This document shows, in pieces, positions 1 through 64,000 of a stretch of 64,000 nucleotides of DNA. A program made the position numbers and the translations under genes. This DNA is from an uncultured Dehalococcoidia bacterium. GTDB taxonomy: Bacteria; Chloroflexota; Dehalococcoidia; DSTF01; JACRBR01. The DNA lies in assembly GCA_964371355.1 (NCBI GenBank), contig CAYJMG010000004.1, positions 62,041 to 126,040 on the forward strand, written 5' to 3'. Numbering within the stretch: position 1 is the stretch's first letter; each line of letters starts with the position of its first letter. Under the pieces are notes generated by a model, which ran no database searches, had not been told where the DNA came from, and worked only from the letters and a program-made list of their open reading frames with translations.

Positions 1-575
1 AGTGCATCCAGCAACTGGTACTGAGCAGGTGCTGAGATCGAGACGACACCCGCAACCGGTTCCGACGCGCTCACAAGGAGCGCCGCCGTCCCGCCCATGC
101 TGGCGCCGACCAGAAAGATCCGGTCCAGGCCCAGGTCGCCCTGCATGTACCGGAGCGCCGCCATCAGATCCGTGTCGACGCGATCGAACTCCTTATCGCC
201 CGTCGACGACCCATACCCACGAAAGTCAAAGGTCAGGACCGTGTAGTCGCCGGTCCCGGCGAGCCGCAGCGCAAACGGATACCACGACGTCTGATCGGCA
301 GGCCGCATATGCGAGAGGATGACGCCCGTACGTCCGGAGCCAAACACACGGCCGTCCAGGACGATCGCCACGTCTCGCCCCTCGTCCTCGGCTACCGGCG
401 TGGTGCTGTACGTCGAACTGATCGAAACCGGGCGGGACGACGCGAGAGCCGTCTCCACGACTGCCGGCGACGGCTCGGCGGCTGTCCGCTCGTCGCCGCA
501 GGCCCCTCCGGTGGCGACCAGCAGGATCAGACCGGCGGCAAGTCGGGCGCTCCGCAGGACGCGAGTTGGCCTCAC
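1..575 (-). CDS. alpha/beta hydrolase fold lipoprotein (3' end runs off the window; not in ORF track)
   Basis: Manual translation from GTG 575: MRPTRVLRSARLAAGLILLVATGGACGDE... (lipobox-like Cys), VLTFDFRGYGSS, IFLVGASMGG (GxSxG nucleophile elbow). Confidence 0.85.
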   Translation of the reverse strand, partial: MRPTRVLRSARLAAGLILLVATGGACGDERTAAEPSPAVVETALASSRPVSISSTYSTTPVAEDEGRDVAIVLDGRVFGSGRTGVILSHMRPADQTSWYPFALRLAGTGDYTVLTFDFRGYGSSTGDKEFDRVDTDLMAALRYMQGDLGLDRIFLVGASMGGTAALLVSASEPVAGVVSISAPAQYQLLDA

Positions 576-576
576 T

Positions 577-1830
<1,254 letters not shown>

Positions 1831-1930
1831 CGGCCGCAGCTCCTTACCGTCTCGCGGCACGCGTGGCGCCATCGGGCATGCATCGTTGTACGGCAAAGGC
1901 GGAGGGGATGCAACGGATGACGCGTACGGC

Positions 1931-3220
1931 TTAGTCGAGGGGGTTGAGCACCAGGCCCGTGGGCAGTTTTGGATGGAAGAACGTCGACTTCTGAGGCATG
2001 CGACCACCGGCGTCCGAAACCGCGATGATCTGCTCGACTGGCGTGGCAGCAAGGAGAAAGCCGCAGGACGCGTCCCCCGCCTCGATGGCGCGCACCGCGT
2101 CATCGGCGCTCTGCGTGTAGGAGACCGCGCGGCCTGCGGCCAGACCGGCGTCGTCGATGCCGAAGATTTGGTCTAGCACTGTGAACTGCAACACATTTAC
2201 GTCCAACCGCTTCCAGGCTGTGGATTCCATCGCCGGCATGAGTCGCTCCACGCTCGCTCGATCCCGCAGCCGCAGCAGGTGCGCGCGATCCCGCTCGAGG
2301 CCCAGCGCGACAAACGACGTATCGCCGCCTATCGACGCCTCGCGCAGCGCGCGTTCATGTGAAGCGGCTCCGTCGTCCGCCCGCACCTCGAGGACCTCGA
2401 ACCAGTTGCGGAGTCTTGAGAGCGCGTCTCCGGGAACGGCCCGGTGCAACAGTCTGTGAGTCGGCAGCACAAGGAGACCGGGATCAGCGGCGTCGGTCAT
2501 GGCCATCAACACGAAATTCTCCGGCTCGTCTCCGGTCCACGCGGATCGCCCCGCACGGCACTCGTCCCGAAACGCGAGCGCCGTCTCGTAGCGATGATGT
2601 CCGTCGGCGATGTAGAAGTCCGCCGACGCGAACCGCGTCCGCAGACTATCGATAGCCGACGCATCCGTGATCGCCGACAGCACGTGCCGCTGGCCGTCTG
2701 CTGAGAGGTCATAGAGGGGCAAGGCCCCGGATCCCTCAGAGCCCTGATGCCGATCCCTGTACAGGCAGTAGACCGGACTGATCTGTGTCCGGGTGGATCG
2801 CAGCAACGAAAGGCGGTCAGCCTTCGGGCCCGACAGTGTCCGTTCGTGCGGACGTATCACTCCCTTTGCCCACTCTTCGAGTCGCACCACCGCGAGGTAA
2901 TGGGAGCGCTCGTACGTCCTCGACGCCCAGTCGAAGGTCAGGCGGTAGTGATAGACAGCGGGAACCGCATCGCGGATCAACACACCGCTGCCTTGCCAGG
3001 CTCGCAGCTCGGCGTTAGCGCGCGTGTACCGGTTCGACGAGGGGTCGTCGCCCACGAGTTCGCGCCCGTACTCCACCCGCACGACGTTGTACGGGCTTCT
3101 GTTGTAGAGCTCGTCTTGCTGAAACGCCGAGATCACGTCGTATGGAGGCGCGATCGCCGCGGCTGGATCGACGTGCGCGGGATCGTAGCGCAGGGCGCGG
3201 AGCGGTCGCACATCGGCCAT
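1931..3220 (-). CDS. DUF1015 family protein
   Basis: APPYDVIS, IRPHERT, YIADGHHRYETA, MPQKSTFFHPKLPTGLV; TATACT 6 nt before the ATG. Confidence 0.9.
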   Translation of the reverse strand: MADVRPLRALRYDPAHVDPAAAIAPPYDVISAFQQDELYNRSPYNVVRVEYGRELVGDDPSSNRYTRANAELRAWQGSGVLIRDAVPAVYHYRLTFDWASRTYERSHYLAVVRLEEWAKGVIRPHERTLSGPKADRLSLLRSTRTQISPVYCLYRDRHQGSEGSGALPLYDLSADGQRHVLSAITDASAIDSLRTRFASADFYIADGHHRYETALAFRDECRAGRSAWTGDEPENFVLMAMTDAADPGLLVLPTHRLLHRAVPGDALSRLRNWFEVLEVRADDGAASHERALREASIGGDTSFVALGLERDRAHLLRLRDRASVERLMPAMESTAWKRLDVNVLQFTVLDQIFGIDDAGLAAGRAVSYTQSADDAVRAIEAGDASCGFLLAATPVEQIIAVSDAGGRMPQKSTFFHPKLPTGLVLNPLD

Positions 3221-3302
3221 GCCCGGAGTATAGGCTCGGTTCGCCCCCGACAGTAGCGGCGTCTCTGTCGCCACCGTGGCCACGCGCCTATAGTGTGTGC
3301 CG

Positions 3303-3629
3303 ATGGCCTACTGTGTCTTTTGTGAGATCATCGCCCACCGCGAACCGGCCCGCATCGAATACGAAGATGACGAGGTCATCGTCTTTCACAATGTGCTGCA
3401 CTGGGTGCCCGTCATGCTGCTGGCAGTGCCCAAGCGGCACATGCTCCAGTACGAGCTCTGGACCTCGGGAGAGATCGTCAGCGTTGCGAAGGCGGCCGCC
3501 GCCGCTGGGGCCAGAGTGTGCCCGCGCGGCTTTCGGGTCCTGAGCAACTTCGGTCCCGACGCCATGCAGAGCCAGCCACACGCGCATGTCCACGTGATCG
3601 GCGGCACGTTCCTGGGCGAATACGCGTGA
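3303..3629 (+). CDS. HIT (histidine triad) family protein
   Basis: CVFCEII N-terminus, QSQPHAHVHVIGG triad. Confidence 0.9.
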   Translation: MAYCVFCEIIAHREPARIEYEDDEVIVFHNVLHWVPVMLLAVPKRHMLQYELWTSGEIVSVAKAAAAAGARVCPRGFRVLSNFGPDAMQSQPHAHVHVIGGTFLGEYA

Positions 3630-3632
3630 CCG

Positions 3633-4367
3633 CTACAGCTCGATGCCCAAGCCCGCAAGCGCGCTGCGCTGGATCTCGTTGAGCTGGCGGATCCCGGCGG
3701 CGCCGACATCGACGAGTTGGTCCATCATCGTCCGGTCGAAGGCCTTGCCTTCAGCCGTTCCCTGCACTTCAACGAAGCGCCCGTCGTCCGTCATCACGAG
3801 GTTGAAGTCGACCTCGGCTGAGGAGTCCTCCGGGTAGTCCAGATCGAGCACGGCCAGCCCATCGACCACGCCGACGCTGACGGCGCCGACCAGCCCCGAC
3901 ATCGGGACACTACCGACAATACCGTCGGAGACGAGGCGGTTGAGGGCCTGCGCCAGCGCCACGCAGGATCCTGTGATCGATGCCGTGCGGGTGCCGCCGT
4001 CCGCCTTCAGGACATCGCAATCGACTGTGAAGTTGCGCTCGCCGAGCAGTTCCAGATTGGTCACGCTACGAAGAGCCCGTCCGATGAGGCGCTGGATCTC
4101 CATCGACCGCCCACTCTGCCTGCCACGCGCGGCCTCGCGTTCCGTGCGGGTGTTGGTCGACCTCGGCAGCATGCCGTACTCAGCCGTCACCCAGCCGCTG
4201 CCACTACCGCGAAGGAACTGCGGGACGCGATCCTCCATGCTGACGGCGCAGAGGACCCATGTGGTCCCGAACTTCACCAGCGCGGACCCTTCGGCGTTCT
4301 CGAGAAAGCCGGTCTCGATGCTCACGGGCCGAAGCTCGTCGTTGCGCCGTCCATCGTGCCTCGCCAT
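3633..4367 (-). CDS. rph: ribonuclease PH
   Basis: [51 protein letters not shown]. Confidence 0.97.
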
Positions 4368-4408
4368 CCGCACCTCCGGCCCCAGCGTAGCGGCAACGGG
4401 ACGGTGCG

Positions 4409-6787
4409 TCACTCACGAGCTGTCGAGACCCACAACCTCGTGCCGTCGGTCTCGAGATGCACGGCACCGGATTCGGCCGTCGTCAGCACGGCACCCCACG
4501 GGCCGAGGCGCTTCACGACGTCCGGGTGGGGGTGGCCAAACTGGTTGTCTTTGCCCGCGGAAATCACAGAGACGGCGGGCTGCACCGCCTCGAGGAAGGC
4601 CAGCGAACTCGATGTCTTGCTGCCGTGATGCGGCACCTTCAAGACGGTCGAACGCAGGTCGCCGCCCGTGGAGATGAGCGCGGCTTCCGCTTCGGCCTCG
4701 ATGTCGCCGGTGAACAGAAAGCTGACTTCCCCCACCACAAGGCGAACCACGAGCGACACGTTGTTGACGTTCGACGACGAGTAGCCCGCCTCTGGCCCGA
4801 GTACATCTAGCCGAATGCCATCGCCGAGATCGAAGGACGCGCCGGCGACCGCACGTTCCGGCCCGATGCCTTCCGCACTCAACGCGTTCTGCCATGCCTC
4901 GAATCCGAGGCTGTCGGACGCTCCGGTCCCGACGATCGCACGCTCGACGCTGTATCGGTCGAACACGTCGAGCATGCCCGTCACATGATCGGCCTGCGGA
5001 TGCGTCAGGACCATCAGCTCGATGGAGCGATCGTACCAGGGCAGCTCCTCGCCGAGTCCTCGCAACACCGCGCCCCCGGGACCGCCGTCGATCAGGATGT
5101 CGTGGCCCGAGGGCGTCTCGATCAGGATCGCGTCGCCCTGGCCGACATCCAGCACGGTCACTTCGACGAGCCGCGGCCCCGACGGCTGAAGCGCGAACGC
5201 GGCGGAGGCAACGAGGGCCGCAACGGGGAGCGCGACGGACGCGAACGGTATGGCCCGGCGCCAGTCCGTGAACTCGGTGAGGCGCTGGACGGACGTTCCC
5301 CTGAATCGACGCAGGATCGCAGCAGCGGCAAGCGTCAGCACGGCGTACGTGAGCGCCGTCCACGCCGGAGAGATGCCGTCAACGGTGACCGACGCGAACG
5401 ACGGTGCCGAGAGGTGTCTTACCACCATCATCCAGTACGCCAGCAGGTAGTACGCGGGGGTTGCGAGCGCGAGATGGAGGCCGGGAACGAGTCCACCAGC
5501 GGCGGCCAAGGCGGACGCCGCGAGGATGTACGGGAAGACGGGGACGATCAACAGGTTCGCCGGGACGGCCACAAGCGACACGCGCCCGAAGTTGAGCGCG
5601 ATGAGCGGTTGGGTGGCAACGATGGCCGCGACGGTGGTGGACAGCGGCAGGGCGAACACCGTGCTGACGATGCCGGGAAGGCGATCGCGACGCAGGGCCG
5701 CGGCGATCGCCGCCAGCATCCAGTCGTGGATAGGTGGCGCCAGGGCGATGATGCCGGCGGTCGCGGCGAAGCTGAGCTGGAACGACACGTCCCGGACCGC
5801 CCGCGGATGAAGGCCGAGCATCAGCGCCGCCGCAAACGCGATCGAGACGAAGCCGTTCGTGCGGCGGCCGGTGGCCTGGGCCAGCACGAGCAGCAGCCCC
5901 ATGACGGTGCCGCGAAGGACCGGAGCCGAGGCACCCACCAGCATCATGTACGCCAGTACGACGCCGGCCGAGAGCAGCAGCGCGCGGCGGCGGCCGGCGA
6001 TGCGCGAGAGCAGGCCCGTCGCGAACGCGGCAACCAGCACGACGTTCGCGCCCGAAACCACGACGAGATGTGACGTGTTGGTGGCGTTGAGTTCGTCATT
6101 GAGATCCGCCGGGAGAGCGGAGCGTTGACCGAGGAGCACGCCTCGCGCGAGCGATGCGTGGGGCTCGGGGAGGGCGAGGTTCAAGGCATGGGTCAGGCGC
6201 CGCCTCGTGTCCAGCATGGCTTCCTGTGACCAGTTCCCGCCTTCATGCCCGATGACACGAACGCGGGGGAAGGCTAGCTCGCTGTGAATGCCGCGCTGCG
6301 CGAGGTAGTCGGCGTAATCGAATCCTGCGTCACTCGCGGGGAGCTCGATCGGGCCCTCAAGTTCGATGACGTCGCCCGACTCCAGCCGCGGCAGTAGCAT
6401 CGTCGTGACGCGAACGCCCCCAGAAGCACGATGCCATGCGCCGGCGCGCTGGAGTTCGCGGACGCTAACCGCGAGGCGTTGTGTCGCGTCGCCGACATCG
6501 GGATCGGCGCGGACGACGCCACGGATGCGGACCTCGGGACCGCCAGCCAGGCGCGCGACGTCATCACCGGCGATCGCCGTCTCGGCCATCGTGAACCGCA
6601 GGAGCCCGGCCGCGAAGACAGCGGGAAGGACGGCCGCGTACGCCACGACGCGGATGTCGCGCCTGAGCAGCGCCAGCGTGAGGACGAGCGCGCACAGGGC
6701 GAGGACGAGCGGCCATGCACTCGTGCCGAGCATCGCCGCTGCGACGACGCCAGCGATCCAGGCGGCTGCGGTCCAGGCGAGCGCCAT
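4409..6787 (-). CDS. comEC: ComEC/Rec2 DNA uptake channel with C-terminal metallo-beta-lactamase domain
   Basis: [53 protein letters not shown]. Confidence 0.93.
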
Positions 6788-6903
6788 CGGATTCCTGTCC
6801 GGTTGAGGCGAGCGCGCCGTTCGAGCGGATGGAAGCAATCCTACTATGTAGCGCCGCAGTGCCGGAATAGTCCCGGCGCAGGGACGACCGAGGCTGCCGC
6901 CCG

Positions 6904-7794
6904 CTAGACCGGCGGCTCGATCTCGATCGAGTCGTCGTTCACGCGCGAGAGGCGCAGCGTCAGCCTCACTTCGATGACCTGGTCCGGATCGACGCCCAGA
7001 CCGGTGTCACCGAGTGCCGCCGCCAGCGCGGTCGCGGTCAGGTCGGCGCGGAGGATGATGTCCTCCTCCTTGTCTACCCACACGAGCATCGTGAAGCCTT
7101 CGACGTCCTCAAGGTCATTTGAGTCCAGGAAGTCCTCGCCGAGAAGACCAGCGATGGTCTCGATGTCGTCCAGGCTGAAGGAGAACTTTCGTGCCTCGCG
7201 CCCATCGACCTCGTCGTCCTCGCTGTCGAGCACGTCGATGTCCTCGATGAACTCGGAGTCGGCGATGAACTCCGGATCGGCCGAGGTCAGATCGGTGTTC
7301 AGCGTGTCCGGGTCGACTTCATCCCAATCACCTTCGCCTTCGCGCTGCCACGCGCGATCGCCGATGATGATGGCGTCCTCGCTTCCCGAGAGCCCGCCGA
7401 AGGCGAACTGCTGGCTGTAGCTGTGCGAATTCGGGGCGACGAAGTCTCCCTCGATCGAGCCGCCGATGCCCTCGGTCTCGCCGACGACGTTGAACGAGAT
7501 CTCAACCGCGTAGTGGAAGCTGGCCAGATCGAAGACAGACGGCGCGGTAGTCGGCCTTGCAGATACGGTTGCCTTCGCTGCGGGCGTCTTCGTCTTCACC
7601 GCGGCGCGTTTCGTCGGCGACGCAGCTTTTTCGGGCGTCTCGTCGTCGTTGGCGGCCGCCGTGCGAGTCGGCTTCGCTTCGCCGTCGTCGTCCTTCTTGC
7701 TGCCACCACCGCCGCAGGCAGCGGCGAGCGCGGGCACGAAGACCGCTAACGTGAGCAGGACAAGCAGGCGGGTCCAGGTCTTCATCTTCATCAA
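6904..7794 (-). CDS. lipoprotein, LolA/LppX-like fold, acidic
   Basis: Signal peptide with LAAAC lipobox, low-complexity linker, beta-rich acidic domain ending RVNDDSIEIEPPV. Confidence 0.6.
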   Translation of the reverse strand: MMKMKTWTRLLVLLTLAVFVPALAAACGGGGSKKDDDGEAKPTRTAAANDDETPEKAASPTKRAAVKTKTPAAKATVSARPTTAPSVFDLASFHYAVEISFNVVGETEGIGGSIEGDFVAPNSHSYSQQFAFGGLSGSEDAIIIGDRAWQREGEGDWDEVDPDTLNTDLTSADPEFIADSEFIEDIDVLDSEDDEVDGREARKFSFSLDDIETIAGLLGEDFLDSNDLEDVEGFTMLVWVDKEEDIILRADLTATALAAALGDTGLGVDPDQVIEVRLTLRLSRVNDDSIEIEPPV

Positions 7795-7977
7795 TCGAGG
7801 TCTCCTCTTTACTTAGGCGGGCTCGTCCATTATCGACAGTAGGACGACGCGGGCTATCGGCGCGACCATGGAACAACGCGAAGTCAGGCGTCCTCCGTAG
7901 GGGCTGTCCCGCAGATTGGCCCCAGAATCCGCGTTCCCGTACGATGTCGGCGCTTTCAGGGAACCCGAGGTGCATGT

Positions 7978-8670
7978 ATGTCCAACGCGATCATCGACGC
8001 GGCCCGCAGCGAAGGCCGCACACTGCTGAACGAGATCGAAGCCAAGCAGCTGCTGGAGCAGGCAGGCGTGCCCGTATCGCCGGCGCGGCTGGCGAAGACT
8101 AAAGGCGACGCGGTCAAGATGGCGAACGAGCTGGGGTACCCGATCGTGCTCAAGATCGTCTCGCCGCAGATAACGCACAAGTCCGACGTGGGGGGCGTGG
8201 CGCTGGGGCTGTCGTCGGCCGCAGAAGTGGGTGAGGCCTTCGAGCGCGTGGTGGCGAATGCGAAGAAGGCGGCGCCCAGCGCGACCATCGAGGGCGTTGC
8301 GGTGCAACGAATGGAGAAGCAGGGCACCGAGGTGATCGTCGGCATGACGAAGGACCCGCAGTTCGGGCCGGTGCTGATGTTCGGGTTGGGCGGGATCATG
8401 GTCGAGATCCTGAAGGACGTCGCGTTCCGCGTGGTGCCCATCAACGAGCGCGACGCGCGGCAGATGATCCACGAGATCAAGGGATATCCGGTGTTGGAGG
8501 GCTTTCGCGGTCACGCCCGGGCGGACGTCGCGAAGCTGGAGGGGCTGATGCTGAAGGTGTCGGCCTTCGTGGAGCAGCATCCGGAGATCGCGGAGTTGGA
8601 CCTGAACCCGGTGTTCGCGTACGAGGACGGCGTGCTCGCCGTGGACGCGCGGGTCGTGCTGGATGAGTAG
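7978..8670 (+). CDS. ADP-forming acyl/acetyl-CoA synthetase, beta (ATP-grasp) subunit
   Basis: GYPIVLKIVSPQITHKSDVGGV, FGPVLMFGLGG, ELDLNPV. Confidence 0.92.
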   Translation: MSNAIIDAARSEGRTLLNEIEAKQLLEQAGVPVSPARLAKTKGDAVKMANELGYPIVLKIVSPQITHKSDVGGVALGLSSAAEVGEAFERVVANAKKAAPSATIEGVAVQRMEKQGTEVIVGMTKDPQFGPVLMFGLGGIMVEILKDVAFRVVPINERDARQMIHEIKGYPVLEGFRGHARADVAKLEGLMLKVSAFVEQHPEIAELDLNPVFAYEDGVLAVDARVVLDE

Positions 8671-8724
8671 TTGGTAGTCCGTACTTCGTAGCCGACTCAT
8701 GACGCCTGCGTACAGGGTGGCGAC

Positions 8725-10161
8725 ATGCCCTACGACCTGAAACGAGCGCTGAATCCAACGACGGTGGTGGTCGTCGGCTCGAAGAAGGCCGACGGGTACA
8801 TGTGGTTGCGCAACTACGCGCCGTTCGCCGAGCAGGACGGGCACAACCTCTACTCGGTGCAGATCGACCCGAATGAGATCCCCGGCATCGACGCGATGGG
8901 CGTGACGAACTTCACGTCGCTGGCCGAGGTGCCGGGCGAGGTCGACTACGTGATGCTGGCGGTGCCACGGCAGGTGGCGGCGCGCGTGATGACCGACTGC
9001 GCGAGGAAGCGAGTCTGTGGCGCCGCGCTGTTCACGTCGGGGTTCGCGGAGACGGGCGAGCCGGACGCCATCGCCATGCAGGATCAACTGCTGCAGATCG
9101 CGCGCGAGGGCAACATCGCGCTCATCGGGCCGAACTGCATGGGCCTGTACAACCGGCGGCTGGGGATCCGGCAGAGCGCCGACCAGGGCGCGGGCGAGGC
9201 GGGCGAGGTCGGGTTCATCGGGCAGAGCGGCACACACTCGATCAACTTCGGGCTCGTCGGCGAGCAGCACGGCGTGCGTGTGAGCACGTCGGTCAGCATC
9301 GGCAACGCGATCATCCTCGACGTGCCGGACTATCTCGACTACCTGGCCGACGATCCGGAGACCAGGGTCATCGCCATGTACATCGAGGGCGTGAAGGACG
9401 GGCCGCGCTTCGTGCGCTCGCTGCGCCGGGCGGCATCGATGAAGCCCGTCGTCGTGTGGAAGGGCGGCGTGACCGACGCGGGTGCACGGGCGACGGCCTC
9501 GCACACGGGCTCGCTGGCGACGTCGCAATCGGTGTTCCGGGCGATCCTCGAGCAGGCGGGGGCGATCGAAGCTCACAGCCTGGAGGACACGATCGACGTC
9601 GTGAAGGCGCTTCTGCACGCCAAGCCCGCGACGGGACGGCGCATGGGGCTGATGGCGATGACGGGCGGGCAATCGGTGGTGATCACCGACGCCTTCGTGG
9701 GCGCGGGGCTGGAAGTGCCTCGATTGTCTGATAGTTCTTACGAGGAGCTGAAGTCGTTCTTCAACATCGTGGGCGGCAGCTATCAGAACCCGCTGGACAT
9801 GGGCGGCACGATCGGCTTCGGCGGGTCGGCGGGGACGCTGCAGCGGCTGTTCGAGATCCTGGAGCGCGACGAGCGCGTGGACGGGATCGCGATGGAGATG
9901 GCGTCGGGGTTCCTGGCGCGGATGTGGCAGGCGAACCCGGCGAGCCTCGACGGGCTGCTGGACACGCTGTCGGCGCACGCGGAAAAGTCGGCGAAGCCGT
10001 TCGCGGTGGTGCTGCAACCGCAGCACGTCGAGGAGGCGGTACGGCAGGCGCGGCTGCGGGTGCAGGAGCGCGGGATCGCGGTGTTCGCGTCGTTCGAGCG
10101 AGCGGCGGGGGCGCTGTCGCGGGCGATCGACTATCACCGGTTCCGGGCGGGGCTCGATTAG
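8725..10161 (+). CDS. ADP-forming acyl/acetyl-CoA synthetase, alpha (CoA-binding) subunit
   Basis: FTSGFAETG, IGPNCMG, QSG, ATASHTGSLA (phospho-His), NPLD. Confidence 0.9.
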   Translation: MPYDLKRALNPTTVVVVGSKKADGYMWLRNYAPFAEQDGHNLYSVQIDPNEIPGIDAMGVTNFTSLAEVPGEVDYVMLAVPRQVAARVMTDCARKRVCGAALFTSGFAETGEPDAIAMQDQLLQIAREGNIALIGPNCMGLYNRRLGIRQSADQGAGEAGEVGFIGQSGTHSINFGLVGEQHGVRVSTSVSIGNAIILDVPDYLDYLADDPETRVIAMYIEGVKDGPRFVRSLRRAASMKPVVVWKGGVTDAGARATASHTGSLATSQSVFRAILEQAGAIEAHSLEDTIDVVKALLHAKPATGRRMGLMAMTGGQSVVITDAFVGAGLEVPRLSDSSYEELKSFFNIVGGSYQNPLDMGGTIGFGGSAGTLQRLFEILERDERVDGIAMEMASGFLARMWQANPASLDGLLDTLSAHAEKSAKPFAVVLQPQHVEEAVRQARLRVQERGIAVFASFERAAGALSRAIDYHRFRAGLD

Positions 10162-10263
10162 TTCACAGTGGACAGTTTACGGTTCACGGTCGGGCCACTA
10201 ACGCGTCCTAGCTTCAATTACTCAGCAGTTTCTTCTCTTCGTGGCGCGGGTTGCGGCGGAGTT

Positions 10264-10400
10264 CCAGATTTCTATTGCTCGGCACTTTTCGGTGTTTGGC
10301 GTGGCGCCTGGGGGCGGACCAGATTTCTATTGCTCGGCACTTTTCGGTGTTTGGCGCGCCGACCGGGGGCCGACCAGATTCTATTGCTCGGCACTTTGGG
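10264..10400. repeat. 55-bp-period tandem repeat, about 2.5 copies, core CCAGATTTCTATTGCTCGGCACTTTTCGGTGTTTGGCG
   Basis: Units start at 10264, 10319 and 10374; the first two 38-bp cores are identical and the third is degenerate. Confidence 0.9.
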
Positions 10401-10668
10401 TTGCTCGTTCGGGACGAGTGTTTGACGGTGCCCGGTCTTCCGGGTCGTCGTCCGCGTGTTTGGTTGAATTGATTGAACCGTGCACCGGAACAATCAAATG
10501 ACTGCTGGGCGCCGGGAGCACGACGGTGGCTGTGGTGTTCGTCATGGCGGCGCAATCATGCGCCCTGCGTGGCGTGAAGTCCAAGCGTGGCGGATCACAT
10601 TGGGCGAAGTTCTATATGGAGTGGGCTAGGCCATAGGCCGCGGCTCGCCCCAGCAGCAAGGCGCTTCT

Positions 10669-10914
10669 TCAGCCCGGCCGGGAAACGAGACGTCGCCGCT
10701 GGGTAAGCCACAATGCCATGGCCGAGAGGACGGGAAAGAGCAGCCACAGTGCCGCACTGATCAAAAGTGGCCATCCGTTTGCAGAGTCCTCGACGCAATA
10801 GGGATCGCCGGGGCGGCAATCCGAACCGACCGCTACCGCCAACGAGGCGATGCCCATTCCTGTCACGACAAGCCTGGCAATGAACGCTATGGCTGCGATA
10901 TCCCACCTGTTCAC
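10669..10914 (-). CDS. small two-TM hypothetical protein
   Basis: GTG 10914 start; two hydrophobic stretches flanking a CRPGDPYC loop; atypical composition. Confidence 0.4.
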   Translation of the reverse strand: MNRWDIAAIAFIARLVVTGMGIASLAVAVGSDCRPGDPYCVEDSANGWPLLISAALWLLFPVLSAMALWLTQRRRLVSRPG

Positions 10915-10964
10915 ACATGCCCAGCCGAGGCCGGATACAAAGATCCCTACGCACAAGGGGAGCG

Positions 10965-11006
10965 CGCGGGACGCGGGACGCGGGATGCGGGACGCGGGAC
11001 GCGGGA
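10965..11006 (+). repeat. heptamer tandem repeat (GCGGGAC)n
   Basis: gcgggac gcgggac gcgggat gcgggac gcgggac gcgggaa upstream of the HIT gene. Confidence 0.85.
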
Positions 11007-11021
11007 ATAGCGGGTACTGCA

Positions 11022-11363
11022 TTGGACGGGTGTTTGTTTTGCCGGATGGGCTCGGGGGAGATGGACGTGCCGAAGGTGCACGAGGATGATGTGGTGTTCG
11101 CGATCCGGGACATCAATCCGCGGGCGCCGGTGCACCTGTTGGTGATCCCGAAGGAGCACATCGAGGACGGCCGTGTGGTGGAGGACGGGCACGGCGCGGT
11201 GCTGGGGCGGATGTTCGCGGTGTCGGCGCGGCTGGCGGAGGCGGAGGGGCTGTCGAAGCGGGGGTACCGGCTGGCGTTCAATGTTGGCGAGGACGCGGGG
11301 ATGACGATCCCGCACCTGCACATGCATGTGCTGGGAGGACGGGCGCTGGGAGCTGAGGGATAG
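11022..11363 (+). CDS. histidine triad nucleotide-binding protein (HinT-like)
   Basis: TTG start; CLFC, DINPRAPVHLLVIPKEHI, HLHMHVLGG. Confidence 0.92.
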   Translation: MDGCLFCRMGSGEMDVPKVHEDDVVFAIRDINPRAPVHLLVIPKEHIEDGRVVEDGHGAVLGRMFAVSARLAEAEGLSKRGYRLAFNVGEDAGMTIPHLHMHVLGGRALGAEG

Positions 11364-11390
11364 GTCTGAGGTTATAGGGGTTGTGTCGCC

Positions 11391-11768
11391 CTACGTTGAA
11401 GCGGCTGGCTGCATAACGAGGAATAGTCCACCGCTTGGGTCACTCAAGAGGCAGACACGGCCAATCCCCGGGATGTCATCTGGCCCCGCGATGACGGCGC
11501 CACCAAGTTCCTTCGTTTGCTGAGCCGTCGCGGCTGCGTCGACCACTTCGATGTACGGATACCAACTCGAACCACGATCCTTGGTGAGATCGGTACCCGG
11601 GTTCATCATACCAGCGACATCCTGCCCGTCCTGCTTGAACAGCGTGTAGATTCCGAGGGGCCCGGCGTCAGCTACTGTTTGTTCCCAGCCAAAGAGTTCG
11701 CTATAGAACTTGCCGCAGGTTTGCTGATCGCCTGTCACCAACTCATTCCAAATGATCGTGCCGACCAT
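11391..11768 (-). CDS. VOC/glyoxalase family protein
   Basis: IIWNELVT, FYSELFGW, GGAVIAGPDDIPGIGR, DPSGG. Confidence 0.88.
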   Translation of the reverse strand: MVGTIIWNELVTGDQQTCGKFYSELFGWEQTVADAGPLGIYTLFKQDGQDVAGMMNPGTDLTKDRGSSWYPYIEVVDAAATAQQTKELGGAVIAGPDDIPGIGRVCLLSDPSGGLFLVMQPAAST

Positions 11769-11948
11769 ACGTCTACCTCCCGCGCGCATCATAGATGTGC
11801 CGAAGTCCGCTCACGTCTGCTGAATGGCCTCAAAGCTCCACCAATCGGCCCGGACCTCGCCGTTGGCCTCACCGCAGGCCGGTCGACCCCGCGAGGTGCG
11901 CGGAATAGGTCCCATCGCAACGTGGTTGTCTCGTGGCACACTGTCGGT

Positions 11949-13259
11949 GTGCGGCGGTTTGTTCCACACCTGATCTTCCTTGCTGTGACGCTGGCGGGGT
12001 TCGCGTGGTCGATCCCGGTCGCGATGGCGTTGCCGCTGGCGGACGGGGCGACGGACTACAACGCCGCCGGGTTCCTAGTGCGGCACTCGTGGGTGAAGTT
12101 CGCGCTGGTGGCGACGCGGCCGTTCCGCGACGAGCTGTCGGAGCCCGAGAAAGACGCGCGGGTGGCACGCTTCTTCGAGCTGAACGCGCTCATCGCGGAG
12201 CGCGGGCGGTCGGCGGGGGATCCGGCGACGGACCCGGCCGCGGCCGAACATGCGCGGGCAGAAGAGGAGGGGCTGCGCCGGGAGCGCTCGCGCATCGAGA
12301 ACAGCGTCGAGGAAATCCTGGACGGGCGGCTGACAGCCGTGCTGAGGGAGCAGGGGCTGACGCGACACGTCGGGCGGGACATCGTGTGGCCGCCGGTGAG
12401 CATCGAGTTCGAGGATCCGCCGGCGGTACTGGTGGAGTCGCCCCGGACGGAGATCCGGCGCGCGAACGAGCGGCTGGTACAGGGGGACCTGCCGGTGTCG
12501 GAGAAGGTGCGGCTGGAGGCACAAGCGGAGGCGGACGGGGAGACGTCGGCGTTGGTGGTGGAGATCGGGGCGATCGCGATGTACCCGGCGATCATCCCGC
12601 CGGACGCGGACTACCGTTCGACGCTGCGGACGATGGCGCACGAGTGGGTGCACCACTACCTGTACTTCGCGCCGCTGGGGCGGAACTTCTACGCGGGCGA
12701 CAAGCTGGTGACGCTGAACGAGACGGTGGCGAACATCGTGGGGGACGAGGTGGGGGAGGCGATGTACCAGCGGTATCCGCTGGAGCGGGGGCCTGGGTAT
12801 GTGGTTGCGGGCGGCGACGCGCTTGTTACGGCGGCTCCCGGTGCCGACGACAGCGCTGCGTTGAGGGCTTCTGGTGATGTCACCACAAGATTCCTCGCTG
12901 CGCTCGGAATGGCAGGGAACGCAGACGCGCGCGCCTTCCAGGAGGCGTTTGATTTTCGGGAGGAGATGAGGGGGCTGCGGCTGGAGGTAGACGCGCTGCT
13001 GGCAGCGGGGAAGTTCGAGGAGGCGGAGCAAGTGATGGAAGAGCGGCGGGAGTCGTTCGTGGCGAACGGGTACTACATCCGGCGGATCAATCAGGCGTAC
13101 TTTGCGTTTCACGGGTCATACGCAGACACGGCGGCATCGAGCGACCCGATCGGGCCGAAGATGGCGCGGCTGCGGGAGGGGAGTCCGTCTGTGAAGGCCT
13201 TCCTGGAGCGCGCGCGGGAGATCACGTCGGAGGGGGAGCTGGATGCGGCACTGCCGTGA
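11949..13259 (+). CDS. membrane-anchored putative zinc metallopeptidase (gluzincin-like)
   Basis: N-terminal TM helix, AHEWVHH plus downstream TLNETVA, NQAYFAFHGSYA. Confidence 0.7.
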   Translation: MRRFVPHLIFLAVTLAGFAWSIPVAMALPLADGATDYNAAGFLVRHSWVKFALVATRPFRDELSEPEKDARVARFFELNALIAERGRSAGDPATDPAAAEHARAEEEGLRRERSRIENSVEEILDGRLTAVLREQGLTRHVGRDIVWPPVSIEFEDPPAVLVESPRTEIRRANERLVQGDLPVSEKVRLEAQAEADGETSALVVEIGAIAMYPAIIPPDADYRSTLRTMAHEWVHHYLYFAPLGRNFYAGDKLVTLNETVANIVGDEVGEAMYQRYPLERGPGYVVAGGDALVTAAPGADDSAALRASGDVTTRFLAALGMAGNADARAFQEAFDFREEMRGLRLEVDALLAAGKFEEAEQVMEERRESFVANGYYIRRINQAYFAFHGSYADTAASSDPIGPKMARLREGSPSVKAFLERAREITSEGELDAALP

Positions 13260-13445
13260 TGGGTCTTTCTCAACGCAGAGACGCGGGGGCGCAGAGGATC
13301 GTTAGCGGATTGCGGAGGCGGTTACCGCGGATGCTACTGCAGTACTAGGACCACCGCAGGACAGGTCTGAAGACCGCTGCTTCGCAGGGCAGCGCCTGTC
13401 CGTACCGAGGTACAGAACGCGGTGCCCACGTGGAACAGGCACAGA

Positions 13446-13473
13446 GCGGAGCTAAAGCTCCGCTGCTACTTGC
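13446..13473 (-). repeat. GTAG-type REP-like palindrome
   Basis: GCAAGTAGCAGCGGAGCTTTAGCTCCGC on minus strand; 27/28 identical copy at 60377-60404. Confidence 0.75.
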
Positions 13474-14134
13474 CGCTAGCGATGGCGGTGCGGAGGGCCG
13501 CGAGGCTTTCTCTTGGGGAAGACTCGGAGTTGTAGACGCTGGAGCCGCAGACGAGGACGTTGGCGCCGGCGGCAACACAGGCGGCGGCGTTGTTGGCCTT
13601 GACGCCGCCGTCGATCTCGACATCGGGGGCGAGGCCGCGGGCGTCGAGGGTGGACTTCAGAGCGCGGACCTTGTCGAGCATGGCGGGGATCATCTTCTGG
13701 CCGCCCCAGCCGGGGTTGATGGCCATGACCATCACCTGGTCGGCAACTTCGAGGACGTGGTCGATGGCGGCGAGCGGGGTGGCGGGGTTGATGCAGATGC
13801 CGGCGCGCTTGCCCATGGCCTGGATGGTGCGGAGGAGGCGGTCGGCGTGGTGCGTGGCCTCGACGTGGAAGTTGATGATGTCACCACCAGCGGCGGCGAA
13901 GGCGTCGAACTGCCGCTCGGGGCGCTCGATCATGAGGTGGATGTCGAGCGGGAGCGTGGTGACCCTGCGGACCATCTCGACGACGATGGGGCCGAAGGTG
14001 ATGGGCGGGACGAAGTGGCCGTCCATGACATCGAGGTGGATGTAGTCGGCGCCGCCCTGCTCGGCCGCGCGGACCTGGTCGGCGAGGTGGCCGAAGTCGG
14101 CGGTGAGGATACTGGGGGCGAGTCGGATAGTCAT
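13466..14134 (-). CDS. rpe: ribulose-phosphate 3-epimerase
   Basis: LAPSILTADF, HLDVMDGHFVP, DIHLM, EIDGG. Confidence 0.97.
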   Translation of the reverse strand: MTIRLAPSILTADFGHLADQVRAAEQGGADYIHLDVMDGHFVPPITFGPIVVEMVRRVTTLPLDIHLMIERPERQFDAFAAAGGDIINFHVEATHHADRLLRTIQAMGKRAGICINPATPLAAIDHVLEVADQVMVMAINPGWGGQKMIPAMLDKVRALKSTLDARGLAPDVEIDGGVKANNAAACVAAGANVLVCGSSVYNSESSPRESLAALRTAIASGK

Positions 14135-14172
14135 GAGTGGTTAGCCGCTAGCGGTAAGTGGGCGACGATCGG

Positions 14173-15693
14173 TCATGTCTTCTTTTTCGTCTTCGTGGCG
14201 GCTGATCGTGAGTTTGGGGGGCGTTTTCGGCTTCTGGCGCCGGTGGGCGCGGCAGGCTGCCGCCTCCGCGGCTCTTCGAGCGCCCCAACCTGGGGCAGGA
14301 GATCCGGGAGGAACTTCTCGAGGCGTCTTCGGGCGCGGCGGAGCTCGGCGTGGACGCGGCGGGGGGCGGTGCCGCCGGTAACGTCCCGGGAGCGGACGGA
14401 GGTGTCGACGGTGATGTCGAGCGCGTCTTTCGCGAAGAGGGGCGAGAACCTACGGTAGTCATCGAGCGACAGCTCGTTCAGCTCCTTGCTCTGAGACTCG
14501 GCGTGGCGGACGAGCTTGCCCACGATCTCGTGCGCGTCGCGGAAGGGCAGGCCCTTGCGGACGAGATAGTCGGCGAGGTCGGTGGCGAGCGAGTAGTTGG
14601 CGGCGGCGGCGGAGCGCATGCGGGCCTCATGGACCTGGATGCGGGGGACCATCTCGGCGAAGACGGCCAGCGTTGTGAGGAGCGTGTCCTCGGCGTCGAA
14701 CAGGGCGGGCTTGTCCTCCTGGAGGTCGCGGTTGTAGGCGAGCGGGAGGCCCTTCAGTGTGGCGAGGAACGAGACGAGAGCGCCGATGGCGCGGCCGGTG
14801 CGGCCCCTGGCCAGCTCCGCGACGTCGGGGTTCTTCTTCTGGGGCATGATGCTGGAGCCGGTGGCGAAGGCATCGGGCAGCGCGATGAATGCGAACTCGG
14901 CGCTGGACCAGAGGATGAGTTCTTCGGCCAGGCGAGAGACGTGGACCATCGTCAGGGTGGCAGCGTAGATGTAGTCGGCCACGAAGTCGCGGTCGGAGAC
15001 GGCGTCGATGCTGTTCGTGCTGACGCTCGAGAACTCGAGTTCGGCGCAGACAGCGTCGCGGTCGAGGGGATAGGGCGAGCCGGCGAGCGCGCCGGAACCC
15101 AGGGGCATCACGTCGGTCCCGGCGTACGCGTCGGCGAAGCGCTGGGTATCGCGCTCGAACATGGCGACGTAGGCGAGCAGGTGGTGGGCGAAGAGCACAG
15201 GCTGGGCGCGCTGAAGGTGCGTGTAGCCTGGCATGATCGCGTTCTTGTGCGCCTCGGCGAGCGTCACGAGCGCGGCCTGCATGCCCAGGAGGCCCTCGAT
15301 GGCGGCGGCGCACGCCTGCATCACGTAGAGGCGGAAGCCGGTGGCGACCTGGTCGTTGCGGGAGCGCGCGGTGTGAAGCCGGCCGGCAACCGGGCCGATC
15401 ATGGCGGCGAGGCGCGTCTCGACGTTCATGTGGACGTCCTCGAGTTCGGGGCGGAGGGTGAACTCGCCGCGATCCCACTCGTCGAGGATCTGCTCGAGGC
15501 CGCTGATGATCTGGCCGGCGTCCAGCTTCGGGATGATGTTCTGACGACCGAGCATGCGGGCGTGGGCGATGGAGGCGATGATGTCCCACTCGACCAGGCG
15601 GGCGTCGGCGCGCACGGAGGATGTGTAGCCCTCGACGATGGCGGCGGTGGCGCCCTCGAAGCGGCCGGCCCACAGCTTGCCGACGGGCGTCAC
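14173..15693 (-). CDS. argH: argininosuccinate lyase
   Basis: KLWAGRF, HTARSRNDQV, MPGYTHLQRAQP, TGSSIMPQKKNPD; GTG 15693 overlaps the upstream TGA. Confidence 0.96.
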   Translation of the reverse strand: MTPVGKLWAGRFEGATAAIVEGYTSSVRADARLVEWDIIASIAHARMLGRQNIIPKLDAGQIISGLEQILDEWDRGEFTLRPELEDVHMNVETRLAAMIGPVAGRLHTARSRNDQVATGFRLYVMQACAAAIEGLLGMQAALVTLAEAHKNAIMPGYTHLQRAQPVLFAHHLLAYVAMFERDTQRFADAYAGTDVMPLGSGALAGSPYPLDRDAVCAELEFSSVSTNSIDAVSDRDFVADYIYAATLTMVHVSRLAEELILWSSAEFAFIALPDAFATGSSIMPQKKNPDVAELARGRTGRAIGALVSFLATLKGLPLAYNRDLQEDKPALFDAEDTLLTTLAVFAEMVPRIQVHEARMRSAAAANYSLATDLADYLVRKGLPFRDAHEIVGKLVRHAESQSKELNELSLDDYRRFSPLFAKDALDITVDTSVRSRDVTGGTAPRRVHAELRRARRRLEKFLPDLLPQVGALEEPRRRQPAAPTGARSRKRPPNSRSAATKTKKKT

Positions 15694-17372
15694 TGCGGGC
15701 CCGGCCTGGTCATGAGCAGCACGAGCCCGGCGTCCTTTCGGACCAGCAGGTTTAGCCACTTGCCGTCCACCTCCTGCACGCGCGGCTCGTACTCGTCGAA
15801 CAGGCGCTCGTTGTTGACCATGTCGATGGCCGCGGGGATGAAGATGCCGCCCAGCCTGGCGTAGGAGGCCTCGCCGCGCGGCTCCGCGGTGAGCCCATCG
15901 AACAGCAGGATGATATCAGGCTCGAGGTCGAGCACGTATTCGGAGTCGTACTTCTCGTGCCCGGCGGCGAGTTCGCCGATCTTGAGGTTGCGGTGCGCGA
16001 TGTGCTCGTCGGTGATACCGAGCATGTCGACGATGGTGAGGCGTGATTCGTAGCCGAGGGCGCCGACGGGGATGGTGGCGACGGTGGTGTCGGAGGGAAG
16101 GTGGTCGCGCAGCCAACGGCCGATGAGCGCGCGCTCATCGACGGCCCGACGCTCGCCGCGCGTGTCCCAGGCATCGACGGCCTGGGGATGGAGAGTGATG
16201 GCGACGGAGGCGAGCACGGCGACGGAAGCGATGGCCTCGGCGACGTAGCGCTGGCGTGGCATGGCAGTACGGAGGCGCGTGGCGATGGAGACGGCGGTGA
16301 CGGCAAGCACGCCGTAGTACAGCGGGAGCACCGGGGCGATGAAGCGGTAGCGGAGCAGCGAGTCGCCGCCGACGTAGGCGGTGTAACCGAGCCACGCGCC
16401 GGCGAGGACGAGGACGTAGAGCGCCGCGCCGCGGCGGACGGCGCTTTCGGCGATGGCGAGGGGGAGGAGGAGCAGGAGCCAGCCGCCGGTCTCCTGGAGG
16501 AAGGCGAGGACGTACTTGATGCCGCGGTCGTACTGGTCGAGGCCGGAGCCGACCTTCGCGTAGTACGTATTGGGGAAGAACCAGTCGTAGTAGTTGTAGC
16601 GCCAGATGAAGTACGGCGCGTAGACGGCGGCAAAAACCCCGGCCCAGAGCACGACGTGCCCTCCGCCGAAGACGAACGCGCGCAGCCGCATGCCCTTCGG
16701 CGCGGCGCGGACCTGGCGGACGAGGTCGCCCAGCTTGAAGAGACCGGTGATGCCGGCGAACAGCACGCCATCGGCGCGAGCCATGCCGACGAAGGCCCAC
16801 ATGATGCCGGAGGCCGGCGGCCAGCCGACGCGGTCGCGGCGGGGACGCTCGCGCAGGTGCAGGGTGACGGCGATGAGCGTGAGGGAAGCGAAAAGGGGAG
16901 CCTCGAGGCCGGCCGTGGCCCACATGGCCCAGGCGCCACTGGCGCAGAGGAGGATGGCGGCGATGAAGCCGGCGATGCGGCCGGGCGTGCCGGCGATGAG
17001 CTGTGTGGTTACGACGTAGGTGGCACCGGCGGCGACGACGGCGAGCGCGTACCCGAGCCAGCGGGCGCTGAGGATGATATCGGCGCCGAGCTTGTGGAGG
17101 CCCGCAAGGATGGCGACCCAGAGGAAGTTGGTGTAGCCCTCGACGTGCTGGCCGGGGTTCCATACGGGGCCGGCGCCTTCCGAGAGGTTGCGTGCGTAGC
17201 GGTAGGAGATGTAGGCGTCGTCGCTGGTGTAGTGGAAGTAGAAGTATTGCAGCAGGAGGATGGCGGCGGAGGCCCCGACGGTGGCGATGAGCCATTGTCG
17301 GGTGAAGCGCCCGATGCCGCCCGCGATGGCGGCGGTGCCGATGACACCCAGGACGAGCCAGGGGAAGTTCAT
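15690..17372 (-). CDS. polytopic GT-C-like glycosyltransferase
   Basis: DDAYISYRYARNL, VEGYTNFLW, ARADG, FPNTYYAK, DMLGITD; many TM helices. Confidence 0.75.
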   Translation of the reverse strand: MNFPWLVLGVIGTAAIAGGIGRFTRQWLIATVGASAAILLLQYFYFHYTSDDAYISYRYARNLSEGAGPVWNPGQHVEGYTNFLWVAILAGLHKLGADIILSARWLGYALAVVAAGATYVVTTQLIAGTPGRIAGFIAAILLCASGAWAMWATAGLEAPLFASLTLIAVTLHLRERPRRDRVGWPPASGIMWAFVGMARADGVLFAGITGLFKLGDLVRQVRAAPKGMRLRAFVFGGGHVVLWAGVFAAVYAPYFIWRYNYYDWFFPNTYYAKVGSGLDQYDRGIKYVLAFLQETGGWLLLLLPLAIAESAVRRGAALYVLVLAGAWLGYTAYVGGDSLLRYRFIAPVLPLYYGVLAVTAVSIATRLRTAMPRQRYVAEAIASVAVLASVAITLHPQAVDAWDTRGERRAVDERALIGRWLRDHLPSDTTVATIPVGALGYESRLTIVDMLGITDEHIAHRNLKIGELAAGHEKYDSEYVLDLEPDIILLFDGLTAEPRGEASYARLGGIFIPAAIDMVNNERLFDEYEPRVQEVDGKWLNLLVRKDAGLVLLMTRPGPQ

Positions 17373-17559
17373 GCGGGGCGGCCCGCCCCGGTGCCGAAGC
17401 CGTGTATCACGGGCTTCATTGTAGGCGCAGGCAGGGCCTGCCGCCTGCCCTCGGCCGGGGGAAGCCGCCGGGGCGACCGGCCGACGGGCCGCGGGGCGAT
17501 GGTCGCCGTCACAATGGCGTCTCACCTGCCGGGTGGCACCCGTCACGCTGCCACGGGGG

Positions 17560-17567
17560 GCCGATAC
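17560..17567 (+). promoter_or_regulatory. sigma-28-like -10 element GCCGATAC
   Basis: 7/8 match to GCCGATAA, 34 nt upstream of the GGDEF-EAL ATG; weak -35. Confidence 0.45.
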
Positions 17568-17601
17568 TCGCTTGGGCGAACAAAGCCCCGGCGAGGAGAA
17601 C

Positions 17602-19782
17602 ATGCACCGACTGTCCCTTTCCATGCTTGCCGCGGCTGCGGCTGCCATCCTCGTGCTGATCACCGCCGTGCTGGCCGTGGCGATCCTTGACGACATCAAC
17701 GAAGCGCGCACGAAGGGCGACCAGCTGCAGCACGAGGTGGACGAGCTGCGGCTGCTGCGGCAGTTCGAGAGCGCGCTCTTCATCGAGGTCGGATCTATGC
17801 CGGCGTACATCCTGTCGCCGGACGAGCGGTACGCGCGGGACTTCGAGGACGCGCGGGTGCGAGCAGCATCGGCGCTGCAGCAACTGGAGGGGCTGGACAC
17901 CCACGGCGCGGAGGAGGACGCGGCGTTGCAGGCGCTAACGGCGAGCTACGCGGACCTGACGGCGCAGTCGAGGGGCAGCATGGACGCGCTGGTGGGGAAC
18001 CCGGCGGAGGTAGAGCTGACACCGGAGGGGATCGGCGCGTTCGTGGACGTGTTCTACGAGGTGCAGGCGTCGGCGGAGGCCGCCTCGACGGAGAACGAGG
18101 CGCGAGTCGTGGATCTGGATCAGCAGGTACGCGACGCGGTCCGTGAGCGGTCGCAGTTACTACTCGCGCTCGTCGGGTTCTGGTCGGGGGTGATCCTCGC
18201 GACGACGATCGCGGCGTACTGGCTGGTCGCGCGGCCGATCGTCGGTGTTTCGCACGTGGCGCGGGCGTTCGCGCGGGGCGAGCGCGCGGTGCGCGCGACG
18301 ATCTCGGGGCCGCGGGAATTGTCGCAGTTGGGCGCCGACATGAACTTCATGCTGGAGACGACGAACGAGCGGGCGCGGGCGCTGGAGATGGAAGCGCTGG
18401 AGCGCAGGCGCATCGCGGAGGCGCTGGAACGGACGCTGGAGTCGGAGCGGGCGCTACGAGACCAGTTGCAGCACCAGGCGTTCCACGATCCCCTGACGGG
18501 CCTGAGCAACCGCGCGCGGTTCATCGACCGGCTGGATCACGCGCTGGCGCGCAGGACGGTGCGGGCGGCGGGCCCGTCGCTGCTGTTCCTGGACCTGGAT
18601 GACTTCAAGTCGATCAACGACACGCTGGGGCACGCGGCGGGCGACGACCTGCTGCGGCAGGTCGGCGAACGGCTGCAGGCCTGCCTGAGGCCGGCGGACA
18701 CGCTGGCGCGGCTGGGCGGCGACGAGTTCGGCGCACTTATCGAGGAGGCGCTCGAAGAAGACGCCCTGATCGTGGCGGAGCGGATCCTGGATGCGCTACG
18801 CATGCCGTTCACGATCGCCGACCGCGAGGTGTTCAGCCGGGCGAGCGTGGGCGTGGTGCAGGCAAACCATGACGTAAGCGGTGCCGACCTGCTGCGCCAC
18901 GCCGACGTTGCGATGTACGTGGCGAAGAGCCAGGGGAAGTCGCGGGTTATTGCCTACCGTGACGACATGGAAGCGGCGATGATGGACGAGATCGCGCTGG
19001 AGAACGACCTGCAGCGCGCGTTGGAGCGAAACGAGCTGGTGGTGCAGTACCAGCCTGTCGTGGGCGTGGCGGACGAGGCTCTCCTGGGTTTCGAGGCGCT
19101 GTTGCGGTGGCGGCATCCGTCGCGGGGCATGATCGAGCCGGACGCCTTCATCTACATCGCCGAGCGCACGGGGCTGGTGATGCCGATCGGCGAGTGGGTG
19201 CTCCGACAGGCGTGCGACACGCTGGCGCGCTGGCAGGAGCGGTACCCGCACCACCCGTCTCTCACGATGTCGGTCAACGTCTCCGCCCGGCAACTGGGGC
19301 AGCCGGACTTCACGGACGCGGTGGCGGCCGCGCTACGGGACACCGGCATCGCGCCGAACACGCTGATCCTGGAGATCACGGAGTCGGCGATGATGGCGGA
19401 CGGCACGCGGGCGATCGGCTACTTGCAGACGCTGCACGAGCTGGGAGTACGGCTGGCGGTCGACGACTTCGGGACGGGATACTCGTCGCTGTCTTACCTG
19501 CGCAACTTCCCGCTCGACGAGTTGAAGGTCGACAAGTCGTTCGTCGATCACGTGACGGAATCGGGGAAAGAAGAGCATGTAGTGCGCTCGATCATCGGGC
19601 TGGCGAAGGCGCTGCACCTGAAGATCGTGGCGGAGGGCGTCGAGCGGGGCGACCAGTTGGAGATTCTGCGCGCGTTCGACTGTGACGAGGCGCAGGGGTT
19701 CTTGTTCAGCACGGCGATGGACGCGGACGACGCCGAACGGCTGCTGGAACGCGGAAGGCAGATGACGCGGGCTGCCGCCTGA
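17602..19782 (+). CDS. membrane sensor HAMP-GGDEF-EAL diguanylate cyclase/phosphodiesterase
   Basis: Two TM helices, HAMP, AFHDPLTGLSNR, RLGGDEF, FEALLRW, DDFGTGYSSL; GAGGAG RBS. Confidence 0.93.
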   Translation: MHRLSLSMLAAAAAAILVLITAVLAVAILDDINEARTKGDQLQHEVDELRLLRQFESALFIEVGSMPAYILSPDERYARDFEDARVRAASALQQLEGLDTHGAEEDAALQALTASYADLTAQSRGSMDALVGNPAEVELTPEGIGAFVDVFYEVQASAEAASTENEARVVDLDQQVRDAVRERSQLLLALVGFWSGVILATTIAAYWLVARPIVGVSHVARAFARGERAVRATISGPRELSQLGADMNFMLETTNERARALEMEALERRRIAEALERTLESERALRDQLQHQAFHDPLTGLSNRARFIDRLDHALARRTVRAAGPSLLFLDLDDFKSINDTLGHAAGDDLLRQVGERLQACLRPADTLARLGGDEFGALIEEALEEDALIVAERILDALRMPFTIADREVFSRASVGVVQANHDVSGADLLRHADVAMYVAKSQGKSRVIAYRDDMEAAMMDEIALENDLQRALERNELVVQYQPVVGVADEALLGFEALLRWRHPSRGMIEPDAFIYIAERTGLVMPIGEWVLRQACDTLARWQERYPHHPSLTMSVNVSARQLGQPDFTDAVAAALRDTGIAPNTLILEITESAMMADGTRAIGYLQTLHELGVRLAVDDFGTGYSSLSYLRNFPLDELKVDKSFVDHVTESGKEEHVVRSIIGLAKALHLKIVAEGVERGDQLEILRAFDCDEAQGFLFSTAMDADDAERLLERGRQMTRAAA

Positions 19783-19787
19783 GACGG

Positions 19788-20630
19788 CTACTTCAGGATA
19801 GGCAGCTCGGTGAGTTCCCAGAGGTTCCAGATCGTGAAGTCGGGGCTGGCGCCTTCGCCTTCGGCGTAGTTGCCCAGGGCGCGGCCGGTCTGGGCGCGGG
19901 TGGCGGGGGAGGTGGTGACGTTGCCGTCGCCGTGGGGGCCTTCGCCGACTTGCTCGTCCTCGTGAGGCGGGTCGGCCTTGCGGACGCGGCGCCAGACGGC
20001 GGTCATGCCGAGCGCCTGGGCACCCTGGACGTCAGCGCGGAGCGAGTCGCCGACCATAACGCACTCTTCGGCCGGCAAGCTCATCTCACGGAGGGTGTAG
20101 TTGTAGCACTCGGCGTGCGGCTTCATGTAGCCGATGTCGCAGGAGACGGCGACGGACTCGAAGTACCTGTCGAGGCCAAGCTCGCGCAGCTCCTCCTGGA
20201 AGCGCGGACCGCCGAACACGCGGTTGGTGACGCAGCCGATGCGGTAGCCCTTTTCCCGCAGCCAGTCGAGGGTCTGGAAGGCGTCATCGAACATGGTGCG
20301 ACCGAGCGCGAGGCCCCCGATGTTCCAGGCGTCCCAGAGACGGGCGCCCTGGTCGTAGGTGAGGTCGAGGCCCATGCGGTTGGCGATCTGGCGGACGACC
20401 TCGTTGAAGTCGGGGCTGACGCAATCGGCCTCGTAGGCAGTGCGGTCAGCCTTCTCGACGCCGAGGCGGATCTCGCGGCCGAGGAAGCGCAGTTCGCCCT
20501 CGAGGGGCACGCCGAACTCCTCAAGGGCGGCGGTGATACGGCGCATGGTCTCCATGCGGATGTCCATCGCGGCGGGCATTTTGGGGAAGTGCCAGAGGGT
20601 GTCGCCGAGGTCGAAGAGGATGGCTTTCAT
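19788..20630 (-). CDS. HAD-superfamily hydrolase
   Basis: ILFDLGDTL, VTN, KPH, MVGDSLRADVQGA. Confidence 0.9.
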   Translation of the reverse strand: MKAILFDLGDTLWHFPKMPAAMDIRMETMRRITAALEEFGVPLEGELRFLGREIRLGVEKADRTAYEADCVSPDFNEVVRQIANRMGLDLTYDQGARLWDAWNIGGLALGRTMFDDAFQTLDWLREKGYRIGCVTNRVFGGPRFQEELRELGLDRYFESVAVSCDIGYMKPHAECYNYTLREMSLPAEECVMVGDSLRADVQGAQALGMTAVWRRVRKADPPHEDEQVGEGPHGDGNVTTSPATRAQTGRALGNYAEGEGASPDFTIWNLWELTELPILK

Positions 20631-20732
20631 AGTTGGCAGTTCACAGTGGACAGTGGACAGATGCGTTGGTTGGTCGCTGGTCGAAGCGTAGCGTGACGGG
20701 ACGTGGCGGGCTAATCGGGCGGCCGCTTGACG

Positions 20733-20942
20733 TTAGTCGCGGCGGGAAGACGACTGGCTGCGGCCGAAGATGCCGAGGAGGGGAGAACCGGCGCCGAGGA
20801 GGAAGCCGAAGTCGTACCAGTTGCCGGCGCGCGCGAGGTTGTAGAAGGGGAAGCGGTCCCAGCCGCCGAAGACGTGGACGATGAGGATGAACCAGGCGGT
20901 GAAGCCGTTCCAGAAGCCCCAGAGGAAGTCCTGCCACCACAT
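20733..20942 (-). CDS. small Trp/Phe-rich membrane protein
   Basis: FLWGFWNGF...FY...GNWYDFGFLLG; host-like codon usage. Confidence 0.7.
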   Translation of the reverse strand: MWWQDFLWGFWNGFTAWFILIVHVFGGWDRFPFYNLARAGNWYDFGFLLGAGSPLLGIFGRSQSSSRRD

Positions 20943-21158
20943 CTTTAGTTCTCAGTTGTCAGGTTTCAGGTTCCAAGATCGCGACTTGAGGAGGCCTGCG
21001 CGAGGGCCGGATGACCCAATGTCATGCGCGGACGGCATGCCGCCGCGGCGCACGGGTGCCATAAAGATGGCCGATGACTGGCTCTCGGTGTCGTCCGGTG
21101 GGCTCTCCCAGCCGCTCGCGGTAGTGTGGTACGAAACCACGCGAGGAGGGCCACCCTG

Positions 21159-21980
21159 ATGCGGATGCACGGCATCGAGATCCCAGTCCACGACATGGAC
21201 CGCGCATACCTCTTCTATCGAGACATCTTGCGGTTCCCAGCGATAGGGCGATTCGGGGGCGACCTGTCCATGTTCTTCCTGAGTGATGTGCATGGTGGCA
21301 TGGCGATGCTGATTCGTTCTGAGGGCCCGCCGGATGGCCGGGGCTCGCGGCTGATCTTGACCGCGGATGGTATCGATCGCGAGCGGGCAGAGCTCGAGGC
21401 GATGGGCGTGACGTTCCTCGGAGGCACGGACCACAGCCCGCTCGGGTCGACCGCACACTTCCTCGACTCGGAGGGCAACCGGCTGGTGCTGTTCGACAAC
21501 ACGATCACGCAGTTGCTGCGCGAGCAGGCGCATGCATCCAACGCGGTGCTTGCCTCGGCGCTTGATGCGAGGCAAGCGACGTTGCTGGCGACGCTCTCCG
21601 GGCTAAGCGAGCACGACGCGGCGTCTCGCCCTGCCCCTGATGAGTGGCCGATCCTCGGCCACGTGGCGCACGTCGTGGACACGCTCGACTCGTGCGGAGT
21701 GATAGCGCGTGACCTGGCCGTTGGTCGCCAGCCCCCGCGCGACCTCCTCCTGCGCCGGGAGTACGCCCTCGAGACGCTCGCCAGCGGCCGCAGCGAGCTG
21801 GAGCGCGCATTCATGGGCGCGCAGGGCTGGCTGCGGGAACTGCCCGACGCGGACGGCGACGCCCGGCTCGTGCATGGCGTGTTCGGCGGGCTGAGCGCCC
21901 GAGAGTGGGCTGCCTTCATGCTCTTCCACATCGGCCTGCATACCGATCAGATCCGGGCGATTACGTCCACAAACCGGTGA
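21159..21980 (+). CDS. VOC/glyoxalase - DinB-like fusion protein
   Basis: FYRDIL...FLDSEGNRLVL N-terminal domain; RPAPDEWPILGHVAHV...HGVFGGL...FHIGLHTDQI C-terminal domain; GAGGAGG RBS. Confidence 0.8.
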   Translation: MRMHGIEIPVHDMDRAYLFYRDILRFPAIGRFGGDLSMFFLSDVHGGMAMLIRSEGPPDGRGSRLILTADGIDRERAELEAMGVTFLGGTDHSPLGSTAHFLDSEGNRLVLFDNTITQLLREQAHASNAVLASALDARQATLLATLSGLSEHDAASRPAPDEWPILGHVAHVVDTLDSCGVIARDLAVGRQPPRDLLLRREYALETLASGRSELERAFMGAQGWLRELPDADGDARLVHGVFGGLSAREWAAFMLFHIGLHTDQIRAITSTNR

Positions 21981-22362
21981 CGCGCCGGAGAGGCAGGCTG
22001 GCCGACGGTGACGCCCCGGCCAATTCGCCGCAACGTCCCTCGGACCGCCGTCCCAACGGCCGTTCCGTTCGCCAGCTGCGACACTTCCAGCTTGGCGAGT
22101 TCGGCACCATGCCCTCCTGTTGTGCGCGGACGGCATGCCAGCCAGGCGAACGGGTGCGCAGGGGTTTCAATGGCCGTTCTAGCGCGGCGAGCGGAGGTTT
22201 CGCATGGCCGGTTCTCTCGCCGGCGCGAGCGGTGCGCGGCAATCTATTCAATGGCCGGGAATCCATAGCGGAACCTTCACAGCGGCGATACATTTGTGAT
22301 GTAGTGAGGTCTGCGCCGGCGGCGTACGGCTGGCGGCTGTAGCAGGCCCGCAAGGAGTATCG

Positions 22363-24405
22363 ATGGAGACGTCTGTCGTCGCGTTGATCGTGATTGGCGG
22401 GGCGGCGCTGTTGTTCCTGCTGCTGGCGCTGTTCAGCGGGATGGTCGTGAATGTGGGCGGCCAACAGGTCGGCATCAGAGAACGCAAGTACTTCGGCAAG
22501 AGCCTGCCGGAGGGGCGCGTGGTGGCGATGCCGGGCGAGATCGGCATCCAGGCGCGGGTGTTGCAACCGGGGCTGACATTTCAGATCCCGTTCCTGTACA
22601 GCGTGACGAAGGACGACATGTTCGTCATAGGCGAGGACGAGGTGGGGCTAGTCGAGTCGATCGACGGGCTGCCGCTGGAACCGGGGAACATCTTCGGCCG
22701 GCGGGTGGCGAACCACGACTCGTACCAGGACGCCGAGGGGTTCCTGCGAAACGGCGGCCAGAAGGGGCCGCAGATCGACATCCTGCCGCCGGGCAAGTAT
22801 CGCATCAACACGTACCTGTTCCGGGTGCGGACGTCGGCCGCGGTGGTGATCGCGCAGAACCAGGTGGGGATCGTGAACGCGCGCGACGGCCAGCCGATCG
22901 GGCCGGGACGACTGCTGGCGCACCAGGTGCAGGGGCACCAGGGGTTCCAAGACGGGGAGGCGTTCGTGGGGGCGGGCGGCCAACGCGGCCCGCAGATCGA
23001 GGTGATGCTGCCGGGGCGGTACCGGATCAACTCCGACCTGTTCAGCGTGGAGATCCAGCCGGCGACGGTGGTGCAGGCGAACCAGGTGGGGCTGGTGACG
23101 GCGAAGGACGGCGTCCCGCTGGAACCCGGCGAGCTGGTGGCTTCGGTCACCGAGGGCCACAGCGACTTTCAGGATGCCTCATCGTTCCTCTCGAACGGCG
23201 GGCAGCGGGGGCCACAGTACGACCTGCTGAAGCCGGGGACGTACTACATCAACCCGTTGATGCTGGACGTGAAGCTGGACAACGTGATCGTGGTCGAGCG
23301 TGGCGAAGTCGCGGTGCTGGTGTCGAATGTCGGCAAAGAGCCGCGGCAAATGACGGAGGACGAGCGGCTTGGCTTCGGGCAAGAGCGTTACGTGGTGCCG
23401 GCAGGGTACCGGGGCATCCAGTCCGAAGTAGCGGGGCCGGGCGTGTACTACCTGAACCGCTGGGCGTACATCGCGTACATCATCCCGACGACGAACCTGA
23501 CGATCGACTGGGCCGACAAGGGGTCCATGGGCGATCCGGGAGAGCCGGCGGGAGGGCCGGGCCACCTGCAGCTCTTCAACCCGCTTGCCGTGATCAGCAA
23601 AGACGGGTTCGAGATGCGAGTGAGCGTGAAAGTCGTCATCCGGGTGCGGCCGGACCAGGCGCCGCTGATGGTGGCGAAGATCGGATCGATCGAGAAGCTG
23701 ATCGACAACGTCATCCACCCGATGATCGACTCGTCGTTCCGGAACCAGGCGTCCTCGACGGAAGCGATGAACTTCATGCAGGACCGCGCGCTGGAGCAGG
23801 CGAAGGCCGAGGCGCGGGCGCGGGACGAACTGGAAAAGTACCACGTCGAGTGCGTGTCGGTGCTGATCTCGCAGATCATCCTGCCGCAGGAGCTAATGGA
23901 AATTCAGACGCGGCGCGTCATCGCGGCGCAGCAGCAGGCGATGTTCGTCGAGCAGCAGAAGGCGGAAGAGAAGCGCATCGATACGGAGAACACGCGGGCG
24001 AAGGCGGACAAGCAGCCGGAGCTGGTGGCGGCGCAGATCTCGGTGCAGGTGGCGGAGCAGACGAAGCAACAGACCATCCTGACGGCCGAGGGCCGGGCGC
24101 GCGCCGTCGAGTTGGAGGGCGCGGCCGAGGGCCAGAAGATCCTGGCGGTGGGCCAGGCGACGGCGGAGGCATACGAGCAGCAGGTGGCAGCGGTGGGGCA
24201 GTTGAACCTGGCCGGGATCGAGGTCACGAAGTCAATAGCGGCGGCCGGGTTGAAGATCACGCCCGACATCATGGTGGGAGGCGGTGGAGACGGCGGCGGG
24301 GCGAACATCTTCTCCGCATTCATCGCTCAACTGCTGGCCGGGAACCGGGTCGCGCTGTCTGGCCCGAACGGCGGGACGCAGCCGCCGACGGCGCCGCAGG
24401 CATAA
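22363..24405 (+). CDS. SPFH/flotillin family protein with three internal 74-aa repeats
   Basis: N-terminal TM helix, repeats at 22639/22861/23083, SPFH domain (SKDGFEM...IDSSFRN), AEG-rich coiled coil. Confidence 0.85.
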   Translation: METSVVALIVIGGAALLFLLLALFSGMVVNVGGQQVGIRERKYFGKSLPEGRVVAMPGEIGIQARVLQPGLTFQIPFLYSVTKDDMFVIGEDEVGLVESIDGLPLEPGNIFGRRVANHDSYQDAEGFLRNGGQKGPQIDILPPGKYRINTYLFRVRTSAAVVIAQNQVGIVNARDGQPIGPGRLLAHQVQGHQGFQDGEAFVGAGGQRGPQIEVMLPGRYRINSDLFSVEIQPATVVQANQVGLVTAKDGVPLEPGELVASVTEGHSDFQDASSFLSNGGQRGPQYDLLKPGTYYINPLMLDVKLDNVIVVERGEVAVLVSNVGKEPRQMTEDERLGFGQERYVVPAGYRGIQSEVAGPGVYYLNRWAYIAYIIPTTNLTIDWADKGSMGDPGEPAGGPGHLQLFNPLAVISKDGFEMRVSVKVVIRVRPDQAPLMVAKIGSIEKLIDNVIHPMIDSSFRNQASSTEAMNFMQDRALEQAKAEARARDELEKYHVECVSVLISQIILPQELMEIQTRRVIAAQQQAMFVEQQKAEEKRIDTENTRAKADKQPELVAAQISVQVAEQTKQQTILTAEGRARAVELEGAAEGQKILAVGQATAEAYEQQVAAVGQLNLAGIEVTKSIAAAGLKITPDIMVGGGGDGGGANIFSAFIAQLLAGNRVALSGPNGGTQPPTAPQA

Positions 24406-24534
24406 GCGCCACGGGCGCCACCCCGGGGGTGCCCAGGCGGGCATGCCGAATCTGTGGGAATCATGGGAGCCGGGCGAGGTCGACGATCTCGCCCGGCTCC
24501 TGTTATGTCGCAGGGTTATCACCGCATTTCGGCA

Positions 24535-24542
24535 GCCGATAC
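24535..24542 (+). promoter_or_regulatory. sigma-28-like -10 element GCCGATAC
   Basis: Ends 9 nt before the HD-GYP ATG, no SD; -35 poor. Confidence 0.45.
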
Positions 24543-24551
24543 TTCCTCGCT

Positions 24552-25955
24552 ATGGGGGATCTCGCGCTTCGACGGGTAGGTGGAGCGGCGGCGGCGGCGG
24601 TGCTGGCATCGCCGATTCTGTTCCTGGCCGCAGCCCGGGCCTTCCCGGCCATCGACGGCCTGCAGATGCACTTCCACTTGCACTTCTGGATTGTGGGTGT
24701 GACCGCGTTGGCATCGGCGATCGCGTGCGCGATCGTGATTTCGGGAGCGAAGACGCTGCGCGAGACACGGCTGCTGTTCCTGGCGCTGGCGTTCCTGTCA
24801 ATCGCGGCGGTGTTCTCGGTACACGGTCTGTTGACGCCGGGCGTGATCAAGAACGAGTTCTACATGGCACTCGGTGTTTCCGCGTGGGTCAGCGTCATGC
24901 TGGGGTCGCTACTGGTGGCGCTGAGCGCGGTCGAGCTGCCTGACGGCGTGGACCGCTTCGTGCGGAAACGCGGCGGCATGATCTTCGCGTGGTTCGCGAC
25001 GGGCCTTGCGTCGTACATCCTCGTGAGCTGGAACATCGAAGGATGGCTGGACGACGTGCCGACCGACGACCGGACGGTGCAGTACGGCATCGCGTCGGCG
25101 TCGACGGCGCTGTTCGCGTTCGCGCTGTACCGGTACGCGCAGGCGTGGTTCTTCGCGCGGCTGCCCTCGCAAGCTGTGATGGCGGCTGCGCTCGGGCTGC
25201 TGGTGCAGGTGCCGCCGATCCTGCTCTGGGGGCAGGTGTGGCACCTGTCGTGGTGGGTATACCACTTCGCATACGGCGCGGCGTTCGTGGTGCTGTTCGC
25301 GGGGTGGGGGCTGGAGTGGCGGCGGGCGGGGTCGCTGAGCGCGATCGCTGAGGCGTTGTCGATGCGCGACGCGCTGGCGCAGCTCAACCGCGGGCGCGAC
25401 CAGCAGGTGATCGAGCTGGTGGACGCCATCGAGGCGAAGGACCACTACACCGTGGGGCACGTGCACCGGGTGGGGTCGCTGGCGTTCGAGATGGGAAAGC
25501 ATCTGGGGCTCGCCGCGACGGAGCTGCGCGAGGTGGTGCTGGCGGCGCAGATGCACGACGTGGGGAAGATCCACACGCCGACGGCGATCCTGCAGAAGCC
25601 CGGGGCGCTGACGAACGAGGAGACGGCGGAGATGCAGCGGCACACGCTGTTCGGGGGCGACATCGCGGGGCGCGTGCGGGCGCTGCGTGCGGTCTCGGGC
25701 GCGGTGCGGGCGCACCACGAGCGGTACGACGGGCGAGGGTATCCGGACGGGCTGCGCGGCGAGGCGATCCCGTTCGCGGCGCGGATCGTATCGGTGGCGG
25801 ACACGTATGACGCAATGACGACGAACCGGCCGTACCGCGAGGCGCTGTCGCACGAGGCGGCGGTAGCGGAGATCCGGCGGGTGCGCGGGACGCAGCTCGA
25901 CCCGCTGTGCGTGGATGCGTTTCTGGCGATGTTCGAGTCGTTGGCGGCGGCGTAA
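24552..25955 (+). CDS. multi-TM HD-GYP phosphodiesterase
   Basis: About 7 TM helices, then EAKDHYT, HDVGKI, HHERYDGRGYPDGL, VADTYDAM. Confidence 0.9.
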   Translation: MGDLALRRVGGAAAAAVLASPILFLAAARAFPAIDGLQMHFHLHFWIVGVTALASAIACAIVISGAKTLRETRLLFLALAFLSIAAVFSVHGLLTPGVIKNEFYMALGVSAWVSVMLGSLLVALSAVELPDGVDRFVRKRGGMIFAWFATGLASYILVSWNIEGWLDDVPTDDRTVQYGIASASTALFAFALYRYAQAWFFARLPSQAVMAAALGLLVQVPPILLWGQVWHLSWWVYHFAYGAAFVVLFAGWGLEWRRAGSLSAIAEALSMRDALAQLNRGRDQQVIELVDAIEAKDHYTVGHVHRVGSLAFEMGKHLGLAATELREVVLAAQMHDVGKIHTPTAILQKPGALTNEETAEMQRHTLFGGDIAGRVRALRAVSGAVRAHHERYDGRGYPDGLRGEAIPFAARIVSVADTYDAMTTNRPYREALSHEAAVAEIRRVRGTQLDPLCVDAFLAMFESLAAA

Positions 25956-25965
25956 GGCGCGAGTG

Positions 25966-26012
25966 AGTCAGTGCGTCAGCGCGTCAGTGCGTCAGCGTAT
26001 CAGCGCGTCAGT
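25966..26012 (+). repeat. octamer tandem repeat (GCGTCAGY)n
   Basis: gtcagtgc gtcagcgc gtcagtgc gtcagcgt atcagcgc gtcagt right after the HD-GYP stop. Confidence 0.75.
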
Positions 26013-26232
26013 GAGCGCCCTCTCCTAATCGGTTGCGCACAGAACTCGCGCGTGGACAGTGGGTTATGTGAACGACGATTGCACAGCCGGGGGCGGCTGT
26101 GCCACATCACCGGCGCGGGCCGCGGTTCCACTCGTGTAATCGCGGCCTCAGGCGAGTACACCGGCGTGCCCGTACATCGGGCGGCGATATACTTGGGCGC
26201 AATCCCGAATCTGACCGAGGAATGTGGCCCGC

Positions 26233-28026
26233 ATGCCGGCTGAAGTTCTCTATCGCAAATGGCGTCCGCAGCGATTCGCGGAAGTGTCAGGGCAGGACCT
26301 GGTGACACGGACGCTGATGAACGCCGTGGCGACGGACCGGGTGTCGCACGCGTACCTGTTCTCGGGGCCGCGCGGCACGGGCAAGACGACGACGGCGCGG
26401 CTGCTGGCGAAGGCGATCAACTGCGAGAAGAACCAGGCGGGAAAGAAGAACAAGCCCGGCGAGCCCTGTAACGCCTGCGCGTCGTGCAAGGCGGTAGCCG
26501 AGGGCAGCGCGCTGGACCTGGTGGAATTGGACGGGGCCAGCAACCGGGGCATCGATGACATACGGGCGCTGCGCGAGAACGCCGGTTACTTGCCGATGGC
26601 GGGGATGGACGCGCACAAGGTGTACCTCATCGACGAGGTGCACATGCTGACCGACGCGGCGTTCAACGCGCTGCTGAAGACGCTGGAGGAGCCGCCGCCC
26701 CACATCATCTTCATCCTGGCGACGACGGACGTGCACAAAGTGCCCGCGACGATCGTCTCGCGCTGCCAGCGGCACGAGTTCAAGCGCATCCCGACGTCCG
26801 CAATGGCGGACCGGCTGGCCTTCATCGCGGAGCAGGAGAAGATCGAGGTCCCGCGCGAGGGGTTGGAGATGATCGCGCGGGTGGCGACGGGGTCGCTGCG
26901 GGACGCGATCAACCTGCTGGAGCAGATCTGCGACTCGTACGGCAACACACCGTCGTTGGAGGCGGTGCGCGAGGGGCTGGGGCTCATCGCCGACGAACGG
27001 GCGACGAAGCTGGCGGTGCAGGCGTTGCACGGCGACTTCAGCGCCGGCCTGGACACGATCACGGCGGTGCGGGACGACGGGCTGGACCTGCGCCAGTTCC
27101 AAAAGGAAGTCGTGATGCGACTGCGGGAGCTGCTGCACGTGAAGAGCGGCGCGGACACCGAAGGCCGGTGGACGGCCGAGCAGGTGGCGGAGATGCAGGC
27201 GACGATCGCGGAGGTCTCGCGGGAGGCGCTGGTGCAGGCGCTGCGGGCGTTCGGGCAGGCTGACCTGCGGGCCGACCCGCTGTCGCCGCTGCCGCTCGAG
27301 CTGGCGCTCGCGGACTCGACGGCTCCACCACCGGCGCCGACGGCACGCACGGAAGCAACGCGAGAGCAGGGGCCGGTACAGCGGCCGGCGGCCGCACCGC
27401 CATCGCGGCCAGCGACACCGCCCGCACGACAGCCACAGCCGGCGCCACGGGCGAGCGCGCCAGCCTCCCGGCCGGCGGCGGCAGCTCCGGCGCAGCACGC
27501 GGAGCGCGTGCCGGATGACTTGCGGAAGGACCTGAGCAAGGCCTCGGCGGAGGACATCGCGCGGATGCTGGGGAGCACGGCTCCCGTCATCGCGCCGGCG
27601 GCGGACCAGCCGGCGGGCGATGCGCCCGCGCCGCCGGCGGGCCCGGCGAAAAACGGCGGGCACCTGGCGACGACGCCCGGCGGGAACATCGATCTGGAGA
27701 CGTTTATCGACCAGAAGCTACGGCCACTGGCGAAGGCGAAGGCGATGAAGTTCGACGCGCTGCTGAACGGGTCGTGCCGGGCGATGTCATACGAGAGCGG
27801 CGTGCTGACGCTGGGCTTCTACATGGACGCGCACCACAAGAAGACGGTGGAGCAGACGCAAACGCGGAAGGTGTACGAGGAGCTGGCGTCGCAGATCTTC
27901 GGGGAGCCGGTGACGATCCAGTGTATCCTTGCGGAGAAGGCGCCGCGGGCCATCAAGAGCCCGCTCGTGCAGCACGCCGTGCAGGCGCACGGCGCGAAGA
28001 TCGTGTCGGGAGACGAGGAGCCGTAG
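26233..28026 (+). CDS. dnaX: DNA polymerase III subunit gamma/tau
   Basis: LYRKWRPQRF, GPRGTGKTT, IDEVHML, NALLKTLEEPP, SRC. Confidence 0.97.
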   Translation: MPAEVLYRKWRPQRFAEVSGQDLVTRTLMNAVATDRVSHAYLFSGPRGTGKTTTARLLAKAINCEKNQAGKKNKPGEPCNACASCKAVAEGSALDLVELDGASNRGIDDIRALRENAGYLPMAGMDAHKVYLIDEVHMLTDAAFNALLKTLEEPPPHIIFILATTDVHKVPATIVSRCQRHEFKRIPTSAMADRLAFIAEQEKIEVPREGLEMIARVATGSLRDAINLLEQICDSYGNTPSLEAVREGLGLIADERATKLAVQALHGDFSAGLDTITAVRDDGLDLRQFQKEVVMRLRELLHVKSGADTEGRWTAEQVAEMQATIAEVSREALVQALRAFGQADLRADPLSPLPLELALADSTAPPPAPTARTEATREQGPVQRPAAAPPSRPATPPARQPQPAPRASAPASRPAAAAPAQHAERVPDDLRKDLSKASAEDIARMLGSTAPVIAPAADQPAGDAPAPPAGPAKNGGHLATTPGGNIDLETFIDQKLRPLAKAKAMKFDALLNGSCRAMSYESGVLTLGFYMDAHHKKTVEQTQTRKVYEELASQIFGEPVTIQCILAEKAPRAIKSPLVQHAVQAHGAKIVSGDEEP

Positions 28027-28042
28027 CAGGAGCCGTTAGCAG

Positions 28043-28354
28043 ATGTCGATGAACCGGGACATGATGGCGAAGCTGGGCCAGGCGATGGCGCAGGTCCAGA
28101 AGGCGCAGGCGGAGCTTGCGGAGAAGACGGCCGAGGGCACGGCGGGCGGCGGCATGGTGCACGTGGTGTTGACGGGCGGGATGAAGGTGCAGTCGCTGAA
28201 GATCGAGAAGGACGCGGTCGACCCGGAAGACGTCGAGATGTTGGAAGACCTGGTGACAGCGGCGTTCAATGAGGCGCTGCAGAAGATCCAGTCGATGCAG
28301 TACGGGCAGCTTGCGGGGATCGCGGGGAATATCCTGCCGGGGCTATCGAAGTAG
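28043..28354 (+). CDS. ybaB: YbaB/EbfC nucleoid-associated protein
   Basis: GTAGGGMV, VDPEDVEMLEDLVTAAFNEA; dnaX-ybaB-recR synteny. Confidence 0.93.
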   Translation: MSMNRDMMAKLGQAMAQVQKAQAELAEKTAEGTAGGGMVHVVLTGGMKVQSLKIEKDAVDPEDVEMLEDLVTAAFNEALQKIQSMQYGQLAGIAGNILPGLSK

Positions 28355-28514
28355 TTCACGGTCCGCAGTTCACGGTTCACGGTTCACAGTGGACAGGCCC
28401 CCCTCACCGCCATCTCGCGTTACCGACCTCCGATGACACCACCCACGACAGGGCCGACTCACGACGGGGACAACGAACTGTGAACTCGCAGGCTCGGCCT
28501 GTAGACTCTGAAGT

Positions 28515-29129
28515 GTGAATTCACATCCTCTTGGTGCGGCGCCGCCTCCCGTTTCGAAGCTGATCGAGGAGTTTCACAAGCTGCCCGGGATCGGGCCGAA
28601 GAGCGCGCAGCGGCTGACGTATCACCTGCTGCGGATCCCGCCGGAGGACGCGCTGGCGCTGGCGCAGGCGATCACCGAGCTAAAGGAGAAGACGGTCCTG
28701 TGCTCGGTGTGCCAGAACGTGACGGAGACGGACCCGTGCGGGATCTGCCGTGACGAGGGGCGCGACCGATCGCTGATCTGCGTGGTGGAGGAGCCGCTGG
28801 ACATCCTGGCGGTGGAGCGCACGCGCGGGTTCCACGGGCTGTACCACGTGTTGCACGGGGTGATCTCGCCGATGGACGGGGTAGGGCCGGACGACCTGAA
28901 GGTGAAGGAGCTGCTGGAGCGAACGCGCGGCGGTGCGGTGCGGGAGATCATCATGGCGACGAACCCGAATCTGGAGGGCGAGGCGACATCGATGTACATC
29001 AGCCGGCTGCTGACGCCGATGGGGATCCGGGTGACGCGGCTGGCGCGGGGGTTGCCGATGGGGAGTGACCTGGAGTACGCGGACGACGTGACGCTGTCGC
29101 GGGCGCTGGAGAACCGGCAGGACGTGTGA
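28515..29129 (+). CDS. recR: recombination mediator RecR
   Basis: [12 protein letters not shown]4 zinc finger, [20 protein letters not shown]. Confidence 0.97.
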
Positions 29130-29166
29130 GGTAGTGGACAGCTGACAGGGGACAGGGGACAGTAGG

Positions 29167-29190
29167 GGCCGCCAGTGGGCGGCCTTCGTT
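29167..29190 (+). terminator. probable terminator hairpin after recR
   Basis: GGCCGCC-agtg-GGCGGCC followed by TTCGTT. Confidence 0.5.
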
Positions 29191-29212
29191 GTTTATCGAA
29201 CGGAGGTGGGCG

Positions 29213-29707
29213 ATGCAGATCGTCGCGGAGCCGATTGGGTTTGTGCGGAGCCCGCGGGTGGAGGTTAAGGATGACAACTGGGGCGGGGTGGTGTCGGAGA
29301 TCGTCGTCGAGGAGGGGCTGGGGGCGGAAGCGCTGCGGGGCATCGAGGAGTTCTCGCACGCTGAGGTGATCTTCTATTTCCACGGGGTCGACGACGCCAA
29401 GATCGTGGCCGGCGCTCGGCACCCCCGCAACAATCCCGCCTGGCCGGAGGTTGGGATCCTCGCACAGCGCGGCAAGAACCGGCCCAACCGCCTCGGCCTC
29501 ACGACGGTAAGCATCGTCGCACGCGAGAGTAACGTCCTGCGCGTCCGGGGGCTCGATGCGATCGACGGGACGCCGGTGCTGGACATCAAGCCGGTGATGC
29601 GCGAGTTCCTGGCGCGTGGCGAGGTGCGGCAGCCGGCGTGGGCGACGGAGCTGATGCGGGAGTATTGGAGCGCGGGGCCTGACAGCGAAGTAAGACGTGA
29701 GAGGTGA
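29213..29707 (+). CDS. TsaA/TrmO-like SAM-binding protein
   Basis: PIGFVRS, RPNRLGLT, GLDAIDGTPVLDIKP; GGAGG RBS. Confidence 0.88.
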   Translation: MQIVAEPIGFVRSPRVEVKDDNWGGVVSEIVVEEGLGAEALRGIEEFSHAEVIFYFHGVDDAKIVAGARHPRNNPAWPEVGILAQRGKNRPNRLGLTTVSIVARESNVLRVRGLDAIDGTPVLDIKPVMREFLARGEVRQPAWATELMREYWSAGPDSEVRRER

Positions 29708-29836
29708 GAGGTGAGATAGAGGAGACGAAAGACCGCACTCTCTACGTTTTTCGCAGACGGCATCGGGTGGTTGATCTACACGCTCGGAAGTACCATCCCG
29801 CTCATGGTGGAGCAGGCGAGCAGGATCGGACCGAAG

Positions 29837-30886
29837 GTGGCGGACGAAGCGCCCCGGGCGGACGTGGGTGACGCGCTGATCGCGTACCTGCGGACGACGC
29901 TGGGCGACCCCGCGCTGGCGTACGCGTCGCCGCCATCTCCGATCACGGGCGGGTTCGATACGGCGATCTATGCGTTCGCGCTGGGTGGCGCGGATGGCGA
30001 GATGGCGGGGCCGCTGATCCTGCGGGTATTCCGCGACGGCCGTGCGGAACAGGCGCGGTTCGAGTCGGTGGCGCAGAACGCGGTTGCCGCGCAGGGGTAT
30101 CCAGCGCCACGGGTGCTGTTGTCGTGTGAGGATTCGACGGTGCTGGGCGGGGCGTTCACGATCATGCCGCGCGTGCCGGGCACGGTGATGCTGTCGCGGA
30201 TATTCGGCCCGGCGATGACGCGGATGCCGGTGGTACTGGCCCAGGCGCAGGCGCGACTGCACGCGCTGGACCCGGAGCCGGTGCGGCGGGCGCTGGCCGC
30301 CGGCGGCTTTGGGGACGAGCGCGAGAGCGCATACGGTGACGCCGCGTGGGCGAAGGTCATCGAGGCGATGAAGCTGGACGGACTGCGGGACGCCTGCGCG
30401 TGGGTCGAAGCGGGCCGTCCGCCGTCTAAGCGAGCGGCGGTGCTTTGTCACGGTGACTTCCATCCGCTGAACGTGATGATGGTGGGGAATACCGTCGCCG
30501 GCGTGCTGGACTGGGCGAACATGCGTATCGCGGATCCCGCGTGGGACGTGGGCGCTGCGATCGCGCTGTTCGGGCACGGGCCCGTCGACCTCCCGCGGCC
30601 GGTGGTACCGATCGTGAACCTCGTCCGGCGCTGGCTGCTGCGGCGATACGTGAATGCCTATCTTGCGCAGCGGCCGCTCGAGGTGGCCTCGGTCCGGTAC
30701 TACGAGGCCGTGCGGCTGCTGGAATTCATGATGGAGACCGAGGTCTACCGTCGGGCGAAGGCCGGCGCGATCGCGCCGACGACGAAAGCGGCGCCGTTCA
30801 ACGATCCGCGGGTGCTGCGGGGGATCGCCAAGCGGTTCACGGCGATCACCGGCGTTCCTGTGTCTCTGCCCGAGGACAGGGGCTAG
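29837..30886 (+). CDS. aminoglycoside phosphotransferase-family (APH-like) kinase
   Basis: LCHGDFHPLNV, VLDW; start uncertain. Confidence 0.85.
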   Translation: MADEAPRADVGDALIAYLRTTLGDPALAYASPPSPITGGFDTAIYAFALGGADGEMAGPLILRVFRDGRAEQARFESVAQNAVAAQGYPAPRVLLSCEDSTVLGGAFTIMPRVPGTVMLSRIFGPAMTRMPVVLAQAQARLHALDPEPVRRALAAGGFGDERESAYGDAAWAKVIEAMKLDGLRDACAWVEAGRPPSKRAAVLCHGDFHPLNVMMVGNTVAGVLDWANMRIADPAWDVGAAIALFGHGPVDLPRPVVPIVNLVRRWLLRRYVNAYLAQRPLEVASVRYYEAVRLLEFMMETEVYRRAKAGAIAPTTKAAPFNDPRVLRGIAKRFTAITGVPVSLPEDRG

Positions 30887-30918
30887 GGGCTAGGGATTCG
30901 CACGGCTACGCTGGCACC

Positions 30919-31950
30919 GTGAACAACGACAGCCACCATCAGTTCGCGGCCGGCGTGTGCGATGCGTTCGCCCTCGGCCGGGCGCGCGGAGAACTGACGC
31001 CGGTCGCCGGCGGGTTGACGCACCGTATGTGGCGGCTGGAGACGGACCGCGGGGTGTTCGCCGTCAAAGAGATCAACATCGACCCGACGGGGACGTGGCA
31101 GCGGCCCTGGATCGAGGGGGCGTTCGCCGTGGAGCGCGCGGCGTTCGACGCGGGCGTCGCAATGCCGCAGCCGGTGGTGGCGGCGGCGACGGGCGCGTGT
31201 CTGGCCGACGTGGCCCGAAATGACGGCTCAGCGGCGCCGGTGCGCGTGCACGCGTGGGTCGACGGTACCGGATTGCACCACACGGTCTACCCCGCCGACG
31301 TGGCGGCGAGCGTCGCGGCGACGATCGCGCGGATCCACAGACTGCAACTGCCAGCGGCGGAGACGCTGACCGAGGCGTTGCGGACTGGCGGCGAGGAACA
31401 CTGGCTCGCGCTGGCGGAGCGGGTCGAGCGCTCCGACATCGAGTGGCGATGGGAGTTCCAGGGGATCTTGCATATCGTGCGAGACCTGGAAGCGTACGTC
31501 GAGGGGACGCGCGAGGACACGACGCCGCTCATCATGGGGCATCGTGACGCCGACCAGAAGAACTGGATGCGGACGGTGAGCGGCGAGCTGCTGCTGGTGG
31601 ACTGGGACGCCGCGGGGCGGATCCACCCGCGACATGAGGCCGCGGGGCTGGCGCTACGGTGGTCGGGCTCCGGGTTGGGCGAGCCGGACTGGCGGGTCGT
31701 GCGCGCGTGGATCCAGGCGTACCGCGAAGCGGGAGGCGAGTTGGACCGCATCCAGCCGGGCGATCTGGGCGAATACGTGTCGGTTGCGATCTGGTGGTTC
31801 GAGTACAACCTGCGGCGGGCGCTGGGGGAACGGGCGCGGGATGAGGCCGACCGGCGGTTGGGCGCGGAGATGGCGCGGCGTGAGTTCAAGTCACTGCCGC
31901 GGCTGATGGGATCACTCGAGCGCTGGGAGCGGCTGCTGGGCGAGGAGTAG
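30919..31950 (+). CDS. APH-like phosphotransferase
   Basis: GGLTHRMWRL, FAVKE, GHRDADQKN, LVDWD; TACGCT 6 nt before the GTG. Confidence 0.83.
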   Translation: MNNDSHHQFAAGVCDAFALGRARGELTPVAGGLTHRMWRLETDRGVFAVKEINIDPTGTWQRPWIEGAFAVERAAFDAGVAMPQPVVAAATGACLADVARNDGSAAPVRVHAWVDGTGLHHTVYPADVAASVAATIARIHRLQLPAAETLTEALRTGGEEHWLALAERVERSDIEWRWEFQGILHIVRDLEAYVEGTREDTTPLIMGHRDADQKNWMRTVSGELLLVDWDAAGRIHPRHEAAGLALRWSGSGLGEPDWRVVRAWIQAYREAGGELDRIQPGDLGEYVSVAIWWFEYNLRRALGERARDEADRRLGAEMARREFKSLPRLMGSLERWERLLGEE

Positions 31951-32048
31951 CCGGAGTGGACAGTGGACAGTCGACCTTCGACGGATGGGCTGGACGAAGC
32001 CCGTCGTACCCGTGCCCTCAGAGTGATTGATCGCCTACCCTGCGCGGG

Positions 32049-33929
32049 ATGAAGCTGTATTTGGCGCCGTTGCCGCGGTCGGTCGAGGTCTCAGGCGGGA
32101 CGCATACGCTCGTGCGCGAGCGGGTGATCGTGCTGTACGGCGAGGCGCGCGCGGAGGTCGTGGCAGCGCAGCGGCTGCAAGTGGCGTTGGAGCGGTACGC
32201 GGGCGTACGGTGGGAGATCCGCACCGCTACGTCTGTCGCCGAGATGGAGGGCGTGGTCGCCGCCATCGACCATCGCGTCGAAAGGCGCGAGGGGTACCAC
32301 CTGACGATCGGCGACGAGCGGATCGGCCTGGTAGCACGGGACGGGGCAGGGCTGGCGCACGGGTTCTCGACGCTGGCGCAGCTCGTGCGGCAATGCGGGC
32401 GACGGCTGCCGCGGCTGCACATCGAGGACCATCCCGACTTCGCGCACCGGGGTGTCATGCTCGACATCTCGCGCGACAAGGTGCCGACGATAGCGACGCT
32501 GTACGGGCTCGTCGACATGCTGTCCGAGTGGAAAATCAACCAGCTCCAGCTCTACATGGAGCACACGTTCGCGTACCAGCGCCACCGGGCGGTGTGGAAG
32601 GACGCTTCGCCGCTGACGGGCGAGGAGGTGCTCGCGCTCGACGAGTATTGCCGCGATCGGCACGTGGAGCTTGTGCCGAACCAGAACAGCTTCGGTCACA
32701 TGGAGCGGTGGTTGATCCACAAGCCGTACTCGGAGCTGGCGGAGGTGGATGGCGGCATCGCGCTACCGCACGCGTCGATGCTGCTGACGAAGCGGCGGCG
32801 GTTCTCGACGACGCTGAACCCGCTCGACCCGCGGTCTTATGCGCTTGTGGAGGGGATGTATGAGGAGCTGCTGCCGCACTTCTCGAGCGCGAACTTCAAC
32901 GTGGGGTGCGACGAGACGTGGGAGCTGGGGCAGGGCCGGAGCAAGCCGGCGTGCGAGGAGCGCGGGAAGGGCCGCGTGTACCTGGACTGGCTGATGGGCC
33001 TGTACGCACTGTGCGAGAGGAATGGCCGGCGAATGATGTTCTGGGGGGACATCATCAAGCAGCATCCGGAGCTGATCTCGGAGATCCCGCGCGACGTGAC
33101 CGCCCTGGCGTGGGGCTACGAGCACGATCATCCATTTGACGCCGACGGGCTTGCGTATCGCAAGGTGCGGCGGCCGTTCTACGTGTGCCCGGGCGCGGGC
33201 GGGTGGAACTCGTTCCTGGGCCGGACGGACAACATGGTCGCGAACATCACGAACGCGACGGCGAACGGGCTGAAGCACGGCGCGACGGGCGTGCTGACAA
33301 CGGAGTGGGGCGACGGCGGCCACATGCAGCCGGCGCCGGTCGCCTGGGTGGGGTTCCTGTTCGGGGCGGCGATGTCGTGGTCGCACGTGGCGAGCGGCGG
33401 CATGGATCTGGCGCGAACGCTGAGCCTGCATGCGTTCGACGACCCGTCGGGGGAGACCGGCCGGGTCGCGTGCGAGTTGGGGAATGCCTACACGATCAAC
33501 GGCGCGAAGACGCGGAACGGGTCGTTGCTGCAGCAGTCGTACTTCCTGCCGTTGGACGGCGACTGGCCGATGCAACGTGTACGCGCCGACGGCTTCGAGG
33601 AGACCTCGGAAGCGCTGGGGGCGTTGGCCGGGCGGCTGGACGCATCGCGGATGCGGCGGGAAGACGCGGCGCTCATCGTCGCTGAGTACCGGACGGCGGT
33701 CGAGTTGGCGGATATTGGCGCGGCGATCGGGTCGGCGAAGTATGTGCGGGCGAACGGGACATCGGCGGCGAAGCGGCGGCCGCGGTGGCGGCGGATCGCG
33801 CGGCGGCTGGAGGCAGTGGTACCGGAGTACGAGCGTGGGTGGCTGGCGCGGAACCGTGTCGGGGGGATGGGGGACAGCGTGTGGCGGATCCGGGAGCTAG
33901 CGCGGCGAGTGGGGGCGGTCAGCCGGTGA
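32049..33929 (+). CDS. glycoside hydrolase family 20 (beta-N-acetylhexosaminidase-like)
   Basis: IEDHPDFAHRGVMLDISR, NSFGHM, NVGCDE catalytic pair, MFWGD, TEWGDGGH. Confidence 0.85.
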   Translation: MKLYLAPLPRSVEVSGGTHTLVRERVIVLYGEARAEVVAAQRLQVALERYAGVRWEIRTATSVAEMEGVVAAIDHRVERREGYHLTIGDERIGLVARDGAGLAHGFSTLAQLVRQCGRRLPRLHIEDHPDFAHRGVMLDISRDKVPTIATLYGLVDMLSEWKINQLQLYMEHTFAYQRHRAVWKDASPLTGEEVLALDEYCRDRHVELVPNQNSFGHMERWLIHKPYSELAEVDGGIALPHASMLLTKRRRFSTTLNPLDPRSYALVEGMYEELLPHFSSANFNVGCDETWELGQGRSKPACEERGKGRVYLDWLMGLYALCERNGRRMMFWGDIIKQHPELISEIPRDVTALAWGYEHDHPFDADGLAYRKVRRPFYVCPGAGGWNSFLGRTDNMVANITNATANGLKHGATGVLTTEWGDGGHMQPAPVAWVGFLFGAAMSWSHVASGGMDLARTLSLHAFDDPSGETGRVACELGNAYTINGAKTRNGSLLQQSYFLPLDGDWPMQRVRADGFEETSEALGALAGRLDASRMRREDAALIVAEYRTAVELADIGAAIGSAKYVRANGTSAAKRRPRWRRIARRLEAVVPEYERGWLARNRVGGMGDSVWRIRELARRVGAVSR

Positions 33930-34377
33930 TGGTGAAGGCGCCGGCTGGGCCGTCGTAGTTGAGCTGCCAATTGGCAAGAACCGCTCGACCAATGATCGCG
34001 ATCACACCGAGGCGGAGGATGTCCAGAGCCACGAAGTCGCCGCGTGTGAACGACTGAAGCCCCGTGCCCGGGAATGCGATCTGCGCCGGATATGTTATGC
34101 CCGTGACGACGCCCGATACCGAAGCTACGTTCTCGGAGCCCCGCGCAGGAAGTTGAAGTTGATCCACGAGCGTCCGGTCTATGGCGGACAGCGACGCACC
34201 TGTGTCGATCAAAGCTTCGCCGAACAGCGTTGCCGGAGGGGTCTTGCCCTGGATCCGCAACGTACGCAGCCAAGCGTCCGGCAGGCCGACCGCGATGGGA
34301 ACGCACGGCCCTATGCGCACAAGCTTCGCGCGGGAAGCTTCGGGGCTCTCGCCTGAAGCCCGTCTATATGTTGCCAT
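33919..34377 (-). CDS. retropepsin-like (clan AA) aspartic protease
   Basis: ALIDTGAS and IIGR motifs, 152 aa single lobe. Confidence 0.82.
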   Translation of the reverse strand: MATYRRASGESPEASRAKLVRIGPCVPIAVGLPDAWLRTLRIQGKTPPATLFGEALIDTGASLSAIDRTLVDQLQLPARGSENVASVSGVVTGITYPAQIAFPGTGLQSFTRGDFVALDILRLGVIAIIGRAVLANWQLNYDGPAGAFTITG

Positions 34378-34624
34378 TAAGAGACAGCGGGAGAAGCTGA
34401 GGAAGCGTGTGCACAGGCTCTTCCTCGAGGATCTGCTTGATGAGGCAGGGCTCCATTCCCACGTGCTGAACGCTGTGCTCGAAGGCCGCATCCCAACTAT
34501 CGAAGAAGCCTAGGACGCAAGTGTCCTTGATCAGCACGTACTGACCGCCGTGATCACGTATGAACTCCGCCTTGTGCTCACGAAACCAGCGGACTTCTTC
34601 GTCTAGACGGATGGCTGTCGTCAT
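34364..34624 (-). CDS. small DUF5678-like protein
   Basis: WFREHKAEFIRDHGGQYVLIK...VLGFFDS pattern; overlaps the protease start by 14 bp; TAGAAT 6 nt upstream. Confidence 0.7.
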   Translation of the reverse strand: MTTAIRLDEEVRWFREHKAEFIRDHGGQYVLIKDTCVLGFFDSWDAAFEHSVQHVGMEPCLIKQILEEEPVHTLPQLLPLSLNGNI

Positions 34625-34656
34625 GGTCGAATTCTATCGGAAACGTCTCCGGCGGG

Positions 34657-35151
34657 TTAGATGTGGCAGGTGGCGAGGCCGCGCTTTTCGAGGTACTGCT
34701 GGTGGTACTCCTCCGCCTTCCAGAAGATGCTCGCGGGCGTGATCTCGGTGACGATGGGCCGGCGGTAGGCGCCGGACTGTTCCCGCCGGCCCTTCGACGC
34801 TGTGGCGAGAGCCTGCTGTTCGGGTGAGTGGTAGAAGATGACGGTGCGGTACTGGTCGCCGACGTCGGGGCCTTGGCGGTTGAGCTGCGTCGGGTCGTGG
34901 TTGTCCCAGAACACGTCGAGGAGGTCCTCATACGAGACCTGCGCCGGGTCGAACTCGATCTGCACGGCCTCGGCGTGGCCCGTGTCGCGGTAGCAGACGT
35001 CCTCGTAGGACGGGTTGTCGCGCGCGCCGCCCATGAAGCCGACAGCGGTCGCTTTGACGCCCTGTATCTGGCGGAACGCGGCCTCGACACCCCAGAAGCA
35101 GCCGGCGGCGAACGTTGCGGTCTCGATGACGGTGGTCGTGTCGTCGGTCAT
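34657..35151 (-). CDS. msrA: peptide-methionine (S)-S-oxide reductase
   Basis: [36 protein letters not shown]. Confidence 0.96.
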
Positions 35152-35329
35152 GGCGGGCGGATCCTTTCGTGTACATCTTATCGTGCCCCAGGGGACGCCA
35201 GCGTTACGACCGCTTGTTGGCGGGGACGAGGATGGACGCGTCGGACACGCCGCGGCGTGTCCCCACCAGCGTTTGGTGCCGATTGGCGGGGTTGCAGACC
35301 ACTCGTCGGATCTACACTGGCGTTGGACT

Positions 35330-35785
35330 ATGGAATACCTGATCGAGCTGCAACACGAAGTGGAGACGGACGGGATCGACGCGCAGGCGCTCGAGCGGGC
35401 GGCGGCGCACGCGCTCCACCTGGAGCACGTGAAGACGCCAGCCGAGCTGAGCGTGCTGTTGGCGGATGACTCCGCGGTGCAGGAGCTGAACCGGCAGTAC
35501 CGGCACACGGACGCGCCCACGGACGTGCTGTCGTTCTCGCAGGCGGAGGGGGAGGAGTTCGCGCTGCCGGACGGCGAGACGCCACACCTGGGCGACGTCG
35601 TGATCTCGGTGGAGACGGCGCGGCGGCAGGCGGTGGAGTATGGCGTGCCGCTACAGGACGAGCTGGCGCACCTGGTGGTGCACGGGATCCTGCACCTGCT
35701 GGGGTACGACCACGAGGACGCGGACGACGAGGCGGTGATGCGCGCTCACGAGGACGCCGTGCTTGGCGGCGCGCATCATCACTGA
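35330..35785 (+). CDS. ybeY: rRNA maturation endoribonuclease YbeY
   Basis: [24 protein letters not shown]. Confidence 0.96.
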
Positions 35786-35813
35786 GAGGTGAGACGCTGG
35801 AAGTGAGAGCAAA

Positions 35814-35841
35814 GAAGGGGCCGGATCAGATCCGGCCCTTC
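35814..35841. terminator. hairpin between convergent genes
   Basis: GGGCCGGAT-cag-ATCCGGCCC, A-rich on the left flank. Confidence 0.6.
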
Positions 35842-35843
35842 AT

Positions 35844-36218
35844 CTACTCTCTCGCCGTGCGCGGCGATAGCAAGCCGACGTTTTGGGCGGCGAAGTCGCC
35901 GATGACGGGGATGCGCCACTCGTTGCCCTGGTACGCCTGGTACATGCACCATACGGCGAGGGCGAAGAAGCCGAGGCCGAGGATGACGCCGGCAGGCATC
36001 ACGAGGAAGTACAGCGGCGTCAGCAGGACGATGCCAACGACCATGACGCAGAGCGACTGGACGGCGTGGAAGCGGACGAACTTGTTCTCCTTCTCGGTGA
36101 CGAAGAAATAGAGGGACGCTATGAGCCCTACGAAGAAGATCGGGGTGTAGCAGAGCATTCCCGCGACGTTGGGCTGCATGCCGCTCTTGGTGGTGCCGAG
36201 GTTGTTGGCGTCTTGCAT
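35844..36218 (-). CDS. DUF4870/Tic20-like small membrane protein
   Basis: NVAGMLCY, EKENKFVRFHAVQS, AYQG.EWRIPVIG. Confidence 0.82.
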   Translation of the reverse strand: MQDANNLGTTKSGMQPNVAGMLCYTPIFFVGLIASLYFFVTEKENKFVRFHAVQSLCVMVVGIVLLTPLYFLVMPAGVILGLGFFALAVWCMYQAYQGNEWRIPVIGDFAAQNVGLLSPRTARE

Positions 36219-36412
36219 GGCAGGCGTTCCTTTCTGTGTGTGGCATTAAGAGTATCGGCATCGCGGATCGCTGTGTGAGCAGGTTGCCGTTATGTCGCTG
36301 AACAGCCCCGGGAGGCGCTTGGGGACGCGAGACGGGTCTGCCTTCCGCGACTACTCTCGGAAAGACCTGACGGTACGAGGATCTCGCGTCCGGCGGGCCA
36401 GCCTGGTGCGAC

Positions 36413-37897
36413 CTAGGCGAAGACGTTGACGGCGCGCTGGGCGGCTTCGATGAGGGGGATGGGGTACACGCCGAAGGCCAGGACGCCGGCGGCGGCAAGC
36501 ACGAGGATGCCCTGCGAGAAGAGCGGCGTCGGGACCTCGGCGCGATCCTCGGCCTCGGAGAGGAACATCTGGCGGGCGACGCCCATGTAGTAGTAGGCGG
36601 AGACGACGGTGTTCAGGACGGCCACGACGACGAGCCAGACGAGATCGGACTGGACGGCGGCGTTGAAGATGTAGATCTTCGCGATGAAGCCGGCCGTGGG
36701 CGGGAGGCCGGTGAGTGAGAGCAAGCAGAACAGCAGCACCCACGCCGGAACGGGAGCGCGGCGCACCATACCGCCGTAGTCTTCGATCTCGTCGCTGCCC
36801 GTCTTGTTCGAGATGGCCATGACGGCGAAGAAGGCGCCCAGGTTGGTGAAGGCGTAGGTGGCCAGGAAGAAGACGACCCCGCTGGCCCCGAGCTGCGAAT
36901 CGCCGTCCGTGGTGGCGGAGATGGCGGCGAGTCCGACGAGGAAGTTGCCAGCCTGGGCGATCGAGCTGTAGCCGAGCAGACGGCGGATGTTGGTCTGCCG
37001 GATGGCCATGACGTTGCCGACGGTCATCGAGACGGCGGCGAGTACCGCGAAGAGCATCTTCCAGTCGTTGCCGACGAAGGTGTCGGGGCCGAAGCCCTCG
37101 AAGAAGATGCGCATGACGACGGCGAACGCGGCGGCCTTGCTGCCCACGGAGAGGAAGGCGGCGACGGGCGTGGGCGCGCCCTGGTAGACGTCCGGCGTCC
37201 ACATCTGGAAGGGGACGATGGCCATCTTGAAGCCGAAGCCGGCCGCCAGAAAGACCATGCTAACGATGAGGGCCGAGCGCATTCCCTCATCCCCGGAGGC
37301 GATGGCGGTGGCGATGGAGGGCGAGCCGTCGGTGGTGACGAGGCGGGTAGTGCCGGAGATGCCGAACAGGAAGGCCATGCCGTACAGGATGACGGCGGAC
37401 GAGACGGCGCCGAGCAGGAGGTACTTCAGCGCGGCTTCGCTGCCCTTATCATCGCGGAGGAAGCCCGCGAGGACGAACTGCGTGATGCTGGTGAGTTCGA
37501 GCGCGACGAAGATAGCGACGAGGTCGCGGGCGCCGGAGAGCAGCATCATGCCGGAGGTGGCGATGAGGATCAGGGCGATGAACTCGCCCTGGCGGTCGCC
37601 GAAGCGGCCCAGGTAGTCCCACGAGGCGATGATGACGGCTCCCGAGACGCCGATGAAGAGGAAGGTGAAGAAGATGCTGAAGTTGTCGAGCGCCATGGAG
37701 TCGCTGAAGAACGACGCCTCGCGGTCGCGGAGGATGAGCATCACCAGCCACGTCGCGGCGACGCCGAGGCCGGTGATGGCGATGGCAGTGAGCACCCGGC
37801 GATCCTCCCGCCGCATGACCATGTCGACGAGGAAGATGAGGCCGGCGGTGACCATGACGGCGAGGACAGGGCCGAGGCGGTCGAGATCCTGCAGCAT
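36413..37897 (-). CDS. nuoN: NADH-quinone oxidoreductase subunit N
   Basis: SEAALKYLLLG, GFKMAIVPFQMWTPDVYQGAPTP, RLLGYSSIAQAG. Confidence 0.95.
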   Translation of the reverse strand: MLQDLDRLGPVLAVMVTAGLIFLVDMVMRREDRRVLTAIAITGLGVAATWLVMLILRDREASFFSDSMALDNFSIFFTFLFIGVSGAVIIASWDYLGRFGDRQGEFIALILIATSGMMLLSGARDLVAIFVALELTSITQFVLAGFLRDDKGSEAALKYLLLGAVSSAVILYGMAFLFGISGTTRLVTTDGSPSIATAIASGDEGMRSALIVSMVFLAAGFGFKMAIVPFQMWTPDVYQGAPTPVAAFLSVGSKAAAFAVVMRIFFEGFGPDTFVGNDWKMLFAVLAAVSMTVGNVMAIRQTNIRRLLGYSSIAQAGNFLVGLAAISATTDGDSQLGASGVVFFLATYAFTNLGAFFAVMAISNKTGSDEIEDYGGMVRRAPVPAWVLLFCLLSLTGLPPTAGFIAKIYIFNAAVQSDLVWLVVVAVLNTVVSAYYYMGVARQMFLSEAEDRAEVPTPLFSQGILVLAAAGVLAFGVYPIPLIEAAQRAVNVFA

Positions 37898-39396
37898 CAG
37901 CTCAGCGCCCCCACAATGTTGATGATGCCGGTGTCGAGGAGGTCGACGACGAGCGCCGGGTAGACGCCGACGGCGATGATGACGGCGACGAGCGCGGCCA
38001 TGGGGAGCTGCTCCCACCAGTTGTTGGCGTCGGGCAGCGACGCCCATCGCTCGTTTTTCGGCCCGAAGAAGACGCGCTGGACCATCCAGGTGATGTAGCC
38101 GGCGGCGAGCAGGATCCCGATGACGGAGATGATCGTCGGGGCGGTGTACTTGTCGAAGCTGCCGAGGAACACCATCATCTCGGCGACAAAGCCGGACATC
38201 GCGGGCAGCCCGAGCGAGGCAAGGCCGGCAACGATCGTAACCGTCGCGGCGAGCGGCATGGTGTGCGCGAGACCGGAGAGCTGGTCGATATCGCGCGTGT
38301 GGGTGCGGTCGTAGATGATGCCGACCATGACGAACAGCAGGCCAGTGATGGTGCCGTGCGTGAACATCTGGAGGGCGGCGCCGTTCAAGCTGAGATGGCC
38401 GAGGGCGGAGATGCCGAGCAGCACGTAGCCCATGTGGCTGACAGAGGAATAGGCGACCAGCCGCTTCAAATCTTTCTGCCGCAACGTGAGCAGGGCGCCG
38501 TAGATAACGCTGATGGCCGCCAGCGTTGCGAGCCAGACGCCGTAGTCCTCGGCCGTGCGCGGCATGAGTGTGATGAGGATGCGGAGGATGCCGTAGCCGC
38601 CCATCTTCAACAGGACGCCGGCAAGGATAACGGAGACGGCGGTCGGAGCGTCCGTATGAGCATCGGGCAGCCAAGTGTGCAGCGGGAACATCGGCAGCTT
38701 GACGGCGAACGCGATGAAGATGAAGCCGAAGATGACCCAGAGCGGCAACAGCGTGTCCGTGATGGTGCTCTGCTGGAGCGCGACCATGTCGAAGGTGGGC
38801 GTGGGTTCGGCGCTGAAGCCCATCACCAGGAAACCGACGAGCATGAAAGCGGAGCCGGCCACCGTGTAGAGCAGGAACTTCATCGCGGAGTACTCTTTGC
38901 GGCCGCTGCCCCAGACGGAGATGAGCATGTACATGGGCAGCAGCTCGACCTCCCAGAATAGGAAGAACATGATGAGGTCGAGTGAGGTGAACACGCCCAG
39001 GACGCCGGTCTCGAGCGCAAGCAGCCAGATGAAGTACTCCTTCGTCCGCAGCTTCACGCCGAACGAGATGAGCGTGGCGATGACGAAGAGGAACGTCGTG
39101 AGGAAGACCATCGTAATGCCGAGGCCGTCGACGCCCATGTGGAACTGCACGTCGAAGCCGGCGGTGGCGGCGTCGATCCAGGTGGCCTGCGAATCGAACT
39201 GGAAGGCGTCGGCGCCTGCAACGCCGGGGCTGCGGTCGAACCCGAGCAACAGGATGAGCGACGTGATGAAGGTGGTCAGCGTCGCGACAAGCGCGAGCCA
39301 CTTCGCCTGGTCCTGGCTCTCGCGCTGGGCCGTCAGCGCGATCACGGCCGCGGCCACGGCGGGGAAGAAGACGGTGAAGACGAGGACTCCGCTCAT
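37897..39396 (-). CDS. nuoM: NADH-quinone oxidoreductase subunit M
   Basis: FFLFWEVELLPMY, VKLPMFPLHTWLPDAHTDAPT, LKMGGYG, YSSVSHMG. Confidence 0.95.
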   Translation of the reverse strand: MSGVLVFTVFFPAVAAAVIALTAQRESQDQAKWLALVATLTTFITSLILLLGFDRSPGVAGADAFQFDSQATWIDAATAGFDVQFHMGVDGLGITMVFLTTFLFVIATLISFGVKLRTKEYFIWLLALETGVLGVFTSLDLIMFFLFWEVELLPMYMLISVWGSGRKEYSAMKFLLYTVAGSAFMLVGFLVMGFSAEPTPTFDMVALQQSTITDTLLPLWVIFGFIFIAFAVKLPMFPLHTWLPDAHTDAPTAVSVILAGVLLKMGGYGILRILITLMPRTAEDYGVWLATLAAISVIYGALLTLRQKDLKRLVAYSSVSHMGYVLLGISALGHLSLNGAALQMFTHGTITGLLFVMVGIIYDRTHTRDIDQLSGLAHTMPLAATVTIVAGLASLGLPAMSGFVAEMMVFLGSFDKYTAPTIISVIGILLAAGYITWMVQRVFFGPKNERWASLPDANNWWEQLPMAALVAVIIAVGVYPALVVDLLDTGIINIVGALS

Positions 39397-39398
39397 CG

Positions 39399-41372
39399 CT
39401 ACCGCCCCTCGATCAGCACGAGCATCAGGAACGATGCAACGATGAGGCCGGCGAAACCGACGGTGCCGTAGGCCTGCACCGAGCCGGACTGCACCCAGCG
39501 GAGGCGGTCGCCGGCCCAACGGCTGACCTGGCCGGAGCCGTTGACCGCGAAGTCGATGATGTTGGTGTCGACCCACTGCAGGACGCGGCAGACGTTGCCG
39601 TACAGCAGATCGCGCACGATGACGTTCTCGTACAGCTCGTCCATGTAGTACTTGCGGGCGACCAGCGTGTGGACAGGCCCCCAGATCTTCTGCAGCGACT
39701 CGGACGACACGACCTTCGCCTGGTAGATGGCGTAGGCGAGCGCGATCCCGGCGCCTCCCAGGGCGAGCGAGCCCAGGGCGATGGCGAGGTTGAACTCCTC
39801 GTGGTGCAGCGCCTCGGCCGAGGACTCGGGGAGGGCCCCCTCAAGGATATGGGCGAGGCCGTCGGCGGAGCCGAAGGGAAGGTTCACAAAGCCGGCGGCG
39901 AACGCCGGGACGGCGAGGACGAGCAGCGGCAGGGCCATCACCCAACCAGACTCGTGCGGCATACCGTGGCCGCCGCCATGCGCTCCATGCTCGGGCTCTT
40001 CGCCACCCTTGTAGTCGCCCTCGAAGGTGAGGAAGACGGCGCGGAAGGAGTAGAAGGCGGTCATGAAGACGACGGCCATGGCGACGACGAAGAGCAGCTT
40101 GTCGTCGGTCCAGGCGGCGCCCAGGATCTCGTCCTTCGACCAGAAGCCGGCGAAGGGAAAGATACCGGCCAGGCTGAGCGAGCCGACGGCGAAGGTTGCG
40201 TAGGTGATGGGCATGTACTTCCGCAGGCCGCCCATCTTCCGCATGTCGAACGTGTTGGTGGCGTGATTCACCGAGCCGGAGCCGAGGAAGAGGAGCGCTT
40301 TGAAAAACGCGTGCGTGAACAGGTGGAAGATGGCGGCGATGTACCCGCCCACGCCGAGCGCCAGCATCATGTAGCCGAGCTGCGAGAGAGTGGAATACGC
40401 AAGCACGCGCTTGATGTCCGTCATGACGATGCCCATCGAGGCGGCGAAGATGGCGGTGAAGCCGCCGACGTAGGCGACCGTCGTCATGGCCTCGTCCGAC
40501 GCCTGAAAGACGGGAAACATGCGGGCGACCAGGTAGACGCCGGCGGCGACCATGGTGGCGGCGTGGATGAGGGCGGAGACGGGCGTCGGGCCCTCCATGG
40601 CGTCGGGGAGCCAGACGTGCAGCGGAAACTGGGCCGACTTGCCGACGGCGCCGGCAAAGACGCAGAGTGCGAACAGCGTGATGACGCCGTCGCTGAGGCC
40701 GCCGTGCTGGGCCAGCTCCTGGATGAGCGGGATGTTGAAGGTGTCCGCCTTCGTGAAGATGAGCAGTATGCCGATCGCGAAGCCCACGTCGCCCAGGCGG
40801 GTCGTGAGGAAGGCCTTCTTCGCCGCGTCGCCCGCGGACTTCTTATGGAACCAGAAGCCAATCAGCAGGTACGAGCCGAGGCCCACAAGCTCCCAGAACA
40901 CGTAGACGATGAGGATGCTGTCGACGATCACGAGGCCGAGCATGGCGGCGGTGAAGAGCGACATCCACATGAAGTAGCGGGAGTAGCCGGTGTCGCCCTC
41001 CATGTAGCCCTGGGAGTAGACCTGCACGAGGAGCGAGACGGACGTGACGACGACGAGCATGATGGCGCTGAGGCCGTCGATGCGGAGGCCGACGTCGACG
41101 TGGAGGCTGGGTCCGCCGGCCTGCTGGAGCAGGACATTGTCGGTGCTGATCTTCAACCACTCGTGAGCGCCGAAACCGAGCGCGTGGCCGTCGTTGGCGA
41201 TAACGCTGTCGAGCGCCCAGAGCGAGAGGGCGAAGGCGGCGCCGATGGCGGCAATGGTGACATATCCCGACAGCTTCGGATACGGGCGGGTAACGGACGC
41301 AATGGTCAGGAGCGACGCCACCGGCAGGAGGAAGATCGCCCAGACGGCTGCCTCGGGGATTTCGGGTAGCAC
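39399..41372 (-). CDS. nuoL: NADH-quinone oxidoreductase subunit L
   Basis: GKSAQFPLHVWLPDAMEGPTPVSALIHAATMV, HAFFKALLFL. Confidence 0.96.
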   Translation of the reverse strand: MLPEIPEAAVWAIFLLPVASLLTIASVTRPYPKLSGYVTIAAIGAAFALSLWALDSVIANDGHALGFGAHEWLKISTDNVLLQQAGGPSLHVDVGLRIDGLSAIMLVVVTSVSLLVQVYSQGYMEGDTGYSRYFMWMSLFTAAMLGLVIVDSILIVYVFWELVGLGSYLLIGFWFHKKSAGDAAKKAFLTTRLGDVGFAIGILLIFTKADTFNIPLIQELAQHGGLSDGVITLFALCVFAGAVGKSAQFPLHVWLPDAMEGPTPVSALIHAATMVAAGVYLVARMFPVFQASDEAMTTVAYVGGFTAIFAASMGIVMTDIKRVLAYSTLSQLGYMMLALGVGGYIAAIFHLFTHAFFKALLFLGSGSVNHATNTFDMRKMGGLRKYMPITYATFAVGSLSLAGIFPFAGFWSKDEILGAAWTDDKLLFVVAMAVVFMTAFYSFRAVFLTFEGDYKGGEEPEHGAHGGGHGMPHESGWVMALPLLVLAVPAFAAGFVNLPFGSADGLAHILEGALPESSAEALHHEEFNLAIALGSLALGGAGIALAYAIYQAKVVSSESLQKIWGPVHTLVARKYYMDELYENVIVRDLLYGNVCRVLQWVDTNIIDFAVNGSGQVSRWAGDRLRWVQSGSVQAYGTVGFAGLIVASFLMLVLIEGR

Positions 41373-41564
41373 CTAGATTTTCCTCATGATTTCCTGCGCT
41401 ACGTGGGTCTTGCTATCGGGCACCCAGATCTCGCGAGGCTGGGACATGGGGGCGTCGGACTGGAGGGGTGGGACGACGCGGTTCGACACGCCCTCGGCGT
41501 CGAAGAGTTCCTTCCACACCTCGGCGGCGTACCCGTTCTTCACGTCCATAAGCTTTGACCACAT
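41373..41564 (-). CDS. small DUF2007-like protein inside the nuo operon
   Basis: W..L....N...AE..K.L...EG......EIWVP....A.EI pattern; stop abuts the nuoL GTG. Confidence 0.65.
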   Translation of the reverse strand: MWSKLMDVKNGYAAEVWKELFDAEGVSNRVVPPLQSDAPMSQPREIWVPDSKTHVAQEIMRKI

Positions 41565-41645
41565 GGGCTGGTCGTTGGGCGTTAGGCGTTGGGCGTCAGG
41601 GGGACGGCCCCTAACGACTACCGACTAACGACCAACTCCCCTCCT

Positions 41646-41981
41646 TTACCATCTCAACAGATCGATCTCGTCGATGTTTACGGTCTCCCGGTGCTTGTAG
41701 ATAGCCACGGCCAGGGCCAGGGCGACGGCGGCCTCGGCGGCGGCGACGGTGACGATGAAGACGGCGAACACCTGGCCATCGAGCGGCTGTTCCGACTCGA
41801 TGAAGCGGGAGAACGCGAGCAGGGTGACGTTGACGGCGTTCAGCATCAGCTCGATGCCCATCAGGACGCCGATGGCGTTGCGCTTCGAGAGCGCGACGTA
41901 CAGACCGATGGCGAACAGGATCGCGCCGACGACGAGCACTTCCTCGAGGTGCAACGTGAGAGCGAGGAGCGGAGCGGTCAT
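41646..41981 (-). CDS. nuoK: NADH-quinone oxidoreductase subunit K
   Basis: LMGIELMLNAVN, GQVFAVF, VAAAEAAV. Confidence 0.95.
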   Translation of the reverse strand: MTAPLLALTLHLEEVLVVGAILFAIGLYVALSKRNAIGVLMGIELMLNAVNVTLLAFSRFIESEQPLDGQVFAVFIVTVAAAEAAVALALAVAIYKHRETVNIDEIDLLRW

Positions 41982-42481
41982 TCGGGCTCCTCCTCTTTCG
42001 TCAGGACGATGGCGCCGATCATCGCGACCATGAGCAGGACGGAGGCGACCTCGAACGGGACGACGTAGGGCTTGAGGAAGGCCTCGCCGAGCGAGGCGGC
42101 GGTGGCACTGAAGGCGCCGCGGTCTGAGATGGCCCAGTCAGTATCGAGCGTGACGAAGACGACGACAGCGAGCACGAGACCGGCCAGCACCAGCGCGGGC
42201 ACCTGGAACACGGTTTCGGAGTTCTGGCGGTCGGCGGCGGGGGTGAGCATGACGGCGAAGGTCATGAGCACGCTGACGGCGCCGGCGTAGATCAGCACCT
42301 GGACGACGGCTACGAAATCGGCGGAGAGCACGATGTACATGCCCGCCGCGCCCACGAAGGTGAGGGCGAGGAACAGCACCGCCTGGATCAGCTCGCGGAC
42401 GGCCGCGACCATCAGGGCGCAGCCGACGGTGGTGGCGGCGAGGAGCCAGAAGGCGATGACGATGCCGTTGTCGGCGATCAT
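41978..42481 (-). CDS. nuoJ: NADH-quinone oxidoreductase subunit J
   Basis: ADFVAVVQVLIYAGAVSVL, PFEVASVLL. Confidence 0.94.
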   Translation of the reverse strand: MIADNGIVIAFWLLAATTVGCALMVAAVRELIQAVLFLALTFVGAAGMYIVLSADFVAVVQVLIYAGAVSVLMTFAVMLTPAADRQNSETVFQVPALVLAGLVLAVVVFVTLDTDWAISDRGAFSATAASLGEAFLKPYVVPFEVASVLLMVAMIGAIVLTKEEEPE

Positions 42482-43824
42482 GCTCGGCCTCCCTCGTGCG
42501 CGGCCGGTCTCCGCGGCGACTCTTCGAAGGACGACTGTGCCGCAAATTCGGCCGCGGTGACGGCCGGCAGCGACGGCACGTCGATGCCGGGGTAGAACCG
42601 CGGTCGCGTCGGGAAGCGCTGGAACTTCGGGGCGAAGAACTTCACGAAGCCGACGATGAGGGCGGCCGTGAGCGCGCCATTCACGGCGATGAACAGCGGG
42701 ATCCAGAACGCGGCGCTCCAGCCGCTCTCCTCCCACACCAGCACCTCGGCGGCGACGACGACGACGTTGATGATGGCCATCGGCGTCAGCCACTTCCAGG
42801 CGAAATTGAGGAGCTGGTCGATACGGAAGCGGGGCAGCGTGCCGCGGGTCCAGACGAAGAGGAAGTAGACGGTGTACACCTTGCCGATGAAGAGCATCCA
42901 GCCGGGGATGAGTTCGTCGAGCTTGTAGGTCCACCAGCCGCCGAGGAAGAGCGTGGCGATGATGGCGGAGACAGAGACGGCGTTGATCAGCTCGGCGGCA
43001 TAGAACAGGCCGAACTTCATGCCCGAGTACTCCGTGTGGTAGCCGCCGACGATCTCGGACTCGGCCTCGGCGATGTCGGCGGGTGTGCGATTGAGTTCAG
43101 CGGAGATGGCGAAGAAGTAGATGAGGAAAGCGAGGGGCTGGAGCATGACCATGAAGGCCCAGTTCTCCTCCTGGAAGAGGACGATGCCCTGCAGGTTCAT
43201 GGTGCCGGCGAACAGCACGACACCGAGCAGCCCGGCGACGATGGGGATCTCGTACGACACGAGCATGGCGATGACGCGCATCGCGCCGAAGAGCGAGTAC
43301 TTGTTGTTGCTGCTGTACCCCGCCATGAAGACGGAGAGCACGGCGAGGGACGACATGCCGAGGATGTACAACAGGCCGACGTCAAGGCTGGCGAGCACCA
43401 TGTGGCGGCCCCAGGGGACGACGGCGAAGACGGCGATGCCCGGCACAGTGAAGGCGATCGGTGCGACGGTGTAAATGAAGCCGGGTGCGGAGGCGGGCTG
43501 CAGCACTTCCTTCTGCATGAGCTTGATGGCGTCGGCGACGGGCTGCAGGAGGCCGAAAGGGCCGAGACGGTTGGGTCCCAGGCGCGACTGCATGCGGCCG
43601 ACGACGCGGCGCTCGACCCAGATGTTGATGATGGCAACGCCGCCGACGAAGGCGACAATGCCGATGGTGCCGAGCAAGCCGGAGATGACGTAGATCGACC
43701 AGTCCGGGAACCCCCAGTCCTCCAGGCGGCCGTAGATCATCCGCGTGAAATTCGAGAGGTCGCGCGCGTCCCACCAGTAGCCCGTGATCAAGTCCTGGAG
43801 CAAGCTCATCGGGAAGAGCGTCAT
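42478..43824 (-). CDS. nuoH: NADH-quinone oxidoreductase subunit H
   Basis: ERRVVGRMQSRLGPNR, QPVADAIKL, EAESEIVGGYHTEYSG, TLPRFRIDQL. Confidence 0.96.
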   Translation of the reverse strand: MTLFPMSLLQDLITGYWWDARDLSNFTRMIYGRLEDWGFPDWSIYVISGLLGTIGIVAFVGGVAIINIWVERRVVGRMQSRLGPNRLGPFGLLQPVADAIKLMQKEVLQPASAPGFIYTVAPIAFTVPGIAVFAVVPWGRHMVLASLDVGLLYILGMSSLAVLSVFMAGYSSNNKYSLFGAMRVIAMLVSYEIPIVAGLLGVVLFAGTMNLQGIVLFQEENWAFMVMLQPLAFLIYFFAISAELNRTPADIAEAESEIVGGYHTEYSGMKFGLFYAAELINAVSVSAIIATLFLGGWWTYKLDELIPGWMLFIGKVYTVYFLFVWTRGTLPRFRIDQLLNFAWKWLTPMAIINVVVVAAEVLVWEESGWSAAFWIPLFIAVNGALTAALIVGFVKFFAPKFQRFPTRPRFYPGIDVPSLPAVTAAEFAAQSSFEESPRRPAAHEGGRA

Positions 43825-44927
43825 CGGTCCAGCTCCCCCACGTTGATATCGATGCTGCCCAGCGTGACGATGGCGTCCGCGATGGTCTGGCCGACGGTCA
43901 TCTCGCGCAGGACGCTGAGGTTGATGAGCGAAGGCGCACGCACGTGCCAGCGGTAGGGGGCGGGGCCACCATCGCTGACGACGTAGAAGCCCAACTCGCC
44001 CTTCGGCGACTCCACGCGCGAGTACGCCTCGCCGGCGGGCGGGCGGAGGGCGAGGGGCACGTCGACCTTATGTGGGCCATCGGGAAGCTCGCCGACGGCC
44101 TGGCGGATGATGCGCAGACTCTGCTTCATCTCCTCGATCCGGATGGTCATGCGGTCGTACGCGTCGCCGTTGTAGCCGACGGGGATGTCGAACTTCATGC
44201 GGTCATACACGCAGTAGGGGTCCGCCTTGCGGATATCCCAGGCGATGCCGGTGCTGCGCAGCACGGGCCCGCTGAGCGAGGCGTTGATCGCGACCTCCGG
44301 TGTCACGACGCCCACGTCGCGGGCGCGCATCATGATGATCTCGTTGCCGACGATCAGCTCCTCGTACTCCTCGAATGCCTTCGGCAGCTCGTCGTTCACC
44401 AGCTTGTCGAGAGCGGGGAGGAACTCGTCGGGGATATCGAAGGCGACACCGCCGATCCGCATGTAGTTGGTGGTGAGGCGGGCGCCACAGGTCATTTCGA
44501 AGAGGTCGAGGACGCGCTCGCGGTCGCGGAAGCACCACATGACGGGGGTCTGCCAGGCGCCGCAGTCATTGATGAAGGCGCCCGTGGCCATGCAGTGGCT
44601 GGCGACGCGCTGGAGTTCGTTGAAGATGACGCGGAGATACTGGGCGCGTTCCGGCACCTCGATGCCTGCGAGCTTCTCGACCGAGAGACAGTAGCCCAGA
44701 TTGCCTGCCATGGCGGCGAGGTAGTCCATGCGGTCGGTGAACGGGATGTTCTGAGTGTACGTGCGCTCCTCGGCCAGCTTCTCCATGCTGCGGTGGAGGT
44801 AGCCGACGACCATCTTCACGTCGACGATGCGTTCGCCGTCGATCTTCGCGACCATGCGGAACACGCCGTGCGTGGACGGGTGCTGCGGTCCGATGTTGAC
44901 TTCGACGGGCTCTGACTTGATAGGCAT
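43821..44927 (-). CDS. nuoD: NADH-quinone oxidoreductase subunit D
   Basis: NIGPQHPSTHGV, GYLHRSMEK, DRMDY, ESPKGE, GELDR; no NiFe CxxC motifs. Confidence 0.95.
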   Translation of the reverse strand: MPIKSEPVEVNIGPQHPSTHGVFRMVAKIDGERIVDVKMVVGYLHRSMEKLAEERTYTQNIPFTDRMDYLAAMAGNLGYCLSVEKLAGIEVPERAQYLRVIFNELQRVASHCMATGAFINDCGAWQTPVMWCFRDRERVLDLFEMTCGARLTTNYMRIGGVAFDIPDEFLPALDKLVNDELPKAFEEYEELIVGNEIIMMRARDVGVVTPEVAINASLSGPVLRSTGIAWDIRKADPYCVYDRMKFDIPVGYNGDAYDRMTIRIEEMKQSLRIIRQAVGELPDGPHKVDVPLALRPPAGEAYSRVESPKGELGFYVVSDGGPAPYRWHVRAPSLINLSVLREMTVGQTIADAIVTLGSIDINVGELDR

Positions 44928-44935
44928 CGTCGGGG

Positions 44936-44972
44936 CCCTCACCCCGGCCCCACTCCCGGAACGGGAGAGGGC
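44936..44972 (+). repeat. CCCTCACCCC...GGGAGAGGG-type palindromic intergenic repeat
   Basis: ccctcaccccggccccactcccggaacgggagagggc in the nuoC-nuoD spacer. Confidence 0.55.
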
Positions 44973-44983
44973 GTGCGCGTGTC

Positions 44984-45535
44984 TTACTGGCCGGTGCCCG
45001 CGTGCTTCGGGCGGAACTCCTGGCCGGTCTGGCCGGGCACCTGCTCCGGGAACTGGCTGAGGCCGGGCTTGCGTCCCCCGGGGAGCGCCATGAAGTCCTT
45101 GCGCAGCGGATGTCCGGGGAAGGAGTCCCACAGAAACAGCCGCGTGAGCTCGGGATGGCCCTCGAACCGGACGCCCATCAGGTCGTAGACCTCGCGCTCC
45201 TGGAGCAGCGCGCCGGACCAGAGCGGCGAGATGGACGGGATGACGGGCTGGTCGCGATCGCAGGGCACTTTGACCTCGAAGAGGTGGTTCTGAGCGAGCG
45301 ACGCGAAGTGGTAGACCATGTCGATACGCGTGATCATGTCGACGCTGCAAAGCTGGGTGAGGAACTTGCCGTCGAGCTGCTCGTCGTCCCGGATGACGCG
45401 CATCGCCTCGAACATGCGGGCGGGAGCGAGCGTAACGTAGCCATCGGCGACCGACTGGACGGCGTCGGGCAGCGTCGCGCGGATGCGATCGGCGACCTCG
45501 GGCCCGGGCAGGGTGACCGTCTTCGGGTGCGGCAT
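44984..45535 (-). CDS. nuoC: NADH-quinone oxidoreductase subunit C
   Basis: EREVYDLMGVRFEGHP, FPGHPLRKDF. Confidence 0.94.
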   Translation of the reverse strand: MPHPKTVTLPGPEVADRIRATLPDAVQSVADGYVTLAPARMFEAMRVIRDDEQLDGKFLTQLCSVDMITRIDMVYHFASLAQNHLFEVKVPCDRDQPVIPSISPLWSGALLQEREVYDLMGVRFEGHPELTRLFLWDSFPGHPLRKDFMALPGGRKPGLSQFPEQVPGQTGQEFRPKHAGTGQ

Positions 45536-45906
45536 CAGAGCCACTCCATGGCGCGCTTCCGCCACGCGTACGCATAACCGACGAAGAGGATGGCGATGAA
45601 GATGAGGGCCTCCACGAAGGCGTACAGACCGAGCTGGCGGTAGGCGACGGCCCACGGGTACAGGAAGACGGCTTCGACGTCGAAGACGACGAAGAGCAGG
45701 CCGAACAGGTAGTAGCGCACGTTGTAGCGGACGTGGGCGTCGCCGATGGGCACCATGCCGCACTCGTAAACGGACTCCTTGATGGGGTCGGGCTTGCTTG
45801 GGCGGAGCTTGAACACGCCGAGCGCAACCGAGGCCACGATCGGGATGAGCGGGAAGATGACGGCAAAGACGAGGAGGAAGCCGGCCCGTCCGAACTGGTC
45901 GATCAC
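45535..45906 (-). CDS. nuoA: NADH-quinone oxidoreductase subunit A
   Basis: YECG, RYYLFGLLFVVFDVEAVFLYPWA; GTG start with GAGG RBS. Confidence 0.95.
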   Translation of the reverse strand: MIDQFGRAGFLLVFAVIFPLIPIVASVALGVFKLRPSKPDPIKESVYECGMVPIGDAHVRYNVRYYLFGLLFVVFDVEAVFLYPWAVAYRQLGLYAFVEALIFIAILFVGYAYAWRKRAMEWL

Positions 45907-46221
45907 TGGCGCCTCGCGACATGGGCGGGACGCCGTCCCGCGTCCACGTCCATACTCCGGAACCGGGTGAGGACGGGCCGGAGCACCGATCCGGCGGCCA
46001 TCCGGTGCGCAGCCGAAGCTAGAAGCCGGGCCCGAGGCATGCTGGCCGAAGCTGCGCCCAAACTTTGTGAATTCTGGCGCGAAGCCTATCACAGCTATAG
46101 CACCCGAACAATGGAGCGGGAAAGCGAGGGAAGGTCGCGGCTTCGATGCGGATTCCGGCGCGCGCCAATCCGGGAAACGGGGTGTCAGACCAAGAACGTC
46201 CCCTTAGAGGCCATTGCGCCC

Positions 46222-46248
46222 TCAAGTGAGGGGAAACCCTGCCGATTC
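46222..46248 (+). promoter_or_regulatory. sigma-28 (FliA/WhiG)-type promoter
   Basis: TCAA-N15-GCCGATTC versus consensus TAAA-N15-GCCGATAA, exact 15-nt spacing. Confidence 0.65.
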
Positions 46249-46286
46249 TCCAGATAGCAGAAGGAAGCCTATCTGGAGGTAACGCA

Positions 46287-46376
46287 ATGTCCCGCTTCAT
46301 CCCTGCCGCTCTCGTCGCCGCGAACTTCGTGGCCGTCACCGCCCTCGCGGTGGCACCGTGGATCTGGGGCCGGTAA
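46287..46376 (+). CDS. 29-aa hydrophobic peptide MSRFIPAALVAANFVAVTALAVAPWIWGR (not in ORF track)
   Basis: GGAGGT 6 nt before the ATG, almost all codons G/C-ending, TAA stop, terminator immediately downstream. Confidence 0.8.
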   Translation: MSRFIPAALVAANFVAVTALAVAPWIWGR

Positions 46377-46396
46377 CCAGACCGGTCCAAGCAGCG

Positions 46397-46421
46397 GGCC
46401 GCCCATGGGGGCGGCCTTTTT
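46397..46421 (+). terminator. intrinsic terminator after the peptide gene
   Basis: GGCCGCCC-atgg-GGGCGGCC-TTTTT. Confidence 0.85.
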
Positions 46422-46466
46422 GCTCTCCGGCGGCAACCGCGAGCCGCCGATACTCCACTGATTCGC

Positions 46467-47042
46467 ATGGACATGACCCGCCGGCTGGGCGCCATTCACA
46501 CACACAGGGGAGCAGCCAGCGCCACATTTGCGCTGACGCTGCTGGCCGTGCAGTTCGCCGCGCTCCGCTTCGCGCCGTCGGAGATCCTGGTGCGGGTCAT
46601 CCTGCCCGCGACGATCATCGCCGTCCCGCTAGCGCTGTGGGTCTACCGGGACCGGATCGGCGTGTGGGTGATGTACGTCGGCCTCGCCGCCAACCTCGCG
46701 CCGATACTCGCAAACGGCGGGCTGATGCCCATCCACTACGACACAGTGGTAAGCGCGATCGGTGAGGAACGAGCCGCGCGGTACACGCCCGGCGAATGGG
46801 TCGCGGGCTCCAAGGACGTGCTCGTAGCCGAGGACGAAGGCCGCCTGATGGAACTGGGCGACCAGATCATCATCCGTACGGCGAGCGGCGGCATGGTGGC
46901 CAGCCCGGGAGACGTCGTGGTGTGGTGCGGGCTGCTGATCCTCACGGCGGAGGCTTCGATCGCCTGGCAGCGTCGCCAGCGGGCCGAGCGCGCCGTTATG
47001 TCGCGGCCGCACCAAGCAGCGGAGGGGGGCGCAGCCACATAG
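46467..47042 (+). CDS. DUF5317-like membrane protein
   Basis: About 4 TM helices with N...ILANGGLMP, LGD.I and SPGDV motifs recognised as DUF5317; start may be 46473. Confidence 0.75.
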   Translation: MDMTRRLGAIHTHRGAASATFALTLLAVQFAALRFAPSEILVRVILPATIIAVPLALWVYRDRIGVWVMYVGLAANLAPILANGGLMPIHYDTVVSAIGEERAARYTPGEWVAGSKDVLVAEDEGRLMELGDQIIIRTASGGMVASPGDVVVWCGLLILTAEASIAWQRRQRAERAVMSRPHQAAEGGAAT

Positions 47043-47193
47043 ACGTGGCACGCGCCGCCCCGCCACCCGGCGCCTGCGATAGCGAGGGCAACAACTTTCG
47101 CAGACCCCGACTATCCCATCGTACGGCGGCATTCTCACGAGGTTCTCGCCAGAAAACCGCGACCGCAGATTCGTCAGAAGTGCCGGAACACGC

Positions 47194-47220
47194 GAAAAGC
47201 CCGGGGGTACCGGGCTTTTC
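47194..47220. terminator. bidirectional intrinsic terminator
   Basis: GAAAAGCCCGG-gggta-CCGGGCTTTTC between convergent genes. Confidence 0.8.
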
Positions 47221-47252
47221 TGTGATGTCAAGAGGGCGTTCCTGAGCTGATC

Positions 47253-47537
<285 letters not shown>

Positions 47538-47747
47538 GTGAGAGGTCTCCTTCGAATCCCGGCGGGAGAATCCTCGCCCGCCCCGTACTCCAACGAATCC
47601 GGCGTATTGTAGATTCGAGGTAACGGCTACGGAAGGGGTTTTGTGCTGTCCTTACTGCAATTATGGACCGCGTAACAGGCTGATAGCAACCGCCCGGCGG
47701 CGAGCGTCGGCCAGGTGCAAGAAGCGGCACGACAACTGCGATGGGCG

Positions 47748-48938
47748 CTACTTCGAGGCCAGGCGGTGGCGGTCGAGGAAGCTCTGGATGCGGTCCATGG
47801 CCTCGACGAGCAAGTCGTAGTTCTGCGCGTAACAGATGCGCACGTGACCGGCGCCCGCCTCGCCGAACGCGGAGCCCGGGATGACGGCCACACGCTCCTC
47901 CATCAGCAGGCGTTCGGCGAACGACTCGTCGTTCATGCCCGAGCTGCCGACCTGGGGGAAGGCGTAGAACGCGCCGTGCGGGTCGGCGCATGGCAAGCCC
48001 ATCGCGTTCAGGCGGTTCACGACCATGCGGCGGCGGCGGTCGTACTCCGCGACCATGCCGCGCACGTCTTCCTCGCCGGCGTTCAGCGCCTGCAAGGCCG
48101 CGAACTGCGCGGGGGTGGGCGCGGACATCATGACGTACTGGTGGACCTTCATCATCGCTTCTGTCAGCTCGCTGCGCGCGCAGGTGTACGCGAGACGCCA
48201 GCCGGTCATCGCGTACGCCTTCGAGAAACCGCCGAGGAGGATCGTGCGCTCCTTCATGCCGGGCAGGGTGGCGAAGCACACGTGCTCGGTGTCGTAGACG
48301 AGGCGATCGTAGATCTCGTCGGAGATGACGAAGAGGTCGTGTTTGTCGGCGATCGCGGCGACCGCCTGCGCGGTCTCACGCGTCATGACCGCGCCCGTGG
48401 GGTTGGCGGGATAGCCGAAGAGGATCGCCTTGGTGCGCGGCGTGATGCGGCTCTCCAGCTCGGCGGGGTGGAGCTGGAAGCCGTCGGCGGAGCGCGTGGG
48501 GACCTGGATGTAGACGCCACCGCCCAGCAGCACGGCTGGGAGGTACGCGACGTAGCCGGGATCGGGGCTCAGCACCTCGTCACCGGGATCAAGAATGGCC
48601 TCGAGGGCGATCTGGAGCGCCTCGCTGACGCCGGCGGTGACGATGATCTCGGTGCCGGCGTCGTAGCGGACGCCATAGAGGCGGTTGAGATGGCGAGAGA
48701 TGGCGGCGCGGAGCTCGACGAGGCCGTAGTTGGAGGTGTAGTAGGTCTCGCCATCTTCGATGCTCTTGATGGCGGCCTGGCGGATGTGATTCGGGGTTAC
48801 GAAGTCGGGCTGGCCGACTCCGAGGGAGATGACGCCCTCCATGCTGGCGAGGAGGTCGAAGAAGCGCCGGATGCCCGATGAGGGGATAGCCTGGACATGC
48901 TGGGAGATGTTGCCGCGATGGGTTACGCCGTCGGTCAT
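47748..48938 (-). CDS. class I/II PLP-dependent aminotransferase
   Basis: SLGVGQPDF, PANPTG, SDEIY, GFSKAYAMTGWRL. Confidence 0.94.
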   Translation of the reverse strand: MTDGVTHRGNISQHVQAIPSSGIRRFFDLLASMEGVISLGVGQPDFVTPNHIRQAAIKSIEDGETYYTSNYGLVELRAAISRHLNRLYGVRYDAGTEIIVTAGVSEALQIALEAILDPGDEVLSPDPGYVAYLPAVLLGGGVYIQVPTRSADGFQLHPAELESRITPRTKAILFGYPANPTGAVMTRETAQAVAAIADKHDLFVISDEIYDRLVYDTEHVCFATLPGMKERTILLGGFSKAYAMTGWRLAYTCARSELTEAMMKVHQYVMMSAPTPAQFAALQALNAGEEDVRGMVAEYDRRRRMVVNRLNAMGLPCADPHGAFYAFPQVGSSGMNDESFAERLLMEERVAVIPGSAFGEAGAGHVRICYAQNYDLLVEAMDRIQSFLDRHRLASK

Positions 48939-49252
48939 GGGATGCCCGCGCCCGGCGGGGCTTCGCTCCTCTTCCGTGATCCCGGCGGAGCGCCTCCAAC
49001 AGCGCCCGCGTCGGCGACACCCGACCAGAGATCGAGGTCGGGCACATAGTACAACAACCAGGAACTGCCATCGGCAAGCCGGACCCGGAAGCCCATCCGC
49101 TCTTCTTCGCGCCACTGCGCCTCGAGGGCGCTGACGTCGACGCGCGCACCGTCACGCTCGATCCAGAGTGGGCGCTCGGGATGGGACGCGCCGGCGTACG
49201 CTCCGACGTTGACGGCAAACGCCCTCAGCCCCGCCTCTTCTTCACGATCCAT
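48935..49252 (-). CDS. small hypothetical beta-rich protein (DUF6504-like)
   Basis: AYAG...PERP...QWRE...FRVRLADG...LYY...W; overlaps both neighbours. Confidence 0.65.
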   Translation of the reverse strand: MDREEEAGLRAFAVNVGAYAGASHPERPLWIERDGARVDVSALEAQWREEERMGFRVRLADGSSWLLYYVPDLDLWSGVADAGAVGGAPPGSRKRSEAPPGAGIP

Positions 49253-49535
49253 TGCGGAGCGTGTACGCGCCGTCGCCGCCCGAGATATCGACGACGTCAC
49301 CCTTCCGGAACTTGAGTTTTCGCGCGAAATGGCCGGCCTCGAGGTGGTAGTGCTGGTGCTTCGGCGCGAGGCACTCGCAGTCCTCCGCAACGATGCGCGT
49401 GGCGTACGCGGTGCGGCCGACGCGCACTTCGAACTCCGTCATGGGCGCCGGAAAGTCACGCCAGCGATCCTTGGTGACGAGGATCGAGGCAGTGTCCGCG
49501 TCCTCGCTAGAGAGCTTGCGCCTGTAGGGCTTCAT
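49242..49535 (-). CDS. small hypothetical protein, B3/pseudobarrel-like with CxC..HxH
   Basis: GGAGG RBS and TATACT upstream; RKLSSED..ILVTK..FP..CEC..HQH..GDVV. Confidence 0.65.
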   Translation of the reverse strand: MKPYRRKLSSEDADTASILVTKDRWRDFPAPMTEFEVRVGRTAYATRIVAEDCECLAPKHQHYHLEAGHFARKLKFRKGDVVDISGGDGAYTLRNGS

Positions 49536-49596
49536 CGCCGTCCTCCCGGCGTGCGGGGGTCCACGGCGCAGTATACGCAGCGGATTCGGAGAAGAA

Positions 49597-49634
49597 GGGA
49601 ACAGGGCGTCCCGCATGGACGTCCTGTTCCCTAC
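49597..49634 (-). terminator. hairpin after the lipoprotein pair (begins GTAG on minus strand)
   Basis: GGGAACAGGACGTCC...GGACGCCCTGTTCCC followed by TTCTTCT on minus strand. Confidence 0.6.
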
Positions 49635-49665
49635 TCGCGCGTGATGAGCGCACGCTGCGTCCCGG

Positions 49666-50199
49666 TCAGGGGACGGCGACGACCCAGATGCCGCTGCCCA
49701 GGTTGTTGCCCTTGGCGTCGCCGGGCTGCACGTCGAGGTTATAGCGATACAGCGGGCGGCCGTTGTAGGTCACCTGCGTGGAGCCGTTGTCCTCGCGCGT
49801 GATCGTGCCCAGCACACCGGTGAGGCCTTCGGGGCCCGTGGGCGACCCACTCTCGATGATCAGAGGCGGCCAGATGCCGGAGCAGCTCCGCAGGCAGACG
49901 CTGCGGGCGTCGGGGTCGTTGGCGGATGTATAGAGGGTGCGTCCCTCAGGGTCGGTCAGAAAGGGACCGGTGGACGACGTGGAGATGAGGACGGTGGTCG
50001 TGCCCGAGGCGACAGTGACGCCGGCCAGCGGCGTGATGCCGGCCTCGCGCGTCGAGATGCCCGACGCGGTCTGCGTCTGGCTCTCGGGCGGGACGGTCGG
50101 CAGACCGCCGTCGCCATCGTCGCTGCAGGCGGCGGACAGGAGAGCGAGGCCCATGACCGTGGCAGCCGCGAGCGCGGCGAAACGCACCCTCATCCGCAT
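49666..50199 (-). CDS. COG4315/Lipoprotein_15 secreted-repeat lipoprotein
   Basis: LSAAC lipobox, GRTLY...C...C..WPP, QVTYNGRPLY...D..PGD..G. Confidence 0.88.
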   Translation of the reverse strand: MRMRVRFAALAAATVMGLALLSAACSDDGDGGLPTVPPESQTQTASGISTREAGITPLAGVTVASGTTTVLISTSSTGPFLTDPEGRTLYTSANDPDARSVCLRSCSGIWPPLIIESGSPTGPEGLTGVLGTITREDNGSTQVTYNGRPLYRYNLDVQPGDAKGNNLGSGIWVVAVP

Positions 50200-50226
50200 G
50201 TTGTCGTAGCTCCTTCGTTGCCGTAG

Positions 50227-50775
50227 TTACGGCTGAGCCAGGCTCCAGTTCGGGATGTCTTTCCCGTTCGTGTCGCCCGGCGCCTGGTCGTTCGCGAAGA
50301 AGTACAGGGGCAGACCGTTATACGTTACCTGCGCCGTCCCGTCATCGCGCGTAATCGTACCAAGTTCGCCGGTGACGCCCGCGCCGGGCGTCAAGGGGCC
50401 ATCCGCCGTGAGGGGCGGCCAGTTCGACGCGCAGCCGCCGCTGCAGGCGCTGGCGCCGCTGCCGGAGCTGTCGTTGGCGAAGAGATAGAGCGAGAAGCCG
50501 CGGGCATCCACGAGGCCGGCATCGCCGGCCGACACCGTCGCGCCGGCTGTTGCCGTCTCGCCGGCAGTCGTCGGCTCGGCAGTCGCGGCCTCGGTCGGTT
50601 GCGCAACGGCCGTGGTCGGCGTGGAGGCCGGGGCGGTCGCAGCGGGCGTGTTTGCGGTCTGTGTGGGGGATTCGTCGCCGTCGTCATCGTCGCCGCAGGC
50701 GGCGGTGAAGGCGATCAGCGCGAAACCCGCGAGCGTGACGGCGGCGATGCGTGCGATGGCGGACGATCGGGACAT
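50227..50775 (-). CDS. COG4315/Lipoprotein_15 secreted-repeat lipoprotein (paralog)
   Basis: TAAC lipobox, GFSLYLFAND, CSGGCASNWPP, QVTYNGLPLYFFANDQAPGD. Confidence 0.88.
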   Translation of the reverse strand: MSRSSAIARIAAVTLAGFALIAFTAACGDDDDGDESPTQTANTPAATAPASTPTTAVAQPTEAATAEPTTAGETATAGATVSAGDAGLVDARGFSLYLFANDSSGSGASACSGGCASNWPPLTADGPLTPGAGVTGELGTITRDDGTAQVTYNGLPLYFFANDQAPGDTNGKDIPNWSLAQP

Positions 50776-50819
50776 GACATGCTCCTTGTCAGTTCAAGCG
50801 AAACTCACAACATGAGCGA

Positions 50820-50846
50820 TACGCGCGAAGAGCGAGTGCGGATTGG
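50820..50846 (-). promoter_or_regulatory. ECF sigma (SigK-like) promoter
   Basis: CCAATCC-N16-CGTA on minus strand upstream of the lipoprotein pair. Confidence 0.5.
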
Positions 50847-50860
50847 TGGAGATACGGCGA

Positions 50861-52321
50861 TCAGAGCGATGGCCGGCGAGCGCGCCAGTCCGCCGTCGAC
50901 TCGTAGGCTCGGGCCACCCGCAGCACTGTCGCCTCGTCGAACGGCTTGCCGATGACCTGCAGCCCCACCGGCAGCTCATCGACGAACCCGGCGGGGATCG
51001 ATGCGCCGGGCAGGCCGGCAATGTTCACCGGCAGCGTGAACACGTCGTTCAGGTACATCTGATAGGGGTCGCCGGTCTTTTCGCCGATCTTGAACGCGGG
51101 CGTCGGCGTAACCGGAGCGACGATGGCGTCGTACTTCTCGAAGGCAGCATCGACCTCGCGGCGGATAATCGTACGGACCTTCTGGGCCTTGAGGTAGTAG
51201 GCGTCGTAGTAGCCCGATGAGAGCGCGTACGTGCCGATCATGATGCGGCGCTTGACTTCGGCGCCGAAGCCGAAGCCGCGCGTCTTCTCCATGTTCTCCC
51301 ACATCGTCGCGCCCTGCTGGTACGAGAAGCCGTACTTCACGCCGTCGTAGCGGGCGAGGTTCGCGGACGCTTCGCTGGGGGCGATGATGTAGTACACGGC
51401 GAGCGCGGCCTCGGTGCTGGGCAACGTGAGATCGCGGTCGATCGTCGCGCCCTGCGCCTCCAGCGCGGACAGCGCCTCCTCGATTCGCGAGCGGACGCCC
51501 GCGTCGAGGACGTCGGGCATGTACTCCTTCGGCACGCCGAGATGCATGCCGCGGACGCCCTGGTCGAGGCCGGCGGTGAAGTCGGGGACCGCGACCGGCG
51601 CGGAGGTGGCGTCGAGCGCGTCGTGGCCGCAGATCGCGTTGAGGACGACGGCGGCGTCGCGGACTGTGCGCGTGAACGGCCCAATCTGGTCGAGCGAGGA
51701 CGCGAAGGCGACCAGACCGTAGCGGCTGACGCGCCCGTAGGTGGGCTTGATGCCGACGACGCCGCAAAGGGCGGCGGGCTGGCGGATGCTGCCTCCGGTG
51801 TCGGACCCGAGCGCGTACGCGGCCTCGCCGGCGGCGACAGCGGCGGCGGAGCCACCGGACGAGCCACCGGGGACGCGGTCGAGCGCCCAGGGGTTGTGGG
51901 TGGGGAAGAAGGCGGAGTTCTCGGTGGAGGAGCCCATCGCGAACTCGTCCATGTTCGTCTTGCCTAGCATGACAGCGCCCGCGCCGACGAGGCGCTGGAC
52001 GACGGTCGCGTTGTAGGGTGGGACGAAGCGCTCGAGCATCTTCGAGCCGCATGATGTCGCAACGCCCGCCGTAGACATGACGTCCTTGATGGCGACGGGG
52101 ACGCCCAGCAACGCGCCGGACTCACCGGCGGCGAGGCGCTTGTCGGCGGCAGCGGCCTGGGCGCGCGCCTGGTCGGCTGTGACGGTGATGTAGGCGCGGA
52201 CGGCCGGATCGACGGAGGCGATGCGGTCGAGGAACGCCTCTGTGAGTTCGCGCGACGAGATCTCGCGCTTGCGGAGGCGCTCGGCGGCTTCAGCGATGGT
52301 CAGCCAGTGGAGTTCGGACAT
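50861..52321 (-). CDS. gatA: Asp/Glu-tRNA amidotransferase subunit A
   Basis: [48 protein letters not shown]. Confidence 0.97.
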
Positions 52322-52327
52322 ACAGGG

Positions 52328-52615
52328 TTACTCGAGCACCGCGCGGACGCGCAGGTAGCCGTCTTCGGTGTTGGGTGCCATGGCGAGCACCTCGTCGCGT
52401 GGGAGCGACGGGCGGGCGACGTCCTCGGCCATGACGTTGCGCAACGGGAGCGTGTGCGCCGTGGGCTCGACGCCCTCGGTATCTATCCGGTTGAGCACGT
52501 CGAAGTGGCCGATGATGTCGCCGAGCTGCGCGGCGTACGTCTCTACCTCGTCGTCGGTGAGATGCACGCGCGCCAGGCGTGCGATGTGGAGGACGGCATC
52601 GCGTTCCAGCTTCAT
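52328..52615 (-). CDS. gatC: Asp/Glu-tRNA amidotransferase subunit C
   Basis: HIARLAR, DTEGVEPT, LAMAP...GYLRV; directly upstream of gatA. Confidence 0.94.
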   Translation of the reverse strand: MKLERDAVLHIARLARVHLTDDEVETYAAQLGDIIGHFDVLNRIDTEGVEPTAHTLPLRNVMAEDVARPSLPRDEVLAMAPNTEDGYLRVRAVLE

Positions 52616-52658
52616 GCGGGACAGGATACGCGCTGGGGATCGGTGGCGGAATCGTTGC

Positions 52659-53912
52659 CTATTGGGCGCGGACCGCGGCGACATCGACACCTTCGGACGC
52701 GACGACGCGGATGTGGAGCAGGTTGCCGGGCTCGAAATCGGCGTTCACGGGCACGTGGATGTCGACCCAGGCGCCATCCTTCGCGTCGAACGGCGCGGCG
52801 CCGAGGAGCACGAACTCGCCCGATGCGGAGCGGTCGTGCGCCGTCTGGATCTCGCCGCGGCCGCCAGCGAGCGTCACGGTTACGCCAGCAGGCGGCTCGT
52901 CGCAACGCACGTAGATGTCCCCCACGCCCGTCGCGTGGCGGGCGAGGCGCCCCGCAACAGTTACAGGGTCGAGCCAGCCCATCTGGAAGTGCAGCGCGTC
53001 ATTCTCGCCGACCACAGCGTACGAGTCGCGCGGCCGGGCATACATGGTGAGGTGGCCGGAGGCGAAGATGGACGGCGGAAAGTGCCAGCGGAACGGCGCG
53101 GAGGTCTTGCGGGCGCGCAGGAAGAGATGGAAACGGTAGTGACCGTGCGTGATGCGCGCGAGGATGCGGTTGGCGAACTCGTTGGCCGCAGTGTGGAGCA
53201 GGCCCCGGCGCGGGTAGATGTCGTGGTCCCGCATGCGTTCGATCTCGAAACCGCAGCCGGCGACGAGGCCGCGCAGCTCGGCGTAGGTGTACTCGCGCAA
53301 GTGGCGGGAGCCGGCGAAAGGCGAGCCGAGGTGGTAGGGGTCGTAGAGATTCCGGCCACGGGCGAGGGCGACGAGGTTGTCGAAGCGGGAGACGTTGGGG
53401 GTAGTGAGGATCATCGCGCCACCGGGCTTCAGCACGCGGTGGATCTCACTGAGCGTGTGGACAGGGTTCTCGACGAGGTGCTCGATGACCTCGCAGAAGA
53501 CGATGAGGTCGAATGTGTTGTCGTCGTAGGGGAAGCGATCGTGCTCGACGTCGAAGCAGTCGCACCGAAAGGTCTGCTGCTCGCCAAGGGCCTCGCTGTG
53601 CAGCTCGGAGACGATTTCAGCGCTGCCGTCGGCGGCGGAGCCGGTGCAGGTGAGGTCGTAGTTGCGGAGCTTGCGCAGCAGCAGGGAGATGTTGAATGGC
53701 GGGCCGCCGAGCTCGAGCGCGCGGCCACGCACACCGGGCTGCGGCACGTAATCGAGGATCCGCTGCCAGAGCGGAACGCCGCCTTCCACCATCGCTTCCT
53801 TGATGTCGTCGCGGCGGAGCGGCGAGGCGAAGCTCTTGATGTAGGCCTCGAGCGACGCCGCGTCGCGTTCGTCGACACCGGGCGCACGCAACGGAGATTG
53901 CGGTCTCGTCAT
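52659..53912 (-). CDS. class I SAM-dependent methyltransferase with C-terminal beta domain
   Basis: ALELGG, FPYDDNTFD, CEVIEHL, RVLKPGG, TTPN, HLREYT. Confidence 0.82.
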   Translation of the reverse strand: MTRPQSPLRAPGVDERDAASLEAYIKSFASPLRRDDIKEAMVEGGVPLWQRILDYVPQPGVRGRALELGGPPFNISLLLRKLRNYDLTCTGSAADGSAEIVSELHSEALGEQQTFRCDCFDVEHDRFPYDDNTFDLIVFCEVIEHLVENPVHTLSEIHRVLKPGGAMILTTPNVSRFDNLVALARGRNLYDPYHLGSPFAGSRHLREYTYAELRGLVAGCGFEIERMRDHDIYPRRGLLHTAANEFANRILARITHGHYRFHLFLRARKTSAPFRWHFPPSIFASGHLTMYARPRDSYAVVGENDALHFQMGWLDPVTVAGRLARHATGVGDIYVRCDEPPAGVTVTLAGGRGEIQTAHDRSASGEFVLLGAAPFDAKDGAWVDIHVPVNADFEPGNLLHIRVVASEGVDVAAVRAQ

Positions 53913-54039
53913 GGGTGGATTAGATAGGCGTGGCGGCCAGGAGGCAAACCCGCGATGCCCGGCGTATGGTACGTTCGAACCGTGCGGGGCAAAGGGGGCG
54001 TATGTTAGCCTCAACGTGGCAGGGGTCTTGGAAGGACAC

Positions 54040-54774
54040 ATGGTCAGCGCGCCCGACCGGGCGGAAGTGGCTCTCGGCAATCCCAGCTTCGTCTGGCGGT
54101 TCGGACAGGACCGCCGTCTGGATCTGATCCGGCGGTACGCGCCGCTGGAAGGCGCACGCATCCTCGATATCGGGTGTGGCCTGGGCGTGTACGTACGCAA
54201 GTTCCGCGAGTTCAGCGACCGCGTCTGCGGCATCGATATCGACGCGAAGCGGCTGCGCGAAGGAGCGAAGACAACGCCCGGCCTGATGCTCGCCGTCGGC
54301 GAGAACCTGCCGTTCCCCGACAACAGCTTCGACGTCGTGGTGCTGAACGAGGTCATCGAACATGTCCGGGATGACCGCGAGACGATGGGCGAGGCATTCC
54401 GGGTGATCCGGCCCGGGGGACACATCGTGGTGTACGCGCCGAACCGGCTCTATCCGTTCGAGACGCACGGCATCTACCTGGGGAAGCGCTTTGTGTTCGG
54501 GAACATCCCGTTCGTGAACTGGCTGCCGAGCCCGCTGCGCAACCGGCTGGTGCCGCACGCGCGGGCGTACACGAAGAGCGGCATCCGGCGCACGTACAGG
54601 GACCTGTCGGCGCACGTCGACGTAGAATCGTACGTGTACCCCGGGTTCGACAACATCGTCGCCCGGCGAAAACGCCTGGGGCGATTGCTGCGCGCGGTGC
54701 TGTACAGGGCCGAGCGGACGCCGCTAAAGGTGTTCGGGCTCTCGCACTTCGTGGTGCTGGAGAAGCCGGCGTAA
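54040..54774 (+). CDS. class I SAM-dependent methyltransferase
   Basis: ILDIGCGLG, LPFPDNSFD, EVIEHV, RVIRPGG. Confidence 0.9.
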   Translation: MVSAPDRAEVALGNPSFVWRFGQDRRLDLIRRYAPLEGARILDIGCGLGVYVRKFREFSDRVCGIDIDAKRLREGAKTTPGLMLAVGENLPFPDNSFDVVVLNEVIEHVRDDRETMGEAFRVIRPGGHIVVYAPNRLYPFETHGIYLGKRFVFGNIPFVNWLPSPLRNRLVPHARAYTKSGIRRTYRDLSAHVDVESYVYPGFDNIVARRKRLGRLLRAVLYRAERTPLKVFGLSHFVVLEKPA

Positions 54775-54835
54775 GCGGGGACAGGGCGGACGGGCAGGCC
54801 GCGAGCCCGGCGTGGCGGCGCGGCAGGAGGAAGAG

Positions 54836-57673
54836 TTGGCACGCAATTTCGCGACACGCAGACTGCTGCGCAATCGTCTTCGCAACGGCCACGGCGGCAA
54901 CGGCGACCGCGTGACGTTTCCCTGGTACCTGCAGGTTGCCATCGCGCTGGTGGGGCTGGGCGTCGTGGCGCTCTCGGTCGGCGCTGGGACGACGTACGGC
55001 GTGTACCGCTACTACGCGAACGGGCTGCAGTCGCCCAACGAAGTGATCGCGAGCCAGCCGTCGGGCGGGGCGCAGATCTTCGACCGGCACGGCAAGCTGC
55101 TGTACGAATACGTCGACGACCGGTCGGGACTGCGACAGCCGGTGAAGCTGGAGGACATCTCTCCGTACCTCATCGCGGCGACCATCTCGACCGAAGACTT
55201 CAGCTTCTGGTCGAACGAGGGCGTGAACCTGCGCGGGCTGGCGCGCGCCGGGCTGGAGCAGGCGGGGCTGCGGGACTCGGGCGGCGCGACGACGACGGGC
55301 GGCAGCTCGATCACGCAGCAGCTCGTGAAGAACATCTACATCCCGGAAGAGGACCGCGCGAAGCGGTCGTACAAGCGGAAGCTGAAGGAGACCATCTACG
55401 CGCTGGAGCTGACGAAGAAGTACGACAAGAACCAGATCCTGGAGTGGTACCTGAACCAGATCTCCTACGGCGGGATCTACAACGGCGTGCAGGCTGCGTC
55501 GCTGGGTTACTTCGGGAAGCCCGCGAGCGACCTGACGCTGGAGGAGGCGGCGCTCCTGGCGGGCATCCCCGCCTACCCATCGGCGTACGAGCCAATCAAC
55601 AACCCGGAGCGCGCGACCGAGCGTCGGAACGAGGTGCTGCGGCTCATGCAGTCGCGCAACCGCACGACAGTCGACTTCCTGGGCGAGGAGATGAAAGCGT
55701 CGTGGTTCCAGGTGAGCCAGGACAACGACCGGACCGTAAACGTCCCCGACGTGCAGTTCTATCTTGCGACGGTGGCGCCGCTGAACATCGTGCCGCAGCG
55801 GTTCCCCGTACAGGCGCCGCACTGGGTGTTCAACTACATCCAGCCGCAGATCGAAGCGCTGTACGGGAAGGAAGCGCTGTACCGCGGTGGGCTGCGGATC
55901 ACGACCACGCTCGACCTGGACCTGCAGGCGAAAGCGCAGGAGGCGCTGGAGACGTGGATCAGCGAGTTCGAGGGGTCGGCGCAGGGGCACAACGGCGCGC
56001 TGGTGGCGATGGACCCGCGGACGTCGGAGGTCCTGGTGTACGTGGGGTCGAGGGACTACTTCTCCGACCAGTACTACGAGGACTGCGACTGCGTGTTGGC
56101 AGGCAGAAACGACAACGCGGGCTCGCCGAACTCGCCGGGATCGACGCTCAAACCGTTCACCTATGCGGCCGCGTTCGAGAACCTGGGATGGGGGCCAGAG
56201 ACGGAGATCCTGGACTCCGAGGTCTCGTACCCCGACGCCGATGGGGAGTTGTTCACGCCGCGGAACCCCAGCGGCAACTTCCAGGGCCCGATCAGCGTGC
56301 GGAACGCGCTGGGCAACTCACTGAACATCCCCGCGTTCAAGACCGCGCTCTACGTCGGCGTGGACAACGTCGTGTCGGAGTACAAGAAGTTCGGGATGAC
56401 GACGCTGGACGGCCGGAGCTACGGGCCTTCGGTGACGCTGGGCGGTGTCGACGTAACCCTGGCGGACGTGACGTACGCGTACACGGTGCTGGCTTCCGGC
56501 GGCATGATGCGGGGCGTGGCCACCACCAAGAGCCTGGAGGAGGGCAACCGGAAGCTCGATCCGGTGTCGATCCTGCAGATCACGCGCGAGGGCGACGGGA
56601 GCGTGCTGTATCCGGATACGGAGGACCACCGTGTGCAGGTGAAGGAGGAGCGCGTCGTGTCGCCGCAAGTGGCGTACATGATCCAGAACATCCTCTCCGA
56701 CCCGAACGCCTTCTGCATCACCTACGGCTGCGGTTCGCTCTCGATCGGCCGGCAGTGGGGCGTGAAGACGGGCACCAGCGAGCCGTTCGAGACGCTACGG
56801 GCCATCGGCGAGACGTGGACGTACGGCTTCACGCCGGAGCTGGTGGCAGGCGTCTGGGCGGGAAACAGCGACAACTCGCCGATGTACAACATCACGTCGA
56901 CCTCGATCTCGTACCGGGCGGTGCGCGACTTCATGATGGAGGCTCTGGAGGACGTGCCTGCCGGCACGTTCGAGCGCCCGGGCGGGCTGTCGGAAATCGA
57001 GACGTGCACACCTTCCGGGTTGAAGGCGGGCAAGACCTGTGGGCGGAAGGTGAAGAACCTGCTGCCGACGGAGACGGCGCCGGCGAAGGACGATGACTGG
57101 TGGAAGCCGGTGAAGATCGACATCCGCAACGGCCTGCTGGCAACCGAGCTGACCCCGCCGCAGTACGTACAGGAGCGCTTCAGCTTCACCGTCCCCGACG
57201 GCCTGAGCAGCTTCGCGAAGGCGCAGGCGGAGGAGTGGCGCAAGTTCTTGGCGGCCGGCGCGGCGCCGACCGAACGCAGCGGGGGTCAGACCGACGCCAT
57301 CATCCTGGGGCCGCGCAAGGGCGACCGGGTGCGGGGCGTAGTGCAGATCGTCGGGAAAGCCGACGCCGCCGACCTCATCGCGTACCGGGTGGAGTACGGG
57401 CTGGGCGACCCGCCGCTGGGCTGGACGGTGATCCTCCGCTCGGAGCAGCGGCAGCCGGGCGGCGGACTGGCGCTGTGGGATGTGGATGACCTGCCATCGG
57501 GCACGTACTCCCTGCGCGTCGTCATGGAGACGAAGGACCACGGCGAGCTGGTGTCGAATACGATCACGGTCCTCGTGGGCAACGCCCCGAGCGGCCGCGC
57601 AACCGCGACTCCGAAACCAGGCTCAGTGCCAACACCCATACCGACGTACGTATTCGAGGACGGGAACTTCTGA
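54836..57673 (+). CDS. class A penicillin-binding protein (transglycosylase/transpeptidase) with C-terminal Ig-like domain
   Basis: ED..F, GGSSITQQLVKN, RKLKE, ILEWYLN; STLK, SLN, KTGT; GGAGG before TTG. Confidence 0.92.
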   Translation: MARNFATRRLLRNRLRNGHGGNGDRVTFPWYLQVAIALVGLGVVALSVGAGTTYGVYRYYANGLQSPNEVIASQPSGGAQIFDRHGKLLYEYVDDRSGLRQPVKLEDISPYLIAATISTEDFSFWSNEGVNLRGLARAGLEQAGLRDSGGATTTGGSSITQQLVKNIYIPEEDRAKRSYKRKLKETIYALELTKKYDKNQILEWYLNQISYGGIYNGVQAASLGYFGKPASDLTLEEAALLAGIPAYPSAYEPINNPERATERRNEVLRLMQSRNRTTVDFLGEEMKASWFQVSQDNDRTVNVPDVQFYLATVAPLNIVPQRFPVQAPHWVFNYIQPQIEALYGKEALYRGGLRITTTLDLDLQAKAQEALETWISEFEGSAQGHNGALVAMDPRTSEVLVYVGSRDYFSDQYYEDCDCVLAGRNDNAGSPNSPGSTLKPFTYAAAFENLGWGPETEILDSEVSYPDADGELFTPRNPSGNFQGPISVRNALGNSLNIPAFKTALYVGVDNVVSEYKKFGMTTLDGRSYGPSVTLGGVDVTLADVTYAYTVLASGGMMRGVATTKSLEEGNRKLDPVSILQITREGDGSVLYPDTEDHRVQVKEERVVSPQVAYMIQNILSDPNAFCITYGCGSLSIGRQWGVKTGTSEPFETLRAIGETWTYGFTPELVAGVWAGNSDNSPMYNITSTSISYRAVRDFMMEALEDVPAGTFERPGGLSEIETCTPSGLKAGKTCGRKVKNLLPTETAPAKDDDWWKPVKIDIRNGLLATELTPPQYVQERFSFTVPDGLSSFAKAQAEEWRKFLAAGAAPTERSGGQTDAIILGPRKGDRVRGVVQIVGKADAADLIAYRVEYGLGDPPLGWTVILRSEQRQPGGGLALWDVDDLPSGTYSLRVVMETKDHGELVSNTITVLVGNAPSGRATATPKPGSVPTPIPTYVFEDGNF

Positions 57674-57696
57674 GGCTGCGGCGGTGCGTCTGCGCG

Positions 57697-59742
57697 TCAG
57701 TCCGTCAGGGGGAACGTGACCGATACAACGGGCGCGGGCGGGACGTAGGCGTAGTCGGCGTGCGCGAGGTTGGTGATCGTGACGGTGATCGGTCGCGCGG
57801 GCTGGTCACCGGGGACGAGGACGAGGGCGCAGACGCCGCCCTGCGCGGTGTCACACTGACTGACCCGCACCGACGCTTCGGGCGCGTCGCCGGGAGCGGC
57901 GGCCCCAGACCACACGGCTGATACCTTCGCACCGGCGAGCGGCCTGCCTGACGGGTCGACGACCGTCACCAGCAGCGACAACGCGCCGTCGAGTTCGCTG
58001 GGCACGGAGGCGCTCACGCGCATGACGCCGGCGGACGGTGGCGGCGCCGGCTCCGGCTCCGCCGCGCGGCGCCCAGGGTGCAGCGCACTCTCGTAGACGA
58101 CGACCGCCGCCAGCCACGCGCCGTCGCGCGCGATCGACGTCCCGCTCGTCGCCTCATCGTCGGCGAGCGTGAAGCCGCGACGGAAACCGGACGCGACGCC
58201 CTGGACCGGCGCGGTGCGCGGCCACTCCCAGATCGACCACGGCATGACGGCTCGCGTGTTGCCGCCTGTGTCGCTGCCCGCGATGAACGATGCCGCCTCG
58301 ATCGGCGAGAGGCCACTCGCGCCCGCGACGCGCACGGACGGCGCGCCGGGATTGAGGCCGGTGATCCAGAGGATGCTGGCCGTCGCGGGCTGCTCTAGCT
58401 CTTCGTCGCCGGTCATGTCCGCAAGGTAGACGGCGTCGATCGCGCGGGCGAGGAACCACTCGTTGCCGATGACGGCGCCGTCGCCCTCGCCGAGCAGCGG
58501 GTCGGTCTCGACGGCGTCCCACTGGTCGGCCGGCGCGTCACCGGTCGACGGATCGGTGACGCCGGGCGGGACGACGCCGAAGGGGTTTCGTTCGAGCATG
58601 TCGCGGTACTGCGCGGCAGCGTCGGCGGCGGCCCCGGCCCACTGGTGGCGGTCGGGGTGGTCGGGCAGGCTCTTCCAGAGCGCGTACATCGTCTCGAAAT
58701 GCGGCATGGGGTCGAAGCTGTAGCGCTCCATCGTGCGCAGGTCGTACTCCGGGGCGAACTCGCCCACGATGCGGACGGCGCGGTCCAGCTGGCCGAGGTC
58801 GCCGGCGTACCGGTAGAGGTCGAGGGCGACGGCGGCCTCGAGTTGCGGGCTGTACGCGTCTGGCGCGTTCTCCTGCAGCCACGTTTCGGCGAGCTTCGCG
58901 AAGCGGTACGCGCGGTCGGCCTTCGACGGATCCTCGCGCTGAAAGAGCGCGGCGTAGCGGGCGAGGGCCCCGGCGGCCGCGGCTGTGTCCGCGGCGTCAT
59001 CGCCGGCCGAGTCGCCGCCCGCGTAGGGGCGCTGCGGCGACGCGTGCGATACCTCGCCGGTCGCTGGATCCGTGAGCAGCAGCAGGTAATCGGCCGCACG
59101 CTCGATGGCGTCGAGCGTACGGCGGCGCATGTCCTCCGTAATCGAGTTGCGGCGCTCGTCGTAGAAGAGCAGCAGCCCGTTGAGGAAGTGGGCGTGGGCC
59201 CAGGCGCCGCCCTCGCGCGTGTTCGACTCGAAGAAGCCGTTGTCGAGGCCCGCTGGGGCGGCGCGGGCGGCGGCGGAGTCGAGCGCCAGCGGGACGTAGG
59301 TCGCGCGCGAGAGGAGGAAGTCGTCGATGCGGAACGGGCGCGTGGCGAGCGCGACGTCGGGCGCCTCGACCATCACGCGGTAGGTGCCGGGCTTCGTGAC
59401 GGCGGAGAAATCGGCCTCCCAGACGGGGATGCCCCAGCCCGTGCCGACGTACGAGGCCGTACCAGAAGCCGCCTGGCTGCCGCGATGGTCGACGAGGCGC
59501 CAGCGAAAGGCGAGGCCGGTCTGTGGCTGGATGGACGTGTCGTTCAGGCGGACGAGCAAGCGTTTCGTGGCGGCGGCGTCGTACCCCAGCGTGCTGTACA
59601 GCAGCGTGTAGGTCGCGTCGCCGGTCGTGTAGGTGCCGGGGATCTCTACCTTGTCGGCTCTGCCGAACGGATCAAGCGCGCACGCGGCGGCCGCGATCGT
59701 CACGGCAACCAACACGACTGTAAGCAACGCGCGACGCATCAT
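57697..59742 (-). CDS. GH9-like lipoprotein (Ig-like + alpha/alpha barrel), probably non-catalytic
   Basis: AAAC lipobox, LGY..KR, ADFSAVTKPGTY, AAAAGALA, WITGLNP; catalytic motifs degenerate. Confidence 0.6.
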   Translation of the reverse strand: MMRRALLTVVLVAVTIAAAACALDPFGRADKVEIPGTYTTGDATYTLLYSTLGYDAAATKRLLVRLNDTSIQPQTGLAFRWRLVDHRGSQAASGTASYVGTGWGIPVWEADFSAVTKPGTYRVMVEAPDVALATRPFRIDDFLLSRATYVPLALDSAAARAAPAGLDNGFFESNTREGGAWAHAHFLNGLLLFYDERRNSITEDMRRRTLDAIERAADYLLLLTDPATGEVSHASPQRPYAGGDSAGDDAADTAAAAGALARYAALFQREDPSKADRAYRFAKLAETWLQENAPDAYSPQLEAAVALDLYRYAGDLGQLDRAVRIVGEFAPEYDLRTMERYSFDPMPHFETMYALWKSLPDHPDRHQWAGAAADAAAQYRDMLERNPFGVVPPGVTDPSTGDAPADQWDAVETDPLLGEGDGAVIGNEWFLARAIDAVYLADMTGDEELEQPATASILWITGLNPGAPSVRVAGASGLSPIEAASFIAGSDTGGNTRAVMPWSIWEWPRTAPVQGVASGFRRGFTLADDEATSGTSIARDGAWLAAVVVYESALHPGRRAAEPEPAPPPSAGVMRVSASVPSELDGALSLLVTVVDPSGRPLAGAKVSAVWSGAAAPGDAPEASVRVSQCDTAQGGVCALVLVPGDQPARPITVTITNLAHADYAYVPPAPVVSVTFPLTD

Positions 59743-60102
59743 GCGGGGACTGTAGCGCGTCTGGAGCGAGGACCAAGAACCAGGGCGTAACGGTAGCGGA
59801 GCCGAGATTGCTCGGCAGAAACGGCATGCGCGGGGCGGGGCAGCGTTTGTTTTGGAATTTCGCCTCCTCTCATCGATTTCGGGCGGGCGGCCCGAGGGCC
59901 GCTGGCGCTGGCCGTCGGGGCGACATTGCTCGGCACTTTTCGGTCTCCAACGCAGCTCCGGGCGCCGTGGAGCCGGCGCGGGATGAGGCGTCGAACCTTT
60001 GGCGTGGGGCGAGTGTAGGCGGGGTGCGGGGCGATCTCCAAGCGGGCCGGATCACTTTCGCGAAAAAAGGGCAAGGGGTCAGGGACGAATGGGAACGGAG
60101 CG

Positions 60103-60175
60103 TCTGTCCCTGTCCCCTGTGCGCTGTCCCCTGCCCCCTGTCCTCTGTCCTCTGTGAGCTGTCCCCTGTCCACTG
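60103..60175. repeat. heptamer tandem repeat (CTGTCCY)n, about 10 degenerate units
   Basis: ctgtccc/ctgtcct units; reverse complement of the NNGACAG runs at 10161, 20632, 28355, 29134 and 31957. Confidence 0.85.
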
Positions 60176-60183
60176 CCTCCCGC

Positions 60184-60189
60184 TATAAT
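60184..60189 (+). promoter_or_regulatory. -10 element TATAAT for the tRNA genes
   Basis: Perfect TATAAT 27 nt upstream of tRNA-Leu. Confidence 0.65.
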
Positions 60190-60216
60190 GGGCCCGTTGC
60201 GCGAGAGCGCGCCCGT

Positions 60217-60303
60217 GCCGAGGTGGTGGAATAGGCAGACACGCCGTCTTGAGGGGGCGGTGCTCGCAAGGGCGTAGGAGTTCAAATCTCCTCCTCGGCA
60301 CCA
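60217..60303 (+). tRNA. tRNA-Leu (GAG)
   Basis: GCCGAGG/CCTCGGC acceptor stem, anticodon loop TT-GAG-GG, long variable arm, GTTCAAATC, encoded CCA. Confidence 0.96.
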
Positions 60304-60376
60304 ACACGGAGACAACGCCGCCGGTAGCGAATACGCGTCCGCCCCCTGGGGCGGATTCTCATCGAGCGGCAGGAGA

Positions 60377-60404
60377 GCAAGTAGCCGCGGAGCTTTAGCT
60401 CCGC
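60377..60404 (+). repeat. GTAG-type REP-like palindrome
   Basis: GCAAGTAGCCGCGGAGCTTTAGCTCCGC; copy at 13446-13473. Confidence 0.75.
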
Positions 60405-60457
60405 CGCAGCGCCCGGGCCGAGGAGGTGCGTGCACTCGAGGCCCGAGTCGTGACCGG

Positions 60458-62012
<1,555 letters not shown>

Positions 62013-62022
62013 CGCCCTCGCT

Positions 62023-62763
62023 CTACTTCACCGCCTCCACCCAGTCCGGGCCGCCCCAGGTCAGGTCGAACGCGTTGTCGTTGAGTATGTGCGCCCACGC
62101 GAGCCACGCCACCCAGCGGCAGACGCCGTAGAACATCGCCCCGCGATACAGAACCACCAGCGCCTGTCCGGGCAGCACGCCGCCGAGCCATCCCCAGAAC
62201 GGATCGCCGGGCGCCACGACGCGGTGGAAGTAGTCCGCCGTCAGCACACGCCAGTTCAGCAGCACCAGCGCGATCCAGAACCCGTCCCAGACGAATCCCA
62301 GGCTGCTGAAGTACGCCGCACCATCGACGTAGCGGCCCGTGCTCCCCGCATAGGCCCACGCCCCGAAGCTCACGCGCTCGAACGACAGCGGGAAGAACAG
62401 CATCACCCCGTTCGAGTCGAGGGTGTCGCTAAGCACGTGCGCCCACACGCCGATCATCAGCCCCACCGCCCAGCCCTTGTGCCGCGTCACGAGGAGGCAC
62501 AGCAGCCCCACCGCGATCCCGAACGCCAGTGAGTGCGTGAACCCGAGCCCCGGGAACGATCTGTGCCAGGCCGCTGGATTTTCGGCCTTGATCTCGTATC
62601 CGAAGACGTTGATGCCGTAGATGAACCACTTGGTGAAGACGTCCGGCCCCCACGACCCCAGCAGCACGGCCACAAAGCTGATCTTGAAGCCCAGCTTTCC
62701 CTCGGCGCCGCCGAGGTGGAGCTTCACAAGGTAGGGTTCGACGTCGTGCGCGGCCCAGCTCAA
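62023..62763 (-). CDS. membrane-bound metal-dependent hydrolase (YdjM-like)
   Basis: PD, HR..GFTHSL, HVLSD, GVMLFFP; TTG start overlaps the upstream TGA. Confidence 0.78.
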   Translation of the reverse strand: MSWAAHDVEPYLVKLHLGGAEGKLGFKISFVAVLLGSWGPDVFTKWFIYGINVFGYEIKAENPAAWHRSFPGLGFTHSLAFGIAVGLLCLLVTRHKGWAVGLMIGVWAHVLSDTLDSNGVMLFFPLSFERVSFGAWAYAGSTGRYVDGAAYFSSLGFVWDGFWIALVLLNWRVLTADYFHRVVAPGDPFWGWLGGVLPGQALVVLYRGAMFYGVCRWVAWLAWAHILNDNAFDLTWGGPDWVEAVK

Positions 62764-63008
62764 GGGCGCACCCGCCGCCACAACGCGGGCACTGCCCATA
62801 CGGCGAGGAAACAGAAGGTGATGCCCTCCGCCCACGAGAGCAGGAACCGCTGGTCCCACAACCCCAGGCCGATGTAGGGCAGCGCCGCGATGGCGTAGGG
62901 CGTCGCCCCGCGCCAGTGACGCAGGATCGATTCGCCGGCCGGGTCCATATCCCGCGAATCACGCGCGTCCGCGCCGGATGCTTCGTGCGAGTCGGGCGGA
63001 GGGGTCAT
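62760..63008 (-). CDS. small two-TM hypothetical protein
   Basis: Two hydrophobic segments; stop overlaps the next start (TTGA). Confidence 0.55.
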   Translation of the reverse strand: MTPPPDSHEASGADARDSRDMDPAGESILRHWRGATPYAIAALPYIGLGLWDQRFLLSWAEGITFCFLAVWAVPALWRRVRP

Positions 63009-63079
63009 CGTCGTCCATCAGCGCGGCGTTGTGATCACCGACGGGCGCCGCGCGCGGGAACTATACAGGATGCGCGTCA

Positions 63080-63892
63080 CTACGACTGCGCTGGCATTGC
63101 TCCCTCGGCTCGCGAGCCGACGTCGCGGGGCGGCAGGAACGACACGTCCGCTGCCAGGCCGTAATGGTCCGATGCCGACAGCCGCTCGTCGGTGGCGTGG
63201 CGCGCGTGGAACGCCAGCCGGGCGTCGTGCACCCGTACCCGGTCGTCCACGAAGATGTAGTCGATGGTCTTCGGCGTGCCACCCCACTCCGCGTGCACGG
63301 GCGCGGGCACCGTCCCCTCGGGCTCGCGGCCATGCACCAGCGCGTACGCCGAGCGCATACGCTCTCCCACCGCCGCGATGGGCGGAGAGCCAGGCGTTGC
63401 GTTCAGATCGCCCACGAAGATCGATGGTACGTCGTCGTGCATGGCCATCCACTCCAGGATCCGCACCGCCTGCGCCAGACGCAGGGCTCCGGCATCCGTC
63501 GCGTGGTGCAGATGCGTGTTGTAGACGTCGAACGGCCGACCGTCCGGCGCCCGGAGGCGCACCCGCACGGCCACCCGGTGTCCCCCGCGCAGGTCGATCG
63601 CCTCCGATCCCAGAATCTCCAGCCGCGTCTTGACCCCGATGGCCTCCCATCGGCTCTTCCAGCCCGCCTTCGCCACCTGGTGCAGTACGTACGGGCGCGA
63701 GCCCTCGGGCAACAGCCCGTTCACACGGTCGACGATCCACTTGCCCTGCGCGATCGGGACCGAGATCTCTTGCAGGCCGATCACGTCCGGCAGCAGTTCG
63801 GCGATCTGTTCGATCACCATCGGCGCGCGTTCGTTCCACCGGTCGGAACGGTTGCGCAGGTTCAGGGTCGCGATGCGCACGGTCTCCGTCAT
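63080..63892 (-). CDS. endonuclease/exonuclease/phosphatase (EEP) family protein
   Basis: ATLN, DVIGLQE, NTHL, GDLN, IDYIF, SDH; TAGAAT 7 nt before the ATG. Confidence 0.9.
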   Translation of the reverse strand: MTETVRIATLNLRNRSDRWNERAPMVIEQIAELLPDVIGLQEISVPIAQGKWIVDRVNGLLPEGSRPYVLHQVAKAGWKSRWEAIGVKTRLEILGSEAIDLRGGHRVAVRVRLRAPDGRPFDVYNTHLHHATDAGALRLAQAVRILEWMAMHDDVPSIFVGDLNATPGSPPIAAVGERMRSAYALVHGREPEGTVPAPVHAEWGGTPKTIDYIFVDDRVRVHDARLAFHARHATDERLSASDHYGLAADVSFLPPRDVGSRAEGAMPAQS

Positions 63893-64000
63893 CTGCCTGA
63901 TTCTATCGAAGCGCGATCGACGAGCAGGGACGGCCACGCGTGGCCGTCCCGGTACGTCGCTCATTGCGCGAACGGCTCCAGCGGATCGCCGGTCACCCGC

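Follow-up and report, generated by a model that had tools for sequence, protein, structure and literature searches.

A split complex I operon in Dehalococcoidia lacking nuoB and nuoI, and the probable partner loci of its product

Complex I genes are co-localised in 86% of genomes according to the accessible part of one survey (PMC4453560). As far as the available text on Dehalococcoides mccartyi goes, the 11-subunit complex I-like enzyme of this organism is encoded without NuoEFG, and nuoB and nuoI are retained in the operon (PMC6005880); it belongs to the same class as the bacterium studied here, and the intact Dehalococcoidia operons are of the orthologous lineage. The nuoACDHJKLMN layout, without B and I, is already in print for Acidobacteria (Hausmann et al.; bioRxiv 10.1101/197269, PMC6018796), and supplementary table S2b of that work lists nuoB and nuoI each as a gene of its own. 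The gene order is the same as in the operon described below, whereas one operon per Acidobacterial genome usually has nuoEFG, unlike in the present genome; the accessible portions of that account mention no pairing of nuoI with nuoG, no gene x and no Rex box, all of which were seen here in Dehalococcoidia. As in the 14-subunit complex I of E. coli (Nuo) and Thermus (Nqo), all 14 core subunits are encoded and the Fe–S, quinone-site and proton-path motifs retained; here, in contrast, the genes occupy four loci, NuoF has HydB length, NuoG resembles FdsA and carries a four-Cys insertion, and the operon contains gene x in addition. In the sources searched (few of them subscription papers), no description was found of the Dehalococcoidia split, the B–I–G operon, gene x or the Rex boxes, of a Rex-type operator at rex, at the second operon and at each of the four loci, or of an NADH module like an eroded bifurcating/formate-dehydrogenase module.

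The window operon

The window, i.e. the whole analysed stretch of 64,000 nucleotides from an uncultured Dehalococcoidia bacterium (GCA_964371355.1, contig CAYJMG010000004.1), contains an operon on the minus strand at 36413..45906, for which gene calls, NCBIfam matches and tblastn gave the order nuoA-C-D-H-J-K-x-L-M-N without nuoB, nuoI or nuoEFG, as a first-pass annotation had claimed:

45535..45906, minus strand, nuoA (NCBIfam PRK07756, E 1.8e-40; FDVEAVFL motif)
44984..45535, minus strand, nuoC (TIGR01961, E 8.6e-31; start overlaps the nuoA stop)
43821..44927, minus strand, nuoD (NuoD models above cut-off; His16, His20, Tyr69, Asp121)
42478..43824, minus strand, nuoH (PRK06076.1-2 above cut-off; 448 aa, extended at both termini)
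41978..42481, minus strand, nuoJ (start overlaps the nuoH stop)
41646..41981, minus strand, nuoK (NuoK models above cut-off)
41373..41564, minus strand, gene x (63 aa, DUF2007-like; stop directly before the nuoL start)
39399..41372, minus strand, nuoL (TIGR01974 above cut-off; charged motifs found)
37897..39396, minus strand, nuoM (TIGR01972 above cut-off; charged motifs found)
36413..37897, minus strand, nuoN (TIGR01770 above cut-off; charged motifs found)

The previously noted overlaps of nuoA with nuoC (TGATG at 45533-45537) and of nuoH with nuoJ (ATGA at 42478-42481) were confirmed, and D/H and J/K overlap as well. The absence of B and I was indeed clean: tblastn of the whole window (E ≤ 1) with the two B and the two I paralogs of the genome returned no remnant in the operon, and the corresponding searches gave no trace of E, F or G inside it, the best B/I/E/F/G match in the window being a ferredoxin at 47292-47492 (E 0.004). 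Among the 80 closest NuoD loci the layout was the same throughout, with a B or I match in 0/80, A adjoining C in 78/78 loci with both genes and H adjoining J in 72/72. Because the genes overlap and the 80 loci agree, an assembly gap, an artefact or chance was ruled out.

All 15 charged patterns sought in A, H, K, L, M and N, which we take to be proton-path motifs, were present. NuoD residues H16, H20 and Y69 were invariant and D121 was found in at least 90% of 48 sequences; these are presumably the quinone-site residues. The menD gene was detected in the genome above cut-off. Since the quinone-site and proton-path motifs are intact, the earlier alternative of a non-canonical complex is not supported.

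Gene x was present in 68/68 split loci reaching past nuoK and in 10 of 15 intact operons. Its match to PF09413 (E 4e-4, 20.9 bits) is below the gathering cut-off of 25.7, and 12% of the members of its neighbour cluster in the Atlas are DUF2007. Its AF2 model (pLDDT 96.7; beta-alpha-beta-beta-alpha) gave a predicted fold resembling the EscJ/PrgK ring-building domain (Z 8.8) and RPA1041 (2HFV, Z 7.3); no complex I subunit was among the matches listed, and Foldseek returned no match at E ≤ 0.001. Four matches to longer proteins, each from a single contig, revealed no consistent fusion partner, which is weak evidence. Gene x may encode an accessory subunit of complex I.

Loci of the Fe–S subunits and probable history of the split

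The suggestion that every Fe–S gene (B, I, E, F, G) sits elsewhere was borne out by a search of the same genome, in which a lone nuoB was located on contig C28, nuoI-nuoG on C20, with nuoG overlapping the window-type nuoI, and nuoE-nuoF on C15; together with the nine genes of the window, the NuoA–N set is complete. The idea of a fused module found no counterpart, as no fusion was seen. The lone NuoB scored above cut-off for TIGR01957, and I, G, E and F scored below the NCBIfam cut-offs, yet matched those families. The N2 Cys of NuoB, including the tandem CC, were conserved (C51, C52 and C147 invariant, C117 in at least 90% of 44 sequences), and the eight Cys of NuoI form two CxxCxxCxxxCP motifs for two [4Fe-4S] clusters. 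The idea of a downstream gene transcribed together with the lone nuoB was dropped: the nuoB stop directly abuts a repeated transposase element at the contig end, and in 20 relatives no nuo genes were found beside nuoB, whose neighbours vary by family, with the exception of three near the second operon.

This second operon, located on C19, is complete with 11 genes and has its own B and I but no EFG, leaving the C28 nuoB and the C20 nuoI unpaired. Over the whole genome, NuoD, true NuoB and NuoI-type genes number exactly two each, and there is an additional Ech/Hyf-like set. Two sets of candidate partners were rejected: the B/I-like genes on C7 are part of their own Ech/Hyf-like cluster, and an E–F fusion with a 938-aa protein on C17, considered as N-module, is a formate dehydrogenase (TIGR01591 above cut-off).

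In trees of 28 rows (27 for I), including four second-operon rows, window-type D grouped with the intact Dehalococcoidia operons and apart from the second-operon rows (100/100), as did the lone B (100/100, bootstrap not fully settled) and the lone I (99/96). In the D tree, G055 was placed outside the group of the other 8 split rows, so that a single origin of the split is not established.

Orthologs of D, B, I, G and F occurred together in 34/40 relatives and were all missing in 4/40 (genus g20), a loss counting as one event; related genomes are not independent. The remaining 2/40, at 84% completeness, were without one or two of the five. In G027, G031 and G058, the single nuoH is located in the split operon and one NuoB ortholog is present. 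Over most of its family, NuoD shows 86-93% identity. Class-wide typing of 74 genomes gave 44 intact, 25 split and 5 mixed, other Dehalococcoidia retaining B and I within the operon. The first-pass annotation had stated that an ordinary nuoB/nuoI pair elsewhere, with the split common in the lineage, would reduce the case to a simple rearrangement, and this largely holds: the B and I genes found are ordinary, intact orthologs, and a large clade has the split as its usual layout. Judged from sequence, a complex I that probably works has had its genes rearranged throughout the lineage, and the missing NuoB and NuoI are an effect of gene layout, not a new enzyme.

Among 28 split-clade genomes, the starts of I and G lay at most 4 kb apart in 23 and those of B and I at most 5 kb in 9, and none had F near G; in intact genomes, F adjoins G in 23/29 and I–G pairing was found in none. 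A contiguous nuoB-nuoI-nuoG, seen in two split genomes (G058 and G055), is likely an intermediate of the split. We infer an ancestor with nuoABCDHIJK-x-LMN and a separate nuoEFG, in which nuoB and nuoI would have been relocated beside nuoG, forming a B–I–G operon that would later have come apart into B and I–G.

The NuoEFG input module

NuoF comprises 627 aa, a HydB-like length, and has a thioredoxin-like domain at the N terminus, a ferredoxin-like domain at the C terminus and a His/Cys B2-like site. PF01512 and PF10589 were above cut-off and NADEGDPG and CG[D/E]E are retained; the Gly-rich loop is changed in its family (GHSGSFF vs GRGGAAF), and this, with the HydB-like length, makes NADH as donor less than certain. 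In the C-terminal domain, the first CxxCxxC was missing in 21/21 sequences and one was retained in 17/21, the middle Cys of which is lost in the window genome; the inspected N-terminal stretch holds at most one Cys and no full Cys set. The Cys motifs were mapped to Bfu cluster names by an assignment that we assume to be valid. By the available text on Nuo-Bfu, in which BfuB carries clusters B1–B5 (PMC9304861), NuoF does not match BfuB, its Cys motifs being absent or degenerate. Nuo-Bfu/BfuABC share with the present module, in the part of the source at hand, a NuoF lengthened by additional domains at both termini and a NuoG with several clusters that feeds complex I, whereas here at least two accessory clusters lack their Cys ligands and the genes lie outside the nuo operon. 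NuoG was closest to FdsA (6TG9, E 3e-98) and carries an extra four-Cys insertion; the Mo/W-ligating Cys or Sec with a His after it, expected of an NAD-dependent formate dehydrogenase (FdsGBA), was absent in 20/20 I-linked G sequences and present in the separate formate dehydrogenase on C17. By its sequence, the NADH module resembles an eroded bifurcating/formate-dehydrogenase module.

One NuoEFG set faces two membrane arms, so its putative partner was deduced from the I–G linkage and co-occurrence. Of the Fe–S genes, only this set might be the swappable module suggested in the first-pass annotation. That a single module is shared or swapped, docking on the window-type arm or on the 11-subunit arm of C19, is improbable: the C19 operon itself lacks EFG genes and bears the same Rex-type box as the window operon, and G055 has an E–F–G-like cluster 3 kb upstream of its second operon, but nuoG overlaps the window-type nuoI, the g20 genomes retain the second operon without these E/F/G orthologs, and the G055 copy keeps the DHC-motif Cys seen in formate dehydrogenase and may thus be one. 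Somewhat less probable again is a complex that assembles with a HydB/FdsGBA-derived module also using ferredoxin (confurcation) or another donor. The long NuoF with its thioredoxin-like, B2-like and ferredoxin-like parts, the proximity of NuoG to FdsA, a ferredoxin gene upstream of nuoA in 13/80 loci (about 1.3 kb upstream in the window) and the Nuo-Bfu complexes proposed in the accessible part of PMC9304861 would fit such an input; against it, the first C-terminal CxxCxxC of NuoF is missing (21/21), the remaining one is degenerate in the window genome, the inspected N-terminal stretch has at most one Cys, B1–B5 are needed for bifurcation according to the same portion of that source, and the ferredoxin neighbour is limited to loci with NuoD at least 85% identical. 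The absence of any Fe–S gene from the window operon might also suggest that it borrows NuoB and NuoI from C19, or works without Fe–S subunits as a redox-independent transporter or relic, which is highly improbable given that the split operon is accompanied by the lone B and I orthologs, which are the sole ones in G027, G031 and G058, that the catalytic motifs are intact and that NuoD is so strongly conserved.

Rex-type boxes and overall reading

Upstream regions were scored against a TTGTGAA-N4-TTCACAA-type consensus at 14 positions. Two elements were noted upstream of nuoA:

46065..46082, minus strand, Rex-type operator-like box (10/14 consensus positions; right half-site perfect, left degenerate)
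46095..46102, minus strand, candidate extended -10 promoter element, picked by eye (12 bases upstream of the box)

A similar -10 position was seen by eye in most of 17 upstream regions; a sigma-70 scan upstream of nuoA reported nothing. In split-type nuoA upstream regions the best site reached at least 10/14 in 74/81, vs 3.9% in shuffles. Out of 14, the upstream boxes in the window genome scored 10 for nuoA, 11 for nuoB, 10 for nuoI, 11 for nuoE, 11 for nuoA2 and 11 for rex; a score of 10 was reached by 103 and a score of 11 by 22 of 2933 called genes. Sites of at least 11 also lie upstream of cytochrome b, coxB, atpB, nosZ and glutamate synthase. In relatives the box was patchy at B (13/30), I (6/11) and E (9/14). 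When only the core common to CRP boxes was scored, the flanks were Rex-like: position 1 was T in 78/124, position 12 was T in 95/124 and position 18 was A in 95/124, while position 7 was not conserved. Rex is a repressor that senses redox state, and the genome encodes a rex gene (NCBIfam Rex models above cut-off). A CRP-family gene is also present.

The consensus is the same as that of the Streptomyces avermitilis Rex regulon, whose targets nuoA1-N1, atp and rex match boxes found here; the available text reports EMSA and ChIP binding at one nuo promoter, whereas here boxes are predicted at four promoters of one complex (PMC5355995). Rex would bind at these boxes, and the scattered nuo loci are probably co-regulated by it. 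The proposal of a separately regulated Fe–S module is contradicted at motif level because all loci share the Rex-type box.

As the Fe–S genes are intact elsewhere and the layout is common to a large Dehalococcoidia group, the cell likely builds a normal enzyme; with good confidence, the operon, the lone nuoB, nuoI-nuoG and nuoE-nuoF are predicted to form a 14-subunit proton-pumping NADH:menaquinone oxidoreductase. The window operon would provide the membrane arm, NuoC and NuoD; the NuoF flavin would oxidise NADH, electrons would pass via the clusters of NuoF, NuoG and NuoI to cluster N2 of NuoB, from which menaquinone in the NuoD/B/H pocket would receive them, and protons would be pumped by NuoH/J/K/A and L/M/N. 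More tentatively, and rather doubtfully as a whole, complex I of aerobic Dehalococcoidia might be distinct, with a 15th, DUF2007-type subunit x, an NADH module from a formate-dehydrogenase/bifurcating ancestor, an extra NuoG metal site and Fe–S wire genes lifted out as a unit and kept in step by four Rex operators; if true, the dose of one input module could be set on its own, or two membrane arms could share it. In surveys that go by operons, the complex I of such genomes would be scored as broken or partial. For a structure of complex I from a cultured member of the Dehalococcoidia, gene x and the additional NuoG Cys site offer concrete targets. The class preserves what are probably the stages in the break-up of a tightly coupled operon, for which shared Rex operators are a plausible means of maintaining stoichiometry.

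Layout of the split operon and whereabouts of the missing genes

Complex I genes were located in the genome carrying the window (G000; 96% complete, 77 contigs, C numbers denoting contigs) as follows.

Features of the genome related to complex I
Window 45906 to 36413, minus strand: nuoA, C, D, H, J, K, the 63-codon gene x, nuoL, M, N
C19:37379-47778: complete second operon, nuoABCDHIJKLMN
C28:50-694: lone nuoB
C20:54151-57328: nuoI overlapping nuoG (877 aa)
C15:98887-101271: nuoE-nuoF
C17: separate formate dehydrogenase
C7:16938-24470 (L023): Ech/Hyf-like cluster with NuoD-, NuoI- and NuoB-like genes

The gene overlaps reported by the first-pass annotation (nuoA/nuoC, nuoH/nuoJ) were exact on checking, further overlaps were found at D/H and J/K, and no traces of nuoB, nuoI, nuoE, nuoF or nuoG were detected inside the window operon. 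The annotation's proposal that the Fe-S genes had been moved elsewhere was right, as the lone nuoB (C28), nuoI-nuoG (C20) and nuoE-nuoF (C15) demonstrate. Genome-wide, three PF01058, several NuoI-like and two NuoF-like matches were obtained, together with three NuoD-like loci. The window and C19 operons are old paralogs with 35-47% sequence identity; the NuoB pair stands at 58%.

A repeated transposase element, presumably IS481-like, starts at the lone nuoB stop codon and breaks the contig (G000:C28:1-55, L024; also C76). Third-position GC of the C7 cluster is below that of the nuo operons. Upstream of nuoA lie an FdxA-type ferredoxin gene (window 47253-47537, minus strand; ferredoxin neighbour in 13/80 loci, close relatives only) and a DUF5317 gene (window 46467-47042, plus strand; neighbour in close relatives only). 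The lone nuoB of G012, G023 and G015 (L115, L116, L127) is found 2-7 kb from the 11-gene second operon, on its upstream side and in divergent orientation.

The gene order is that described for Acidobacteria, nuoACDHJKLMN, in bioRxiv 10.1101/197269, with gene x extra here; nuoB and nuoI of Acidobacteria appear as separate entries in the supplement of PMC6018796, not in its main text. A NuoACDHJKLM locus is described for an OPB41 actinobacterium (PMC9686372), most clades contain split complex I gene sets (bioRxiv 2025.03.13.643058), and 86% of gene sets are co-localised (PMC4453560).

Reach of the split and order of events

In the genome collection 542 NuoD candidates were confirmed; at the best 80 loci (64-96% identity; titles mostly Dehalococcoidia or Chloroflexota), neither B nor I was present. 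In an even class sample of 91 genomes, NuoD was matched in 81 and the best matches of 74 were typed, the other 7 having D of the second type only or in fragmentary form. B and I were within 4 kb of D in 44/74 (intact; D identity 53-63%), neither was near D in 25 (split; 64-100%), and 5 were mixed, through contig ends or I below cut-off. Among intact genomes F adjoined G in 23/29 and I never adjoined G; among split-clade genomes I adjoined G in 23/28, B adjoined I in 9/28, and F adjoined G by best match in 0/28. B-I-G was contiguous in G058 and G055, held 1-4 kb of inserted DNA in G102, G118 and G048, and in four f21 genomes B and I stood together with G 3-10 kb off. As the simplest reading, we infer that nuoB and nuoI would have left the operon together to join nuoG, and that this B-I-G operon would have broken up later.

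Co-occurrence was tallied by hand in 40 relatives, each at least 80% complete. Window-type D and lone B, I, G and F orthologs were all present in 34 (including G020, an unpublished genome), all absent in 4 of one genus (g20), and incomplete by one or two in 2, both 84% complete; the g20 absence counts as one event, not four. The three g20 loci examined held an unrelated canonical 14-gene operon, and the second operon was retained in this genus. At these loci (L188, L190, L191; G030, G037, G026) the split-type complex was not found; the operon there, nuoA-B-C-D-E-F-G-H-I-J-K-L-M-N, is distantly related and is likely an acquired replacement. In G027 (98%), G031 and G058, nuoH was single-copy, within the split operon, and one NuoB ortholog was found.

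Midpoint-rooted trees were built from 9 rows of the split type, 15 of the intact type and 4 from second operons. The second-operon rows were set apart from all others for D (100/100), for B (100/100, with bootstrap values that had not settled completely) and for I (99/96), the G051 row being omitted from the I tree because of its long insertion; a quick I tree with this row left the separation unresolved. A single branch divided all split rows from the remainder for B (95/89) and for I (99/93); for D this held for 8/9, G055 being unresolved.

Gene x and predicted Rex-type boxes

Gene x lies between K and L in 68/68 split loci extending beyond K and in 10/15 intact operons, and is therefore older than the split. 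Residues M1, A14, H54, V55 and E58 are invariant (58 sequences). Its confidently predicted beta-alpha-beta-beta-alpha fold resembles ring-building domains and RPA1041, and its product would likely be an accessory subunit or assembly factor.

Rex is encoded in the genome, and boxes resembling the Rex operator (consensus from PMC5355995 and PMC2883068) were found upstream of complex I loci. Scores of the predicted boxes, out of 14, were 10 for nuoA and nuoI and 11 for nuoB, nuoE, rex and nuoA2 (nuoA of the second operon); against a background of rough ORF calls made for this analysis, 103/2933 genes scored at least 10 and 22/2933 at least 11. The best upstream site scored at least 10 in 74/81 split nuoA regions (window included) versus 3.9% of shuffles, and in relatives for nuoB (13/30), nuoI (6/11), nuoE (9/14) and the second operon (4/7); in intact genomes it did so for nuoA in 6/15 (shuffles 10%) and nuoE in 1/3. 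In all these counts kin lack independence, and some genomes are represented twice. Matches among 16 genes scanned that adjoin sites of at least 11 include cytochrome b, coxB, atpB, nosZ, glutamate synthase and a molybdopterin oxidoreductase, and unrelated genes too.

Rex-type boxes upstream of other respiratory genes
G000:C43:17066: upstream of nosZ
G000:C16:92491: upstream of atpB
G000:C33:26702: upstream of coxB
G000:C1:291227 and C1:291273: two boxes, upstream of the cytochrome b operon

These boxes suggest a full respiratory regulon with predicted Rex binding. A CRP-family gene is present, yet in their flanking positions 1, 12 and 18 the predicted boxes resemble Rex operators.

Core enzyme and electron-input module

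Four Cys are retained in NuoB and eight in NuoI, and NuoD has kept both His as well as the Tyr and the Asp. Of the membrane-subunit and related patterns, all 15 that were tried were found; the earlier suggestion of a non-canonical complex is thereby left unsupported. A menD match exceeded the cut-off, and menaquinone is therefore the likely electron acceptor.

The input module is unusual. The nearest relative of NuoG is FdsA, and the Mo-ligand Cys was absent in 20/20 I-linked NuoG copies. The N5 site requires His and three Cys; NuoG carries a His-plus-seven-Cys segment there, also found in G copies adjoining F in intact genomes, which suggests a putative extra metal site. NuoF has 627 aa, as HydB, and an altered Gly-rich loop typical of its family; the Cys ligands of at least two accessory clusters are missing from it, which places it outside the Bfu definition in PMC9304861.

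In the intact operon of G051 (L152:7930-9813, minus strand), NuoI has 627 aa, with an insert between its Fe-S motifs comprising Fer4_20 and a pyridine nucleotide-disulphide oxidoreductase domain, possibly a built-in NAD(P)H input in place of NuoEFG. G055 (L143, C50) has an E-F-G-like cluster 3 kb from the second operon, on its upstream side, in which G keeps the DHC motif; this cluster is possibly a formate dehydrogenase that feeds the second-operon complex.

On sequence grounds, complex I of this organism is likely functional and its rearrangement real and lineage-wide; what remains of interest is the B-I-G intermediate, the predicted Rex boxes, gene x and the Fdh/HydB-derived input module.

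What the first reader, a model, noticed from the sequence alone, without database searches (positions are those of the whole stretch)
46222..47042. Unannotated Trp-tipped peptide + DUF5317-like membrane protein: candidate peptide signalling system
Seen: a 29-codon ORF (46287-46376, MSRFIPAALVAANFVAVTALAVAPWIWGR) below the ORF-track cutoff. It has GGAGGT at ideal spacing, host-like codons, a TCAA-N15-GCCGAT promoter and a strong intrinsic terminator (46397-46421). Next on the same strand is a ~4-TM protein with NGG.MP, LGD and SPGD motifs. Known: these motifs match my recollection of DUF5317, a family of unknown function. Precursor-plus-membrane-maturase pairs such as AgrD/AgrB and ComX/ComQ produce peptide signals. 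Inference: the hydrophobic leader ending A-V-A followed by PWIWGR looks like a precursor with a short aromatic core. The two conserved Asp motifs could form a membrane protease active site, loosely like signal peptidase II. The internal terminator would give excess precursor over enzyme. The membrane c-di-GMP enzymes with the same promoter motif are candidate receptors.
Basis: partly seen in the sequence, partly recalled or inferred. Interest (0 to 1): 0.85.

Follow-up and report, generated by a model that had tools for sequence, protein, structure and literature searches.

The report
Conserved micropeptide partnered with DUF5317
The 29-codon gene is real: it encodes a tiny membrane peptide that is inherited together with an uncharacterised membrane protein (DUF5317) and a large transcription activator, an undescribed three-part module that may make or sense a peptide signal.

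Summary
The ORF at 46287-46376 is a real, conserved gene with a GGAGG ribosome site, host-like codons, a conserved upstream element and its own terminator. The protein at 46467-47042 is a Pfam DUF5317 member.

The peptide, DUF5317 and a roughly 1,090-residue AAA_16-TPR-BTAD activator have the same distribution in 41 related genomes. The peptide gene lies beside DUF5317 in the window and 19 relatives, or directly after the activator in 4. In 2 of the 19 (G011, G029) the activator, peptide and DUF5317 genes are contiguous.

Distant Chloroflexota DUF5317 genes also carry small single-helix ORFs nearby: 20 of 68 loci, against 0 of 68, 0 of 29 and 0 of 29 in controls. Many of these end in a Trp tip. 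This scan has noted the same pairing before on other DNA.

DUF5317 has two invariant, probably outward-facing aspartates. It has no demonstrable relative among solved structures, and its resemblance to LspA is not significant.

No result shows processing, secretion or binding.

No paper in the searched library mentions DUF5317 or PF17248. I read this as an undescribed signalling module whose mechanism is still open.

The parts
46203..46249 (+). Conserved upstream element, promoter-like. It has three blocks: C.TA.G at about 46203-46208, CCTCAAGT at 46220-46227 and CCCTGCCGAT at 46237-46246. It may be the target of the co-inherited BTAD activator (inference).
   Evidence: The consensus over 27 orthologous loci is c.c.TA.g.gc-N8-cCTCAAGT..ggg....CCCTGCCGAT. 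The block is the same whether the gene lies by DUF5317 or by the activator. No sigma-70 consensus site was found. The transcription start is unknown.
46248..46280 (+). 5' leader with inverted repeat CTCCAGATAG (46248-46257) / CTATCTGGAG (46269-46278), overlapping the GGAGG ribosome site (46275-46279).
   Evidence: In the minimum-energy fold of 21 of 27 orthologous leaders the ribosome site pairs with a 5' CTCC; mean z is -1.16. RNAalifold on the MAFFT alignment gave no consensus. The repeat matters only if transcription starts upstream of CTCC, which is not known.
46287..46376 (+). Micropeptide gene of 29 codons. The product has one predicted membrane helix, a basic N-terminus (R3) and an A-P-W-x-W tip.
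   Evidence: (invariant M1 R3 A8 P24 W25 W27).
46396..46427 (+). Intrinsic-terminator-like hairpin plus T run, which would end the micropeptide transcript.
   Evidence: A GC-rich hairpin with a T-containing tail follows the stop codon in 25 of 28 orthologous loci.
46446..46456 (+). GCCGATACTCC, a second promoter-like element 10 nt before the DUF5317 start codon, with no ribosome-site-like sequence between. This would give a leaderless or very short-leader mRNA (inference).
   Evidence: (G/T)CGATAC is seen before DUF5317 in most orthologous loci, including those without the peptide gene.
46467..47042 (+). DUF5317 membrane protein, 191 aa. It has four long helices and a small beta region. Invariant D132 and D149, with the N83-G-G-x-M-P88 and S146-x-G-D149 motifs, lie at the inferred outer membrane face.
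   Evidence: Topology is inferred from the positive-inside rule applied to the sequence.

Best explanation
The ORF encodes a single-pass membrane micropeptide with a basic N-terminus inside and an A-P-W-x-W tip outside. It is one part of a three-gene module: an AAA_16-TPR-wHTH/BTAD (STAND-type) activator, the micropeptide, and DUF5317. In other Chloroflexota, HD-GYP, PAS-GAF or response-regulator genes follow.

In the window's lineage the module is split. The peptide gene is a self-contained promoter-ORF-terminator unit next to DUF5317, and the activator lies on another contig.

Most likely working, by inference: the activator drives the peptide's conserved promoter, and the peptide inserts into the membrane. 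DUF5317 is probably an enzyme whose invariant aspartate pair sits at the outer membrane face. It would act on the peptide's outward tip by cleaving or modifying it at the small-residue/Pro-Trp junction. The product, either a released short Trp peptide or the remaining stub, would then feed back on the signalling proteins.

Shown: the gene is real and monocistronic in design, and the three genes are inherited together. Inferred: topology, contact with DUF5317, any processing, and control by the activator.
For: Real gene:
- It keeps 27-29 codons with a GGAGG site in the window and 19 relatives.
- It shows coding-type variation and host-like GC3.

Co-inheritance in 41 related genomes:
- DUF5317 is found in 23 of 24 family genomes plus G029, the only hit among 16 genomes of other families.
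- The peptide is found in the same 23 plus G029.
- The activator is found in 24 of 24 plus G029.

Adjacency:
- Of the 24 other genomes holding DUF5317, the peptide gene lies next to DUF5317 in 19. It lies elsewhere in 4, and 1 is cut by a contig end.
- In those 4 genomes, and in public records L060, L070, L075 and L077, it lies directly after the activator.
- In G011 and G029 all three genes are contiguous.
- The own genome's activator has no peptide gene after it.

Generality:
- A small same-strand single-helix ORF with a ribosome site lies upstream of DUF5317 in 20 of 68 distant Chloroflexota loci. Controls gave 0 of 68 antisense and 0 of 29 and 0 of 29 around lspA.
- Trp-tipped ORFs: 25 on the same strand in 22 of 70 loci, against about 1.7 expected and 3 on the opposite strand.
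- In a quick tree, a starred set of 43 DUF5317 rows holding the window has 38 with an adjacent peptide and 3 with one elsewhere.
- The gene upstream of the peptide ends in BTAD in 5 of 5 distant loci tested. Downstream genes are HD_5, PAS-GAF or response regulators.

Enzyme-like DUF5317:
- M87, P88, D132, G148 and D149 are invariant in 81 sequences of two phyla.
- The AF2 model is confident, with pLDDT 93.9.

Substrate-like traits of the peptide:
- A conserved small-residue/Pro junction precedes a 4-10-residue tail.
- Tandem peptide genes occur in L109, L163, L168 and L195.
- DUF5317 is fused to efflux-type MFS transporters.
- The peptide gene relocates as its own transcription unit.
Against: - No result shows translation, contact, cleavage or export.
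- The hydrophobic stretch of about 19 residues has membrane-anchor length rather than typical signal-peptide length. Its Ala stripe (A8, A16, A23) and the Trp residues fit a resident membrane helix equally well.
- The Trp tip is conserved across genera and even phyla. That is unusual for a private signal.
- DUF5317 has no significant similarity to any peptidase.
- Many DUF5317 genes have no small ORF within about 1.5 kb: 34 of 70 Chloroflexota loci. In Actinomycetota, 0 of 26 have one upstream on the same strand.
- Small-ORF subfamilies cannot be linked by sequence statistics.
- The genomes are kin, so the co-occurrence counts rest on few independent events.
Confidence: 0.45

Rival explanations
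1. Stable accessory subunit. The micropeptide stays intact in the membrane and binds DUF5317 helix to helix. It would tune or complete DUF5317 as known small membrane proteins do for larger partners. Nothing is cleaved or released.
For: - The hydrophobic stretch has membrane-anchor length, the Trp residues sit at the interface position, and a conserved Ala stripe runs at A8/A16/A23.
- The N-terminal motif is strongly conserved on the inner side in two subfamilies.
- The tip is conserved across phyla.
- In Anaerolineales-type loci the small ORF abuts the DUF5317 start, which suggests coupled synthesis.
- The co-inheritance listed for the best explanation fits this reading equally well.
Against: - In the window's family the gene has its own promoter and terminator and often lies far from DUF5317.
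- Tandem peptide genes accompany a single DUF5317 gene.
- No natural peptide-DUF5317 fusion was found, though that search was weak.
- DUF5317's invariant acidic site suggests chemistry rather than scaffolding.
Confidence: 0.33
2. Independent small membrane protein, for example a stress peptide or a type I toxin. On this reading its neighbourhood with DUF5317 and the activator is inherited gene order without shared function.
For: - The transcription unit is self-contained, with a structured leader that may mask the ribosome site.
- Gene order nuoA / peptide / DUF5317 / ferredoxin is conserved as a block within one family.
Against: - The pairing persists where nuoA is not nearby (G011, G029).
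- It persists across Chloroflexota families whose DUF5317 proteins share only about 25-35% identity.
- When separated from DUF5317 the gene always lies after the same activator.
- There is a single copy per genome.
Confidence: 0.08
3. Cis-acting leader peptide. Translation of the Trp-rich ORF, together with the terminator, would attenuate transcription into DUF5317.
For: There are two Trp codons in the last five codons, followed 19 nt later by a terminator upstream of DUF5317.
Against: - The same ORF-terminator unit is followed by a convergent gene, not DUF5317, in at least 6 genomes.
- The whole peptide is conserved, not only the Trp codons.
- DUF5317 has its own promoter-like element after the terminator.
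- There is no Rfam match.
Confidence: 0.02
4. Conserved non-coding element or small RNA. The ORF would be incidental.
For: Promoter-like and terminator elements flank a roughly 170-nt unit.
Against: - Variation is highest at the third codon position.
- Length is conserved at 27-29 codons, and start, ribosome site and stop are conserved.
- There is no Rfam match.
Confidence: 0.03

Closest known systems
RRNPP peptide signalling (Rap-Phr, NprR-NprX, PlcR-PapR, PrgX); features recalled, not from a call
   Same: - A short peptide gene lies directly downstream of, and on the same strand as, a TPR-containing transcription regulator. This is seen in 6 family genomes and 5 of 5 distant loci.
- The candidate active part would be a 4-10-residue C-terminal tail.
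   Different: - The regulator is a roughly 1,090-residue STAND NTPase (AAA_16 + MalT-like TPR + BTAD), not a roughly 300-450-residue HTH-TPR protein.
- The organisms are Chloroflexota, not Firmicutes.
- A dedicated membrane protein, DUF5317, belongs to the module.
- Secretion, processing and re-import are all unshown.
- In the window itself the peptide gene is not next to the regulator.
Rgg-SHP / ComR-ComS short hydrophobic peptides, matured by a membrane protease and exported (recalled)
   Same: The whole precursor is a short, hydrophobic, N-terminally basic peptide of about 25-30 residues. Its C-terminal end could be the active part, and a membrane protein is the candidate maturase.
   Different: The candidate maturase is unrelated: DUF5317 has no Pfam match to site-2-protease-type enzymes. 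The regulator class is different. No experimental link exists.
LspA, lipoprotein signal peptidase II (MEROPS A8, PF01252; structure 5DIR)
   Same: - It is a small four-helix membrane protein with two conserved aspartates at the outer membrane face.
- Its client is a hydrophobic helix ending in small residues.
- In an insignificant hhalign alignment the S-x-G-D149 motif falls on LspA's second conserved Asp motif.
   Different: - There is no significant profile similarity: probability 0.6%, E 0.1.
- 5dir_A ranks 22nd with Z 5.9, rmsd 7.1 Å, 102 residues aligned and 18% identity, among generic helical bundles.
- The genome has its own canonical LspA.
- The junction residue is Pro or Gly, not a lipid-modified Cys.
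   Same: A small precursor gene sits beside a gene that could mature it. In ComX the key residue is a Trp near the C-terminus (recalled).
   Different: DUF5317 matches neither the AgrB nor the polyprenyl-synthase (ComQ) family; at E up to 1, PF17248 was the only Pfam hit. There is no histidine-kinase receptor in the window's locus. The precursor here is a membrane helix.
Small membrane proteins that bind larger membrane proteins (MgrB-PhoQ, AcrZ-AcrB, KdpF-KdpABC, CydX; recalled)
   Same: The size is 27-48 residues with a single helix, encoded beside the presumed partner and overlooked by annotation.
   Different: No sequence relation. The gene has its own regulated transcription unit and a third conserved partner, the activator. 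Tandem copies occur in some loci.
Peptidase-containing ABC exporters of leader-bearing peptides (PCAT; recalled)
   Same: DUF5317 is recurrently fused to the N-terminus of efflux-type MFS transporters (L114, L115, L194, L206). This is the domain order expected for a process-and-export machine. Trp-tipped ORFs lie divergently upstream of two of these fusions.
   Different: The transporter is MFS, not ABC. There is no C39 peptidase domain. The window's DUF5317 is not fused. Function is untested.

Membership tests
Pfam PF17248 (DUF5317) | Score above the curated gathering threshold of the family HMM | tested here: met
   53.9 bits against a cut-off of 25, E 2.7e-14, residues 41-159 on profile positions 34-149 of 151. 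The genome search gave the same hit. The first 33 profile positions are not matched.
Pfam PF17248 (DUF5317) | Family-wide invariant motifs (NGG.MP, L.D, S.GD) | tested here: met
   N83, G84, G85, M87, P88, D132, S146, G148 and D149 fall in invariant or near-invariant columns of 105- and 81-sequence alignments.
LspA / peptidase A8 (PF01252) | Sequence-profile similarity to the family | tested here: not met
   A Pfam scan at E up to 1 lists only PF17248. hhalign of the DUF5317 alignment against 35 Chloroflexota LspA sequences gave probability 0.6% and E 0.1. The profile search against PDB sequences found no LspA.
LspA / peptidase A8 (PF01252) | Shared fold with solved LspA (5DIR) | tested here: inconclusive
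   Foldseek gave no match at E <= 0.001. VIA-align placed 5dir_A at rank 22 with Z 5.9, rmsd 7.1 Å, 102 residues aligned and 18% identity. The best Z overall was 7.4, for designed helical bundles.
GxGD aspartyl proteases (presenilin/SPP, prepilin peptidases) | Family HMM match | tested here: not met
   No Pfam hit other than PF17248 at E up to 1. The resemblance is limited to an x-G-D motif.
AgrB / ComQ maturases | Family HMM match of the protein next to the peptide gene | tested here: not met
   No Pfam or NCBIfam hit to either family.
RRNPP-type peptide signalling | Peptide gene adjacent to a TPR-containing transcription regulator | tested here: inconclusive
   Met in 6 genomes of the window's family and in 5 of 5 distant loci. 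In the window's own genome the regulator is on contig C25 with no peptide gene after it. The regulator is of STAND type, not RRNPP type.
RRNPP-type peptide signalling | Peptide secreted, processed, re-imported and bound by the regulator | not testable with these tools
   No RNA or protein data. A sequencing-run search listed no RNA holder.
Leader-peptide transcription attenuator (trp-type) | The ORF and terminator act in cis on a downstream gene of the same operon | tested here: not met
   The ORF-terminator unit occurs with a convergent gene downstream in L043, L050, L060, L070, L075 and L077. There is no Rfam match.
Known small-protein families (Pfam, NCBIfam) | Any family HMM match of the micropeptide or its distant counterparts | tested here: not met
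   The window peptide has no family at E up to 1. Five distant counterparts have none in Pfam and only sub-threshold noise in NCBIfam.

The most novel reading that the evidence does not exclude
DUF5317 founds a new family of di-aspartyl membrane peptidases, or Trp-tip-modifying enzymes. Its clients are genome-encoded Trp-tipped micropeptides. The short tail it releases (here PWIWGR) is a diffusible signal read by the TPR sensor of a STAND-type activator. The activator drives the peptide's own promoter and c-di-GMP-degrading outputs. This would be an RRNPP-like communication system in Chloroflexota (and, with MFS-fused DUF5317, Actinomycetota), built from unrelated parts.
Probability: 0.22. Interest if true: 0.9.

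Novelty: new variant of a known kind. Interest (0 to 1): 0.7.

Why it matters
DUF5317 was found in about a third of sampled Chloroflexota genomes (92 of 301) and 40% of sampled Actinomycetota genomes (100 of 251). No paper in the searched library mentions it.

Linking it to a family of Trp-tipped micropeptides and a STAND activator gives this domain of unknown function a concrete hypothesis that can be tested at the bench.

If the peptide is processed or sensed, this would be peptide-based signalling in phyla where none is characterised (to my recollection). It would use a new membrane enzyme and a new receptor class.

If the peptide is a resident partner, it still adds a widespread small-protein family that annotation mostly misses.

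Tried and rejected
- **RNA evidence:** no RNA holder was listed for 46100-47100.
- **Complex prediction:** the window's own pair was not sent because the peptide has 29 residues and the tool asks for chains of 30 or more. The distant L085 pair (alignments A4 + A3) gave no verdict, with ipSAE 0.13 and 0.07.
- **Rfam:** no match in 45800-47400.
- **Sigma-70 consensus scan:** no site.
- **Fold and sequence searches for DUF5317:**
  - Foldseek against PDB found nothing at E <= 0.001.
  - VIA-align wide found only generic helical bundles, best Z 7.4.
  - The profile against PDB sequences found only E > 1.
  - hhalign against LspA was not significant.
  - The ESM Atlas gave no usable hit.
- **AF2 of the loop domain alone** (residues 80-152): pLDDT 56, so it was not used for fold search.
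- **The search for related loci** with alignments A1 and A2 failed for lack of a conserved stretch.
- **RNAalifold** on the leader alignment gave no consensus structure.
- **Homology between small-ORF subfamilies:**
  - hhalign of A1 against A3 was not significant.
  - The A1 HMM against 2,602 small ORFs gave a best E of 0.36.
- **Natural peptide-DUF5317 fusions:** none found, only 87- and 91-residue proteins. This is weak evidence.
- **Idea that the peptide is a split-off first helix of DUF5317:** rejected. Distant DUF5317 proteins that match the profile from position 2-4 also have the small ORF.
- **Idea that TCAAG-N13-17-CCGAT or CCGATAC marks a regulon:** rejected. Counts were 26 against about 19 expected, and 420 against 421 expected.
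- **Trp attenuator idea:** rejected (see rival explanations).
- **Literature:** 'DUF5317' and 'PF17248' each returned 0 papers.
- **Supplementary files of papers** were not consulted.
Full report
**Observation**

The window holds a 29-codon ORF at 46287-46376(+), MSRFIPAALVAANFVAVTALAVAPWIWGR. GGAGG lies 7 nt upstream of the start codon. GC3 is 0.87, like neighbouring genes at 0.86-0.95. A hairpin plus T run at 46396-46417 is the only terminator-like site in 45800-47400.

The next gene, 46467-47042(+), matches Pfam DUF5317: E 2.7e-14, 53.9 bits against a cut-off of 25. Upstream on the other strand lies the nuo operon (nuoA, nuoC, nuoD and nuoH, identified by eye). Downstream, convergent, are a 2x[4Fe-4S] ferredoxin and an aminotransferase.

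Relatives found with a DNA pattern are all MAGs labelled Chloroflexota, Chloroflexi, Dehalococcoidia or Chloroflexia.

**The ORF is a real gene**

- Of the 24 other genomes of the same order that hold this DUF5317, 19 have a 27-29-codon ORF with a GGAGG-type site just upstream. The consensus is M-x-R-[FY]-[IL]-P...A-P-W-x-W-[G].
- Over 29 distinct nucleotide versions the entropy per codon position is 0.80/0.52/1.13. This is the pattern of a translated frame.
- A strict DNA pattern over one genome per species of the whole collection found 26 places. Of these, 22 encode such 28-29-residue peptides, all in Chloroflexota MAGs. The other 4 (Mesorhizobium, Terracidiphilus, a deltaproteobacterium, Streptomyces) give unrelated products of 10-50 residues.
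- The exact protein is already in public protein collections, and close relatives are called 'hypothetical protein'. It is under-annotated rather than unknown.

**The transcription unit**

- Upstream of the ORF, 27 orthologous loci share three conserved blocks: c.c.TA.g.gc-N8-cCTCAAGT..ggg....CCCTGCCGAT.
- A GC-rich hairpin with a T-containing tail follows the stop codon in 25 of 28 loci.
- After the terminator, DUF5317 has its own (G/T)CGATAC element (GCCGATACTCC at 46446-46456). It ends 10 nt before the ATG, with no ribosome site between.
- The two genes are therefore designed as separate units, not as one operon with an internal terminator.
- In 21 of 27 leaders the minimum-energy fold pairs the ribosome site with a 5' CTCC. 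This matters only if transcription starts upstream of it, which is unknown. RNAalifold gave no consensus.
A relaxed version is not enriched in the genome, with 26 hits against about 19 expected. It does not define a regulon.

**Three genes travel together**

In 41 genomes (the window's own and 40 relatives):

| Gene | Same family (24 genomes) | Other families of the order (16 genomes) |
|---|---|---|
| DUF5317 ortholog | 23 | G029 only |
| Peptide | the same 23 | G029 (plus one 19.7-bit hit in G039 that I take as chance) |
| Activator, about 1,090 residues | 24 | G029 only |

The family genome lacking the first two, G002, is 67% complete.

The activator has AAA_16, MalT-like TPR and C-terminal BTAD domains. 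That domain composition was shown on full-length orthologs.

Three arrangements of the genes occur:
- **Activator, peptide and DUF5317 contiguous:** G011 and G029.
- **Activator then peptide, with DUF5317 elsewhere:** G013, G017, G021 and G024, and public records L060, L070, L075 and L077.
- **Peptide then DUF5317 beside nuoA, with the activator elsewhere:** the window and most relatives.

In the window's genome the activator sits on contig C25. It is followed after about 40 nt by the same convergent gene that follows the peptide gene in G013.

The peptide gene keeps its upstream element and terminator in both positions. It has therefore moved as a unit and always lies next to one of its two partners. 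These genomes are kin, so the counts reflect few independent events. G024 is flagged unpublished; the public record L070 shows the same peptide and arrangement.

**The pairing is far older than this family**

- DUF5317 occurs in 92 of 301 sampled Chloroflexota genomes.
- In distant loci, a same-strand ORF was counted if it had 22-61 codons, a ribosome site, a basic N-terminus and one strongly hydrophobic helix, and lay in the stretch from 330 nt upstream to 90 nt into the DUF5317 gene. Such an ORF was found in 20 of 68 loci. Controls gave 0 of 68 on the antisense strand and 0 of 29 and 0 of 29 around lspA genes of the same phylum.
- A stricter 'helix + A-P + short tail' rule gave 15 of 69, against 1 of 69, 0 of 29 and 0 of 29.
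- A 'Trp-tip' rule applied to whole loci found 25 same-strand ORFs in 22 of 70 loci. About 1.7 were expected from the rate in the window's own genome, and 3 lay on the opposite strand. None was found in 29 lspA loci.
- Taken together, 36 of 70 loci hold a candidate.
- Tails include GAPNDWPLG, GAPEGWPMP, SGAGIHWT, GSDAGSQWGPS and GAPEDGGG. The window's VAPWIWGR is one variant.
- One subfamily of 47 residues has 39 clusters in public data, all unnamed or 'hypothetical', with invariant K-x-N-R-Q-H-I-Q and M-L-V-L-G-x-G-A-P.
- Four loci have tandem peptide genes.
- In a quick tree of 112 DUF5317 sequences, the starred set of 43 holding the window has 38 rows with an adjacent peptide gene, 3 with it elsewhere and 2 without. 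The label needs 8 changes against a shuffled mean of 36.8. Twelve rows scored 'none' in that tree were later found to have a Trp-tipped ORF elsewhere in the locus.
- Sequence statistics cannot join the subfamilies. Their kinship rests on position, architecture and the tip motif.
- In Actinomycetota, DUF5317 is in 100 of 251 sampled genomes. No same-strand upstream ORF was found in 26 loci.
- Three of 28 Actinomycetota loci have Trp-tipped ORFs divergently upstream. This is suggestive but not significant by count.

**The wider cassette**

After I had found the small-ORF pairing, the MFS fusions and the LspA question myself, earlier notes of this scan pointed to a regulator and c-di-GMP enzymes in the cassette. 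I tested that lead.

- The gene upstream of the small ORF ends in BTAD in 5 of 5 distant loci.
- Downstream genes are HD_5 in L089, L091 and L103, PAS-GAF in L085, and response regulators in L108 and L187. None was recognised in L026.
- In the window itself no such gene follows. The nearest HD_5 gene is about 20 kb away, at window 25419-25904.

**What DUF5317 is**

- AF2 gives a confident model, pLDDT 93.9: helices 2-35, 39-60, 64-82 and 147-178, with a small beta region at 87-145.
- M87, P88, D132, G148 and D149 are invariant in 81 sequences from two phyla. N83, G84, G85, L130 and S146 are nearly so.
- By the positive-inside rule these residues lie at the outer face, the same side as the peptide's tip. 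This is an inference.
- No solved structure or family is demonstrably related.
It appears only at rank 22, Z 5.9, among generic bundles. The genome also has a canonical LspA.
- DUF5317 is recurrently fused to efflux-type MFS transporters in both phyla.
- An S-K-D motif in the loop is confined to the clade whose peptides have an A-P junction. This pattern is confounded by kinship.

**Reading**

The evidence establishes a co-inherited module of activator, micropeptide and DUF5317. It does not say what the peptide does at the membrane.

- **DUF5317 acts on the peptide's outward tip, followed by signalling: 45%.** Support comes from the enzyme-like invariant site, the conserved junction, the tandem peptide genes, the transporter fusions, the independent transcription unit, and the regulator-then-peptide gene order typical of RRNPP systems (that typicality is recalled).
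- **Stable, unprocessed partnership: 33%.** Support comes from the anchor-length helix, the interfacial Trp residues, the conserved inner-side motif, and a tip conserved across phyla.
- **Synteny without shared function, an attenuator, or a non-coding element** are each unlikely (see rival explanations).

No paper in the searched library mentions DUF5317 or PF17248. This scan has noted the same pairing on other DNA.

Noticed in passing
L018 (G017), upstream of its DUF5317 gene: The peptide ORF beside DUF5317 looks deleted there. The promoter-like CCGATAC, an ATG followed a few codons later by TAA, and the terminator hairpin all remain. An intact copy lies after the activator on another contig. 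L016 shows a similar ATG-TAA remnant.
   Followed up: partly
L109, L163, L168, L195: Two Trp-tipped micropeptide genes lie in tandem beside a single DUF5317 gene. In L195 the two copies are nearly identical.
   Followed up: partly
L114, L115 (Chloroflexota); L194, L206 (Actinomycetota): DUF5317 is fused to the N-terminus of MFS_1/MFS_3 efflux-type transporters in two phyla. In other loci (L101, L105, L106, L112, L159) an ORF whose C-terminal sequence resembles the end of an MFS transporter (not checked against Pfam) ends just upstream of DUF5317.
   Followed up: partly
window 46446-46469: The DUF5317 start codon lies 10 nt after a -10-like GATACT, with no ribosome-binding sequence between. This suggests a leaderless or very short-leader mRNA.
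   Followed up: no
window 46220-46241: The conserved upstream element can form two mutually exclusive small hairpins: CCCT-CAAGTG-AGGG and AGGG-GAAA-CCCT. The GGG is missing in four orthologous loci (L019, L066, L072, L073), so structure is probably not the conserved feature.
   Followed up: partly
window 42478-46092 (-): By eye, the nuo gene order reads nuoA, nuoC, nuoD, nuoH, with no nuoB or nuoE-G between them. A short conserved sequence upstream of nuoA recurs in relatives, appearing as spurious peptide hits of the type 'EFVNFYAIA'.
   Followed up: no
window 25419-25904 (+): An HD_5 (HD-GYP-type) domain lies within a long open frame of 1,215 codons. It is one of 13 HD_5 matches in the genome and is not linked to the finding by position or motif.
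   Followed up: no
Alignment A6; loci: The loop motif S-K-D-V in DUF5317 goes with peptides that have an A-P junction. Y-x-N goes with peptides that have an A-G...W tip. This may be co-evolution, but it is confounded by kinship.
   Followed up: partly
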